Numbered from the stretch's first letter, positions 1 through 64,000 are shown. The stretch: 64,000 nucleotides of DNA from Mobula hypostoma (GCF_963921235.1 NC_086117.1:25172001-25236000), one strand, 5' to 3'. Made by a program: numbers and translations. Notes: generated by a model not told the origin, from the letters alone.

Positions 1-624
1 CAGGGCAGGCAGGTCATCTTCTATGTCTGTCTGCCTCAGTGTCGAAGGTCGAGGTTCGTCGTCTGCTGTGGCTGATGTGGAAGGCTTGAAAAATGACAGT
101 ATGCTTGTCTGCTAGCCTTGCGCATTTTTCTATCATCTCACGTAGTTGCTTCACATTCAGTTCCTGGACGACTTCACTTTCGGTCCGTTCGCTACTGCAT
201 TCGGTTTCAATTGTTATCCTTTCCTCTTCCAATTGTATCAGCTCTTCATCTATCAGTTCTTGGTCATGGGATGCCAAAACCTCTTCGCCATCATCTTTGT
301 CAACTTCCACAAGCCAAACTCACTTTGTCCTTACTTCGTTCACCACGATCGAAACGCTCAATTATGTCTAGTTTTACGCTAAGCGTAACACCTTTATGAG
401 CTCTTTTAGGCTTTTCGACACTTTAGAACTCATCTTGCTAACGGCTGCTCACAGGCACCTGTTTAAGCAATGCCGTTCCGGGAGAGGAGCTTGTCTGCTC
501 AGGGCACGTGCTGCCTTTTTTCTTAACAGTGAAAACACCTGTTAGCGAAATCAGGTAACTAGTGTAGGTCTTTCGTAACAGCGAGGTTTCATAAAGCGAA
601 CGTTGGAAAGGCGGGGGACACCTG
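1..624 (-). mobile_element. Tigger/pogo-like DNA transposon, internally deleted, runs off window start
   Basis: ORF 14..310 (EVDKDDGEEVLASHDQELIDEELIQLEE) resembles the Tigger transposase C-terminus, followed by a QTSILSFF-like tail. The minus-strand end CAGGTGTCCCCCG at 624 looks like a Tigger TIR. Confidence 0.7.
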
Positions 625-739
625 TGCTACTGCTGCGTTAATAACTTGCCTTAAACACATCAACACTTTACACAGTGGTCTCAATAAACGTTATTAATTG
701 AAATAGTAACTATCAACACAACCTATAACCCCTATGGAT

Positions 740-1325
740 CTGGGGTTGAGAGGGTGAACAGCTTTAAAGTTCCTTGGCATAAATATCACTTGAGGATCTC
801 ATATGGTCTGTACATACCAGCTGATGAAGTTTGGTATAGCACCCCAAATTCTAAGAGCTTTTTAATAGGGACACGATTGAGAGCATCCTGACTGGCTGCA
901 TCACTGCCTGGTATGGGAACTGTACTTACCTCAATCACAAGACTCTGCAGAGAGTGGTGCGGACAGCCTAATGCATCTGTAGATGTGAACTTCCCACTGC
1001 TCAAGACATTTACAAAGACAGCTGTGTAAAAAGGGCCCAAAGGATCATTGGAGACCCGTCACCCCAACCACAAACTGTTCCAGCTGCTACTATCCAGGAA
1101 ATGGTACTGCAGCATAAAAGCCAGAAACAACAGGCTCCAGGACAGCTTCCTCCACCAGCCCATCAGACTGCTTAAATCATGCTGACACGACTGTATTTCT
1201 ATGTTATAATGACTATCCTGTTGTACATATTTATTATAAATTACAATTGCACATTGCACATTTAGATGGAGACATAACGTAAAGATTTTTACTCATGTTT
1301 ATGAAGGATGTAAGAAAGTCAATTC
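740..1325 (+). mobile_element. Rex1/Babar-type LINE 3' fragment
   Basis: Degenerate VERVNSFKFLGI, ESILTGCITAWYG and LFQLLxSRKWYCSI motifs, then a 3' UTR. Confidence 0.65.
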
Positions 1326-1334
1326 AATTACCTA

Positions 1335-1678
1335 TTATTTCCAAGGAAAATTGATGATGAGCGAGGCATTGATTGTGTGGATAGTCAGGCTTTTTCCCCC
1401 CAAGGTTGAAATGGCTAGCACGGGAGGGCACAGTTTTAAGGGGCAGAGGAGATGTCAGGATTAAGTAAACACGAGTGGTGAGTGCTTGGAATGGGCTGCC
1501 GGCAACAGTGGTGGAGGTAGATACGACAGGGTCTTTTAAGAGACTCCTGGATAGGTACATGGAGCTTAGAAAAATAGAGGATTATGGGTAACTCTAGGTA
1601 ATTTCTAAGGTAAGGACATGTTCAGCACAGCTTTGTGGGCCGAAGAGCCTGTATTGTGCTGTAGGTTTTCTATGTTTC
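1335..1678 (+). mobile_element. CR1-like LINE 3' end
   Basis: VVSAWNGLPATVVEVDTTGSFKRLLDRYM-type terminus and a TTCTATGT tail. The same 3' end recurs at ~59295-59417. Confidence 0.65.
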
Positions 1679-3547
1679 GAAAACAAACTTAGTTTTCATG
1701 ATTTGATGAATCATTTCATGATTTCACTTTTTTGAATTATACAAAAATACTGAAGTTACTGTCTCCAAGCTCCAAATACTTTTAATTCCCCTGTGAAAAT
1801 GAATTTCTCTTCAACTTACTAAAATATTTTATTTTCTGAAAGTTGTTAAATTACATTAACTAACTATATATGTCAGACACTGGTGAAAGACAGCATGGCA
1901 GTTTGTCAAATGGCTGGTGGGGAGTGTGGTCACTGTGTATGTAGTTATTGCAATAGATAAGCCAGTTCAAGATCAGACCAAGCCAAAGCAAGATTATCAA
2001 GGTGGATGGATCCTTATAAGTTCCAATAAGTGACATCAAACACCTAGTTTCCCCAGTTTGGGTTTTGCCTTCAGCACTTGAATTTAGACTTCAGAGCCAT
2101 GGTCAAAATGTGGAACCAGAAGCTTGGTGAGAACAAATCCTTGCAGTATCAAGTCAGCAGTTGGTTTAGTGTGGCATCAAGGAGCCCTGCAAAAACTGAA
2201 CTCAACGGGATCAAGCAAATACCTTGCACAAAGAAAGATGATTGAGATCGTTGCTGATAAATCATTCTGGTCCCAAGGTATCAACGCATGAATTTCTCTG
2301 GTCACGTCCTCGCTCCTAATCTACAGTATTCCATCATTCAGTCAGAACAACTGCTTCTCAGACCCTCAACAAAAACTAACAAATATCAATTAAAATTTAA
2401 ATCAGTACAAGTCAGGATACTTGGGTGGGCATACTAGTCTGCCCTGCAAAGCCAGAGTAATGTCAAACCAGAAACAGACCTGACAACAGTGAAGGCAACA
2501 TACTTCCCAAAAGCTGCTCACAAAAACTGCAATCATTGTAGTAAGTGGTGTTGTATGTTCAACCGTATCCAGCAATCACAATGTCATGCGGTTGAATAAC
2601 ACCCAATCTGATTGAAAAACACAAATAACCAGTAAAACCACAATCATTGCTATTTTTATGCATTGAAATGCTCAAGCTTAGAAAACACACAAACAAATAA
2701 GGACAAGTATTTAATAATTTTAAAAAATTATTACATCTTGAATTCAAGAAAATTACAATATTAATGATATTTGTTCTCAATTGTATTTATCACTTAATAC
2801 AACTTTGAAATGTAATTTAGAACTCATCCTGTCAAAAAGCATTATTTTTTAAAAATGAGTATTTTAGTCCAGGTTTCACTATTACAATCAAGAGAAACTG
2901 ATCAAATTAAAAACTGAAAAGCAGCACGACACACAGAAGAGCTGGATCACTAAATAATGTGTTAAACTGCTTTCAGTTTTACAATGAACTGACAGCAAAT
3001 GTTGCTAGTACTGCTTTCATCATAATGCCAGATAGTGTTTTTTTACCACCTCACCAGTGGTGACTGCAGGGTTTTTTTGGGGGGGAGGGGGGAGGTTACA
3101 GTTGCTGCAACGAATGTGGGTTCCTAGGTTCTACTTCTCATGAAAAATATGTAGGTAAATAGGGATCTTGGTTACCCTGATCCACACCCTCAGTAGCCTC
3201 AAAATCCCTGCAAAACCTCTTTAGTGTCTGTCTCAGTAGATATACATGCAAGTGGAAATTGAGCAGATTAGAGAAGATTGGGTAATCCTCCACAATGCTG
3301 GATGGGAACAGCTAATTGAAAGCGGCTACCAGGCTGATTCCGTTTCTCGCAAGATGCAACATGTGTATACTAGACTAAGGAATTAAAGTTCTGGTTCTTA
3401 AATACTTTGTATTACAAAAATATTACAGACTAATATTAAAATGTTTAAAAATGTTTAAATATGCTGAATTAGTTCATAATGCACAAGCGGGAAATGCTGG
3501 AGTTGGGGAAAATATTCTCCAGCACTTTGCACCAGGTCTTCAGTCAG

Positions 3548-3786
3548 TCAATCTGCCACTTCATTAGCAAGTTGCTCAAGTAAAATCATCTCTCTTGGTC
3601 GTTGCTTCATCAGTTCTGCATTCAGCTGCCAGATTTTGACACTTCCTTTTGCATTACCAGCTGCAAGCAGCTGCGGTTGTTTTGGATTAAAAGCCAGGCA
3701 GTAAACTGGTTTGTTCTCAGCACACCGTTCAATAGAAATTGAGGGATACAGAGAGCTCTGCCCAAGATCACAAATCAGCACAGTTC
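3548..3786 (-). CDS. DYNC2I2: DYNC2I2/WDR34 coding exon 8 (last)
   Basis: ag acceptor at 3788-3787; GTVLICDL...VYCLAFNPKQPQLLAAGNAKGSVKIWQL...LANEVAD*, matching the WDR34 C-terminus. Confidence 0.93.
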
Positions 3787-3955
3787 CTGTAAATATAAAA
3801 AGAACACTCATTATTTAAGGCTAAAAATATCCCTCTCACACAATGATTTAAGATATTGAGATAAGGCAGTGACCTTTAATTTGAATATAAATTTTAACAA
3901 TTCATTAGAAACAGAATAACTTGGAGGCTCTGTTTCCATCTCAGAGTTAACATAT

Positions 3956-5220
3956 CAAGTCAAGTCACTTTCTATTGTCATTTCGACCATAACTGCTGGT
4001 ACAGTACACAGTAAAAACGAGACAACGTTTTTCAGGACCATGGTGCTACATGAACAAAACATAAACAACACTAAACTACACTAGACTACAGACCTACCCA
4101 GGACAGCGTAAAGTGCACAAAACAGTGCAGGCATTACAATAAATAATAAACAAGACAATAGGCACAGTAGAGGGCAGTAGGTTGGTGTCAGTCCGGGCTC
4201 TGGGTATTGAGGAGTCTGATGGCTTGGGGGAAGAAACTGTTACATAGTCTGGCCGTGACAGCCCGAATACTTTGGTGCCTTTTGCCAGATGGCAGGAGGG
4301 AGAAGAGTTTGTATGAGGGGTGCATGGGGTCCTTTATAATGCAGTTTGCTTTACGGATGCAGCGTGTGGTGTAAATGTCTGTAATGGTGGGAAGAGAGGT
4401 CCCAATGATCTTCTCAGCTGGCCTCACTATCCGCTGCAGGGTCTCGCGATCCGAGATGGTGCAATTTCTGAACCAGGCCGTGATGCAGCTGCTCAGGATG
4501 CTCTCAATACAACCTCTGTAGAATGTGGTGAGGATGGGGGGGGGCGGGGAGATGGACTTTTCTCAGCCTTCGCAGAAAGTAGAGATGCTGCTGGGCTTTC
4601 TTTGCTATGGAGCTGGTGTTGAGGGACCAGGTGAAATTCTCCGCCAGGTGAACACCAAGAAACTTGGTGCTCCTAACGATCTCTACGGAGGAATCGTCGA
4701 TGTTCAGCAGAGAGCGGTCGTTCCGTGTCCTCCTGAAGTCAACAACCATCTCTTTTGTTTTGTTTACAGTCAGAGACAGGTTGTTGGCTCTGCACCAGTC
4801 CGTTAGCCGCTGCACCTCCTCTCTGTATGCTGACTCATCATTCTTGCTGATGAGACCCACCACGGTCGTGTCATCGGCGAACTTAATGAAGTGGTTCGAG
4901 CTGTGTGTTGTAGCACGGTTGTGGGTCAGCAGAGTGAACAGCAGTGGACTGAGCACGCAGCCCGGGGGGGGCCCCCATGCTCAGTGTGATGGTGTTGGAG
5001 ATGCTGCTTCCAATCTGGACTGACTGAGGTCTCCCAGTCAGGAAGTCTAGGATCCAGTTGCAGAGGGAGGTGTTCAGGCCCAGTAGGCTCAGCTTTCCGA
5101 TCAGTTTCTGAGGAATGATTGTGTTGAATGCTGAACTGAAGTCTATGAACAGCATTCGAACGTATGTGTCTTTTTTGTCCAGGTGGGTTAGGGCCAGGTG
5201 GAGGGTGATGGCCATATCCT
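3956..5220 (-). mobile_element. Rex1/Babar-type LINE, 5'-truncated, frameshifted RT
   Basis: ORFs 4883..5233 ([12 protein letters not shown]), 4504..4956 (KFADDTTVVGLI) and 4188..4427. (TTGAC)n tail at ~3956. Confidence 0.9.
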
Positions 5221-6306
5221 CCCAGCACACCAACCTTTTATGCAGTACTCCACCAAGAGTTTTGAAAATTGAAATGCATTACATCCACTGGTTCTCCCTC
5301 ATCTATTATACAAGATACATCCTCAAAAATATTCAATTAATATTAATTTCTCTTTCATAACCTATTCTGATTTGTAATACTTTCTCAATGTTAAAGCCGG
5401 ATAGAAGACAAATTTCTACTGACTGCAGTCCAAACCACCCAGCTCTTTGCAAAATGTACGTAGGGCACAGAAAATATCCTACAGCCAACAGTGTAAGTAA
5501 ATGTTTGCCTTTATTTAACACTACAATGCCAAAAAAGATTCAACCCACATATTAGCTGGTGATCAAAAGCTTGATAAAATTGTAGATTTCAGGGAAGTCT
5601 TAGAACAAGGAGAAAGGACTGGGAGTGTTCAGGCTGGAGACTAAGCAAATCAAGGCACAGCTGCTGAGGAACAAAATACCCATGAAAAACTAAAACTGGA
5701 GGAAGAAGAGAGATGTGAGGGTAGTACTACTAGAGAAGGCCACAGAAAGGAAAGTGAAGGATGAAGGGATTGACAACCAAGCTGAAAGTTTTGAAAACAA
5801 TATTTAAGATTACAGGCCAGAATAATCCACTGAGCACAGGGTAACATGAAAGACTCAAAGAAACCCTCTTGGATACATACAGCTTCTCTTACCAATTTGT
5901 GCATTAAGAGGAATGCATGTTCTGCCACTTAATCTTGAACTTATGCTATAAGAATGCAGTTGCTGACTGCTTAAGTAACTGGATTTGCACCAAGGGAAAG
6001 GAGTTCAAATCCTACACATAGCAGCTGGGTAATTTAAACTCACTCATGGTTAAATTTACAGGTTATCATGTAAATAAAACAGCTGGTTCAGGAAAAGAAA
6101 TCTGCTTTTCTTATCGAATCTGGCCTACAACCCAACTTATTGATTTTATTGACTCTTAATTGCTTCCTCACTTCAGGGTGGTAAATGCAGACTTGACCAG
6201 TGTCCTCTGCATCACAGGGATACATTTTTTTTAAATCAGGTCTTTAAAATTTCCCATTAAAACAAAACCCAAGGTTTTAAAAATATCATACAGTAACTGC
6301 ACTTAC

Positions 6307-6464
6307 CCTCTCCTGTGGCTGCAGCAAAGACTAGAGGTCGGACTGGAGACCAGCAAACACTGAAGAGGTATGTTTGAGATAACTGAAGAGAAAGAATTGG
6401 CTTGGCTTGCAACATGGAGTATAGATGAACATGTCCATCAGTGCCAGCAGTGAGAAAAAGGTTT
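6307..6464 (-). CDS. DYNC2I2: DYNC2I2 coding exon 7
   Basis: cag/gtaagt boundaries; [52 protein letters not shown]; splice phases are compatible with the neighbouring exons. Confidence 0.95.
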
Positions 6465-7089
6465 CTGGGAGAAGAACATTCAAAATTTAAGCATTTATCT
6501 AAATATACAAATGTACAGTTAATGTGCTGGACTAGTCTAATTTACCAGAAATGTGAACTTACAGCTACACATTCAAAATCTTGGAATACCCAAAAATGAT
6601 ATGCATTCATGCTGTAATGAATGAAAAGCAGCATCTAGATTGTCCATTTATTGTACATTGACAAATAAATATTTATCCGGACACTGAGTAAAAATACTTA
6701 GCTCTTCTTTTAAATTTTACCTTTACGTCCATTAACAGACACCACAGAACTGCATCTCTAGCAGTGCAACAATCTTCAATACTGCACTGAAGTTCTGCGA
6801 AATGAAAAAGGCTGCAGAGTCCTGAAAGTCTACTAGTCCTAATTAATTGGGGTTTACAACTTTAATTTGTACAGGGTTAAATAATGTGTAGGTCAGGTAT
6901 CAAGTGTTTCTTCCCTCCCCTCCCGGTCCTGAAGAATAATACATTACTGAGCTGCAGCATACAATTTATATAGTTAAACCAGTTAACTGAATTCCTTCAA
7001 GGAAAAACTAAATTTGTTTCTGGCTGGTCTGGTTACCACTTCTTAAAAAGGTAGGTGTATGGAATTATCAATGACGGCCTTATGCAGGA

Positions 7090-9370
7090 AAGGTAAAACG
7101 CTAATGAGAAAGCAAACTTGTAAGGAGAGGTCCCATCCTTTGTGATTATAAATTAGCAATTTTAAGAAAATCTTGCAATTGTACAAAGGCAGAAGAGAGA
7201 ATACTTTAAAAATTAGTAAAGAAAGAATAACAAATATAGGAACAGATAGTAAAAGGGTTTACAGATAGGTTCAAAGATGCTTAACAAAGAAAATGCAGGT
7301 CCCACAGAAAACAAGTCTTGGCAATTAATAATGAAAAAACAAGGAGATGACAGCTGCATTAAACAGGAATTTGGCGTCATTCTGCATTGTATACTGGAAT
7401 ACAAATCATCCCAGAAAAGGATGGTACTCATGAGTTAGGAGAACTCAGGAAAATTATCAACAGTAATGCCATGGTCCTGTACAAATTGTTGGAGTTGCAG
7501 GCTGACGAGTCCCTGGGACCTGATGGACAAGTGACAAGTTACTGCACTAGTTTTAATTTCTAAACTTTCCTAGACTGAGTGAAAATCCTTTGGATTCTAA
7601 GATAACAAACATTTTTATTTGCAAAGGAAGGCAGAAAGCAGGAAATTAAGAGGATAATTACCATAGCATCTTTCATACAGAGCATGTTATTATTAAAGCT
7701 ATTGGAAATGTAATTGCAGACCATTTAGAAAAAGAAATGTGATAATTGGCCATGTTAGCATAGTGTAGTGAAAGGAAAATAATGTTTGGTCCATTTAAAA
7801 ACCAGCGTACGCAAAAGATAAAAGAAAATCTGCAGATTACTACAACTGGATTTCTAAAAGACGTTGATAAGCACTATATCCTTGTCATTATATTACCTTC
7901 TACACTAAGCTTTTATTTTCTGCAATAACTTTTGATAGATGATTGGTTTTCAATACAAAATTGAAACTTTTCGTGAAGGGCAAATGGTGTACCCCAATCT
8001 CAGCCTTTTCCTTTTACTATTTTTATAAATAACTTGCAGGATGGGAAGGCACATAAAAGTACAACTGGTAAATTATATCATAGCTACATGTGTGTCAGGA
8101 TTATGCAGCAGGAAAATATGCCCTTCTGCCCAACTCATCCAAGCTGGCAAAGGTGCCTCCCTGGGTGCCATTCTTTTGTCCTTTACCCTCCAGCCCCCGC
8201 CTAGTTGATCCGGATCCTGTTGTAACCCAAGACAATCCTCTTCATTGTCACTACAGCACTCATTCCGGTGCCATCTGCAAACTATGCCACCTACAATCTC
8301 ATCTAAATCATTAACATGATGAACAGTGGACTTTACAGAGATCCCTTCAGCACACTACCGGTCACAGTCTTCAGTCTAAAAAACAACCCTCCACTACCAC
8401 CCTCCAACTCCTTCCACTAAGCCACAGAGACAATGCCCACCACCCTGCCCTCATCAATCCCCTTGGACACTTCAAGCAAATTTGTGAGACACGACTTCCC
8501 ACACACAAAGCCATTCCAACTATCCCTAATTACTCCTTCCCTTCTCAAATACAAGCACATCCAATCTTTCACTATGCCTCCACTAACTTTGCCACCACTG
8601 ACATAAGTCTCACTGACCTGTCGTTCTTTGGCTTGTCCTTGCAATTTGAAAGGTAGGAAAATAAGTTCTGAAGAAGACATAAGGAAGTTGCAAGAGATGT
8701 AGGCATGTCAAATAAGTAGGCAAATAAATGGCAAACAAACTATAATGTGGGAAAATATGTATATAGTTATTCATTTTGGCAGAACAAGAAATTAAAGGGC
8801 GTATAATATAAATGGTGAGAGATTGGAGCTCTGGGTGACCTGATGCATGATTCGGAAAAGACAAGTATGAGAAAAACTAAGAGACTGTTATATTAATGTT
8901 AGGGGAATAGAATTGAAAAGTATAGATATTATGCTTCCCTTATACAGGATATTGATGACACACATCTGGAATATTGTGTAAGCAGATAAAAATAATTATT
9001 AGCACAAGCTGTGAAATGGGCAGGAAAGGAAGGAAAGCCTAAACCTGTTTGTTCTGGAGTTCACTAGCTTAAGAAGTGACTTGAATGAAGCTCATAATAT
9101 CCAGAGAGGTCTTGACAGGTTCGATATGGAAGAATTTAGAATAACAGGTCAGTTTGGAAAAAAAATGAAGACAAGATGATTTTTCTCTAAATGGGTCACA
9201 ATTCTTCCGAACCCACTTACTCATAGGGCACTACAACCAGAGTAACTGAATATTTGTAAAGCAGATTCTTGCTAAGCATGGGGTTGGATGGTTCCAATGA
9301 GTAGAGGCAATGAAGAATAGGCTCAAGGGACCAAACAGCCGACACCTGCTCCTAATTAGCATGCTATCGC
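7090..9370. mobile_element. Cluster of degenerate CR1-like LINE fragments in both orientations
   Basis: Remnant motifs SPGPDG and GFVCGKSCLTNLLE (ORF 8417..8680), plus a CR1-type 3' end near 9310-9360. Confidence 0.55.
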
Positions 9371-9472
9371 TTGGAATTGTTTAATAATCTAAACAGGGAG
9401 ATTTCAGAGGGATTTTCCCAATTTTTATATTTCTCCTGATCTACTCCCACTTTTCATTGTTCATATACACAC

Positions 9473-9699
9473 CTGTGAAATGGTGAGCAGGCAACAGCAT
9501 GCACAGAACCACAGTGGGGGGAGAAGGTAAATTGGGCTGGTGCTTTCAATGGAACAGAACCGGAGCTCAGCGTTGCACGAGTCAGAACCTCTGTTGAACA
9601 TTTCAGCACGTAACCACCCTCCACACCAGTAATGAATACAGTCTTGTCCAGGTGAGAGAAAGAGAGAGCAGTCACACCAAAAGTAGTGTTCCCACGAAC
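9473..9699 (-). CDS. DYNC2I2: DYNC2I2 coding exon 6
   Basis: ccccag acceptor; VRGNTTFGVTALSFSHLDKTVFITGVEGGYVLKCS...PLKAPAQFTFSPHCGSVHAVACSPFHR; gt donor at 9472. Confidence 0.92.
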
Positions 9700-9866
9700 C
9701 TGGGGAATGAGTTGAGATATTAGAAGTCTGTAAGACAAAGCAATACTTCACACAGGAAGTGTAACTAATCAATTCCAGCTTCTATGTATAGTATTACTGA
9801 CTCCAGAATGCTGGAAGTTCTCATCATGTCAAATGACGTCAGAGGAGCACGAAAGTAGTTTAACAT

Positions 9867-10378
9867 GAGAGGATTATTGTTCCAGACAGATTAATTTTAC
9901 CATGATGATTAGGTCATAGTTAAGACCAGGTGTGTGTTTTGGGGGGTGGGGGGTGATGGGGGGGTTGGTGAGACTGTCCTATATCAAAGTATACCTTTGG
10001 TCTCTCATCAGTTTCTCTTTTCAATGCTGGTGCCTAATCTGCTGATCACTTCCAGAATATTTGACTTATTTAAATTTATTTATTTATTTTTACACACTTG
10101 CAGTACTTCTGTTTTTAGATTCCAGAATTGTTGAGTAGTCAGTGAAGCTGCATTCCACACTGAAAATTCAGCCCATTTCAAAATAAATTTAAACTTTGCT
10201 AGCAAAATTCCCTGATCTTTTAGAGAGGAGATCCTGATGCACATAAAAATCTCATCAAATAGTCTCCAAAAGGTAGACTTTGATATAGGACAGTCTCACC
10301 AACCCCCCCACACACCTGGTCTTAACTATGACCTAATCATCATGGTAAAATTAATCTGTCTGGAACAATAATCCTCTC
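9867..10378. repeat. ~110-bp inverted repeat (arms 9867-10000 and 10266-10378) in DYNC2I2 intron 5
   Basis: gagaggattattgttccagacagattaattttaccatgatg... is mirrored by ...catcatggtaaaattaatctgtctggaacaataatcctctc. The left arm has an extra G-rich insert of about 20 nt. Confidence 0.92.
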
Positions 10379-10761
10379 TCCAGGGATCCTGCCTGGAATG
10401 CTGTGCACTTTCAGCAACTTCACAACCTGGATCACCTATACTAGCAAGGCTCAGATTTCCCAGTCAGTTGTGGAAAGTCAATTGGATTCCAGCATGAAAA
10501 CAATTTGACCCTGCTTGCCAACCATATGGCTAAAAGAGAGAAATGAAGAAGCAACTCACAAATGTTGATCTGAACACTAGTTAACTATAAAGGAAATGCA
10601 AATATTTGCTAGACAATAGCCATTGGCATGTCTTGGGTTTCCTTACCAGTGTATTTCCATTAGAATAATGGAAAGGCTTATAGCTATGAATGCAAGTGGT
10701 TCTCAAATTTCAGACCTATCCCGGACATCTATTACAACATCAAGCTACAAAGAATGCTCAC

Positions 10762-10926
10762 CTTGAGTTTGACATTGCGTGGCATCTGCTGAACGATAAA
10801 AGCAAATCCATCCTGCACTACAAGTTGACCTTTGCCATCCATCCCCCAGATGAGAATCTTTCCATCAGTACTCGCACTCAGAATTTGAATTCTGTTACTG
10901 TGACTCAAACTCTGGTTCCACTGAAC
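10762..10926 (-). CDS. DYNC2I2: DYNC2I2 coding exon 5
   Basis: VQWNQSLSHSNRIQILSASTDGKILIW...GFAFIVQQMPRNVKLK; cag/gtgagc boundaries. Confidence 0.95.
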
Positions 10927-11958
10927 CTGTTTTAAAAGAGAAAAGACATTTTTTATACTTAAAACTCTCAGGTTAGCCATTCCCTTTCTGCTATATTTGT
11001 TTCTTTGGAAAATGTGACAGTTCCTTCTCCTTTTAGGTGTTTAAATATTAGATGAAAAGCAGTGAGACTCTCCCATACTCTACTCGCTCAAATCTGTTAC
11101 CCAGTCAGTGATACACACAAGGTGTAGTTGGACAATGGGCACTACTGATTGTCTTCTGGAGTCTGGAGTTAAAGGAAAGCATTCAAGGTGAAGCATTCTT
11201 CAGCCCTAGCGTTATGGGCTGACAAACTATTTCTATGAGAAATAGTTCTCATAGTAAGTAAAACCAAGGAAAGAGTATCAAACCAGACTACAGAGCAAGA
11301 AAGAAACGACTAGGATATACTAACTGCAATGGGTTGAGGATTGAATAAGGAACAATGATTTTCTGTTTTTGCAGCCTATCTATTGACAATGCTTTCATCC
11401 ATAACTGTTGTTATGTCCATCTTCCATAACCTGAGCTCATTTAACTATTGTAATCAACCTGTACAAAGTCCTCTTCATCCATTGCCCCTGTGGCTTAGTG
11501 ACCTTCTAGGTTTCAGGTCCAGAAATGTTTTAATCTTAAAAACGTCACCCTGATTTTCATATTACTGCATGGCCTCACTCAGCATGTTGCTTACAGACAT
11601 ACAATCTCATCACTATGCTCCTCTAATTCTGCTCCTACCTATTCTCTCCTCCACACTCATGGTAGCTGAACAATAAATCATGCAAAAACAGAAAATCATT
11701 CCGTTACAACTCTGTATTTTTCCTCTTGTTTTAAGTTGCTCCTTAAAACAACTCATTATCTTGCAAACATGAAATGCATCACATTGTAGTTCCCATCACA
11801 CAAATAACTTGCCAAGGGCATAAATGGTGGGGTAGAAGGAGTGACACACTGAATTTTAATATTAGCTTCAATCACCCTGAAGATTTTCAACATGGTCAAA
11901 TTAGTAATAAACCAACCATGGTAAGGACAATAAAATCAACTCAGACTACATCTTTTAC

Positions 11959-12068
11959 CTGATAAACAGGCTCACGATGAGTATCTTCAGACATTCCTGA
12001 TCCAGCAATTAAAGGGTCATCAGTTTTACTGCAGTTCCATACTAAAACTTCTCCATTGTAAAGTCCAC
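11959..12068 (-). CDS. DYNC2I2: DYNC2I2 coding exon 4
   Basis: GGLYNGEVLVWNCSKTDDPLIAGSGMSEDTHREPVYQ; tag/gtaaaa boundaries. Confidence 0.95.
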
Positions 12069-12184
12069 CTAAAGAAAACAGCATATAAACTTAGAACATA
12101 ATCTTTCTCCTCACATACGACATTACAGTTTATTAATACTAAATATCAAGCAGCATTCATACATCAGCCAATAAATTAAGGATT

Positions 12185-13660
12185 TAAGATGGACTCAGAG
12201 GAAACAGTCTGTTTTCCCCCATGCCTCCTGCTTTTGTTATTCAAATGTCTATCAATCTCTACCTCAACATGCACAATGATTCCACCTCCACAGCTCTCTA
12301 GACAATCCCCCCGGAGTCAAGCCCCTCAGAAGAAATTCTATTTTAATCTCCATCTTGAATTGACAATCAACCCCTTATTCCAAAACTGTTCTCCACATTC
12401 TGGATAATTACAATGGAGGAAACATCCTTCATATCCATCCATCAAACCTTCAAGTACGTGCTTAAATCAGATTCTCATTCTTCTAAGTTTCTGTGCATCA
12501 GCCCAATATCTCTTCATATGCCACCGCCCTCATCCCAGGATTCAACCAAACAAATCTTCATTGTACTGTCTCCAATACAAATGTATCCTTCGCTAAATAG
12601 GAAACTGAAAACTATAAGCATAACTCCAGGTGCTGTATCACCAGCACTTAGAAAATCTGTAAACTTTTCAAGTTTGTAAACAATCATTGCATTGCCACTT
12701 TCAATAAAGGCTAAGATTAAATAACCATTGTTCATTACTTGTACCTGTGTGTAAACCTTTGTAATTCATGCACTGTCCATACACATTTTCCCTCATTATA
12801 TGCCACCTGCAAGCTTCTTACCCATTCACTTACCTAGATCACTTTTCACGCTCCTTGTGTGTCCCTCATAACTGTCTTTGTATCATCAGCTATAATACAC
12901 TCGACCCCTTCATCGAACTCTTTAAAAAGATCATAAATAGTTGACCACTGATCCCCGTGATATTTGTTACTGACTACTAATCCTAACACGACTCATTATT
13001 GCCCCCCCACCTGTTTGATAATCAGTTCCTTAACCATAAGGGCATACTACCACAATCCCACATTCTCTTCTACTGTGTAGTAACTTCCATGCGACATCTT
13101 GTCAACTGCCTAAATGAAATCTAAATGCATTAAATCTGCTGGTTCCCCCTTTACTCTTTCCTCAAAATCATCCAGCAAATTCGTCAAACACAATTGCTCT
13201 TTCACAAAATTACGTTGAATTTGTTTCATTATCTTCTGATTTTCCTTTTATTACCAACTTAACAATGGATTCCAGCATTTCCCCCTTAATGTTATATGGC
13301 CTTTATTTTTTTCTTTTCTCCCTCCTTTCTTGAATAGTGACATTATATTTTCAGCTTTCCAATTCAATGAACGTGAGCGTGGACCTTTGGCAGATTAAAA
13401 TAAATATTGCAGCATCTCTGTAACTACAAGACCAAAGGATGCATGATTTGTCAATCACATTCGCTTACTACTTTTTTTGTCTGACTCCCTCCAGAGCTTC
13501 AATTATTCATTAATATTGGGGTGTTTTAAAATTGATTTCTGTTGTGAAATCTGATCCATTTAGAATCTCTGCCATTTCTCTGTTTTCTATTAATTCCTCA
13601 GTGTTGTCCTCCAAGAGACCCATTTATTATTTAGCTACCATCTTCCTTTTTAAATAACAT
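12185..13660 (-). mobile_element. Old degenerate CR1-like LINE
   Basis: CR1-type 3' end near 12190-12350 and weak RT-region remnants. Confidence 0.5.
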
Positions 13661-13666
13661 TGTATT

Positions 13667-14676
13667 CATAGTCATACTTTATTGATCCCAGGGGAAATTG
13701 GTTTTCGTTACAGTTGCACCATAAATAATAAATAGTAATAGAACCATAAATAGTTAAATAGTAATATGTAAATTATGCCAGTAAATTATGAAATAAGTCC
13801 AGGACCAGCCTATCGGCGCAGGGTGTCTGACCCTCCAAGCGAGGAGTTGTAAAGTTTAATGGCCACAGGCAGGAATGACTTTCTATGACACTCTGTGCAG
13901 CATCTCGGAGGAATGCGTCTCTGGCTGAATGTACTCCTGTGCCCACCCAGTACATTATGTAGTGGATGGGAGACATTGACCAAGATGGCATGCAACTTAG
14001 ACAGCATCCTCTTTTCAGACACCACCGTGAGAGAGTCCAGTTCCATCCTCACAACATCACTGGCCTTATGAATGAGATTCTTGCTTCTGTTGGTGTCTGC
14101 TACCCTCAGCCTGCTGCCCCAGCACACAACAGCAAACATGATAGCACGGGCCACCACAGACTCGTAGAACATCCTCAGCATCATCTGGCAGATGTTAAAG
14201 GACCTCAGTCTCCTCAGGAAATAGAGACGGCTCTGACCCTTCTTGTATACAGCCTCAGTGTTCTTAGACCAGTCCAGTTTATTGTCAATTCGTATTCCCA
14301 AGTATTTGTAATCCTCCACGATGTCCACGCTTACCCCCTGGATGGAAACAGGGGTCACCAGTACCTTAGCTCTCCTCAGGTCCACCACCAGCTCCTTAGT
14401 CTTTTTCACATCAAGCTGCAGATAATTCTGCTTACACCATGTGACAAAGTTTCCTACCGTAGCCCTGTACTCAACCTCATCTCCCTTGCTGATGCATCCA
14501 ACTATGGCAGAGTCATCCCAAAACTTCTGAAGATGACAAGACTCTGTGCAGTAGTTGAAGTCTGAGGTGTAAATGGTGAAGAGAAAGGGAGACAAGACAG
14601 TCCCCTGTGGAGCCCCAGTGCTGCTGATCACTGTCGGACACACAGTGTTGCAAGCACACGTACTGTGGTCTGCCAT
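13667..14676 (-). mobile_element. Rex1 LINE, 5'-truncated, RT C-terminal frame open
   Basis: ORF 13810..14706 with STGAPQGTVLSPFLF, HLQKFWDDSAIVG (catalytic F[S]DD mutated) and YKYLG. ATGACT-type tail. Confidence 0.9.
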
Positions 14677-15169
14677 TCTGTTTAACACAGTATTGAAGCT
14701 GTCCATTCCCAGGTTTCATAATAAAAAGATATGATGTGACATTTTTAATCTGGAAATGCAAACTGTGTTATTTAGTTCACAAAACATTTGATCTCATTTG
14801 CCATTTTGTTCCATCTAGCATCCTCTAGTGGGAGTAATAATGTACTACAAGAACTGCAAATTGAATCACAGTATGGTATTATGCCATATTAAACTTTGTG
14901 TCTTCAAGCTCTCCAACTCAAGTAACTAATGTTTCTATAACATTAATAAAATAATATTAATATATTGAAATAATTACTGCCAATGCTTTGCGGAATTTTC
15001 AATATGCAAAATATACTAAATACCACAAGACTGATTTTTGAAATAAAAGACTGTGGAAGAGACTAATCACTCTAATAACTAAGAAGGTTATAAAACAAGA
15101 CTGCTGACTATGTCACTATGATTTTCAATATATGCTGAAACTTCCATATATGTGTGGTGGAGACTGGGT

Positions 15170-15835
15170 TGAATCATAGTCTGGTATGGAAACACTAATG
15201 AATGCCCTTGTATGAAAAATGCCCTCCCCACCATAGAACAGTGCCACAGGAAAGCAGCATCCATCAAGTACCCCGACCATCCAAGCCCCGCTCCCTTCAG
15301 TGTTTGAAGTAAATTTATTATCAGAGTACATATACAACCCTGAGATTCATTTTCTTGCGGCAATCACAGGATGGACAACAACATATCTGCAAAAAAAAAA
15401 CAAAAACAACAAACTGTACAGATACAAAAGAAAAAAAAAGGTGTGCTCAATGGTGGGAAGGCTTTACCCATGCTAGACTGGGCCATATCCACTACTTTTT
15501 GTAGGCTTTTGCAAGGGCACTGATGTTCCCATACCACGTCATGGTGTAACCAGTTAATGTACTCTCCACCAGACATCTTTCACTGTTGCTATCATGAAGA
15601 ACGTACAGGAGCCTCAGGACCCGCACCATCAGGTTCAGGAACAGTCATTGCCCCTCAACCATCAGGCACTTGAGCTTTTTTTATTGGTACATTGGGTGTT
15701 GTCCACCCTGTTGGGTGTGGTCTTTCATTGATTCTATTGTGTTATTAGCATTTACTGTGATTGCCTACAAGAAAATGAATCTCAGGGTTTGTATATGGTG
15801 ACATACATGTATTTTGACACAAAATTTATTTTGAA
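15170..15835. mobile_element. Mosaic of Rex/Babar-type LINE 3' fragments
   Basis: KSLQKVVDMAQS and YRSLRTRTIRFRNS-like remnants on opposite strands. Confidence 0.5.
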
Positions 15836-16880
15836 TTATGCTTCATTACATTAGCTTTATATAGTACAAGGATGTACTGCGCAAAAGACAAGGCTCTCAG
15901 CCACAATACAAAAAAAGGGAAAATTGGATATTAAATTCAAGAGTCACAGGACAGGTAAAATAAAAATCCAGAAGCTGTTTTCAGTGATTATCTGCTCTTC
16001 CAAAAAGGTCACAGCTACACAGATTCATCAGTACATTTAATTAATTAATTAATCAATCAATTAAAGATAATTTCAACTGTTATTTTGACTATTTAAAAAT
16101 TCCCCAATAATAAAACAGCTCAAAAATGAGACACAACTGAGGTTTTGAAAGTTTACACAGCCTTAATTCAAGTTGAAAAACATTTTAATTTAATATGACA
16201 CTCAGCTAATTATCTCTAAATCCTGTTCTTTATTTTTTAAATAATTGCCCATAATTTTTCCAATTATCAATTTTCCAATTTGCTTATCGTTTTGTTCTCT
16301 AAATTGTTAATACACCAACACACATGGTAGGAGATTAATTTTTTTAACTTTTTAATTTCCTGATTGAAGTCATCGATGGGAGTAAGACTAACAACAGGAA
16401 AAGGAAATTCTCAGATTGCTACATCCTAGTGGGCAAGTTTCCACAAAGTCAGCAACAAGTGCCATCATCTCATGGTTAACCACAAAATCTGAGCTTATAC
16501 GTATTGAGCAACATCAAGGAATAAATTATACACATTTCTATTTTTAAGCAACATTTTTATTTAATTTAAATTCACTTCAAGAAAGTGCTCATTCACAATC
16601 ACTTTTTCTGAAACTGGGGTACATTTTGATTTAGGAGCATATCTGTAAAAAACGACAACAGATACCTCTTAATGAATGCAATTAAATCAACAGATTGGGA
16701 TTTCAGGACTTGGGAAGAGGTTATTATTGGTGACATTAGCTGGGTCTTCCATGGTGCCATAGATTCCTGAGTGTAGCAACATTTCATGCCAAGAAAATCT
16801 CCAAGGAAGATAAGATTGAAGTTACAGTTGTCACATGCAGAGTATAATACTGGTTTAGACCACTTGGTTCTACATCCATG

Positions 16881-17040
16881 CATAGTCATAGTCATACTTT
16901 ATTGATCCCAGGGGAAATCGGTTTTCGTTACAGTTGCACCATAAATAACAAATAGTAATAGAACCATAAATAGTTAAATAGTAATATGTAAATTATGCCG
17001 GTAAATTATGAAATAAGTCCAGGACCAGCCTATCGGCTCA
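16881..17040 (-). mobile_element. 160-bp 3'-terminal copy of the Rex1 element at 13667
   Basis: Near-identical to 13667-13820, with an (ATGACT)n tail. Confidence 0.9.
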
Positions 17041-18323
17041 ATCCAATACTTTCAACAATTTGCACATCCATCCTTTACCCTTCATGACTCTGTACACATA
17101 TAATAAGAAAACATAATAGATAGCCTTGCAGCCACTCAAACCTGTTCCGTCATTGGTATGATCTGATCTTTGCTCTCAATACTATTCTACCAAATTGTGA
17201 CACCCTTTGTCATTATAGACCAAAAATCTACCTAACAAAGTCCCAAATATACAAGCATCTGGAGAAGATAATTCCAAAGATTTAGAAATATTTCAGAGAA
17301 GAATTTCCTCTTCATCTCAGCTTCAAAAGGGGGCCCCAAATTCTGGGTTGTGCACAGTAAAACAATCCTTATAGTATCTCAGAATATTGTTCCACTTTCT
17401 AAACCATAAATTACTCAAAAATATACGTTTATACCTTTTCCAATGCCTCATTACAATTTATCCTGTTACATTTGCACCAAACCATTAGCTCCACCTCATT
17501 ACAAGTACTTTCGGAAAATTTTACACTAATTGCACACAATGCTTCAGATGTAAAACCTCCACATAATTCAAAATTTAATAGAAAACAGATGTTAAGTCAA
17601 AATTTACTTAGCAAATAAAAAAATAATGATTACATGAACCTTCAACCTAAAAGATCTAGAGCACAGAACATAATTTTAGCTTCTGATTAATTTGCATTAC
17701 CGGCCAAAATCCAATAATTATAGAATATACTTTGATCAACAATGGAAATCAAACTAAATTCAATAATGGTCAATGTGAGCAAATGATTTCATTAACAGTA
17801 CTACTACCAGACAATTAACCATCACAAGCCTCAATAAGCAATAAAGTGACTAGGGATTGATGCATTTTAAATAAAGTTCACACCTGGGATTTGCACAGTG
17901 TCTAAGACTTCAATTCCTACCTTACTTTATCGCAGGCCTCAGGAGTTCACAGGCAAACTTCATAATTTCCAGCCCTGCGTAAAATTTTTATAATAATGTA
18001 GATTGTTTCACTGAGCAATTCTGCACAAACACTGAGTTATGACTGTGAAGGATTATTTACGTATTTCTGTCTTTCAGTTTACGATTCCTTGCTATTAAAG
18101 TATTTCAGAATAGGGGAATTGTCCCCAGCACTCAGGCCACATATACCCAAACCAACAAATCTGAAATTATGAACACATTTCTACTTGCATGAACTTGACG
18201 ACCTGTTAAATAATAGTGTATCCACTTCAAAAATTACATCATTGTCTGCAATGGATTTGGGACATCATAAGGTTCTGTATATACGTAAACCTTTTGTCAT
18301 TCTACATTTCAACACCTGAGATT

Positions 18324-19054
18324 CACAACACACTGGAGGAACTCAGCAGGTCAGGCAGCATCCGTGGAAAAGATCAGTCAACGTTTCGGGCCGGAATCCT
18401 TCGTCAGGACTGAAGAAGGAAGGGGCAGAGGCCCTATAAAGAAGGTGGGGGGAGGGTGGGAAGGAGAAGGCTGGTAGGTTCCAGGTGAAAAACCAGTAAG
18501 GGGAAAGATAAAGGGGTGGGGGAGGGGAAGCAGGGAGGTGATAGGCAGGAAAGGTGAAGAAGGAATAGGGGAAAACACAATGGGTAGTAGGAGGCGGCGG
18601 AACCGTCTAGGTAGTCTCCAGCCCCTTGGTATGAACATAGAATTCTCCAACTTCTGGTAATTCCCTCCCCCTCCCTTCCCCTATCCCTATGTCACTCTGC
18701 CCCCTCCCCCAACTGCCTATCACCTCCCTCATGGTTCCGCCTCCTTCTACTACCCATTGTGTTTTCCCCTATTCCTTCTTCACCTTTCCTGCCTAGCACC
18801 TCCCTGCTTCCCCTCCCCCACCCCTTTATCTTTCCCCTTACTGGTTTTTCACCTGGAACCTACCAGCCTTCTCCTTCCCACCCTCCCCCCACCTTGTTTA
18901 TAGGGCCTCTGCCCCTTCCCTCTACAGTCCTGACAAAGGGTTCTGGCCCAAAACGTTGACTCATCGTTTCCACGGATGCTGCCCGACCTGCTGAGTTCCT
19001 CCAGCGTGTTGTGAGTGTTGCTTTGACCCCAGCATCTGCAGATTATTTTGTGAT
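18324..19054 (+). mobile_element. Penelope-like element (PLE) derivative with inverted pseudo-LTR; palindromic
   Basis: 13-bp TSD AACACCTGAGATT (18311-18323, 19055-19067). Inverted arms 18324-18604 and 18733-19013. GIY-YIG tail RLGSLQPLGMNIEFSNFW* at 18604-18660. Confidence 0.85.
18375..18412 (-). ncRNA. Minimal type-I hammerhead ribozyme motif (PLE-borne)
   Basis: Minus strand reads CAGUC CUGACGA AGGAUUCCGGCCC GAAA CGUU GACUG. Confidence 0.65.
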
Positions 19055-19150
19055 AACACCTGAGATTTGGAGGTCAATTGTCCAGCTTCACTTCCCCTCC
19101 TTATAAAGGATAGAGATGCAAACTTCAGAAATCAAAGCCTAAATTCATAC

Positions 19151-19308
19151 CAGCAATCAACGAAGGCTCAGTTGGGTGGAATGCTAGACACATGACAGCA
19201 CTGGAAACATAAATCACAACGTCTGGTCGATTTGGGTTTAATCCTCTACGATCCAGATTCCAGGTACACACATAAGATTTCTCTGTGCTCCAGTCACCAT
19301 CCTGCAAC
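19151..19308 (-). CDS. DYNC2I2: DYNC2I2 coding exon 3
   Basis: [54 protein letters not shown]; cag/gtatga boundaries. Confidence 0.96.
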
Positions 19309-20079
19309 CTGTAATTAAGTTTAATATCCATTAACTATTATTCTGGGCAGCTCAAAAAGAACTTTAACACCAGAAGTAGAATGCAAACTTACAGGTTCAA
19401 ATAGTCATCATATTTGATGGAACAATACAAAGGCAATTGGTGACCCAGTCACAAATTAGAAAGCATATCAAATGAACTGCACAAGAACAATGAACTATTG
19501 CATATCTAATAGCGGTGTCCTCCAGTCCCTCTTATTCTGCTTTATGATTTGGATCGGTAGAGTACCAAGCAGATATGTTGAAGTCACTTGTGACAACACA
19601 GAAATCAGCAGTAACATGGAAATGGATTGTTCTCATGATCCATAATGTTCACTTGGATTATCACCCAGGAACTTCGGAACAATGCACAAAGAAGAATACT
19701 CTAAGCAATGTATTTGTTTAGTATCAGCTTGATCTACAATACTGAGTGAGAAAGCAAGCTGAGATGGGACTTTGTTCGATTCGTAACAGGTATTATTCTG
19801 ACAAACAACATGATACAACACATGAAATGAGATGACTGATGAAAAGTAGTATTTTTCCCCAATTACAGCAGCTATTCAATTATTTTTTAAGTATTTGTTA
19901 CTTCTTGCTATTTAAATTTGAAACAATTGCTACAAAAATAAAAATATCCTACTTCTTTATAACTGTTATTGCTTGTTAATATACAAATTAAGTTGAAATG
20001 AAACAAGCTTGCTTGCATACAGCAATTTTTCTAAGAAATGCTCAGGATTTCCATGCGCTGTTCAGGTATCTAATTACCC

Positions 20080-20355
20080 TTAAAGCACAATCACAGTTGT
20101 AATGAAGGTGAACAATTTGGCCAAAACTAAAGAAAAACGATCTAGTATTTTAATGATGTTAGTTGAAGCAAGCAGGACAATGAACTTGTTTCTTCACACC
20201 TAGTTAAAAGGCAGTTTAATACATCTCATTTGAAAGACAACACCTCTGATAATAATGCATTATGTCAGAATACAGTCAGGCGTCAACATTGATTTCGTTC
20301 TCAGATATTTCTAGAGGACTTGAACCCAACTAAAGAGCAAATCCATTGAGACTGA
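20080..20355 (-). mobile_element. Old DeuSINE-like (AmnSINE/SacSINE-type) remnant
   Basis: tttaatacatctcatttgaaagacaacacctctga...ggacttgaaccca resembles the Deu-domain SINE consensus as recalled. Confidence 0.45.
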
Positions 20356-21544
20356 ATCATAACACAGTGATAAAGGCACAATGCAATGACTAATGTCTTC
20401 AATACCACTGAAATAAACGTGAAATAAACAACATCTTTACCAACTCCTGGGAATCCTTAGCCCATGACTATTCAGAGACAAGACTTTTGAATATTACTAG
20501 CGTCAGGTCCACACATTAGGAGTGCACGGATACCCAGCATAAGCTGCAGAAGCAGCACAACAACTTATAAACTACCCACCCATCTATCCCATAGAAGCAC
20601 CACCTGTCCCAAGTGTGATAGAGTCTGCAGATGCTACATTGGCCTCATCAGTTATCCCACAGAACCAGAGTGGAAGCAAGTCATATTCAATCCCAAGGGG
20701 CCACCTAAGAAGCAGTAAGTATTTATGAGTACAGTAACAGCACAAGGAACAATTTAGACAGGCATATACGTTCTCCATATCGCACTACTTAAGTATCACT
20801 TCTTCAACCAACACCAAAAATAAATTGATTTTTTAATCTCCTTTCTACTTTTGAGAAGCAAACTCACTGCCCCTTTTCCAGAAAAAAACAATACTTCAAA
20901 AGGACTTTACTGTTTGTGAACCATTCCAGAACAATGAGAGTGTGATAAAGATACAATCAATAATTGTAGTTTATGCAAAACCAAATCTATTTTGCTCGCG
21001 GATTACCATTTCAAAATAAATGTTAAACATTTGGAGATTAGTTTTCAACTCATGACTTGAAACATCAAAAATACCTTTGCCTCCATAGGTGCTATTTAAC
21101 CCAGAGTTTCTCCATCAGTTTGGGTTTTTTTTTGCTGCAGGCATCTGCAGTCTCTTAGGCCTCGATTTTACAACTCAACTGAACTCTCTTCAAGGTATGC
21201 CCACTTTGAAGTTTTGGCCTCTTCAACAGGAGATCTGCAAGTTCTCAATTGTTTATACTGCTCTCCTCCCCTTTGACCACATCCTTACCAAGGTTCACCA
21301 CCTCCAGCCATGTGTCCTTTCTTGCTACTTGTCATCATTGCCATCTTGTACCATGAGGCTTCCAACTCTGTTTTCAGGTCTCCCTGTTTGGTCCCAGCCT
21401 GGATTTCAGTCATGTACATTCAACTCACCACTTCTCTCAAGGTTTTTCCCCTCAGTACCCCATGCTCCACCATCTCCACTGTGTGTATACCTTATGGCAT
21501 TTTTTAAAATCTTCCCTTCTCTGCCAAACCCTTGATTTTCTATA

Positions 21545-23050
21545 TGTACTATTATCTGCTATTCTTTTATCATGGATTCCAAGCATCTTGGTCTTCTGGA
21601 TGAGCCTCTCATGAGGGACTTTGCCAAACACTTACTAAAATCCATGTAGACAACATCCACAGCCCTACCTTCTTCAATCATGCTCATCATCTTGTCATAA
21701 AACTCAATCAAGTTAACTACGTCACGACATACTCTACACAAAGCCATGCTGGCTCTCTCTAATTAGGCCATGGTTTTCCAAATGCTGATAAATCCTATCC
21801 CTAAGATTTCTCTGCGGTAACTTCCTTACCACTGACATCAGACTCACTGGTCTATATGCTTTCCTGGATTATCCCTGGTTTCCTTCCTGAATAATAGTTA
21901 GCTACTTACCAGTCCTCTGGAACTCGCCTGTGGCTAGAGAGGACACAAAGTTATTGGTCACCCAACAATCTCCTTTCTTACCTCTCTCAATTCCATCAGG
22001 GAACACATCCATCCTAATGCTATATAAGAATCCCAACACTACTTCCTCCTTTATCTCCAAATGTCATAGCATTATCAATATGCTCGGCACTAATGTCCTT
22101 ATCCTCCACATCCTTCTCCTTGGTAAATACTAATGCACTCATTAAGGATCTCACCCACATCCTCCTCATCCAAACAAATGTTCCCTCCTTTATCCTTGAT
22201 TGGTTATACCCTCTCCCCAGTTATCCTTGTGCTCTTGATGTATGTATAGAATGTCTTGGTAATTCATTGAATATCGAGATAGGTGGCCAAGTTCTCTCTT
22301 GCTAGAGATGACCATCATTTGGGAGTTTTCTACCATCAATGCTATTTGTCACATCAGTCCATGCTTGAACTTTGCTTAGATCTTGCAGCATATAGAAACT
22401 GCTCTGTTTGCTGAGTAGCTGCAAGTTGCATTGAACATAATAAAACCCTCAGCGAGCATCTCCATTTATGATGGAAAAAAGACCCATCATAAATAAATAG
22501 GCTTAATGTGGATGCTCCAAAAAAATTCTTAAGGAACTCATGCAGTGATTCCTGGGCACACTGTATTCCTTGAAACATGTGATTCTAGCCAATGGAATGT
22601 TTTCTCTTTGATTCTCAGGCACCTTGAAGCCACACTCAGTCACAAGAAAACAGAAGCCAAAATAGGGCAATTGACCCTAAGCTGGCCTACTGGGCATTAT
22701 CTCCTCTAGGACTATGCCTTGGTCACTTGCAGTAACAGACAGATGAGATCAAGGGTACACCTACTTGACTTCATTTTCACTTGTGTTGATACATTCACCT
22801 CCTGTCACAGTCCTAGTCTGACATCTTCATCCTCCACAATAATCTATGGCGATGCTATCAAGCCATTCTTGCTGATGGAAATTAAAGTCCCCTATTTAGA
22901 ATATATTATATGCACTTCTACTTTCAATGATTCTTCCAACTGTTGTTTCACATGGAGAGCTAATTTATCAATTGAGTGAGTTGTAGATGGTAATCAGGAG
23001 ATCCTTGCTGTGAAACTTCATGTTCAGAGTTAGCTCAGCTTGATCCAGTA
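21545..23050 (-). mobile_element. Degenerate CR1-like LINE fragments
   Basis: ORF 21559..21747 (NLIEFYD...EGRAVDVVYMDFSK). Confidence 0.65.
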
Positions 23051-24030
23051 AGGCTTCCACTTGAGCTAGCTAGAACACAAAACTTCGAGTGGCATTCAAG
23101 AAACAATGGGATGACATTAATTGATTGCATCTAGAGAGATTCATTAAGTGGCCTCCGTCATTTATTAATTCTCTAGCTATAATTTATCACACTGCTATTT
23201 TGACACAAAAATATTCCTTGCAGTTTCTAGTTGATAAACATGTTTTAAAAGTATAAGTTTTTGATACCCATTAAATGTTGCTCACAGAAGAGTTCCAAGA
23301 ACTTTAGGGAAATATATAACTAATAAAGTAACATTCAAATTAACTACTACAAATATCTTCACTAATTATGAAAATAATTTATTTCTTGGTAATTTGCATG
23401 TTTTTACATGAAAAGGTACACAGACTTATGTGATAGTTTCTCTCATAACTTCCTGCTGCTGTCATGAACAAATTCAGAGCTTCCCCCCCCATTATACTTA
23501 ATGCTTCCCGTGAGCCTCAGATTAAAGGATAGAGAAATCTTGTATCCTTTAGATTTGCACAGTTCTAAATTGTAAGTGCCCTCTCTACAAATCTGATCAT
23601 TATATCATTAAATGGTTGTATACCAATGGAGATGGGAAGGAAAACAAAAAGTGCTAGAAATATGAGATTCCACATGAGGAAAGAATGGGTGGCTTACATC
23701 CCTAATTCCTTGAAAAGAGGGAGTCAACAAAGGACCCAATGGTTTCCTTAAAACTATGAGAAGTTTTAATCATTTGATAGTGGGAAAGAGAACAATTAGA
23801 GACAAGTGAATCCTCCTAACCCAAAGAATAATGAAAACAAGTAACAATGGACAGTAGCAGTTAAGACAAATACTGTACATCTATCTACGTAGGGAAAAAC
23901 CAGATTCAAGATTGTTTGATGTCATTTCCAGTACACAAGTGTAAAGGAAAACAAAATAATTGTTACTCTGGATCCGATGCAGCATAAAAAAAACACAACA
24001 TAAAGAACATTATAAATATAGTTACAATAC

Positions 24031-24140
24031 CTGCCATATGAACAAGCAATAACAGAGCCAGTAGCATTCCAGGACACACCAGTAACATGCAGCTGTCGCT
24101 CACAGGCTTCTGGATAATGCAGGGTATATAAGCATGAAAC
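24031..24140 (-). CDS. DYNC2I2: DYNC2I2 coding exon 2
   Basis: [37 protein letters not shown]; tag/gtattg boundaries. Read directly from the sequence; not in the ORF track. Confidence 0.95.
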
Positions 24141-26100
24141 CTAGAACAGAAATTAAAGAAATAAATGCATTAAACTTCCTCTTATAATCACCAAAAGGAA
24201 ATTTCCAAATTTTAGGCATCTTGCAGTACTCAGCACTAGTCAGTCAAATTATAGGATTGAACTAGTTTCATTTTGGAAAATCTCCCTTGCGTTCCTTCCA
24301 AAGCCAATATACTTCACAGGAGGTTAATAAATAAAACAGAATCCTGGCTGAGGTAGCTACAAACAAATATTTGCAAAATAGTTATTTTGATTTTGAAAAT
24401 CATTCAGATACTTTGCAGTATCCCAGCCTCTTATTGCCACACTAGAGCTCAAATCATGGAGTGGAACTGCATCTTCTAAAACTTGATTCATAGAAATCCT
24501 ATCATAGGAGCCAAAAAAACATATATTCTAAATCACTTTTATACCTCAGGAGCAAATTTATACAGAAGCTTTAAAATAGCAAAATCTCACGGGACTTCCC
24601 AGGAGCGTTATCCAACAAAGCCAAAATATTATAAATGACTCAAATATGAAAAAAAAATGCTAGCTACATTCAAGAACCCAGATAGCTTCACTGAGACAAG
24701 GGACAGATTTAACCTTTCAGGGCAAGGAAAAATTACAAATCAAGAATACAGAGGGACAGTGGGGTAGATATGAAACAACAAAAATGGAAGGTGTGTGATG
24801 AATGCAAGAAGGATTAAATTACAAATTAGATGACAAAAAGGGATTAAATTACAAATCAGACAATTTTGCAATGCAAAAGAGGGTGGTACTGGGATTTAAA
24901 GAGATTTAAATATGGCACAGAATCATTCTCAGCATTAACACTGGGACTGGTTTGATAAGAGAAACAAAGGCAGGGCAGAGCATTTCCAAGGAACTCCTCG
25001 AAAAAGACTCTGTATTTGATGCAAATGTCCTGACTGTGGACTATTACACATACTTAGCCCAGTATTGCACCACACCGGCATGATGAAAGGTCAAGATGAT
25101 CAAATGTTAACTAAACAACAAGATTCTAAACCTTAACAGATAGGACCATCTGATATGAACTTAATTTCATATTCCTCATCTGGAAAGATTAGGACACATC
25201 AGGAGAACCAAGGAATCCCATAATCATGACCATCTTCAGTAAAGCAGACAAATCAGACTGCTATAATCGTAGAGGACAATTACATTGCCTTCTAAAGGAA
25301 ACACAATTGCAAGGATCATCACCAGACAGCTTCTGCCAGTGGCCACACAGCTACTACCTGTGCTGATTCCATTCAAGATACACTATAGACACCATTATCA
25401 CTGCACAACAACTCAAAGTAGCAAACAAAGAACAGCATTTCTCAACCTGACTTCAACACTTATGAACCAAGAGATATCATGGCAAATCCTTCTCAAATCC
25501 GCCTGTCCTCAGAAATTCATCTTTAATCTGTGATTGCTGCATGATAAAATACAAGCCACGGTTCTTTGTGTTTACTATAGATCTTTTACGTGTAGACTGT
25601 GGTCAAGCAAATCTGTGTCGCTCCAAACTACTTCACCATCTTGCTCAATGCAATATGGCATCTCACTGCCTCCAACAAGTTTCCATAACTTGTGTGCTGA
25701 GTGCACAGCCATGTATGCGAACATCAGGTCTTTAAACCCAGCACAAAGCTTGAAATCTACCAAGTAGCACCACTGTCTGCTGATATACTTTGGAAACATG
25801 GCAAGCTACACCACGCAGATCATAGCTCCGCCATGATAACCCCAACGCTATTTCCACAAATTCATCCAAGTTCATTAGGGAAAAAATAAGCCAACTAACA
25901 TCAACACCTCTCCCAATCCAACATCTACAACATTCAAGGTCTAATGATCTTCAAATGGGTAGCACACATTGGCCACATGCCTGACACACTACTCCCAAAA
26001 CAGGCATCCAAGCACTGTCACAAGACATTTCAGAGAGGAAAACATTTTAAAGATGTTTTCAATGACCCATCAAATAAAATGTAACATGAACTCATGGGAA

Positions 26101-26294
26101 ACACACACAAAATGCTGGAGGATCTCAGCAGACCAGGCAGCATATATGGAAAAAAAAGTACAGTCAACGGGAAGAGTTTCGGCCCAAAGCGTTGACTATA
26201 CTTTTTTCCATAGATGCTGCCTGGTCTGCTGAGTTCCTCCAGCATTTTGTGTGTGTTCTTCAGATTTCCAGCAGCTGCAGATTTTCTCTTGTTC
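26101..26294 (+). mobile_element. Short palindromic PLE-derived element
   Basis: acacacaaaatgctggagga...tcctccagcattttgtgtgtgt palindrome; 12-bp TSD AACTCA(T/A)GGGAA at 26089-26100 and 26295-26306. Confidence 0.75.
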
Positions 26295-26340
26295 AACTCA
26301 AGGGAATCCTTATCCCATGATCATTTAAAATAGAAAATAA

Positions 26341-29300
26341 GTGGAGTTTCAAGAATGGCGGCGCACTGAAAAGTCTGCTTTGCTGAGCTCAGCACTGCAA
26401 CACTGATAATTTCGCATATAAACCTATCTATTTCAATTTTTTTTAAATGCTCAAGTGTCGGATTTAATAACATGAACATTGATGAGTTTTTTTTTGAGCT
26501 GCTTCAACCCTATGCCATTGAAAGGCACTAAAAAGGCGGCAGGATGGACTGCACAGAGCGCTCGCCAGGGGCTGAGGATCTAGCTGCTGCTAGCTATGCT
26601 AACACGTTGGACCCTGCTTTTCGTCAAGTAATTCAAGAAGTTACAGAGAACATATCCAAAATAATGGATGAGAAGCTGGCTCCACTCTCTCCAACACTCC
26701 AAAACCACACATTGGAGCTTAAAAATCTTGATACAAGAACGACCGAAGCTGAGGGCCGAGTCTCCGCGGTAGAGACTGTAGCTGATCAGCCCCAAAGTTG
26801 CGTTCAGGCGCTAGAAAAGCAAGTTCAAAGCCTGTCTGACCATATCGACGATCTTGAGAACAGAGGCAGGAGAAAGAATATACGAATCATCAGTCTACCT
26901 GAAGGTACAGAAGGCAGCCAACCGGCAAAGTTTTTTGAGGGCTGGCTGCCTAATTTCCTTGATTTGGAAACAAAGGCTGGACGCATTAAAATGGAAAATG
27001 CTCACCATACGCTGGCACCAAAACCGGGCCCAAGCCAGTGCCCTCGACTCGCCCTCGTGCGGTTCTACAATTTCGGTGATTAGCAAAGAGTGATGGAGAC
27101 TTCGAGGCACCGTGGGACTGATGCCCAGGCTTTAATATATGAGGGATCCAGGCTTATGTTTTTTCAAGATTTTTCGGCAGCTGTTATTCAGAAGCGCAAG
27201 GAATTTGACCAAGTAAGGAAGCGGCTAACAGAATCCGGAATCCAGTATTTTATGCTATACCCAGCAGTGCTGAAAATCACCTACAACAGGATCACCAAGA
27301 TACTTGATTCTCCTGGCAAAGCTAAAACTTTTGTGGACACACTGGGCTAAAGAATGTATACAGTATATTGTGTAGCCCTGGTTATGGACGATAACATGCT
27401 CGATGGTTGCTTTATTTTACCTTTTCATTACTCGACGGCAAGGTATCTTATAGGATGGGTAACGTGTTTGTTTTGATTGATAGTTTCATTATTGGTTTAA
27501 ATTAGCAGTGCTGCTGCAGCTTGAAGGAGTTTAAATATGACGGTAACAAATCGGTGGATTGATAAATTATGCTCTGTTTTCATTTTTGATTATGTTAAAT
27601 GCCACATTGGCAGTGGGGCAGAATATGGGGTGCTAGAAGGTTCAGATATCCTCTTTAAGTGTGGGGCAAGTCCTCTTGTTCGCATTGTTGGCACTTTGTT
27701 TTTTTTTGTGGGTTTTTTAAAATTTACTTATTGCTGCTCAGCTGACCTTAAATCGGGTTTCTTCTCCTCGGGAGTCACATGATTGTTATAAAGGGTTATG
27801 ACCAGTAATATATTAAAATTGTGCACTTGGAACATTAAGGGGAGTCATTCACCAATCAAGAGAAAGAAAATCCTACTAAACCTGAAAAAGTAAAGGGTTA
27901 TTGCGGGAGTCACTTAAGTGATAAAGAACATCTAAAACTACAGCAGAGTGGATTTGATCAAGTCTATTTTTCATCTTTTAATACCAGGAGTAGGGGGTGC
28001 CCATTTTAATTAAGAAAAACTTACCTTTTAAGTTATTAGACTGCATTAAGGATAAGTATGGGAGATTTGTGATTGTTAAGGCTTCAATATATGGAGAGGA
28101 ATATGGTATTCTCAATGCTTACCGCTTTCCAGCTCACCCTCTCAAATTCCTAACAAATGCTTTTTCCAAACTTACAAGCTTTTCAATACAAAACATTATT
28201 GTAGGTGGGGATTTTAATTGTCTCATGGACCCATTGATGGACAGAGTGCCTAGTGGTCCCCCATTGCTCTCCTCACAGTCCAAACAAATCATGGGCTTAT
28301 GTGGAGAACTAGGACTTGTGGATGTCTGGAGGTTGTTACATCCCTCAGACAAAGACTTCACATTTTTTTTCTAATCCACAGAAGTATTATACCAAAATAG
28401 ACTTTTTCTAACCACCAAAATGCTCCTAGATTTAGTTGTATCCTGCACAATTGGAAATATCGCTATTTCTGACCATGCAGCGGTATATTTGAATATTAAG
28501 CCCAAAGATAATTCAGCACGATCTAGACATTGGAGGCTGAATCCTTTTATTCTAAAGGATAATAAATATATACACTACTTTACTTCCGAATTCAAATTTT
28601 TCCTATTTTCCAAATCAGCTAGTAGTCCATCGATACTCTGGGAAATGGCAAGGGGATTAATTATCTCCTACTCTGCTAGTAAGAAGCGACAAGTTGCGGA
28701 ACAGCAGCGCCTAGTGCAAGCAAGGCTTGCGGCAGCTGAAAAGGATTATATTAATAAGCCTGCTGCAGCCAAGTTACAGAATATCACAGCCCTAAGCTAT
28801 ACACTAAACTCTTTACTTACACAAGCAGCCAAAAGAAAATTGACATTTGCTAAACAACAATTGTTTGAACATGGTGAGAAACCAGGTAGGCATTTGGCTT
28901 ATTTAGCTAGAAAGAAAAATGCCTCTCAGACTATTGCTTCAATTAGGGATGGGACAGGAGCCCTCACTAGTAATTCTAAAATGATTAATGTTGTGTTTAA
29001 GAATTTTTATTCTAATCTGTATCAATCCGACCAATGTAATCATGGACAATTTAGGATGGAGTCCTCTTTCAGGAATTTAGATCTCCTAGGCATTTCTTCT
29101 AAACAAGAGTCCCTCCTCAATGCTCCATTATCTATACATGAGATACAGGAAGCTGTGAGACAGCTCCAAAGTGGGACGGCCCCTGGTCCAGATGGACTCA
29201 CCAGTGAATTCTATAAAGAGTTCACAGGGTTATTATCAGAGCCTATGCTAAACATGTTCAATCATGCATTTGATTGTGGTCTCCTCGCACCATCATTGAG

Positions 29301-31680
29301 AGAAGCTAATATTGCCCTAGTTCTTAAGGAAAGAGCCCTGAAGATTGTGCCTTCTACAGGCCTATCTCATTATTAAATGTTGAGTTTAAAATCTTATCTA
29401 AAATCTTAGCATTGCAATTAAAAACTGTACCACCTTTTATCATAAAAGAGGATCAAATGGGTTTTGTAAAAGGCCGTAGATCATCTAACAATATCAGAAG
29501 ATTACTTAACATGATTCAGGCAAGTCAGCAACAGGCAGTGGACGGCATGGTGGTTTCTTTAGATGCAGAAAAGGCCTTTGATCGTGTCGAATGGCCGTAT
29601 CTTTTTTTCACTTTAGAACAATTTGGTTTGGGCAATAATTTTATTAAGTGGGTGAAGGTTCTTTATAATGACCCTTTGGCTGCGATTCTCACTAATGGTA
29701 TTAGGTCAGATAATTTTAGTATTCTGAGAGGCAGCCGGCAGGGCTGCCCTTTATCACCACTACTTTTCACACTAGTGATCCAGCCATTGGCTGAGGCTAT
29801 TCGGCGAGTCTCCAAAATATTTGCTCCAGACATAGGACTAAAGTCACATAAAATTACATTATATGTGGATGATGTTCTAATTTTCTTATCAAACCCTGCT
29901 ATATCAGTGCACCACCCTATACAATGCATCAGTTCATTTAGCGCCTTTTCAGGTTATATAATCAACTTTACTAAATCAGAGGCTATGCCTCTGGGGAATC
30001 TGCAGCAGGTACCTGACACCTAGGGTGTTTTCCCCTTTAAATGGTCACAGACAGGCTTTGTTTACTTAGGCATATTTATCACACCTACGTTTGATCAATT
30101 GTTCAAAGCTAACTTTACACAGTTATTTGACAAAATCAAACAGGATCTTGAGCGATGGAGCACTCTTCCCATTTCTTGGCTTGGCCGAATATCCTTGCTC
30201 AAAATGAACATTCTTCCTCATCTGCTCTACCCAATACGAATGATTCCAGTCATCTTCACCCAACAAATTCTTAAAAAAAATAAATGGCTGGTTTGTTTCT
30301 TTCATCTGGAACAACAGAAGACCCTGTATTAAAATGTCTAAGTTACAGCTTCCTAGTAGTCTAGGGAGTCTGGATTTTCCAGACATCAAAAACTATTAAG
30401 TTCCTTTTTATCCTATGTGGTTGACTGGGTTTGCAGGGACCCCATCACAAGCAAAATGCCCTCTTATTAATTTGCTTTTCCTCAATAAGATGAAACTAGT
30501 TAAGGAGTATTGTCGCAATCCAATAACAATTAATACAGTCAGAGCTTGGAGGGCGGTGCGACAAATTGAGGGCAACGCAGCGGAAATATCACCCTTCACT
30601 CCAATAACCGGCAGTCCAGATTTTCAGCCTGGCATAATGGATTCTGGATTTAAACTTTGGATTTCTAAGGGTATTTTCCATCTAGGAGATTTGTTTGATG
30701 AAGGAATGATAATGTCTTTTAGTCAAATAGTACAGAAATTTAACATATCCAACAAGGATCTTTTTCCATTTATTTCAGATAAGAGATTATATACAGAAAA
30801 ACACATCATTGTTAACTGATTTCTATAGTTCTGACATAGAAAAGAGGGTGTTTCGTTCTAAGGCTGAAGTCTCTATTAGTACTTTTTAACAGTATCCTGA
30901 GAGAATGTTCTTGTGAAGAGGCTGAGCAGCTGGGAAGGGTCTGGGAGGAAGAGCTGGGAGTAGAAATTACAGCTGAAACATGGGAAGACATCTGTGATAA
31001 TGCAAAGAAGATTTCAGTTTGTAACAGAACTAAAGCATTGCAATTCAAAATTCTGCACAGAGCCCATCTGACTCCAGATCGTCTCTCAAAATTTAAGACG
31101 GGGGTTTCTCCAATGTGTTCTAAGTGTGAAGTAAATACTGGAACTTTCACCCACTGTTTTTGGACTTGTCCCAAACTTCAGGCATACTGGAGTGATATTT
31201 TGGGTGAAATGGAAAAGATTCTGAAGATGGAGCCTGAAATGGACCCAGTGTCTTTTCTCTTAGGCTTACCCAGCAGTCGTATTATTAATGCACATCAGAA
31301 AAAACTTTTTAACATCCTGACTTTTTGTGCGAGGAAGAACATTTTACTTTGTTGGATATCCAATAGGGCCCCTGGACTTTTTGGTTGGCATAAATTAATC
31401 ATGGAATACATTCCTTTGGACTTTTGGACATGTATGGTACACTCAAAAATAAATAGTTTTCATAAAACATGGCAACCTTTTCTGCAGTATATAGATGTAA
31501 ACCTGTCTGCTATACTAATAAGGGCGTTTGTATAGGATGTTGTGGTGATGTCTATATTTTGTTGGAAGTGTTCTGATACCTGATATCTGTGAGGGGAAGA
31601 AATGTAAATGTAAGTGTACCTGGAAATTGAAAGTTTTGTTATACTGAGCAAAAAAAATAAATAAATATTTTTTTAAAAAA
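26341..31680 (+). mobile_element. Near full-length L1-clade LINE with disrupted ORF1 and ORF2
   Basis: ORF1 ~26513-27350 (DLENRGRRKNIRIISLPEGTEG). ORF2 27798-31535 with APE (WNIKG, VGGDFN, ISDH), RT (LDAEKAFDRVEW, RQGCPLSPLLF, YVDD) and a C-terminal CCHC (CSKC...HCFWTC). A-rich tail; probable AGAAAATA TSD. Confidence 0.95.
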
Positions 31681-32559
31681 AGAAAATATATAATTGGGAA
31701 TGCAGCACAAACTTCTTCAAAAGAAGCACACAGAGGCCAAGTGGAAATGATGGATAAGTGCATAACTACAAAACAGTCCAACTACTCACTTGATAAAACA
31801 TCACCTTCACCTAAGGTTACATCTACCAACTCCATACAAGGCTCATCAGCTGCCCCAGAACCCACATAACCTGAGTGGAAGCAAATCATCCTCGACCCAA
31901 AAGGGCTGCATAAGAATTGGAGTTGCAGATTCAATCTGAAAGAGTTCATGCCAAATCTGAAAGCTTAGGGTTTCAAAATGTACAAGATTTGGGACATATT
32001 AGAAATGGGCAGGAATGTTTATTGGTCAATCTTAATGCTGTGGCTGTCATGGAAAGTGATCTTTCAGAATCAAATATTCTAATAAGAGAAACATTTCAAG
32101 AGTACTTAAAAAGAAAGTTACGGTATTAAACTAAAGATATATAGTTGCACAAAGACAGATATAGATCAAAAGACTGAATAAAGAAAAATCAAAGAATTAC
32201 TTAAAAGATTAAGAAAGGAAAATTAAGAGTGCAAACTAAAGCCAGCCAAAAAACAAAATAATCATTGCAAGAGTTTAAAAAGTCAACAAAGCAACTAGAA
32301 AACTGGTCTACTAGAAAATGAATGAATAATACTCCAGAAAATTACCTTGAACACATTTTAGAAATTCTTCACCCTCAGACCCAAATACTATTAATTATTC
32401 CAATATAAACTGGAATAAAGTTGCCATAATTACCCAAAGCATTTGCTCTTAGTGGTCTGTATGCACATATGCTACTCTATATTTCTCCTATGTGTTAGAG
32501 GCCTATACAATACACCTAGCAGCATTATGCTCCCTCTGCTGTTGCTTGGTTAACTACTT

Positions 32560-32738
32560 TATTTTGTTTGATTGAGATGCAGCACAGAATAGGCCCTTTC
32601 AGCCCTTCAAGTCATGCCACCCAGCAGCCCTCAATATAACCCTTGTCTAATTGCTGGACAATTTACAATGACCCTATCAACCCATTCATCTTTGGACTAT
32701 GGGAGGAAACTGGAGCACCCAGAGGAAACCCATGCAAT
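32560..32738 (-). mobile_element. V-SINE/HE1-like SINE fragment
   Basis: tgggaggaaactggagcacccagaggaaacccatgca core. Confidence 0.55.
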
Positions 32739-33260
32739 GTCGTGCCATCAGACCATACTCTCACATGGTTCACTGACTAGCCTATGTACCAGACACTGCA
32801 TGCTCATATTATACATAGTAAACCAAATTTAACTATATGTAATTTTTGTTTTAATGCACACCAGTAAAAATAAGCATGCTAACCTAATCTGGCATGAACA
32901 GTGTTGTAGCTAATAAAGCCCCTGTCTCACAATACCAGAGCCCTAGGCTCAGTCCTGAGTTTGGATACAATTGGTGTAGAGCAGGGTCCCCAACCTTTTT
33001 TGCACCGTGGACCAGTTTAATATTGACAATATTCTTGTGGGCCGGCCGACCAGGGGGTGGGGGGTGTTCAGAATATAAGTGATAGGTCAACTTTAAGTCA
33101 CTTATAAGTGGCTAATACACTCAATTTCATTTCTAAAGGGGTTTATCTAACGAATTTAATATTAAACACACAGCACATAATTTTCCTCACATGATCATCG
33201 GCAATCACCTCTGATCTGGGCCGACATTTACGTGTCGGGCGGCACCTAATTAATTAGCTT

Positions 33261-33485
33261 TAAAGTTGCTAGTGAATGCAGCAGGCCAGGCGGCATCTCT
33301 ACGAAGAGGTGCAGTCAACGTTTCAGGCCGAGACCCTTCGTCAGTCCTGATGAAGGGTCTCGGCCTGAAACGTCGACTGCACCTCTTCCTAGAGATGCCG
33401 CCTGGCCTGCTGCGTTCACCAGCAACTTTTATGCGTGTTGCTTGAATTTCCAGCATCTGCAGAATTCTTGTTGTTTGTTGTTTGT
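33261..33485 (+). mobile_element. Young palindromic PLE-derived mini-element
   Basis: 14-bp TSD TAATTAATTAGCTT (33247-33260, 33486-33499); ~85-bp head-to-head arms centred on 33345-33346. Confidence 0.88.
33342..33379 (+). ncRNA. Minimal type-I hammerhead ribozyme, intact core
   Basis: CAGUC CUGAUGA AGGGUCUCGGCCU GAAA CGUC GACUG: stem I CAGUC/GACUG, stem II AGG/CCU, palindromic ACGU helix III, predicted cleavage after C33374. Confidence 0.75.
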
Positions 33486-34439
33486 TAATTAATTAGCTTG
33501 TTTATTTTGGCTTTTTTCTTAAAGATGTGCTGGGTGTGCTCCGGCTACCGCTGTACCGCTGCATTCTTCACGGCCCACAGGTTGGGGACCACTGAATTAT
33601 AAGTCACTTATAAGTCAATAGCATCATAACATTTTAAGTAATGTTTGGATATTAAACACACAGCACATATTTTCCCCGTATGAAAATATAAAATCATTGC
33701 AACACACCAATATCGCTGAATCAGTGGGAGCCCTGGGCTTGTTTCCCTGCAACGAGACAGTCCTATCGAGGGGTGAGGGGAGACAGCGATACTCGAACGG
33801 GGTTTCTTATGTCCAGTCTATTCTGCAATTTAGTTTTCGTTGCATTCATTGCAGAAAACCCCGCTTCGCAGCAATATGATGTTGGAAATGGAAGCAGCGT
33901 TTTCAGTGCTTTCGAGGCTATCTCAGGATATTCAGCCTTGACTTTGATCCAGAATGCCGGCAGGGATGTTATTTCAAACATACTTTTCAGCCCGTCGTCA
34001 TTTGCAAGCTCGAGGAGTTGATCTTTTTCTCGTGCTGACATGGAAGATTCACCGGAAACATTCACAAATGGGTCACGGACCCATTCCTTTGCACATCTTA
34101 GGTCATTTGCGTCTTGGGTCACTGATGACCTCACATGCGTTAAAGTTCAACAGTGGGTGTGACAGGGAATGAGGAAAGGTGCATCTGACTCATATCGTTT
34201 CATATCGCCAAATCATATTGTTTCCTCGCGGCCCAGTGATTGGGGATCACTGCTCTACATCCCCATTTTATCTTCATTGTCTTATTATTTTTCCCTGAGT
34301 CTCTCTTATGCTTGTACACTTTGCCCTTTTCAAAAATCTTTTTCTTCCTGAATCACCTCCTCAACAAAACCCTTGCTTTTGGTTTCCATCTTAGCTTTCC
34401 ATTCTGGTTCTATCCTAAGGCTCCCAAGCCTCTACCAAG

Positions 34440-36150
34440 CTTAAACCCCATCAGAATTAATAAAGATGACCAGAAAGGAAAAATTAGAGGCAGCAAACGG
34501 CTTTATGAAAAGAAAATCTTTTTGACCAGTTTATTGGAGTCCTTTGAAGAAATAGCATGTGCTGTGGATACAGGGACTCCGCTGGATGAACAATACTTGG
34601 ATTTGCAGAAATAATATTGATAAAGTGTTGCATCAAAGATAATGCAGAAAATAAAAGCTCATTGTGTAGGAAATAACATGACATGGATAGAAAATTGGCC
34701 TGCTAACAAGGAAGTCAGCATAAATGGGTCTTTATCTGATTAGCAAGATATAGAGTGTGCCATGGTGATTTGTGCTAGGACCTCAACTTACTAAACTTAC
34801 ATAACTAATTTGGATAAAAACATCCAAGGAATATAGATAGATTAGGTGACTGGGCAATATTTGGGAAAACGTGAAACAGTCCATTTTGGAAGTAGAATAA
34901 ACCACTTTATTGAAATGCCAGGGATTGCAAATCTCAAAGGTGCAGAGGATTCTGAAAATGTTAGTGTTTGATTGCTGAAGGTTGATATACAGGTACAGAA
35001 AGTACACAATTAAGAAAGCCAACAAAATAAATGTCCATATCCAGCTCTCCTCACAACAATATAGGGTGCTTTAGTTTTATAAGCAATTAGCATGAATACT
35101 GTACATTTGAAGTAACATACACAGTACTGATCTCCTTATCCAAGGAAGGATGCAAATGTCTTCTAGGCAATTTCAAGTAGTTTATTCAAATACCTGGAAT
35201 GGGCAAGTCGTCCTTAGAGGGAAGTTTGAATAGGCTGGGCTAGTTTCCCTTGGAATTCCGATAAGTGAGAAGGTACTTGATTTAAACATATACAATCCTA
35301 AGCAATCTTGAATGAGATGGCTATGAAGAGCATGTTTTCTCTTGTAGCAGAATAATGAGTTAGTGGAGTCACTGTTTCAACTTGGGGGAATAGGAGAGGT
35401 ATAGCTCATAAGAAAGAGGAGGAATTTTTTCCACCCCTCAGAGGGTTGGAGGTGTTTGGAACTGATGAAAGCCAAGTCTTTGAACATTTTTGGGTAGAAG
35501 TACATAGTTGTTCGTCCATCGTTGACATCGATGAGGATCTCGACACCATAATGATGGTGTCGAGACTAGCGCGTGATTTGGATTTAAGCAAGGGAGAGTT
35601 GCACAGTGTCAGCCTCACTCTCTCTTCCCAATTCCCATCTGGGTCCAGTGGCAAGACAGAGTCTAGACGGCTGGAGATGGGACTAGGCGCAGTGGATGAC
35701 CAGGACATCTTCTGTGTCTCGTCCTGCTCTACACGTTCCGCGACGCTTGCAGAGACCGCCTTCTTGACCATTGGACCTTCCATTGGTCTCGTCCGCTCAA
35801 TCCGCCGGAGTCTGTCTTCACATGCTGGGATAGACAACTCCCTATCTCACCGAGGGTTTGAGACCCGTCGGCTACCCTCACCTGGTTTAGCCGGCTTGTC
35901 AAAGCTGTTGCCCGGGGTGTGGCCGCTGTCGCATGCAAACAGCTACGAGGAGCCACAGGTGAGAGCTGAGTATTACTGTGATTATTAATTATTAATACAT
36001 ATGGTGTATTTTGATAACACAGTTAAGAAGTACCAAGGGTAGATGAGAATGCTGAGTTCATGGTATAATCAGATCAATCATAATCTTATTAAATAGTAAA
36101 GCAGCCTCAAGAGACTGAGTGGTCCACTTCTGGTCCTAATTCATAAGCCT
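34440..36150 (+). mobile_element. Degenerate CR1-like LINE, interrupted by an RTE derivative
   Basis: LTSLLESFEEIACAVDTGTPLDEQYLDLQK remnant; CR1 3' end near 36050-36150. Confidence 0.6.
35507..35971 (-). mobile_element. RTE-clade-derived non-autonomous element with truncated HDV-like ribozyme
   Basis: CpG-rich island inside the CR1. The minus strand ggtgagggtagccgacgggtctcaaaccctcggtgag resembles RTE 5' UTRs as recalled. HDV-like pairings at 35877-35963. Confidence 0.6.
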
Positions 36151-36879
36151 GTAATTTTACACAGGGGTTGAATGTATTGGAACAAACAGGTTTATAGTCA
36201 AGAACTTCAGAAACAGGTGAAATAAGACAAGGCAGCAAAGATAAAGAGGTAAAAACAAGTAGTCTTAATAACCGTGCAAATATAACATTTAAAGCCCATC
36301 TTAGAAAAAGTGGTGGAGAAAAAGTGAGTGTCTTTTTATCACAGAGATTGCAATACCAACATTGCCATCAGGGAGAAAGAGACTGTGGGAATGAGCAAAG
36401 ATAATATCCTTATGCCTCAGGACTCACTCATTTTATTTCTGGATAACCACACTCATTCTATTTCTGGTGTTCCCACAACCAGTGGTCTCACATTAAGAAC
36501 TCTTTATCTTGCTATTTCATACTCAGTTATTTATATTTGCATTTGCACAGTTTGTTGCTCACTTAATGAAAAAATGGTGTGGACATGCCCATCCTCGTTT
36601 TCAAACCAGGCTGCTCAAGGAATTAATGGGAGGTAAAAAAGTAAACTTCTAGGTCCACTTTTGAAATAAATAAGGCAAGTGCAGACTTAATGGAGTTTCA
36701 AATAAATCATTGAGAAGATCACGGATGAAGCCATAAAGAACTTGACTTTATTTAACTACAAGTCCACTTATCCAATGACTACTCCAAATAAACTGCACAT
36801 CAGATGCAATCTCACTGGCTCTCCACTCAGATTTGAACCACCTGGACAGCAGCAACACCAAGGTTAGGCTGCTATATAT

Positions 36880-38285
36880 TTACTTCAGCTCAGCATTCAA
36901 CACTTATCAACCCCACAGTACTAACTGACAAACTTCAAAATCTGGGCCTTTGTACTCTCTCTGCAACTGGATCCTTGACTTCCTTTCAGGAGACCACAGT
37001 CAGTGTAGATCAGAAATAACACCTCTTCCTCACTGATAATCAATACAGGCACACTTCAAGGATGCATGCTTAGCCCAATGCTCTACCCATCTACCCTCAT
37101 GACTTTGTGGCTAAGTAGAGGCCAAACACCATCTATAAACTAGATGATAATACAACTGTTATTGGCAGAATCTCAGACAATGATGACAAGATGTGTGATA
37201 CCAACCAACTGATCATGAACTTCAGTGGGGGAGGTCAGAAGAATATACACCAACCCTCACTGACGTGTCAGCAGTGAAAAAAGCAGTGAGAATTTTGAAG
37301 ATCAGGTTGGAGGAGCAACACCTCATATACCATCTGGGTAGTCTCCAGCCCCTTGGTATGAACATAGAATTCTCCAACTTCCGGTAATTCCCTCCCCCTC
37401 CCTTCCTCTATCCCTATGTCACTCTGCCCCCTCCCCCAGCTGCCTATCACCTCCCTCATGGTTCCACCTCCTTCTACTACCCATTGTGTTTCCCCCTATT
37501 CCTTCTTCACCTTTCCTGCCTATCATCTCCCTGCTTCCCCTCCCCCACCCCTTTACCTTTCCCCTCACTGGTGTTTCACCTGAAACCTACCAGCCTTCTC
37601 CTTCCCACCCTCCCCCCACCTTCTTTATAGGGCCTCTGCCCCTTCCCTCTTCAGTCCTGAGGAAGGGTTCCGGCCCGAAACATTGACTAATCGTTTCCAC
37701 GGATGCTACCCGACCTGCTGAGTTCCTCCAGCATGTTGTGAGAAGTTTGAAGTCCTGGGCTCCAACATCTCAGAAAATCTATCCTGGGCCTAATATATTG
37801 ATGTAATCACAAAGGCAGCAGCTATACCTCATTAGGAGTTTGAGATTTGTTACATCACCAAGGACTCTAGCAAATATCTACAGATGCACAGTGCGGAGCA
37901 TTCCGAGAGGTTGCATCACCGATTGGTATGGAGGCTCCAATGAACAGTCCACCATCTCATCGTTAAGGGCATCTAAAGTTTGTGCCTCGCTGGGGACCCT
38001 CACCATTCAGGACATGCCAACAAAGAGAAGGTACAGGAGTATGAAGATGCACATTCCAAATTTATTTACTTTTTTTTAAATAAAAAAAGAAACAGCTTCT
38101 TCCCCTCCATCATCAGATTTCTCAATGGGCCATAAATATCACTTCACTGTTTTGCTCTCTCTCTTTGCACTATTTTATACAAATTTCTTATTGTAATTCA
38201 TAGCAATTGTTTTATATATTGCAATGTACTGCCACAAAACAATAAATTCAATGACATGTCAGTGATAAACCAGATTCTGATTCTG
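36880..38285 (+). mobile_element. Degenerate Rex1/Babar LINE interrupted by a PLE
   Basis: [21 protein letters not shown] and KLDDNTTVIG remnants; the frame resumes after 37752. Confidence 0.7.
37301..37737 (+). mobile_element. PLE 3' fragment (GIY-YIG tail plus pseudo-LTR with decayed hammerhead)
   Basis: LEEQHLIYHLGSLQPLGMNIEFSNFR*; TSD GTGAGAA(T/G)TTTGAAG at 37286-37300 and 37738-37752; CAGTC CTGAGGA...GAAA CATT at 37652-37689. Confidence 0.85.
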
Positions 38286-39147
38286 CATTGTACTGAAGAG
38301 GCAAGTGGAATGAAGTTGCATTCAAATAACTATCAGGGAGTTCAAATATGCTTGAAAATTGACCTCAGATTTGTTTGGGACTGTGTCAAAAAGAAAACAA
38401 TCCATGGAAACAAATTGTAAAACCAAACACAATGACGTTGCTGCTTTGATAGATTTGGCAGAAAGTACTGTTTGAGTGTGTGATATCTTAGTACATCACT
38501 GCACAAATTCTTTTGCAGGGAGGACAACCATAGTTACTTCTGACAGCCAATCAGATTAAACATGCACAATGTTAACAATAGATAACCAGATTTTGATACT
38601 TCAACCACAAATGAATTTGCTAATGTTTACCAGACTAGTTTCTATCAGATCACTATTATACAACAGCAATCCAACAATGACGAACATGGAGGGGATTGTG
38701 ACTGGGGAATTTGTGTGCTTAACAAGATAATTAGTGGAAATAAAACTTTAAAATCTAATTAATCCTGGAATTGTATGTACCCTATGTAACTTTAAGCACA
38801 AGAAAGTGTGGTTTGGGGTTAAAAGGAAGTTAAAATTTGTAAATTTTCATTGCCATCCCAGCCCATCAAATTTTCAAACAGATTTTCATAAACAAAAGCA
38901 TCAAAGAAATTTGTATTTGTGGGTCTTTCATTCAAAAGTATTCTGCCTATCTTATATTGTGAGGCCATTGTTATATTTAAACCAAATCAATGGAAGGGAA
39001 AATCCAACATTGCTGAGGATATCCAAAAGTGTATGGCTTACTTTTTCCAGTAGTTACAGTGAATTAAATAACGTTTTGCTTCAACTCTATTCAATGTATT
39101 TGCATTTTAAATTTAAATGTATAAAAACCAAACATAATTTGACATAA

Positions 39148-40328
39148 GCAACACACAAAAAAAGCTGGAGGAGCTCAGCAGGTCAGGCAGCATCTACGGA
39201 AATGAATGAATTGTCGACGTTTCAGGCCAAGACTCTTCTTCAGGACTGGAAAGGAAGTGGGAAGATGCCTATGGGGCAAAGGGAAGAGGGTTAGCTAGAA
39301 GGTGATAGGTGTAGTCGGGTGGGTAGGAAAGATAAGGGCTGGAAAGGAAGGAATCTGATAGGAGAGAAGAGTGGACCACAGGAGAAAGGGAAGGAGAAAG
39401 GGACCCAGGGGAAGAGGCCAGACTGGGGAACAGAAGAAGAGGAGATGCTATCAGGCTGGAGACTATCCAGACAGAATACAATGTGTTGCTAGACCAGACA
39501 AAATACAAGGAGTTGATCCTCTACCCTGACAGTAGCCTCATTTTGGTACATAGGGAGGCAATGGACCAACATATCGGAAGGGGAAAGAGAATTGGAGTTA
39601 GGCCACCAGGACGTTCCACTTTTGGTGAATAAAGTAGATGTGCTTGACGTAGTGGTTCCCCAACTTACAATGGATCTCAGTAATGCAGAGGAAGCCTCAT
39701 TTGGTGCACCAGACACAATAGATGACCCCAGCAAATTTGCAGGTGAACGATTGTCTCACTTGGAAGGACCTTTGAGGCCCTGAATGGAGATGAGGGAGGA
39801 GGTGAATGGACAGGTATAGCACTTTGGCCACCTGCAGTGATGTGCTGGAGGGAGATTAGTGGGGAGGGATGAATGGACAAGGGAATCATTGAAGGGAGTA
39901 ATCCTTGTGAAAAGTGGAGGGGGAGGGAGGTAAAGATATGTTTGGTGGTAGGATCCCTTTGGAGATGGCGGAAGTTGTGGAGCATGACGCGTTGGATGCA
40001 GAGGCTCAAGGGGTGGTAGGTAAGGACAAGAGGAACTCATCACTGTTAAGGCAACTGGAAGATGAGGTGAGCACGGATGTTTGGGAAATAGAGGAGATAT
40101 GGGTGAGGGCAGCAATGGTGGAGGAAGGGAAACCCTATTCTTTGAAGAAAGAGGACATCTCTGATGTCCTGTAATGTAAAGTCACTTGCTGGGAACAGAT
40201 GTGGCAGAGACGAAGAAACTGAGAAAAGGGAATAGCATTTTTATAGAAGACATGGGGTGTGAAGAGATATAGTCAAGATAACCATAGAAATCAGTAGGTT
40301 TATAAAAGATGTCGGTCAACAGTTTGCC
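39148..40328 (-). mobile_element. Penelope-like element fragment: RT C-terminus, GIY-YIG and pseudo-LTR
   Basis: FYKPTDFYGYLDYISSHP (RT thumb); FTCKFAGVIYCVWCTK*GFLCITE (degenerate GIY-YIG); hammerhead motif at 39211-39248. Confidence 0.8.
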
Positions 40329-40544
40329 ATATACATGAAGTAAGAATAACAATGCTTGAACTATAAAAACAACCAGAAAATCAGATGAGTATTGCTTGTG
40401 CCAATAATAATCACATTTGGCACCTGTTGCTTTGTTCCCTTCATTTATGACCCAAAAGACAGACTTTTTGCCCATCAGATCGATGCAGTCTCTCAGAGAA
40501 TCTCATTTTTCCAATAATTTCCTTGCAAATCTATTCTTTTACAC

Positions 40545-40760
40545 ATATCCATTAATATAACCAGTTCTCCAACCAGCCACCCACACAAGTACTTTACAAC
40601 AGCCAATTAACCTATGAGCCCCACATATCTGAGATGTGTGAGGAAAGCAGAGCCCAGGGAGAAACCCACACAGACACCAGGGAGAATGTGCAAACTCTAC
40701 ATTAATAACACTGGAGTTAAGAGACAGCGGCACTACCTGCAACGGAACTCTACCCTTTCC
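40545..40760 (-). mobile_element. V-SINE/HE1-like SINE
   Basis: gaggaaagcagagcccagggagaaacccacacagacaccagggagaatgtgcaaactc core. Confidence 0.6.
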
Positions 40761-40789
40761 TCTTTCCTTCTGCCACTGTGGGACAAGTG

Positions 40790-41040
40790 GAGTTATCCTC
40801 TCTGGTTCAGGAGCCTGATGGTTGAGGGGTAATAACTGTCCCTGGATCTGGTGCTGAGAGTCCTGAGGCTCCCGTACCTTCTTCCTGATGGCAGCAGCGT
40901 GAAGAGAACATGGCATGGATGGTGGGGGTCCCTGATGATGGATAATGCTTTCCTGTGACAACACTTCAAGTAGATGCGCTCAATGGTGGGAAGAGCTTTA
41001 TCTGTGATGGACTAGGCCATATCCACTACTTTTTGGTCAG
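40790..41040 (-). mobile_element. Rex/Babar LINE 3' fragment
   Basis: ctggttcaggagcctgatggttgagggg...cttcttcctgatggcagcag, a typical 3' segment. Confidence 0.6.
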
Positions 41041-43731
41041 GTGCATTACAGGCAATATATTGTCTCCTTCACTCTGTCAATGATTTCAGATGTCTTTTTT
41101 GATATCACAGAGAGAAATAAATGCGCTGAAGATTGATTTCTGTGCTGGCGGGGTCCTCAACAGAAAACTACCATGGATTATCTATGCAACATGATGAAAT
41201 ATTTTCAACCTTGCCTTTTGCTCAAACAAAGCCCCACCATCAATAAGATTCTTGAAGCCTTTTCTTCCTACTCATATTTAATTGCCCACACCTACTCATA
41301 ACTAGATCCCATCCACCGGTTGCAAGATCACATAGTCCAGTGCAGTGCAACTCTTCAGTATACTTGAGCCTCATTAGATTGGCATTTCATCATCTGTAGG
41401 TATTCCTGCAGCTGCTCCTGTCATGCCCTTCTGCACTCCACATTGATCCATGGCTGGACAGTAATGATAAGAGATATGCCAGCCATGGGGGTTATACATT
41501 ATAGTAATGAATATTCTTGATGCCACACCTCATGGAACTCCAGTTCAAGGTGCTAGATCTGTTTTCTATGCATCTTATTCAGCACAATGGTGTCTCTGTT
41601 GAGAAGTCATGAGACTGTCTTCACAGAGACTGTACCATGGTCACTTCTACTAATGTTATCACGGACAGATGCACTGGCAATAACAAGAATGGGGAGGATG
41701 CTGTAATATTTTTCATGAGTTCTGGCAACCATGTCTTTCAAAACTTGATTAGTGCTTCCAAGCTGCTCTTGGTGATGAACACTGATGTCCCTAATCAAAG
41801 CACATCTACTGGAAATGGAGACGGACTTGTCAGCTGAGATAATATATAATAATCAGAAGAAGGCTTGTACTTGATTTGGAGTCTGCAGGTCATCCTTGTT
41901 TTGTCTTAAATACCACAGTGCCAGCACCTAGGGATTATCATGGCACCCTGTCGGCAAGATATCATCTGCGTGATCCAATGAGCAACAACGTCAGCCTACT
42001 GCCTGACCAGTCCGATTAACAGCTTTCCCAATTTAGACATAACTTGCTAGATGTTTGAGAGCTTTGCAAAGCCAAGTAAGCTGGAAGCAACTTTGCTGTA
42101 CCCAAATTTAATCCCTAGATCTATACCAGGTGGTTTATCTATAAAACTTTCCCCCTTTTTTGTAAATGAAGTGGTAATGCAAGAGAGCTGTACTTGTCCA
42201 TTTCAGAGTCATTCTTAATCATAGTTTGACCTCAGGCAGAAGTTAAACTACATAGGGATGGCAGATTTCTTCTCCTACAGAAGATCAGTCAGATTTTTCA
42301 ACAATTTGATGGTTTTCATGATCATTAAAAGATAAATTATTTTTCCAAAATCAGCATCATTTTGAAACACAAATTCTACAGAAGCCATTTTGAGATTTGA
42401 ACAGTGTCCAAATTGTTAATTCAAACCTCTCAATCAGTAATCCAAGAATTCAACCCCCAGATCACTGCATACCTTGTTAGAATTACTAAATTTAGACCAG
42501 AAAAAACATATCCACCTTCCACACCCTCCACTATCCAAAATTCTTTACAGCCAATGAAATTTATCTTGTGTTATCAATACCAGAATGTAGAAAGTACTAA
42601 ACCCAATGGTTATAAAATAAGATTACACATTAAATTTGATCAGATTATCTGCTTTAGCAAATGCCAATTCAAGAATAAATATTAATCACTACATCAAGTT
42701 GTTTTACATTAATCTGAGAAGGCAAAGAAGAAGTTGGTTTAATACTCCTTAAATTCATACCAGCCATTCAATAAATACAAGGCAGAAATCTGTCAAATAC
42801 AGGGACTTGCTGGAATATAACTGATTAAAGACATATGAAATACTTTAAAGATGTGTATTTCTGTGATATTCAAGCAGTGATATATAAGAAAATACTTTCT
42901 AATCCACACATTATGCACATTCATATCAAGGACAAGAACACATTCACTGAATACGAATGCGAGTGTCACTAGTATATTACACAACATTGAAATGACAACA
43001 TGAATTTGATTATATTTCCCCATCTAAATGAAACTAATCAACAGACAGTGGAAAAACTGCATTTCACACCAATAGCACTGGTACTAATGAATAATCATGA
43101 TACCTTTCCCTCTCGGAAATTAATGCAAAGTAGGGTTATAGTTCCCGGAATTTATTGGATAAGGGCTTTGATTAAAACTTTGCACGATATTACAGGGAAA
43201 TTAACGAACTATTTCACTGGCTGAGTAATTTGTAGCAGCAAAGTCGGGATGTATTTCTGGAACCGAAAGAGAATAGAAAGTACGAAACAACGTTTGAATT
43301 CAAGCCATTACTAATTTCAAATCTAAAGCTCATTGAAATTTATGAAGTTCTATCGCTACATTAAATTTATGAAGGACTACGAAACAAAAGCCAGGTATAT
43401 AGGTCAAAGATTATATAATCCATTAGCATTCTCGAGTTTGCAAGTCCCCTCAAACGGAGGCTACATAACTTATTTAGGCTTTCATTAATATCGTTTCGCA
43501 TTCTTGTTTTCATCTGTCTCGATCCAAGAAAATGCTTTGCTTGTTAAAGTTTGCAACAGCTGTCATGCAAACAGAGTCCGTTTATTTAAGCGCATCGAGT
43601 GGTGTATGAGAATTGATATTTGTATGTATATGAAAGTGTATATCATACAAATGAATTCAAAATTGCATGCTACAAGTTATATTGCAAGATAACACTATAT
43701 CTGAGATATATTTAAATTCCCACCAACTCAC

Positions 43732-44067
43732 TGTCTGTGGTTGGTCTATCCAGTTAACTTCAAACCCATCAAACGCGTGGCTTTGGACGTTCTTCTTTAA
43801 TTCCCTGATCAATATCGGCTCCGCTTGCCGCAGAAAACGAACCAGACGCGGAAAATCAACCGATGGCTCGATGTTCTGATCCAGGACCGAGAGCTCTCGG
43901 CCGTCGTTCAGCTCTGTCTGCGTACTGATCTCCGCGCTACGTCGTATCTGCACTGAGGCTTCGGCACGCCGAACCTCCACTGTTTGACAAACTGCGTCAC
44001 AGAGCTCAGGAGCTTTTCTCCAGCGCGACTCCACTGACACGGCCTCTTGTACCTCATCGGTGAACAT
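43732..44067 (-). CDS. DYNC2I2: DYNC2I2/WDR34 coding exon 1 (dynein-2 intermediate chain)
   Basis: [17 protein letters not shown]...CQT...STQTE...[24 protein letters not shown], then donor gtgagt. The 8 exons splice in frame to 1503 nt (500 aa). Confidence 0.95.
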
Positions 44068-44597
44068 GGTCCGTTAAGTTATAAAACCAAATAGAATCTA
44101 AATCGATTTTAGTTTATTTCTTAACCGAAATGTTCAGAGCTAAGGACTCATCCGCCTCCCACACACACACAAAAAAGAACCCTCTGTCACACAGAGCATG
44201 AGCTAATATTCGACGCGACCCAATCAGCGCGCCCTGTCGCCATGACGACCTGGTCCAATTGGTGCCCAATGCCTCCTGACGTCACCGTGGCCCCTCGCGC
44301 CGCCACGGCCGCCGCCAAGACTGGCCAATGGAAGGCAACGCTGAAGGGTATGTAGGCGCAAGGGCGGCGCACTGCGCATGCGTGGTAGTTTGGAGCGCTT
44401 GTGGTGTGTACGCGCGCGTGCGTGTGGAGCTATTGGGCTCGAGCGTTTTTTTACTGTGGTAGAGGCGCGAGACCCACTGAGCCTTCGAGGGGGGAAAAGA
44501 GACCGAACCAAGGGAAGATTAAAAAAAAAGCGCGAGTCAGAGCTTTTCATCTTTTTTTTCCTCCTTTTTTTATTTCCCCCTCTTTCCTTCTTCCAAG
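44068..44597. promoter_or_regulatory. Bidirectional CpG-island promoter for DYNC2I2 and SET
   Basis: CCAAT boxes at 44220, 44255, 44266 and 44325; X-box-like GTCGCCATGACGAC at 44236-44249; CRE TGACGTCA at 44277-44284; NRF1-like TGCGCATGCG at 44373-44382. Confidence 0.85.
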
Positions 44598-44670
44598 ATG
44601 TCGGTCCCAGCGACAAAGATGAGTAAAAAAGAGGTGAACTCGAACCATGATGGAGCAGACGAGACCTCAG
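44598..44670 (+). CDS. SET: SET coding exon 1 (TAF-I beta type)
   Basis: MSVPATKMSKKEVNSNHDGADETS, donor CAG/gtaatt. The 8 exons give 834 nt (277 aa). Confidence 0.96.
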
Positions 44671-44983
44671 GTAATTTCGAGACACGGGATTTTTTTTTGC
44701 TAAATGTATGTATTGTGTATAAAGCTGTGTAAGTTGTGTTTGGAACCTTCTGTGAGTTGAGTGAAGGCCTGTTTGAGTATGTATAATATTAATGTGTGTG
44801 TGTGTATATATGCGCGGAATGGCGGTCCCACGCTCCCCCTCTCGGTCAGGCTGGAGAGGAGCTGAAAGACAGCGCGGGAGGGTAACTCATTCACTCCGGC
44901 GCCATGTTTATGAACTCGCGTACAGAGGGAGAAAAAAAGACAGAATCTCTCCTCCTCCTCCCTCATTGTGTAAGGCGGCCGCC

Positions 44984-45035
44984 ATGATACCAGGAAAGAG
45001 AAACGGAGCCGCCGCGGCCTGCTCATCGGCCGGAG
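44984..45035 (+). CDS. SET: Candidate alternative first coding exon of SET
   Basis: GCCGCCATG Kozak; MIPGKRNGAAAACSSAG; consensus donor GAG/gtgagt in phase 1, in frame with exon 2. Confidence 0.55.
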
Positions 45036-46258
45036 GTGAGTTGCTCCATTTCTCCACACACGCACTCCCGCCTCCACGCGAATGCAAGAGCGGCAAGGGC
45101 AATGTGCTGCGAGCGATGTTCCGACTGTTGCCTCCCGCTAGTATCTGCATTACTTGGGGTGGGTTGGAGACTGGCGACTGGGGAACAGAGGCCTAACCAC
45201 GCGGCCTGGTGTTAAAGGGATTAGCTTTTTCTTGCTCGCTGGGAGTAAGGTGATTTGAACCGCGAGCGCCGGAAATGAAAAGCCACAATACTACTCAAAC
45301 CATAACTCCACACATGGGGTATTTGTGGAGATTAATTTTATTGAGCTCCGCTTTGGTTTTAAGACTTGCATATTTTCCTTTTAAAATTGGTGGTTTGTGT
45401 GCCTCTGAGACGTATTCTCGGAAATAAAATCCGTCTAAAAGTCAAATTTATTTCCAGAGTTTTATTTCAACCATTATGAAACGGGGGAATTGAATACATA
45501 AATCAAAATCGTAAAAATCGTGTGATAGCACAAATGAACCTATCGTAAATAATATGCATGTTTCGGCAGTTTTTCGTTACAATTCATTTATTTTGTTCTG
45601 TAGAGCCATCGAAGTAGTGACTTCCTTTGGGTAGGAACCACGCGGCCTGTAATTTAGCAGGGGTTCATTCAACACAAAGGGAAGCGGCACTGAAACGTGG
45701 GTCGTTGGCGAATTGTTGACGTTTCTTGGTTTAGATTCGTTATAGCTGAGGTCCGATTGGGATGGAGGAGGAGTTTTGGAGCAATGTGAATCGGGCATCT
45801 ATTTGTGAATGCCATGTTCTATCGCTAATTTTTCCGGTTCTAGTTGAGAAATGTGATAAATAGAGAGAGTATATTCCTTGAGGGTAATCTAGAGCCATTT
45901 AACTAAATTTACTTCTGTTTTTCTATTAAATTCTGGAATGTTTTCTACGAAGTTCATTAAGTGAGTGTTTGTTCCTTTGAAGCTTGCCCATTGCTTTCTA
46001 AGATTTAATGTAATTCTTTTTAAACATAAGTTCATGACCTTTGATGCATAATGAAGTTTACTGCTTCTTTCAGCACAAGATTGAGTGTGGCATTGACTTG
46101 TATTTGAAAGGCAGCATGCTTTAAGATGACGCTTTTCAGAGAAGTTTTTCATGTAGCTGCATCATTTAGAATTATCAAGCGATAAGATTTTTTAAATACT
46201 TGCTAATGTTGTGATTTTTTAATTTAAATAATTTTAAAACATGAAACTTTGCTTGTAG

Positions 46259-46316
46259 AAAAAGAGCAACAGGAAGCCATTGAACACATTGATGAAGTAC
46301 AAAATGAAATAGACAG
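46259..46316 (+). CDS. SET: SET exon 2
   Basis: EKEQQEAIEHIDEVQNEIDR; tag/gtaagg boundaries. Confidence 0.97.
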
Positions 46317-47406
46317 GTAAGGTTAAATAATTTCTGTAACTTTGCATTTTAGCTCCATGGAGCAAATGTCTGGTTTAGCATCAGACAGCATCATTGTTTG
46401 AAAATATTTCCTCTGCTTAATTTGATTCTGATGATGAGACTTTGTAAAATTGCTTTCAAGTCTATCAAATTAATAGAAAATCTCTTAGTTATTTAATTTT
46501 TTGCTGATTTTTAAAGAATTGCTGTACATATTGATAATAAATTGCTGCTATTGTAGATGTACTTATTAAAGTTATAATTTTTAGTTTTATAAAGGATATT
46601 CTGAGTTTTTCAATGCTGACACTATTTGCAGATGGTCAGCTTCACATTTGGATTCCCTCTGAATAGTTAATTTCTGATCCAAATCCAAAATTGTGCCTTG
46701 ATCTTTTAGTTTATTGGGAGATATTCGCTTGGCTTGTTTAAAAACTGATGTTTCCCTCTTATAAAAATTGGCCTCTTTAAATTTATTGAAGTTGCCCATT
46801 ACAGCTAACTCGCTGTAGTTCCCTACTTGCCCTGATTGAATTTTGTTTGTACTTCTAAAGTTTGTGCAGGCCTGTGCTGTAGTTGTGAATTAATTATTAC
46901 TGTGTGGCTGCAGCTAAACATACACCCCATCATTTTGTAACCAAATGCTTTTAGAGTTTGCTTGGCATTTTAGTTGAGATTTTTTAATGCATCTCACAAT
47001 TTCTTGCTGAATTGGAAAATTGGTACATTACTATTTAAAATGAGCAAAAATCCAATATGAAGAAACTTGGGTTATATGGCTAGGCAATCGGGTTTGTGGA
47101 TTATTAGCACTCATTTGAAAGGTTACAAGGGGGGAGTGGTGAAATAGTAGTGGTGTAAGTGAGAGAAGAGTTGTAGAGCTTGTATTTCAGTGGATAATTT
47201 GCTGTCTTGGAAGAGGTCAGTATAATTTATGTTGACTTTTGATTTTGGCGACTAATAGTTCATCTGGCTTCACTTTTTTTGGAGAGACCTTTAGCAATGC
47301 ATGCTGGATTGTGAACAGAAGTGTGGTAAATTGTATGTCTTGAACTCTTTGTCTTTTTTACTTTTTGCCTCAAATGTAATATTCAATAGGCTACTAATAA
47401 TTGTGA

Positions 47407-47583
<177 letters not shown>

Positions 47584-49010
47584 TAAAATGAAGTGAATTT
47601 TGGTGGGTGGTCAAACTCTGGAAGGTCATTAAATAGGACATTTATTTGAAGATGGGTTGTCTTGTGAAAATGAAATTTTCATGTTTTGCTGAAAGTACTA
47701 TGTTCAACTGAGCAGTATAGTCTTTGTAACTGTCTAATTAGTGTAATACTTTAAGGCTACAATATGTTGATAAACTGAACTTTATAGCATTTGTAATTAT
47801 TATTACTTGCCAAGAGGTGGCTCTCCTTAATGGTGACCCCTGGAGGGAGCCATTGTTTATTGCACATTGTAATTAAAATGGTGTGGCTTACTGCACTTAC
47901 AATTTGAAGCACTGAGTATTTGGTATTTGTGTGGGGCTAGAGCTTCAGTGGATTATGCTGCTTCTGTGGTCAAAAATTGTTTCCCAAGCTAGGTTGTAGC
48001 TTTTTTGTGGCCTTTGGCATAGAATCATATAATAAGTGGTTATAACTTGATGCCAACTCTTTCCAAGTTTGTTATGTATTGTTTTTACAACTGGGTTAAA
48101 TGTGGTAGTAATTACAAAGACAAGTTAAGTTCATTTCTGCTTTAAATCTAAACTTAATTCCAGTTTTAACATTTGGGAAGATTTAGAGTAGATCTATCCA
48201 TCACCTATTCAATTTTTACCCACCTAAATATTCCTGTGGTGGGTATCTGTATAAAATTGATTGTTTTCTCATTATTGATAATGCCTGGTGCAATCCCATA
48301 AAGTAAACACCTTGCTTCATGGACAGGATTCTGTGAAAATTTTTATAATTCTGCTGTAAAATTTGGTGGCAGCTTGAGTCTATATGTAAATTGGGGTGTA
48401 TAGCAAAATGGGGGGTTTCCACAGCTGAAATTTTTATCTTCTGTCTTGCTCCATTGCATCCCTGAAGGGGAGGATCTTTGGGAATCATATTTCCTTTCCA
48501 ATTCACAAAGGCTTTTTGTTGGCGGGGGGGAGCTAAAATTGATGCCCAATTCAGCTTTTTTTTGGCAAAGTGGGTAGTTTAATTTTGTTTTTAATGTAAC
48601 ACGTTATTGCTCTAGATTGTTAATATGTAATTATTTGTAATACAGTTACTGCTTATCCAACAGTGTTTGAAATTGTATGAATAAATGTATTTGCCTTTCA
48701 CCAATGTCCATTTGTACTGTGGGAAATTCTTGTAGTTGAGTAGAATAAGGATCTGTGACAACCAAGAGATGTATTTGAAAAATGTTGATTGTGGAACTCT
48801 GACTTGCTGACTTAATTATTAGAGGAATTTTGACATATACAAATTATTTTGTCCATGGATGCATGTTAATGTGTTTCCTTTTTTATTTTGTGCTCTGAAT
48901 TCAGCATCTTACGTATACTGCTATTTTCTCATAAGTGAGCCACTTAGTGTTTTGACACTTCACATTGAACTGAAATCCTATGATGGTGTTTTTTATACCT
49001 TTATTGCTAA

Positions 49011-49205
<195 letters not shown>

Positions 49206-49916
49206 TAATCATAACTTACATAAATCTTTATTATAATGTGTGGAAACAGCATACAGTTTAAACACGCAATCTATGTGGATGTTGTGTTTTTACCTACCAA
49301 TTGTAATCGTTATGCTCTGTTTTATAGTAAGATGCTGTACTTATTGCATTTAACCTTATTTCTCTAGCGGCCAATGAATATTTCTGAAACTTGTAAATAA
49401 AATGGAGTTCTAAATCCATATTTGATTTATAGTTAGGAATAAATTAATACCTAGAGCTTGGATGAAACAAAGAGATCCCAGAGATATGGATATCCTGTTT
49501 AATACTACACTGGTACCTCACATTCATTGCTGGCCAGTCTGTTTTGTCTGATTGCTCTGAATCACAAACTCTAAAGGGTGGTATTTGGGGGGGGGGGTGG
49601 TGATGGTACACATTCACTGTTATGATGGACAAGTTCAGCTTAATTATGTGCTCTGAAAAGTTGGGTAATTGACCTAAGTGAGGTAGTGGTTATTTAGCCT
49701 GTTGTAAGTTCAAAACTGGAAGAAGATTTAAATTGCTTGGTATAATTATGATTTCTGTGCAAGTTCAAGCAGATTTGATTTTTCTGTGTTGATGTGACAT
49801 TTTCCCAGTAAAACCAATTTGCATTTGCAGCTAACATTTTGTGAAATTGCAGTTTCAATAAAGTTGATGCAAATATTTAGAATTTTTTGTGTAGCTTTTC
49901 CTTAAAGTAATCTTGA

Positions 49917-50183
<267 letters not shown>

Positions 50184-51155
50184 TAAAGTCTAACAGCATA
50201 CAGTGCCAAAAAAAGTGGGAAAACTTGCAAAAAGGGAAACAGTGCTCCTGTATTATCATGGATGCTTTAGTAATTTAATAGATCAATATTTTCATATTAT
50301 TGGCTTTGAAAGTATCTAGATTTGTATTAATTGCAAGATGATGTCAAAGTCCTTAAAAGTGGGGGGGGGCAGTGTGGAACACTTGTTCCATGTACCATCT
50401 ACAACTAAAGGGAAAGACTGTTAGGGTGAGGACAATTGATTATCTTTCATAAGTTTATTAAATAAAGTATTATGGAGCCAAAGTGTAAAAGTTTTCAGGA
50501 ATTGGCCACCGTCTAAGGCAAATATCAGGCTTAAAAAATGTTTCCCATTTCTATACTACCCAAGACTACAGGAGATGTGACTTGTCATTTTCACGGTTTA
50601 AGGTCCAGTCCAATAAATTTTAATTTATTGAGATGCAGCATAGAATCGGCTCTTTTGGACCTTGGATTCCTACTGTTAGCAGCTTAAAATTAGATCAGTA
50701 ATTGCTTCATTCTATAATTTTAATGTTGCTAAGATGTATCTAGGTAGAGTGCTTATAAGATTTTTTTTTTTGTTTTTCCCTGTTTACTAAGCAGTTATTT
50801 TTAAATCTTTAGCATTGTTGCTAGAGAGGTACAAAATTGTCTTCAAGATTGTTAAATTTAGCTTTGACTTTTTATTCTCTTCTATAGTATTGATTTTAAA
50901 TATATGGCAGCAGTTCTTCTTTCCCCTTCCAGATAATAGATCATGACAAAAGCTTAAGAGCAGATCTTGTAATATGATATAGTGGTATTATTCATGTTGA
51001 AACCCTTTGGTTTTCTCTACATTTTTGTCATTGTGCTGAATTAAACTTATCCTTAATTTTTCACTTGAGAATAATGAGATAACTGGGCTCCTTCGTATCG
51101 CCAATGTTGTATTTTAAATTCCCTTACTGACCTTAATGCAATGGGTTGTCTATAA

Positions 51156-51374
<219 letters not shown>

Positions 51375-51969
51375 TGAATATTTTGATTGCTGCTCTTAAT
51401 CGTTTAAGAAGTCCAGCTTTATCAGCAGTTGTCTTGTAGGAAATTCAGTTCTAGTTTTTGATCAAAAGTGGCCCAAAATGGTCTGGTTTTGACTGGATTG
51501 ATTTTAAATTTACTTTCTATCTAGGAACATGGGATGGTATTATGTTAATTTTTCTGAAGCTAACTTAGTTTCATTCACTGGATGTCGTCAATTGTAATTC
51601 TGGCATTTGCTGTATCATCTAAATGCGCTGAAAGCTGTTTGAGTTAGTTGAAGATCTAGATTTTCAACTAAGCCAGACTAAGAATATCCTGGATAGAGCT
51701 GTTTGGGTTGTTTTACTGAATTGTTGCCATAGTTGATGTTAGTTTCATATTCTTGATAAAACTTAAATTCTCCAGTTTCCTTTGTGATTGAATTTACTGA
51801 TTAAATGCCATCCCATGTCAGTAGTAAGCTGGTATTTGAATATTCATTGTTTATCAGTATATACACTTATTGAAATCTAAGTTTGCTGCAACAGCTTTGC
51901 TTTATTTCACTTTGTAGCTTCATGTCATCCAGTGTTGCCCCATTATTGACAATGATGATGTGTTCCCAG

Positions 51970-52116
51970 GTTCCAGATATGGAAGATGAAGAAGGGGACG
52001 GTGAAGAAGAAGATGAAGATGAGGAAGAAGAGGAGGGTTTGGAGGACATTGATGAAGAGGGTGATGAAGATGAAGAAGAAGATGAGGAGGAAGAGGAAGA
52101 AGGGGAAGAAGCAGAG
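51970..52116 (+). CDS. SET: SET exon 7 (acidic tail)
   Basis: [34 protein letters not shown]...EEAE; cag/gttaga boundaries. Confidence 0.95.
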
Positions 52117-52400
52117 GTTAGAGCAGTTGCTTCTGTTTGAAATGTACGGTCTATAATTTTTATACGGCAGGCTAGTTTGGGTAATGAATGCAAAATCCAG
52201 ATTTTGAGTGTCATTTAACCATTATGTGATTACTTGCTAACATATCTTGTAGGAACTTTAAATAGGTCATGGTCAATTTTCTAAATGAAAGTATTAAATA
52301 TTTACTGATTGTTGCATGATTCCTGTGGTTTTCAATTATCAGTTGTTCTTGGAAAATAATTTCAGACATTGTCACTAACCTTTGTCCCTTTTCTTTTCAG

Positions 52401-52424
52401 GAGGAGGAAGGAGAAGATGACTGA
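52401..52424 (+). CDS. SET: SET exon 8 (last coding)
   Basis: Strong polypyrimidine acceptor; EEEGEDD*. Confidence 0.95.
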   Translation, partial: EEEGEDD

Positions 52425-53178
52425 TTTGTTTGCTGTTGACATTCACCACCTCCCCCTACTTTTTTTTTTCTTTAGTCCCTGGGAGCAAGTTGCTGTCTTT
52501 TTGTGCTCAGTTTCCTTGTTCTCCTGAGGTCCTTAAACCATATACACAATTGGGATGAGTTACATGCGCAAACAACAGTGGCAATCTCTTTCTGCCATTT
52601 TCCATGAACTGATGAATTGTCCTCTAACCAGATGATCAGCACACAGACCTCCATAGTAATGTGCTTTGTATTTTTTTTACTTTTTATTTTAACCCCACCA
52701 CTGACAAATTCCCTCTGTTGGAAGCCCAGAACTTCTCTCTACCTTTTGTGCTGTGACCATAGATAATTTTGAATAGGCTTTTTTCTTACCAGTTCTGGCC
52801 CAGAGATTACACTGTGTTTCCATGTGATGTGGACAAATGGCAGTTACCATCGTCCTTGTTTCCTTCTCTCTTGTAACAAATTGGGGTGTGATTGAAGCGC
52901 CTGGGGTAGATGCAGATGGTTGGGTTCTAAAGGGTGGGTTTGTTGGGTATTTTGAGGACATGGCTGTACTTAGCACGTTGATGCATTGTATATTTTTACA
53001 ACATCCCGTGCAACCAAAGCCAACACTTTTAAATATTAATCGATTTGAGCCCCACAGCAGATGGTGACAACCTGTAGAATCTTATTGGAATCTACATTCT
53101 CTAATGTAATTTTTTGTTTCACTGGAAAGGAAAATTGCTCAGTTTTAAACGTTAAAAGTGTACAAGTTGCTTTGTTAC

Positions 53179-53184
53179 AATAAA
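53179..53184 (+). terminator. SET polyadenylation signal
   Basis: AATAAA followed by a CA cleavage context near 53200 and a GT-rich downstream element. Confidence 0.75.
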
Positions 53185-56100
53185 ACTAAATGTGTACACA
53201 AAAAGTGTGTGGTGAGTTTACTTTTCACCTGGAATGTTTTGAGGGCTTGTTTTCGGTCATAAATAGTTATTTTAAATGTTTGAGGAAATTCTATAGATCT
53301 GAAGTAGTATCTAATGAATACCATAAAAATTGCTTGTTTCAAAAGTGGTGGTTCTAAATTAATTTTTGCATCGTTAATTCTCTACTCTGTTATAATCAGC
53401 CAAGTAATGAAAGTCTTAGTCTAAATGAGCAAAGTTGAAAACAAGTCATGGGCCCAGTGCTATTTTTTTGGTGTTAATTGCAATTTGATACTGATTTAAA
53501 TTGCAATTTGTTTTAATGCAATATAGGCTCAAAAAGGGTAATTAAATGTATTCAGGCCTACTATTGTATACTTAGTGTTTCTAGCCTGGTTTATGTTCAA
53601 AATGTGTAAACAACCCATATGTTTGTATTTAGATACCTTTTCTGTATTTAATAGACGAGATTGTAACTAAAACAAATCAGTTTACAACTTGGCATTTCCT
53701 TCAATCAGTTGGGTCCAATGCTACATTGCAAGTTTGATTACCACATTTTGCATTGGACAGTTAGCTAATAAATGGTCTTTCTCTTCCAAGATTTTTCTTT
53801 TGTCTTGTAGTTAAATTTGTAAGTTGTATGTTGTCTTGCCAATAGTTATGCATCTGACAGTTTTCTTGATCTAGAATCTGCCATGGGTACTATGCCAACT
53901 GTGCAATTAGCTCCAGTTTATAGATTATTGTATATAATTATTTGAACCTCAATTGGGCTTGATTTTTTTGAATTCAAATTGATTGTACGCTGGATTTGAT
54001 GCACTCTTAAATTGTTTTATTTCTGGTGATAAGTGCTAATATTCAATTTTGATTTTCTTTCGGATTAGTTGTCCTTTAGTGTTACAACAGTGGGAGCTCA
54101 GTTATTAAAAGTCAGGATACAAGTACCTCAAGTTACTTGTTATTCCTGTTGCTATTCCATTGTCCTGGTCAAATTTGCTTTGTATTGAGTTATAACCATT
54201 TTGAATTGCTATTGTGCAGTGAAAAGGTTGACCTCTGATTACAGCTGTTCTGTGTTTCATAAACTTGTCCCAATTCCATAAATCCTGATTTATGCAGTTT
54301 TGTTAAATTGCATTTTTCATTGTGGCCAAAGTATTGTTTCATTAATCCTATCCCACCTATTTGATTTTTCTCAGTAGGAATTTTTCAGTCTCATCAGTTA
54401 ATTTTTGAGGGAAATAATATCACTTGCATTACCAGCTAGAAAATAGGCCATTATATAATGCTACAGCACACATGCTGCCTTGTTCTAAATCTAGCCAGAA
54501 TGGTGCCCTAAATTGGCTTTGTATATTTATTCTGCAAATTACATATCCTTAGTCATTGGTACTGCAACAAACTTCATAACATCTGTTCAGTAATCCACTA
54601 GACTACAATATAACCAGAGCAGCTAATGATAGTTTCATGGGTGCAAATCAGATTTCTGCTGGTGTTTTGTATGTCTTAAGTATTATTCATTGGCATGTTT
54701 TTCCACCAAGGATATCCATATTCCCAAGAGTCCTTCTGTTGAAGTCTTGCTACTCCACTGGTGATGGATAATTGTGGTTACCAATCACACTATTTGGTTT
54801 CATTTGGAAAATTAAAGGAATGGATAATAATTCTACCACCAGCAATGTAAGCATAAGGTATATGGTTCCTTGCGCTGAAAAGTTGATGGTCTTGAGGGCT
54901 TTTAATAATAGATGGTATACAATCTACTGATATCTAGAGCTGTCTAGATTTTTCAGAAATTTTGTTTACATTATCTGTCCTAGCATTGGACATGGCTGCA
55001 CCATCTTTTTGCTTAAATGTTCTGGAGAGGAAGGTGTTTAAACAATATTTTGGAATGTTCCTCTGGTTTATAGACACCCATGTACTGGGGTTTGTTTCAT
55101 GTGGCAATCTGAGGTGTCGTGACTTCATCTTTAAAGCTTGTTTTTTTAAAACAAATGATTCTCATCTGTCATGTTATCAATAAACTTTGTATACATGTTT
55201 TGCCACAGTGCTGTACATTGTCTTTACTACTGTATCAAGGATTATTCATCTGATTTTTAGCATTGCTATTATAAGTAGTTTAATATTTCAAGTGATTTAG
55301 ACTGTAATGATTTGCTGTTTCATGAGGTATCTGAAGTCTGGTTACTTTGGAATTGGCCTATGTATAGGCTTTTGCTGTTAAAACGAGGAATCTCTCCACA
55401 TTCATGAAGGAAATAAACCCAAGTAATGTGATATAATGATCTCGCATGCCTTGAAACTGGTGTGCATTGGTTTAGATGTAAAGTACAATCATGTACTGCC
55501 ATATTTTGAAACCTGTAGACTTTAAGACAAGAGTAAGAGTAAAATGTAGAATATCATAGAAACTTACAGCGTAGTGCCACCAAGCAATGTTCTTCCTGTT
55601 AACTTTGTTTAGGTTTCAGTTTTGAACATTGAATATCCCATGTTCCAAGTAAGGCAATCCCTCGAAGGCATACTTGGAATAGTATAGAAATCTACTATAC
55701 TTGAGGGAATAAAGGATCACCAGAATTGATCCTTGGCTGTCGTCTTTACCTAACTTCTGGTGTGGGGCTATACCATTTGAAATTTATCCAACTATCTAGT
55801 GTTGATTCAAAAACAGCAAGTTGAACTCTGCAGTACCAAATAAAGGGTAATACTAGAAAGACTTGTTTTGGACTCGAGGATTCTGATATACTTTCAAATT
55901 AGGTCACAAGCAGAATCAAGTCTATGGCAGGTAATAAGCCATTAATAAATATGCAGAAAGTGTTCAAATCAGTAATGTTATTCGCCTGTCATTAACTTTT
56001 GGGCATTTGTCAGGTTACAGTAAGTGAAAATTTGACAAAACTGGAGATACTGTATTGGAAACAAAATGAAGGCATTTTCAACTCGGAAGATTTTGAATCA

Positions 56101-56494
56101 CCATCATTGGTAGTGGTAGGATAATTGTTTATTTTATAGCCTTAAACACATGCAATAGACAGTCTTTTTAAAATATAGAAATTTGATAAAGCAGCACACC
56201 GCAGGGTGTCACTTCCAAGCCAGAGCCTGCAGGCAAGCAGAAACAATGATTTTAAAACATTGCTATTATATTAAAAGTTGTCAATGCTTCACTGACCTAT
56301 TTCCATACGCTATGGACTGGACTCACTTTCAAGGACTCTGCATGTTCTATATTTTTGTTTGTATTAACTATGAATGCCCATAAGACAGTGGATCTCAGGG
56401 TTGTACATGACATGTACTTTTGATAATTTTGAACAATCAATGTTTGAATGAGTATGCACCCTGTGAAAGGTAATTTACTCCACAATAATTAAAA

Positions 56495-56500
56495 TTTATT
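56495..56500 (-). terminator. Candidate polyA signal of the CULT-domain gene
   Basis: AATAAA on the minus strand just after the stop codon. Confidence 0.35.
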
Positions 56501-56516
56501 ATAAAAATAACTGATT

Positions 56517-56671
56517 TTATCTTTGATAAGACTTGGGCACCATGAGAAGTGTAGCAGCAAAGTTCTCTTGTAGAAGTCTATCCATAATCAAGGCAATAAA
56601 TGTCTCTTCAGATTCTTCAAATTCTTCATCTGTACTGTACAGAGGCCAGATATCAGGCTGAAAAGACCACC
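56517..56671 (-). CDS. Secreted cereblon-like (CULT domain) protein, last coding exon
   Basis: Acceptor tttttattag; (G)WSFQPDIWPLYSTDEEFEESEETFIALIMDRLL...PKSYQR*. Completes the HLGWxF and FxxL motifs of CULT. Confidence 0.85.
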
Positions 56672-56744
56672 CTAATAAAAACAAACAGTCCATAAATGTG
56701 ATTAGTCTCAGCCTTTTTCCAAGAAAGACATTATATAATAGCAA

Positions 56745-57930
56745 ATGTTTTGCATTTTCATAAACAAAAGTTTAAACCAGGACAAGGCCTAAACATAAAA
56801 GGTGGCTTGGTAACAATGAATTTGAAAGACAGGTGATGCCTTATGAGCCTGACTGAATTCTTTGAGAATATAATACACATTGACAAAGGTAGAACAAACT
56901 GTGTGGTGTATATGAATTCTAGTAAGATATTTGGTAAGGTTCCCTTTAGGCTCATTTATAAAGTCAAAGTATGATATCTAGGGAAACTTGGCTGTGTAGA
57001 AGAAACAGGGTGGTGGTAGATGAGTAAATTCTGCTTGGAGGTTGGTGACAAGTGTTGTTCGCAGGGATCTTCTGGGTCCCCTGCTGATTTTTTTTTTAAT
57101 GTAAAGGATGCATTTGAAGTGGTTAGTACATTTGCAGCTAACACAAAGGCTGGTGGAGTTGTAGATAGGGTAGAGGGTTGTAGGTTGCAGCAGGATCTGA
57201 GTTGAGCTGAGAAGTGGCAGATGAAGTTCAACCCAGAGAAGTTTGAAGTGATTCATCTTGGAAAATAGAATTCTTAGCCATGAAGGAATAGAAGGGTTTT
57301 AAGGTCCAGTCCATAAATCCCTCAAAGTTGCCACACAAGTTGACATGCTTGTTTATGGTGTGTTCATTTTTATTAGTTGAGGGATTGAGTTCAAGAGCTG
57401 CGAGATAACATTGCCATTCTTTAAAACCCTGGTTAGATCACATAATATTGGGTTCAGTTCTGCTCACCTCATTATAGGAAGGATGTGGAAGCTCTGGAGA
57501 GGGTGCAGAGGAGATTACCAGGATGTTGCCTGGACTAAAGGGCATGTCCTATGAAGATAGGTTGAGCAAGCTAGGGCTTTTCTCTTTGGAATGAAGGTGG
57601 TTGTGAGGTGACTTGAGGGATATATTCTGTGGACAGCCAGAGACCTTTTCCCAGGCAGATATGGCTAATACAACCGGGCATAACTTTTTAGATGAGGAAA
57701 TTAGAGGTGAATGGTCAGAAGTTAGTTTTATTCAGAGTAGCTGGTAGTCAGTAGTATGCCCTGCCAGGGGTGGTGGTAGAGGCAAATAAGTTAGGGGCAC
57801 ATAAGAAACAGGTAGGAACATGGATGATAGAAGCATTAAAGGCTATGTAGGAGGGAAGGGTTAGATTGATCTTAGTAGGTTAAAGGTCAGCACAACATTG
57901 GGGGCAGAAGGGCCAGTACTTTTCTATGAT
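56745..57930 (+). mobile_element. Degenerate CR1-like LINE
   Basis: CLMSLTEFFE, WQMKFNPEKFEVIHLG and ALERVQRR remnants; CR1 3' end. Confidence 0.75.
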
Positions 57931-57953
57931 GACCTACGTAAAAAAACAGTACA

Positions 57954-58050
57954 AGCAACACACAAAATGCTAAGGGAACTCAGCAGGCTAGGCAGCATGT
58001 AAAAGGAATAAACAGTCGACATTTTGGGCTGAAACCCTTCATCAGGACTC
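57954..58050 (-). mobile_element. PLE pseudo-LTR fragment with inactivated hammerhead
   Basis: Minus strand GAGTC CTGATGA AGGGTTTCAGCCC AAAA TGTC GACTG (G12 lost). Confidence 0.7.
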
Positions 58051-58611
58051 ATTTAGGGTCAAAGAAGGTGAGGAGGAATTTCCAGAGTTTAACCCTAGGC
58101 AGGTACAAGGATTACTACCTCTCACAGGGGCAAAGACTTAGAATATACAAGCAGCCAGTGTTGGACAAAATAGTTCTTGAAACGTGAGATGAGCAAACTT
58201 GAAAACTTACAGATATAAACATTAAGTTGGTGGTCAAACATAGACACGGGCTGCAAGATCCAAGTAAACATAGATCTTCCCATACCCCAAAAGGCAAACA
58301 ATGAAATTCACCATCACCTTTAATACAGCATACACTGCAAACCATTTCAGAAGAGTTACTTTAAGGTCAAGACCAGAATTGGTACAAAACTCAATCAGGC
58401 AACTGTGAACCCTTTCACACAGTACACTTGGGATATGTATTACTTTTAAAATTCAAGACAACGAGAAGATACTACCAATACTTTCTTCACAAAATCCTCA
58501 ATTCACAAAAAAAACAAATTGATCTAGGGTTAAATACGGGGTTGCTGATTGTGCCACTTGAAGGCCCTATTCTGCACTGTTTCTAAATTAAATACAAAAG
58601 TACCAAACCCC

Positions 58612-58658
58612 CCACCATCACCATGGCCCCAGACCCTCCACCATCACCATGGCCCCAG
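58612..58658. repeat. Short tandem duplication
   Basis: ccaccatcaccatggccccag occurs twice. Confidence 0.8.
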
Positions 58659-59179
58659 TTACACAAGTTCAGAGATCTGGCACTACTCTTGAAATAGACT
58701 ATTTTGACTTGTCTCAGGAAAAGTTTATCAAGTAATCAAAAAGAAATTAAAGAATACATTCAAAGGATTATTGAAAAAAGGCAACACCTTTATTTACTCC
58801 TGTGAATCTGTGGCCCAAAGTAGATAAGAAACAGGATAGTTTCCACAACCTTGAATCCCTAATTCAAGTATATTTCCTCATTTCCTTACCACATAGGAGC
58901 TATTTGTCACTTTACAAAACTTCATTCCCCAAAAACTTTCCTCATAACCTATTCTCACATTCCCATCAATTAGAAGCAATCTCCGTCTCCTGTAGAAAGC
59001 TGGGTAATTTTTCAGTGTAATATCTGCAATTCCTGTTCCTGTAGCCCATACTTGGGATTTGAGCAGTTATTTCCTGGACAACAAGACATATTTTACTGGT
59101 TGTCAAAGGCCAATGAATTTGAGAATTCCTGACCTGCATAATTCTAGCGGGAATAGTAGCTTTTTTTTTTGTCCTGGGT

Positions 59180-60260
59180 GCTTAGTAAGCCAATACCCAA
59201 GATAGAACCGACTAAATTTACAACCCTCTGCAGCTTCTTCTGGTCCTGTGCAGTAGCACCCCCCGCCCCCAAAATACAGCCTGTCAGAATCTCAGTACAT
59301 GGAGCTTAGAAAAATAGAAGGCGATGGGTAACCCTATGTAATTACTAAAGTAAGTACGTTTGGCACAGCACTGTGGGCCGAAGGGCCTGTATTGTGCTGT
59401 AGGTTTTCTATGTTCTAATTATATAACCCATCTATGATCAGCACAACACCATGGGCCCAAGGGCCTGTACAGTGCTGTACCGTTCTATAGTCTATGTAAA
59501 AATTAGTTGCTCCAAATGTCAGTTCCTCTTCAGTGCTATTCCCCAGTCTTTCAAAAATATATCTGACTCCTCTTTAATTAACATCAATGATCTTACTTCC
59601 ATAGCTCTCCAGTGTTGAGGAAGAGATTCACCTATCTGCAAGAAATTCCTTTAAATAACTCCTTTTTGTATAATCATAGCCACTTGAGACCCTTGCACTA
59701 ATGTAAATTTCTCATCGATCTTGTCATGCCCACCCTAGAATTGTCTTTCAATAATGTTATTCCTCATGTTTCAAAACACAATTATTTAAATAACTTGCAG
59801 TGGACAACCCGTCCATCCAGGAATTAGCCCAGTAAACATTTTTTAGGACTGCTTTCAACACCAGTATAATATTTATTTATTTACTTTAAATATATCATTT
59901 AAATAAATAGACAAAATCTCCAGGTGTGGCCCCACCCTGTACAACTGCAACTCCCTGCTACACTACATGTCAACATTTTGATATTTATGTAGAAAACCAC
60001 CCAGATCTCCCCATATTTCACTTATTTACAAAATAAGTTATTTTTAATTCCATTTGAAGCCTCAATTTGCCAAGTTTTTACTTTCAGTCTGTATCCTGTT
60101 GCAGAATGGAAATATCATATCAGCATGTTAACAGCGTCATCAGCAAACCTGAATAATTTCTCTGGGTCATTAAATTAAAAAGTAAATAAACTGTGGGTCA
60201 AGGCATGATCTTTGAAGCACTTCACGAACATGCTTTCAGAATGAGAAACCCCCATTTATT
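59180..60260. mobile_element. Mosaic of Rex and CR1 fragments
   Basis: CR1 3' ends at 59295-59417 and 59437-59497; a degenerate minus-strand CR1 follows. Confidence 0.5.
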
Positions 60261-60835
60261 CTAACACTTTTTCTCCTCTAGAAATTCACAACGTTTACAA
60301 ATACTACCTCTCAGAAATATTTACATAGACAGAATGAGATGGTTTCTGTCTCCAACGAAATCCCATCCTAAAATAACAAAATTCCCCACAAATTTAAACA
60401 GGACAAGAAAAATAGCGTGGGCTCAGATGTTGAGTGTTCTGCCAGGAACAAATCTTCATCGTTCTTTTAACACCTTAAAACAAAACCAGGAATCTAATGG
60501 AAGACTTGCAATTCGAAATCACAAGCAACTGGACAGAATTCAAAACGAAACAACCCGCTTAATTAGCACAGCATATACCTCCGGCAGCATGTCTCGTATT
60601 TAGCAGAGCTGCTTTGAATTCTATCAACCGAAACTCCCTACAAAAACACCACATTCTCAAGGGCATTTAGAAACGAACATTACCACCAAGTGTACGCACA
60701 GGTGCAAAATTAATAGCGTTAATAATAGCTACTGATAATGGCAACCGATTAATTACCAATTAACGTAAAACATTTTTAATAACTGCATAATTTTAAAGCG
60801 CTGTACAGCTCTATAAGTAAACACAAGCTTCTTGC

Positions 60836-61208
60836 CTAAGTGGCTGTGACATCTGGGACACGTTGCTAATGTCCAAGAGTATCCTGGAAACCAGGAAAAC
60901 TGTTCATCTGCCGGCCAATGCTTGTGGACAACGGCTCTCTTGAAAGTGAGCACCTGGAAACGATAGCCCTGTGGGTTCTGAAAGAGTTGCACTGGAACCC
61001 TGTGCTCTCCGATCAATGTGCCGTTCTTCAGAGCCAAAGCCAAGGGACTGGCCACGAATTTAAGGTCCCGACTGGCAGCCACCTCGTAACCGCACGACCT
61101 GCAGAGCAAGAGCTCATCTTTGTAGTCCTCCTCCTTCCCTTCGCTGACGTTGTGGCCGCTCACGGCAGAGGCCGACACCAGCAGCAGTGGCACCAGCGTC
61201 AGCCACAT
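60836..61208 (-). CDS. Secreted cereblon-like (CULT/Yippee-fold) protein, first coding exon
   Basis: Hydrophobic leader MWLTLVPLLLVSASAVSG; LLCRSCG, NPQG and FSWFPGYSWTLATCPRCHSHLG. Acceptor at 61239-61238; GC donor at 60835. Confidence 0.88.
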
Positions 61209-62559
61209 CCTACAGGCCGCTTCCCACCTCGGCCCACCTAATGGGGGAAAAAAACAGTTAATGCCGTCACAAGAAAATCCTTCTAAAATAAATATTTTGA
61301 ATCGCCTTCGCAGCAAATTATTTAAAGTTTCCCTGGGACCTACGTTGCAGCAAATAGTTTTAATTCTCCTCCCTCTAACTGTAGCCTTTTTACAACTTAT
61401 ATTTAAGTGTCCTAAAGCGAAAACACATCGCATTTTAAAAGCCTCAGACAATTACCTCCTCCACCCTCTACTGGTTGGAGGATTCCAATCCACCTACTGC
61501 TTTTGGGATAAAATCACATGGCAATAATCATGTCACTCTTTCCAAGCTTGTATATGTTATTTTCTTTCAACAGTTCAAGAGAAACAGGCATTCACATGGA
61601 GCTTTTTTTTTACAGCCACTAGCAGTTCTATCTTGCAGTTTGCAGCCAATTAACTGCTTTCATAATTTAGAAAACGGGCGCCCATTTTGCACACGTTAAG
61701 GTTGCATAAACAGTATAATAATATCAAAAATATATTTTATCATGATTTCAGCTGAGAGATAAAGGACAGAGGAAAAAACTGCCTTGGCCTTCAGAAATAT
61801 TGCTCCTGTATCTGAAACAGAGATGGGACAAGAGAACAGAAGAAATAGAAGCAGACGAACTTTATCCCTCTCCCACTCCCACAAGCCTTCCTTGGCATTG
61901 AAGATGTGCCAGAGACATTTTCCAGCACTACACCTATATTCCTTCCTGTTCCTTTGATTTATCGATCTCTGTTTTGAATGAACATAATGACCGAACATCC
62001 AGAGTAGAGAATTCACCGTTGCACTTAAAGGAAGCAATTTCTCAGTCTTAGATGAACTATTCCTTAAATTCATATTTTGTCCCCTGGTCCCAGACTATTT
62101 ACTCAGGAAAAAAAATCCTCCCTGCATCTAGTCTGGCAAGACGTTTTATGAGAGGTTTGTAAGTCAAGAAACTCACAAGTACGGTGAATGTCAAGCAGTT
62201 AAAAGGCTGTGGTCATTCTGTGGCTCCTGTTGACTGGGATTCGACAGGTTGTGTGTGAGGTATTACATAAGAAGAGGTTAACACATTGATTGTGTTGACA
62301 TTGATTTTCCTTTCTGTTGAGATTTTGGATATAATAGAGCAGTTTTGTCCAACAGTCATCCGTACCAGTCATGGCAAAGATATTATAAACACATTTATTC
62401 CTCTTGCTTGGATAATGTTAGAATCTAACAGGTGTCAGTAGTTGAACTGAGGAGCTCACACCATGAACTCCCTAATGAAAGGTGCTGGTTATTACAAAAC
62501 CATACTTGCAGCATTTAAGTTCCTGGGAATTAACATATCATATGACCTATCCTGGGAAT

Positions 62560-64000
62560 CTTTAAGCAGATGAAGGTACACCACCATGGCCAGGAGAGAG
62601 TGAGGAGGGAAGGACTCCAAGACAGACTAACACACTGGGGTATAAAACTTCCTCTGCCCAGTGTCTCCTTAGCAAGTGTACAGTTGGTGGAGAACAAGAT
62701 TGAGGACATAAGGGCAAGATTGCTGCATCAGAAGGAAATAAGGGATTGTTGCGTTCTGCATTTCATGCAGACATGGCTAACTCTGGACATACTGGATTTG
62801 GAGATCAGACCCAAGGACTTCTCGATACACAGGATGGATTGGACTGTTGATTCGGGGAAGGCAAAAGCTGGGGGCCTGTGTTTCATGATAAATTCTTTCT
62901 GGTGCTTGAACATAGCAGTTTTGTCGCACTCTTGTTCCTCCAACCTGGAACATATAATAGTGGCCAATTGCTCTACTTATCAAGAGAGTTCTCCTCCGTG
63001 ATCCTGACCACATTTACAGTAGGAAACCCAACTGTTTGATCCCTAGACTGCATTTTGGGAAACCTGATCTCTTGGCTGTCTCCCTCCTTCCTGCATACAG
63101 GCAGAGGCTAAACAGCAAGGTTTCAGAAGTAAGGAAACAAAAAGATGGTTGCAGGAGGCAACCACAGGATTGCTTCAAGTTGGTGAATGGGGCCAGAAAC
63201 TCCTGTGGATCTGAATAAATACGCCATGGTTGTCTCAGACCTTATTAAGGCAGTCATAGACAAGTGGGTCTGCACAAAATTATTCAGAGCCTTCCCCAAC
63301 CAGAAACCTTTGATGAATCATGAGATCCACAGTCTGCTGAAGGCCAGATCAGTGGGATTCAGGTCTGGCAACCAAATAAAATATAAGAAGTCCGGGTACA
63401 ATCTCCAGAAAGCCATCTTGCATGCGAAGTGGCAATTCCAGACCAAATTTGAATCACTGAAGGATGCTTGACAGCTGTGGCAGGGTTTGAATGCTAACAC
63501 CTCCGACAAAGTGAAACTGAGCAACATAGGTGACAACAATGTTTCACTCCCACATACACTCAATTCCTTTTATGCTCACTTTGACTGTCAAAATATGGAG
63601 GCACCTTCACAAACTCCCACAACCCCCTGTGATTTCAGTCTCCGAGACTGATGTGAGAGCATCCTTCAGGACAGTAACACTCAGAAAGGATCTGGCCCAG
63701 ATGGGGCACCTGGCCAAGTCCTGAAGACCTGTGCTGATCAGCTGGCTGCATATTCACTGATAAATTTAACCTCTCACTTCAGCAGTCTGAGGTACCCATC
63801 TGCTCCAAGCTCCCTTCAGTTATACTGGTGCCTAAGAAATACGTGGTAACCTGCCTCAGTGACTATCGTCCAGTGGCACTTACATCCACTGTGATGAGGT
63901 GCTTTGAGAGGTTAATGATGAAACATAGCAACTCCTGCCTGAGAAGTGACTTGGGTCTGTTCCAATTTGCCTACCAGCACAACAGATCCATAGCAGATGC
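62560..64000 (+). mobile_element. Degenerate Rex1/Babar LINE (APE plus start of RT), runs off window end
   Basis: DCCVLHFMQTWL, GKAKAGGLCFMIN, FPNQKPLMN and DYRPVALTSTVMRCFERL remnants. Confidence 0.85.

What the first reader, a model, noticed from the sequence alone, without database searches (positions are those of the whole stretch)
56517..61237. Secreted, stand-alone cereblon-like thalidomide-binding domain protein
Seen: the spliced 175-aa product has a signal-peptide-like leader, two N-glycosylation sequons (NVS, NGT), two CxxC motifs (CRSC, CPRC), NPQG and FSWFPGYSW...HLGWSF. All three cage tryptophans (human CRBN W380/W386/W400) and F402 are retained, while H378->F, H357->F and V388->L. 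No LON or DDB1-binding domain is present. Established: the CULT cage binds glutarimide/uridine-type rings and C-terminal cyclic imide degrons. Secreted CULT proteins have been noted in animals but, to my knowledge, are functionally uncharacterised and absent from mammals. Inference: a lumenal or extracellular reader of cyclic-imide-damaged proteins or small imide/uracil ligands, independent of the E3 ligase. It is also a possible IMiD off-target in fish models. The Zn cysteines might be disulfides in the secretory pathway.
Basis: partly seen in the sequence, partly recalled or inferred. Interest (0 to 1): 0.75.

Follow-up and report, generated by a model that had tools for sequence, protein, structure and literature searches.

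The report
Secreted stand-alone cereblon-like (CULT) protein
This is a real, expressed ray gene for a small secreted protein made only of the thalidomide-binding (CULT) domain of cereblon; it belongs to a family first described in 2015 whose function is still untested.

Summary
A minus-strand gene encodes a 175-aa protein: hydrophobic leader, short linker, then one CULT domain. Its coding parts are 61208-60836 and 56671-56517. Spliced RNA contigs from three species show both introns. The upstream exon carries in-frame stops, so no LON domain is added and the leader is not buried. The protein matches cereblon's thalidomide-binding domain and the bacterial MsCI4 by sequence (E 1e-11 to 4e-14). 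It also matches by predicted fold (Z 13-14 over about 105 residues).

It is not new. It is the orthologue of zebrafish si:ch211-51h9.7, a member of the "secreted eukaryotic CULT" group of Lupas et al. 2015 (PMC4287342). An identical protein is in RefSeq for Mobula hypostoma, misnamed "protein cereblon".

- Across 121 relatives the four cysteines, two cage tryptophans and one N-glycosylation sequon are invariant; the third tryptophan is 116/121.
- F at the H378 and H357 positions is a family trait; MsCI4 shares the first.
- The gene sits between PKN and SET in ray and turtle, and next to PKN in frog.
- The frog copy looks intact; the turtle copy looks broken.

Ligand, secretion and zinc-versus-disulfide status remain inferences.

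The parts
61344..61449 (-). 5' untranslated exon. Its 5' end is not defined because the RNA contig starts at 61449. It holds two upstream ATGs: one at 61428 opening a 12-codon uORF in the main frame, and one at 61433 opening a 42-codon uORF that overlaps the main ATG.
   Evidence: RNA contigs X10 and X25 join 61344 to 61237. Translation of the spliced leader shows four in-frame stops upstream of the main ATG.
61238..61343 (-). Intron 1, 106 nt, GT-AG.
   Evidence: Joint 61235/61342 with a cut offset of +2, seen in X10 and X25. The donor reads CAAC|GTAGGT and the acceptor CATTAG|GTGGG.
60836..61237 (-). Exon 2. The coding sequence starts at ATG 61208. It encodes residues 1-124 and the first base of codon 125: leader, linker, first CxxC, sequon hairpin, NPQG, HWPAD, two cage tryptophans and the second CxxC.
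   Evidence: phmmer of this exon alone against PDB gives cereblon at E 3.5e-08.
61155..61208 (-). Signal-peptide-like leader, residues 1-18. The hydrophobic core is LTLVPLLLV, with small residues at -3/-1 (ASA or VSG).
   Evidence: Read directly from the sequence. 110 of 120 relatives have an N-terminal 9-residue window with mean Kyte-Doolittle hydropathy of 2.0 or more before the first CxxC. The AF2 model is disordered there (pLDDT 43-53). No SignalP run was possible.
61017..61025 (-). N-glycosylation sequon N62-G-T64, in a beta-hairpin that has no aligned counterpart in CRBN or MsCI4.
   Evidence: N-x-T/S is present in 121 of 121 aligned relatives. Strands 59-66 and 69-77 are in the AF2 model. 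That the hairpin is an insertion is inferred: about 105 of 145 model residues align to CRBN/MsCI4.
61092..61103 (-). First CxxC (C36, C39), taken as the counterpart of human CRBN C323/C326.
   Evidence: C36 and C39 are invariant in 121 of 121 relatives. They align weakly to the first CxxC of MsCI4 in the profile search. The human numbering is by superposition and from memory.
60849..60893 (-). Cage and second CxxC: W106 (60891-60893), W112 (60873-60875), C117 (60858-60860), C120 (60849-60851).
   Evidence: Aligned to CRBN W380, W386, C391 and C394. All four are invariant in 121 of 121 relatives. pLDDT is 92-96 over this stretch.
56672..60835 (-). Intron 2, 4164 nt, with a GC donor (TTAG|GCAAGA) and an AG acceptor. 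It holds interspersed repeats at about 57205-58109 and 59196-59557.
   Evidence: The joint is seen in X10, X9 and X25. Only GC..AG fits within the 5-nt ambiguity. The repeats show depths in the thousands, from contigs that run on into unrelated sequence.
56108..56671 (-). Exon 3. It encodes residues 125-175, including W126 (56667-56669) and F128 (56661-56663). The stop TAA is at 56517-56519. The 3' UTR carries AATAAA at 56128-56133.
   Evidence: The X10 contig covers 56670-56300 and runs 192 nt further. Stop codon and poly(A) signal are.
44600..52140 (+). Neighbouring SET (NAP family) gene, convergent with the CULT gene. Coordinates are approximate.
   Evidence: Open frames carry stretches I recognise from memory as SET, such as [14 protein letters not shown] and YFDENPYF, plus the acidic tail. 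The gene' of the CULT gene carries PF00956 NAP.

Best explanation
The gene encodes the ray (Mobula) orthologue of the animal 'secreted CULT' protein (zebrafish si:ch211-51h9.7).

What is shown here: a 175-aa product consisting of a cleavable-looking signal peptide, a roughly 12-residue acidic linker, and a single CULT (beta-tent) domain that runs to the last residue. The gene is transcribed and spliced as modelled. Nothing in the product resembles the LON-like or DDB1-binding parts of cereblon.

What is inferred, in order of decreasing confidence:
1. The protein enters the ER, is N-glycosylated at the invariant N62 and is secreted, or at least is lumenal.
2. Its three-tryptophan cage (W106, W112, W126, flanked by F128) binds a small cyclic imide, lactam or uracil-type ring, as the cages of cereblon and bacterial MsCI4 do. 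From my recollection of the published structures, the ring is held through backbone contacts of residues 104-106.
3. It acts as a soluble binder or scavenger, or as a receptor subunit, and not as a ubiquitin-ligase adaptor. Its natural ligand could be uridine or uracil-like metabolites, or C-terminal cyclic imides on aged extracellular proteins.
For: Gene model and expression:
- Spliced RNA contigs: X10 with 0 mismatches over 880 nt, plus X25 and X9 from related species.
- In-frame stops in the 5' exon.

Identity:
- Identical to RefSeq XP_062929742.1 of Mobula hypostoma.
- 58-86% identical to sequences that their sources name si:ch211-51h9.7 or CULT domain-containing protein.
- The family is described as group II, signal sequence plus CULT only, with a sand-fly salivary member, in PMC4287342.

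Domain:
- phmmer E 1.2e-11 to the CRBN thalidomide-binding domain; profile E 4e-14 to MsCI4.
- AF2 core pLDDT above 90.
- VIA-align Z 13-14, rmsd 2.1-3.0 A. About 105 residues span MsCI4 18-124 and CRBN 318-429 against model residues 30-175.

Cage under selection:
- W106 and W112 are 121/121, W126 is 116/121 and F128 is 117/121. I judge the exceptions to be mis-spliced gene models.
- 9 synonymous against 7 non-synonymous differences in a related species' transcript, none at cage, cysteine or sequon positions.

F104 is compatible with binding: MsCI4 has F at the same position and has been crystallised with thalidomide, pomalidomide and deoxyuridine (entry titles).

Secretory route:
- Hydrophobic leader in 110 of 120 relatives and the N62 sequon in 121 of 121.
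- The nearest arthropod cluster in the ESM Atlas is named 'Putative conserved secreted protein'.
Against: - No signal-peptide predictor and no experiment were available.
- The leader has no positively charged n-region.
- A Cys4 zinc site is unusual for a protein that folds in the oxidising ER, so the fold, or the metal, may differ from that of cereblon.
- No ligand has been tested for any secreted CULT protein in the open literature I could search.
- Family-specific residues close to the cage in sequence (HWPAD at 97-101, F84, F104) could change specificity away from glutarimide.
- The tissues of the RNA runs are hidden, so the site of expression is unknown.
Confidence: 0.8

Rival explanations
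1. It is a true cereblon, as RefSeq names it: a ubiquitin-ligase substrate receptor or a truncated isoform of one, acting inside the cell.
For: RefSeq and UniRef name this protein and several orthologues 'protein cereblon'. The CULT domain matches cereblon's closely.
Against: The transcript encodes only leader plus CULT, with stops upstream. No LON or DDB1-binding region exists. The gene sits between PKN and SET as its own locus in ray and turtle, and beside PKN in frog. Lupas 2015 lists zebrafish CRBN and the secreted protein as two separate genes.
Confidence: 0.03
2. It is a resident protein of the ER or Golgi lumen, or it is membrane-tethered, and is not released. It would read imide-type marks on, or bind a metabolite near, proteins in transit.
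For: The same leader and sequon evidence as for secretion. The C-terminal stretch ending PKS-F/Y-x-S is conserved.
Against: There is no KDEL- or HDEL-like end, and no hydrophobic stretch long enough for a membrane span or a GPI signal. The conserved tail superposes on the last strand of the CULT fold, so it is structural. A sand-fly homologue is found in saliva.
Confidence: 0.12
3. The cage no longer binds imide-like rings. The domain serves as a protein-protein interaction scaffold or binds a different ligand class, for example a methylated or quaternary amine. The tryptophans would then be kept for structure.
For: Residues close to the cage in sequence differ from cereblon across the whole family: F84, F104, and HWPAD in place of LIGRPS. 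Lupas 2015 raises amino-acid side chains as another type of candidate ligand for such cages.
Against: MsCI4 shares F at the H378 position and still binds thalidomide and deoxyuridine. All three cage tryptophans and F128 are kept.
Confidence: 0.15

Closest known systems
Secreted eukaryotic CULT proteins (group II of Lupas, Zhu and Korycinski 2015, PMC4287342), e.g. zebrafish NP_001121712.1 / si:ch211-51h9.7 and the Phlebotomus arabicus salivary homologue
   Same: Same architecture (signal sequence plus one CULT domain), same invariant cysteines and cage tryptophans, and 58-66% identity to teleost members over the aligned part.
   Different: Nothing essential; this is a cartilaginous-fish orthologue. 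Local peculiarities are L114 (V in most members), an extra NVS sequon just after the leader (N-x-S/T in the sharks and rays aligned), and a GC-AG intron.
Cereblon (CRBN) thalidomide-binding domain, human residues 318-429
   Same: Same fold (Z about 13.5, rmsd about 2.7 A, 30% identity over 107 residues). W380, W386, W400, F402 and the NPxG hairpin all have counterparts, and so do both CxxC motifs.
   Different: No LON-like domain and no DDB1-binding helices, and a secretion leader instead. H378->F, H357->F, E377->Q. About 40 residues of the model range are left unaligned, which I place at roughly 46-66 (with the sequon) and 130-147 (acidic) from the alignments and the secondary structure.
MsCI4 (MGR_0879) of Magnetospirillum gryphiswaldense, the bacterial single-domain CULT protein
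   Same: A stand-alone CULT domain and the best structural match (Z 14.0, 106 of 107 residues). It shares F at the H378 position (EFSWF against QFSWF). It has been solved with thalidomide, pomalidomide, deoxyuridine and many glutarimides.
   Different: It is bacterial. The solved chains show no secretion leader or sequon, and lack the stretches of the ray protein that stay unaligned. Y101 stands where the ray protein has F128.
Yippee / Mis18 (Pfam PF03226)
   Same: Distantly related beta-tent zinc domain. This is the only Pfam model that the protein touches (E 7e-4).
   Different: The score of 20.1 bits is below the gathering cut-off of 26.6 and the match covers only residues 93-129.

Membership tests
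CULT domain (Lupas 2015) | Beta-tent fold of the cereblon thalidomide-binding domain | tested here: met
   AF2 model with core pLDDT above 90. Foldseek's top 50 matches are all CRBN or MsCI4. VIA-align gives Z 13-14 covering whole MsCI4 and CRBN 318-429.
CULT domain (Lupas 2015) | Two CxxC motifs (zinc site) | tested here: met
   C36/C39 and C117/C120 are present and invariant in 121 of 121 relatives. Metal occupancy cannot be tested here.
CULT domain (Lupas 2015) | Three cage tryptophans | tested here: met
   W106, W112 and W126 align to W380, W386 and W400. They are conserved in 121, 121 and 116 of 121 relatives.
CULT domain (Lupas 2015) | Binds thalidomide or cellular ligands in the cage | not testable with these tools
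   Needs purified protein and a binding assay.
Secreted eukaryotic CULT group | The protein consists of the CULT domain only | tested here: met
   The spliced transcript has stops upstream of the ATG. The structural alignment spans residues 30-175.
Secreted eukaryotic CULT group | N-terminal secretion signal | tested here: inconclusive
   Hydrophobic leader with small residues at -3/-1, conserved in 110 of 120 relatives, and an invariant sequon. No dedicated predictor and no experiment.
Secreted eukaryotic CULT group | Orthology to the listed members (zebrafish si:ch211-51h9.7) | tested here: met
   The best hits carry that name. Position next to PKN, and next to SET where the locus reaches it, is shared by ray, turtle and frog. 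The zebrafish locus itself was not examined.
Cereblon proper (CRL4 substrate receptor) | N-terminal LON-like domain with DDB1-binding helical insert | tested here: not met
   175 aa in total, with residues 1-29 being leader and linker. There is no upstream coding exon in the transcript.
Yippee-Mis18 (PF03226) | Score at or above Pfam's gathering cut-off | tested here: not met
   20.1 bits against a cut-off of 26.6.

The most novel reading that the evidence does not exclude
The secreted CULT protein is an extracellular or lumenal receptor for C-terminal cyclic imides (aspartimide or glutarimide ends left by spontaneous chain breakage) on long-lived secreted proteins, or for uridine-type metabolites. 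That would give non-mammalian animals a ligase-independent way to detect or clear such damage. The system would have decayed in amniotes, with a broken copy in a turtle and no copy reported in mammals.
Probability: 0.15. Interest if true: 0.75.

Novelty: already known. Interest (0 to 1): 0.3.

Why it matters
The CULT cage is the most exploited drug-binding pocket in targeted protein degradation. Even so, its natural ligands outside cereblon, and the role of its secreted relatives, have never been tested. A secreted protein with the same cage would bind imide drugs outside the cell in fish, frogs and invertebrates. That could confound thalidomide work in zebrafish, and it hints at a ligase-independent biology of cyclic imides or uridine. 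This window adds no new kind of molecule. It adds a clean, transcript-supported gene model, a list of family-invariant residues, and a fixed chromosomal address (between PKN and SET) that makes loss in amniotes traceable.

Tried and rejected
1. Upstream extension. RefSeq models of three other rays (194 aa) start at an upstream ATG and join it in frame. In this window the donor those models need reads AT (61400-61399). The RNA contigs of this species and of one relative read straight through it to the donor at 61344, which puts a stop 12 codons after that ATG. The extension is rejected for this genome.

2. Pfam gave no family above cut-off, only Yippee-Mis18 below threshold and chance zinc-ribbon hits. 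Pfam has no CULT model, so this says nothing against the assignment.

3. A literature search for the zebrafish gene name found no paper (one search was a syntax error). Searches for secreted, salivary or extracellular CULT found only Lupas 2015.

4. All sequencing runs were listed as 'RNA?' guesses with hidden tissues. The spliced contigs show that RNA exists, but level and tissue cannot be read from contigs.

5. I looked for tetrapod relatives with the turtle protein as query and found only one frog protein. The search is word-limited, so this is not a census.

6. Coordinates of the AF2 model cannot be read in scripts, so cage geometry and tail contacts were not measured.

7. No complex prediction was run, because no protein partner is claimed.
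Full report
**1. What is in the sequence**

On the minus strand, an ATG at 61208 opens a frame that runs to a GC donor after 60836. It resumes at 56671 behind a polypyrimidine/AG acceptor and stops at TAA 56519-56517. The joined frame is 528 nt and encodes 175 aa.
- leader MWLTLVPLLLVSASAVSG
- sequons NVS and NGT
- CRSC and CPRC
- NPQG
- FSWFPGYSW
- HLGWSF

**2. The gene model is supported by RNA**

I laid the contigs of four public runs on 56300-61700. Run X10 gave one 1072-nt contig with no mismatch. It covers 61449-61342, 61235-60835 and 56670-56300, and runs 192 nt further. That end lies about 20 nt past an AATAAA at 56133-56128.

Contigs from two other organisms show the same joints:
- X25 differs at 11 positions over the three pieces (10 more are gap positions in the 3' UTR).
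- X9 differs at 18 positions and lacks one codon (three single-base gaps across codons 26-27).

For the large intron, the 5-nt ambiguity allows only GC..AG.

The exon it brings in is untranslated. In the main frame it reads through four stops before the ATG at 61208.

RefSeq's 194-aa models in three other rays start at an ATG that corresponds to 61428 here. They need a donor at a site that reads AT in this window. Here that ATG opens a 12-codon uORF.

**3. Identity**

The 175-aa product is identical to P0048, RefSeq XP_062929742.1 of Mobula hypostoma, where it is named 'protein cereblon'. Close relatives are found in:
- rays and sharks (78-95% identity to the ray protein)
- sturgeon, gar, bowfin and coelacanth
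- many teleosts
- Ciona (43%)

Many of these are named si:ch211-51h9.7 or CULT domain-containing protein by their sources.

Lupas, Zhu and Korycinski 2015 (PMC4287342) describe this group. [quoted passage not shown] Zebrafish NP_001121712.1 is in their alignment, and a Phlebotomus arabicus homologue has been found as a salivary protein. The nearest arthropod cluster in the ESM Atlas is automatically named 'Putative conserved secreted protein'.

**4. The domain**

*Sequence.* phmmer against PDB sequences finds only cereblon and MsCI4 chains, with E 1.2e-11 for the full protein. A profile of 39 relatives gives 4e-14. Pfam has no CULT model; the only related hit is Yippee-Mis18, below its cut-off.

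*Fold.* An AlphaFold2 model built on the family alignment has mean pLDDT 80.8, with blocks of 89-96 over most of residues 31-150 (81 and 88 in two blocks) and a disordered leader and linker. Foldseek's top 50 matches are all CRBN or MsCI4. VIA-align gives Z 13-14 at rmsd 2.1-3.0 A. About 105 residues cover MsCI4 18-124 and human CRBN 318-429 against model residues 30-175.

So the conserved C-terminal tail is the last strand of the fold and not an extra module. The protein is leader, linker and CULT, nothing else. About 40 residues of the model range stay unaligned. From the sequence alignments and the secondary structure I place these as two insertions relative to CRBN: a hairpin at about 46-66 that carries the NGT sequon, and an acidic stretch at about 130-147.

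**5. Residue mapping**

Using chains with full-length human numbering (query 72-129 = CRBN 345-403):
- W106 = W380, W112 = W386, W126 = W400, F128 = F402
- N78 = N351
- F104 = H378, F84 = H357, Q103 = E377, L114 = V388
- C117 and C120 = C391 and C394

C36/C39 as C323/C326 rests on the superposition and on the human sequence as I recall it.

I aligned 121 relatives of at least 150 aa:

| Position | Conservation |
|---|---|
| Four cysteines, W106, W112, N78 | 121/121 each |
| N62-x-T/S sequon | 121/121 |
| W126 | 116/121 |
| F128 | 117/121 |
| F84 | 120/121 |
| F104 | 114/121 |
| W98, P99, A100 (family signature HWPAD) | 119-120/121 |

I judge the exceptions at W126 and F128 to be mis-spliced gene models.

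The two His-to-Phe changes are therefore family traits. MsCI4 also has Phe at the H378 position (EFSWF), yet it has been crystallised with thalidomide, pomalidomide, deoxyuridine and many glutarimides (titles). That argues the change does not abolish binding. From my own recollection of those structures, the imide is held there by backbone atoms.

L114 is specific to this species. Two related species' transcripts carry V, and V is the family majority.

**6. Selection**

The transcript of a related species (X9) differs in the coding region at 9 synonymous and 7 non-synonymous sites and lacks one codon. None of these changes touches the cage, cysteine or sequon positions. The sample is small, but together with 43% identity to Ciona it fits purifying selection.

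**7. Secretion**

There is no direct test. The indirect evidence is:
- a hydrophobic leader with small residues at -3/-1, conserved as a feature in 110 of 120 relatives
- a sequon kept in every relative, in a segment that has no aligned counterpart in CRBN or MsCI4
- the salivary arthropod homologue
- no ER-retention end and no membrane-length hydrophobic stretch

Against it, the leader lacks a positive n-region, and a Cys4 zinc site is unusual in the secretory pathway.

**8. Surroundings**

The gene call for the identical protein in the Mobula hypostoma assembly lies between a PKN-type kinase (HR1 plus Pkinase domains) and a NAP-family gene. In the window, that NAP gene is SET, on the plus strand at about 44.6-52.1 kb and convergent with the CULT gene. 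The kinase lies beyond the window's end.

The same order, PKN then CULT then SET, is found in a turtle (L001). PKN then CULT is found in a frog.

- The frog protein (P0137) keeps the leader, both CxxC motifs, a sequon and the three tryptophans, but has lost NPxG and HWPAD.
- The turtle locus carries in-frame stops and frame shifts across the first coding exon and the tail, so it looks like a pseudogene.

The family therefore reaches tetrapods, slightly beyond what the 2015 paper stated, and seems to be decaying in at least one amniote. I could not examine mammals.

**9. Function**

The steps shown are architecture, expression, fold, an intact and conserved cage, and absence of the ligase-docking parts. 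The steps inferred are entry into the secretory pathway, binding of an imide, lactam or uracil-type ring, and action as a soluble binder.

The specific proposal of reading C-terminal cyclic imides on extracellular proteins is attractive, because cereblon recognises that modification (abstract of PMC11974815, listed). It is untested, and I give it about 0.15.

In the open-access library I found no paper that tests any secreted CULT protein.

**10. Verdict**

The feature is real, correctly read and well supported. It is an orthologue of a family described in 2015 and is already in RefSeq, under a misleading name. Interest is modest. The open question of what secreted CULT proteins bind is genuine, but this window does not make it more testable than the zebrafish gene already did.

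Noticed in passing
L001:9850-11010 (Platysternon megacephalum, between PKN and SET): The turtle copy of the secreted-CULT gene has two in-frame stops just before the first CxxC and one at the sequon position. It also has frame shifts between the first CxxC and the NPxG region and in the tail, and lacks the serine of FSW. The annotated 136-aa 'urocortin-3-like' protein (P0045) is a patched reading. It is probably a unitary pseudogene.
   Followed up: partly
P0137 (Discoglossus pictus), gene next to a PKN-type kinase: A frog has an intact-looking but divergent secreted-CULT protein: leader, both CxxC motifs, three tryptophans and an NSS sequon are kept, while NPxG and HWPAD are lost. The family therefore reaches tetrapods, beyond the 'not beyond fishes' of the 2015 description.
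   Followed up: partly
window 61390-61433 (minus strand): The 5' untranslated exon holds two upstream ATGs. One opens a 12-codon uORF in the main frame. The other opens a 42-codon uORF that overlaps the main start codon. This may be translational control. Three sister species' RefSeq models turn the first ATG into a 19-residue N-terminal extension through a donor that reads AT here.
   Followed up: partly
window 57205-58109 and 59196-59557: Interspersed repeats inside the large intron attract RNA contigs at depths in the thousands, with many spurious joints. Two copies of one repeat family are about 1.5 kb apart. The repeats were not classified.
   Followed up: no
window 60835 (minus strand): The main intron has a GC donor (TTAG|GCAAGA) in place of GT, confirmed by transcripts of three species.
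   Followed up: yes
window 44600-52140 (plus strand): The SET (NAP family) gene lies convergent with the CULT gene. Its exons are recognisable by conserved stretches and the acidic tail.
   Followed up: partly
window 33261-33485: Another first-stage note on this window reports a hammerhead ribozyme-like palindrome. I did not examine it.
   Followed up: no
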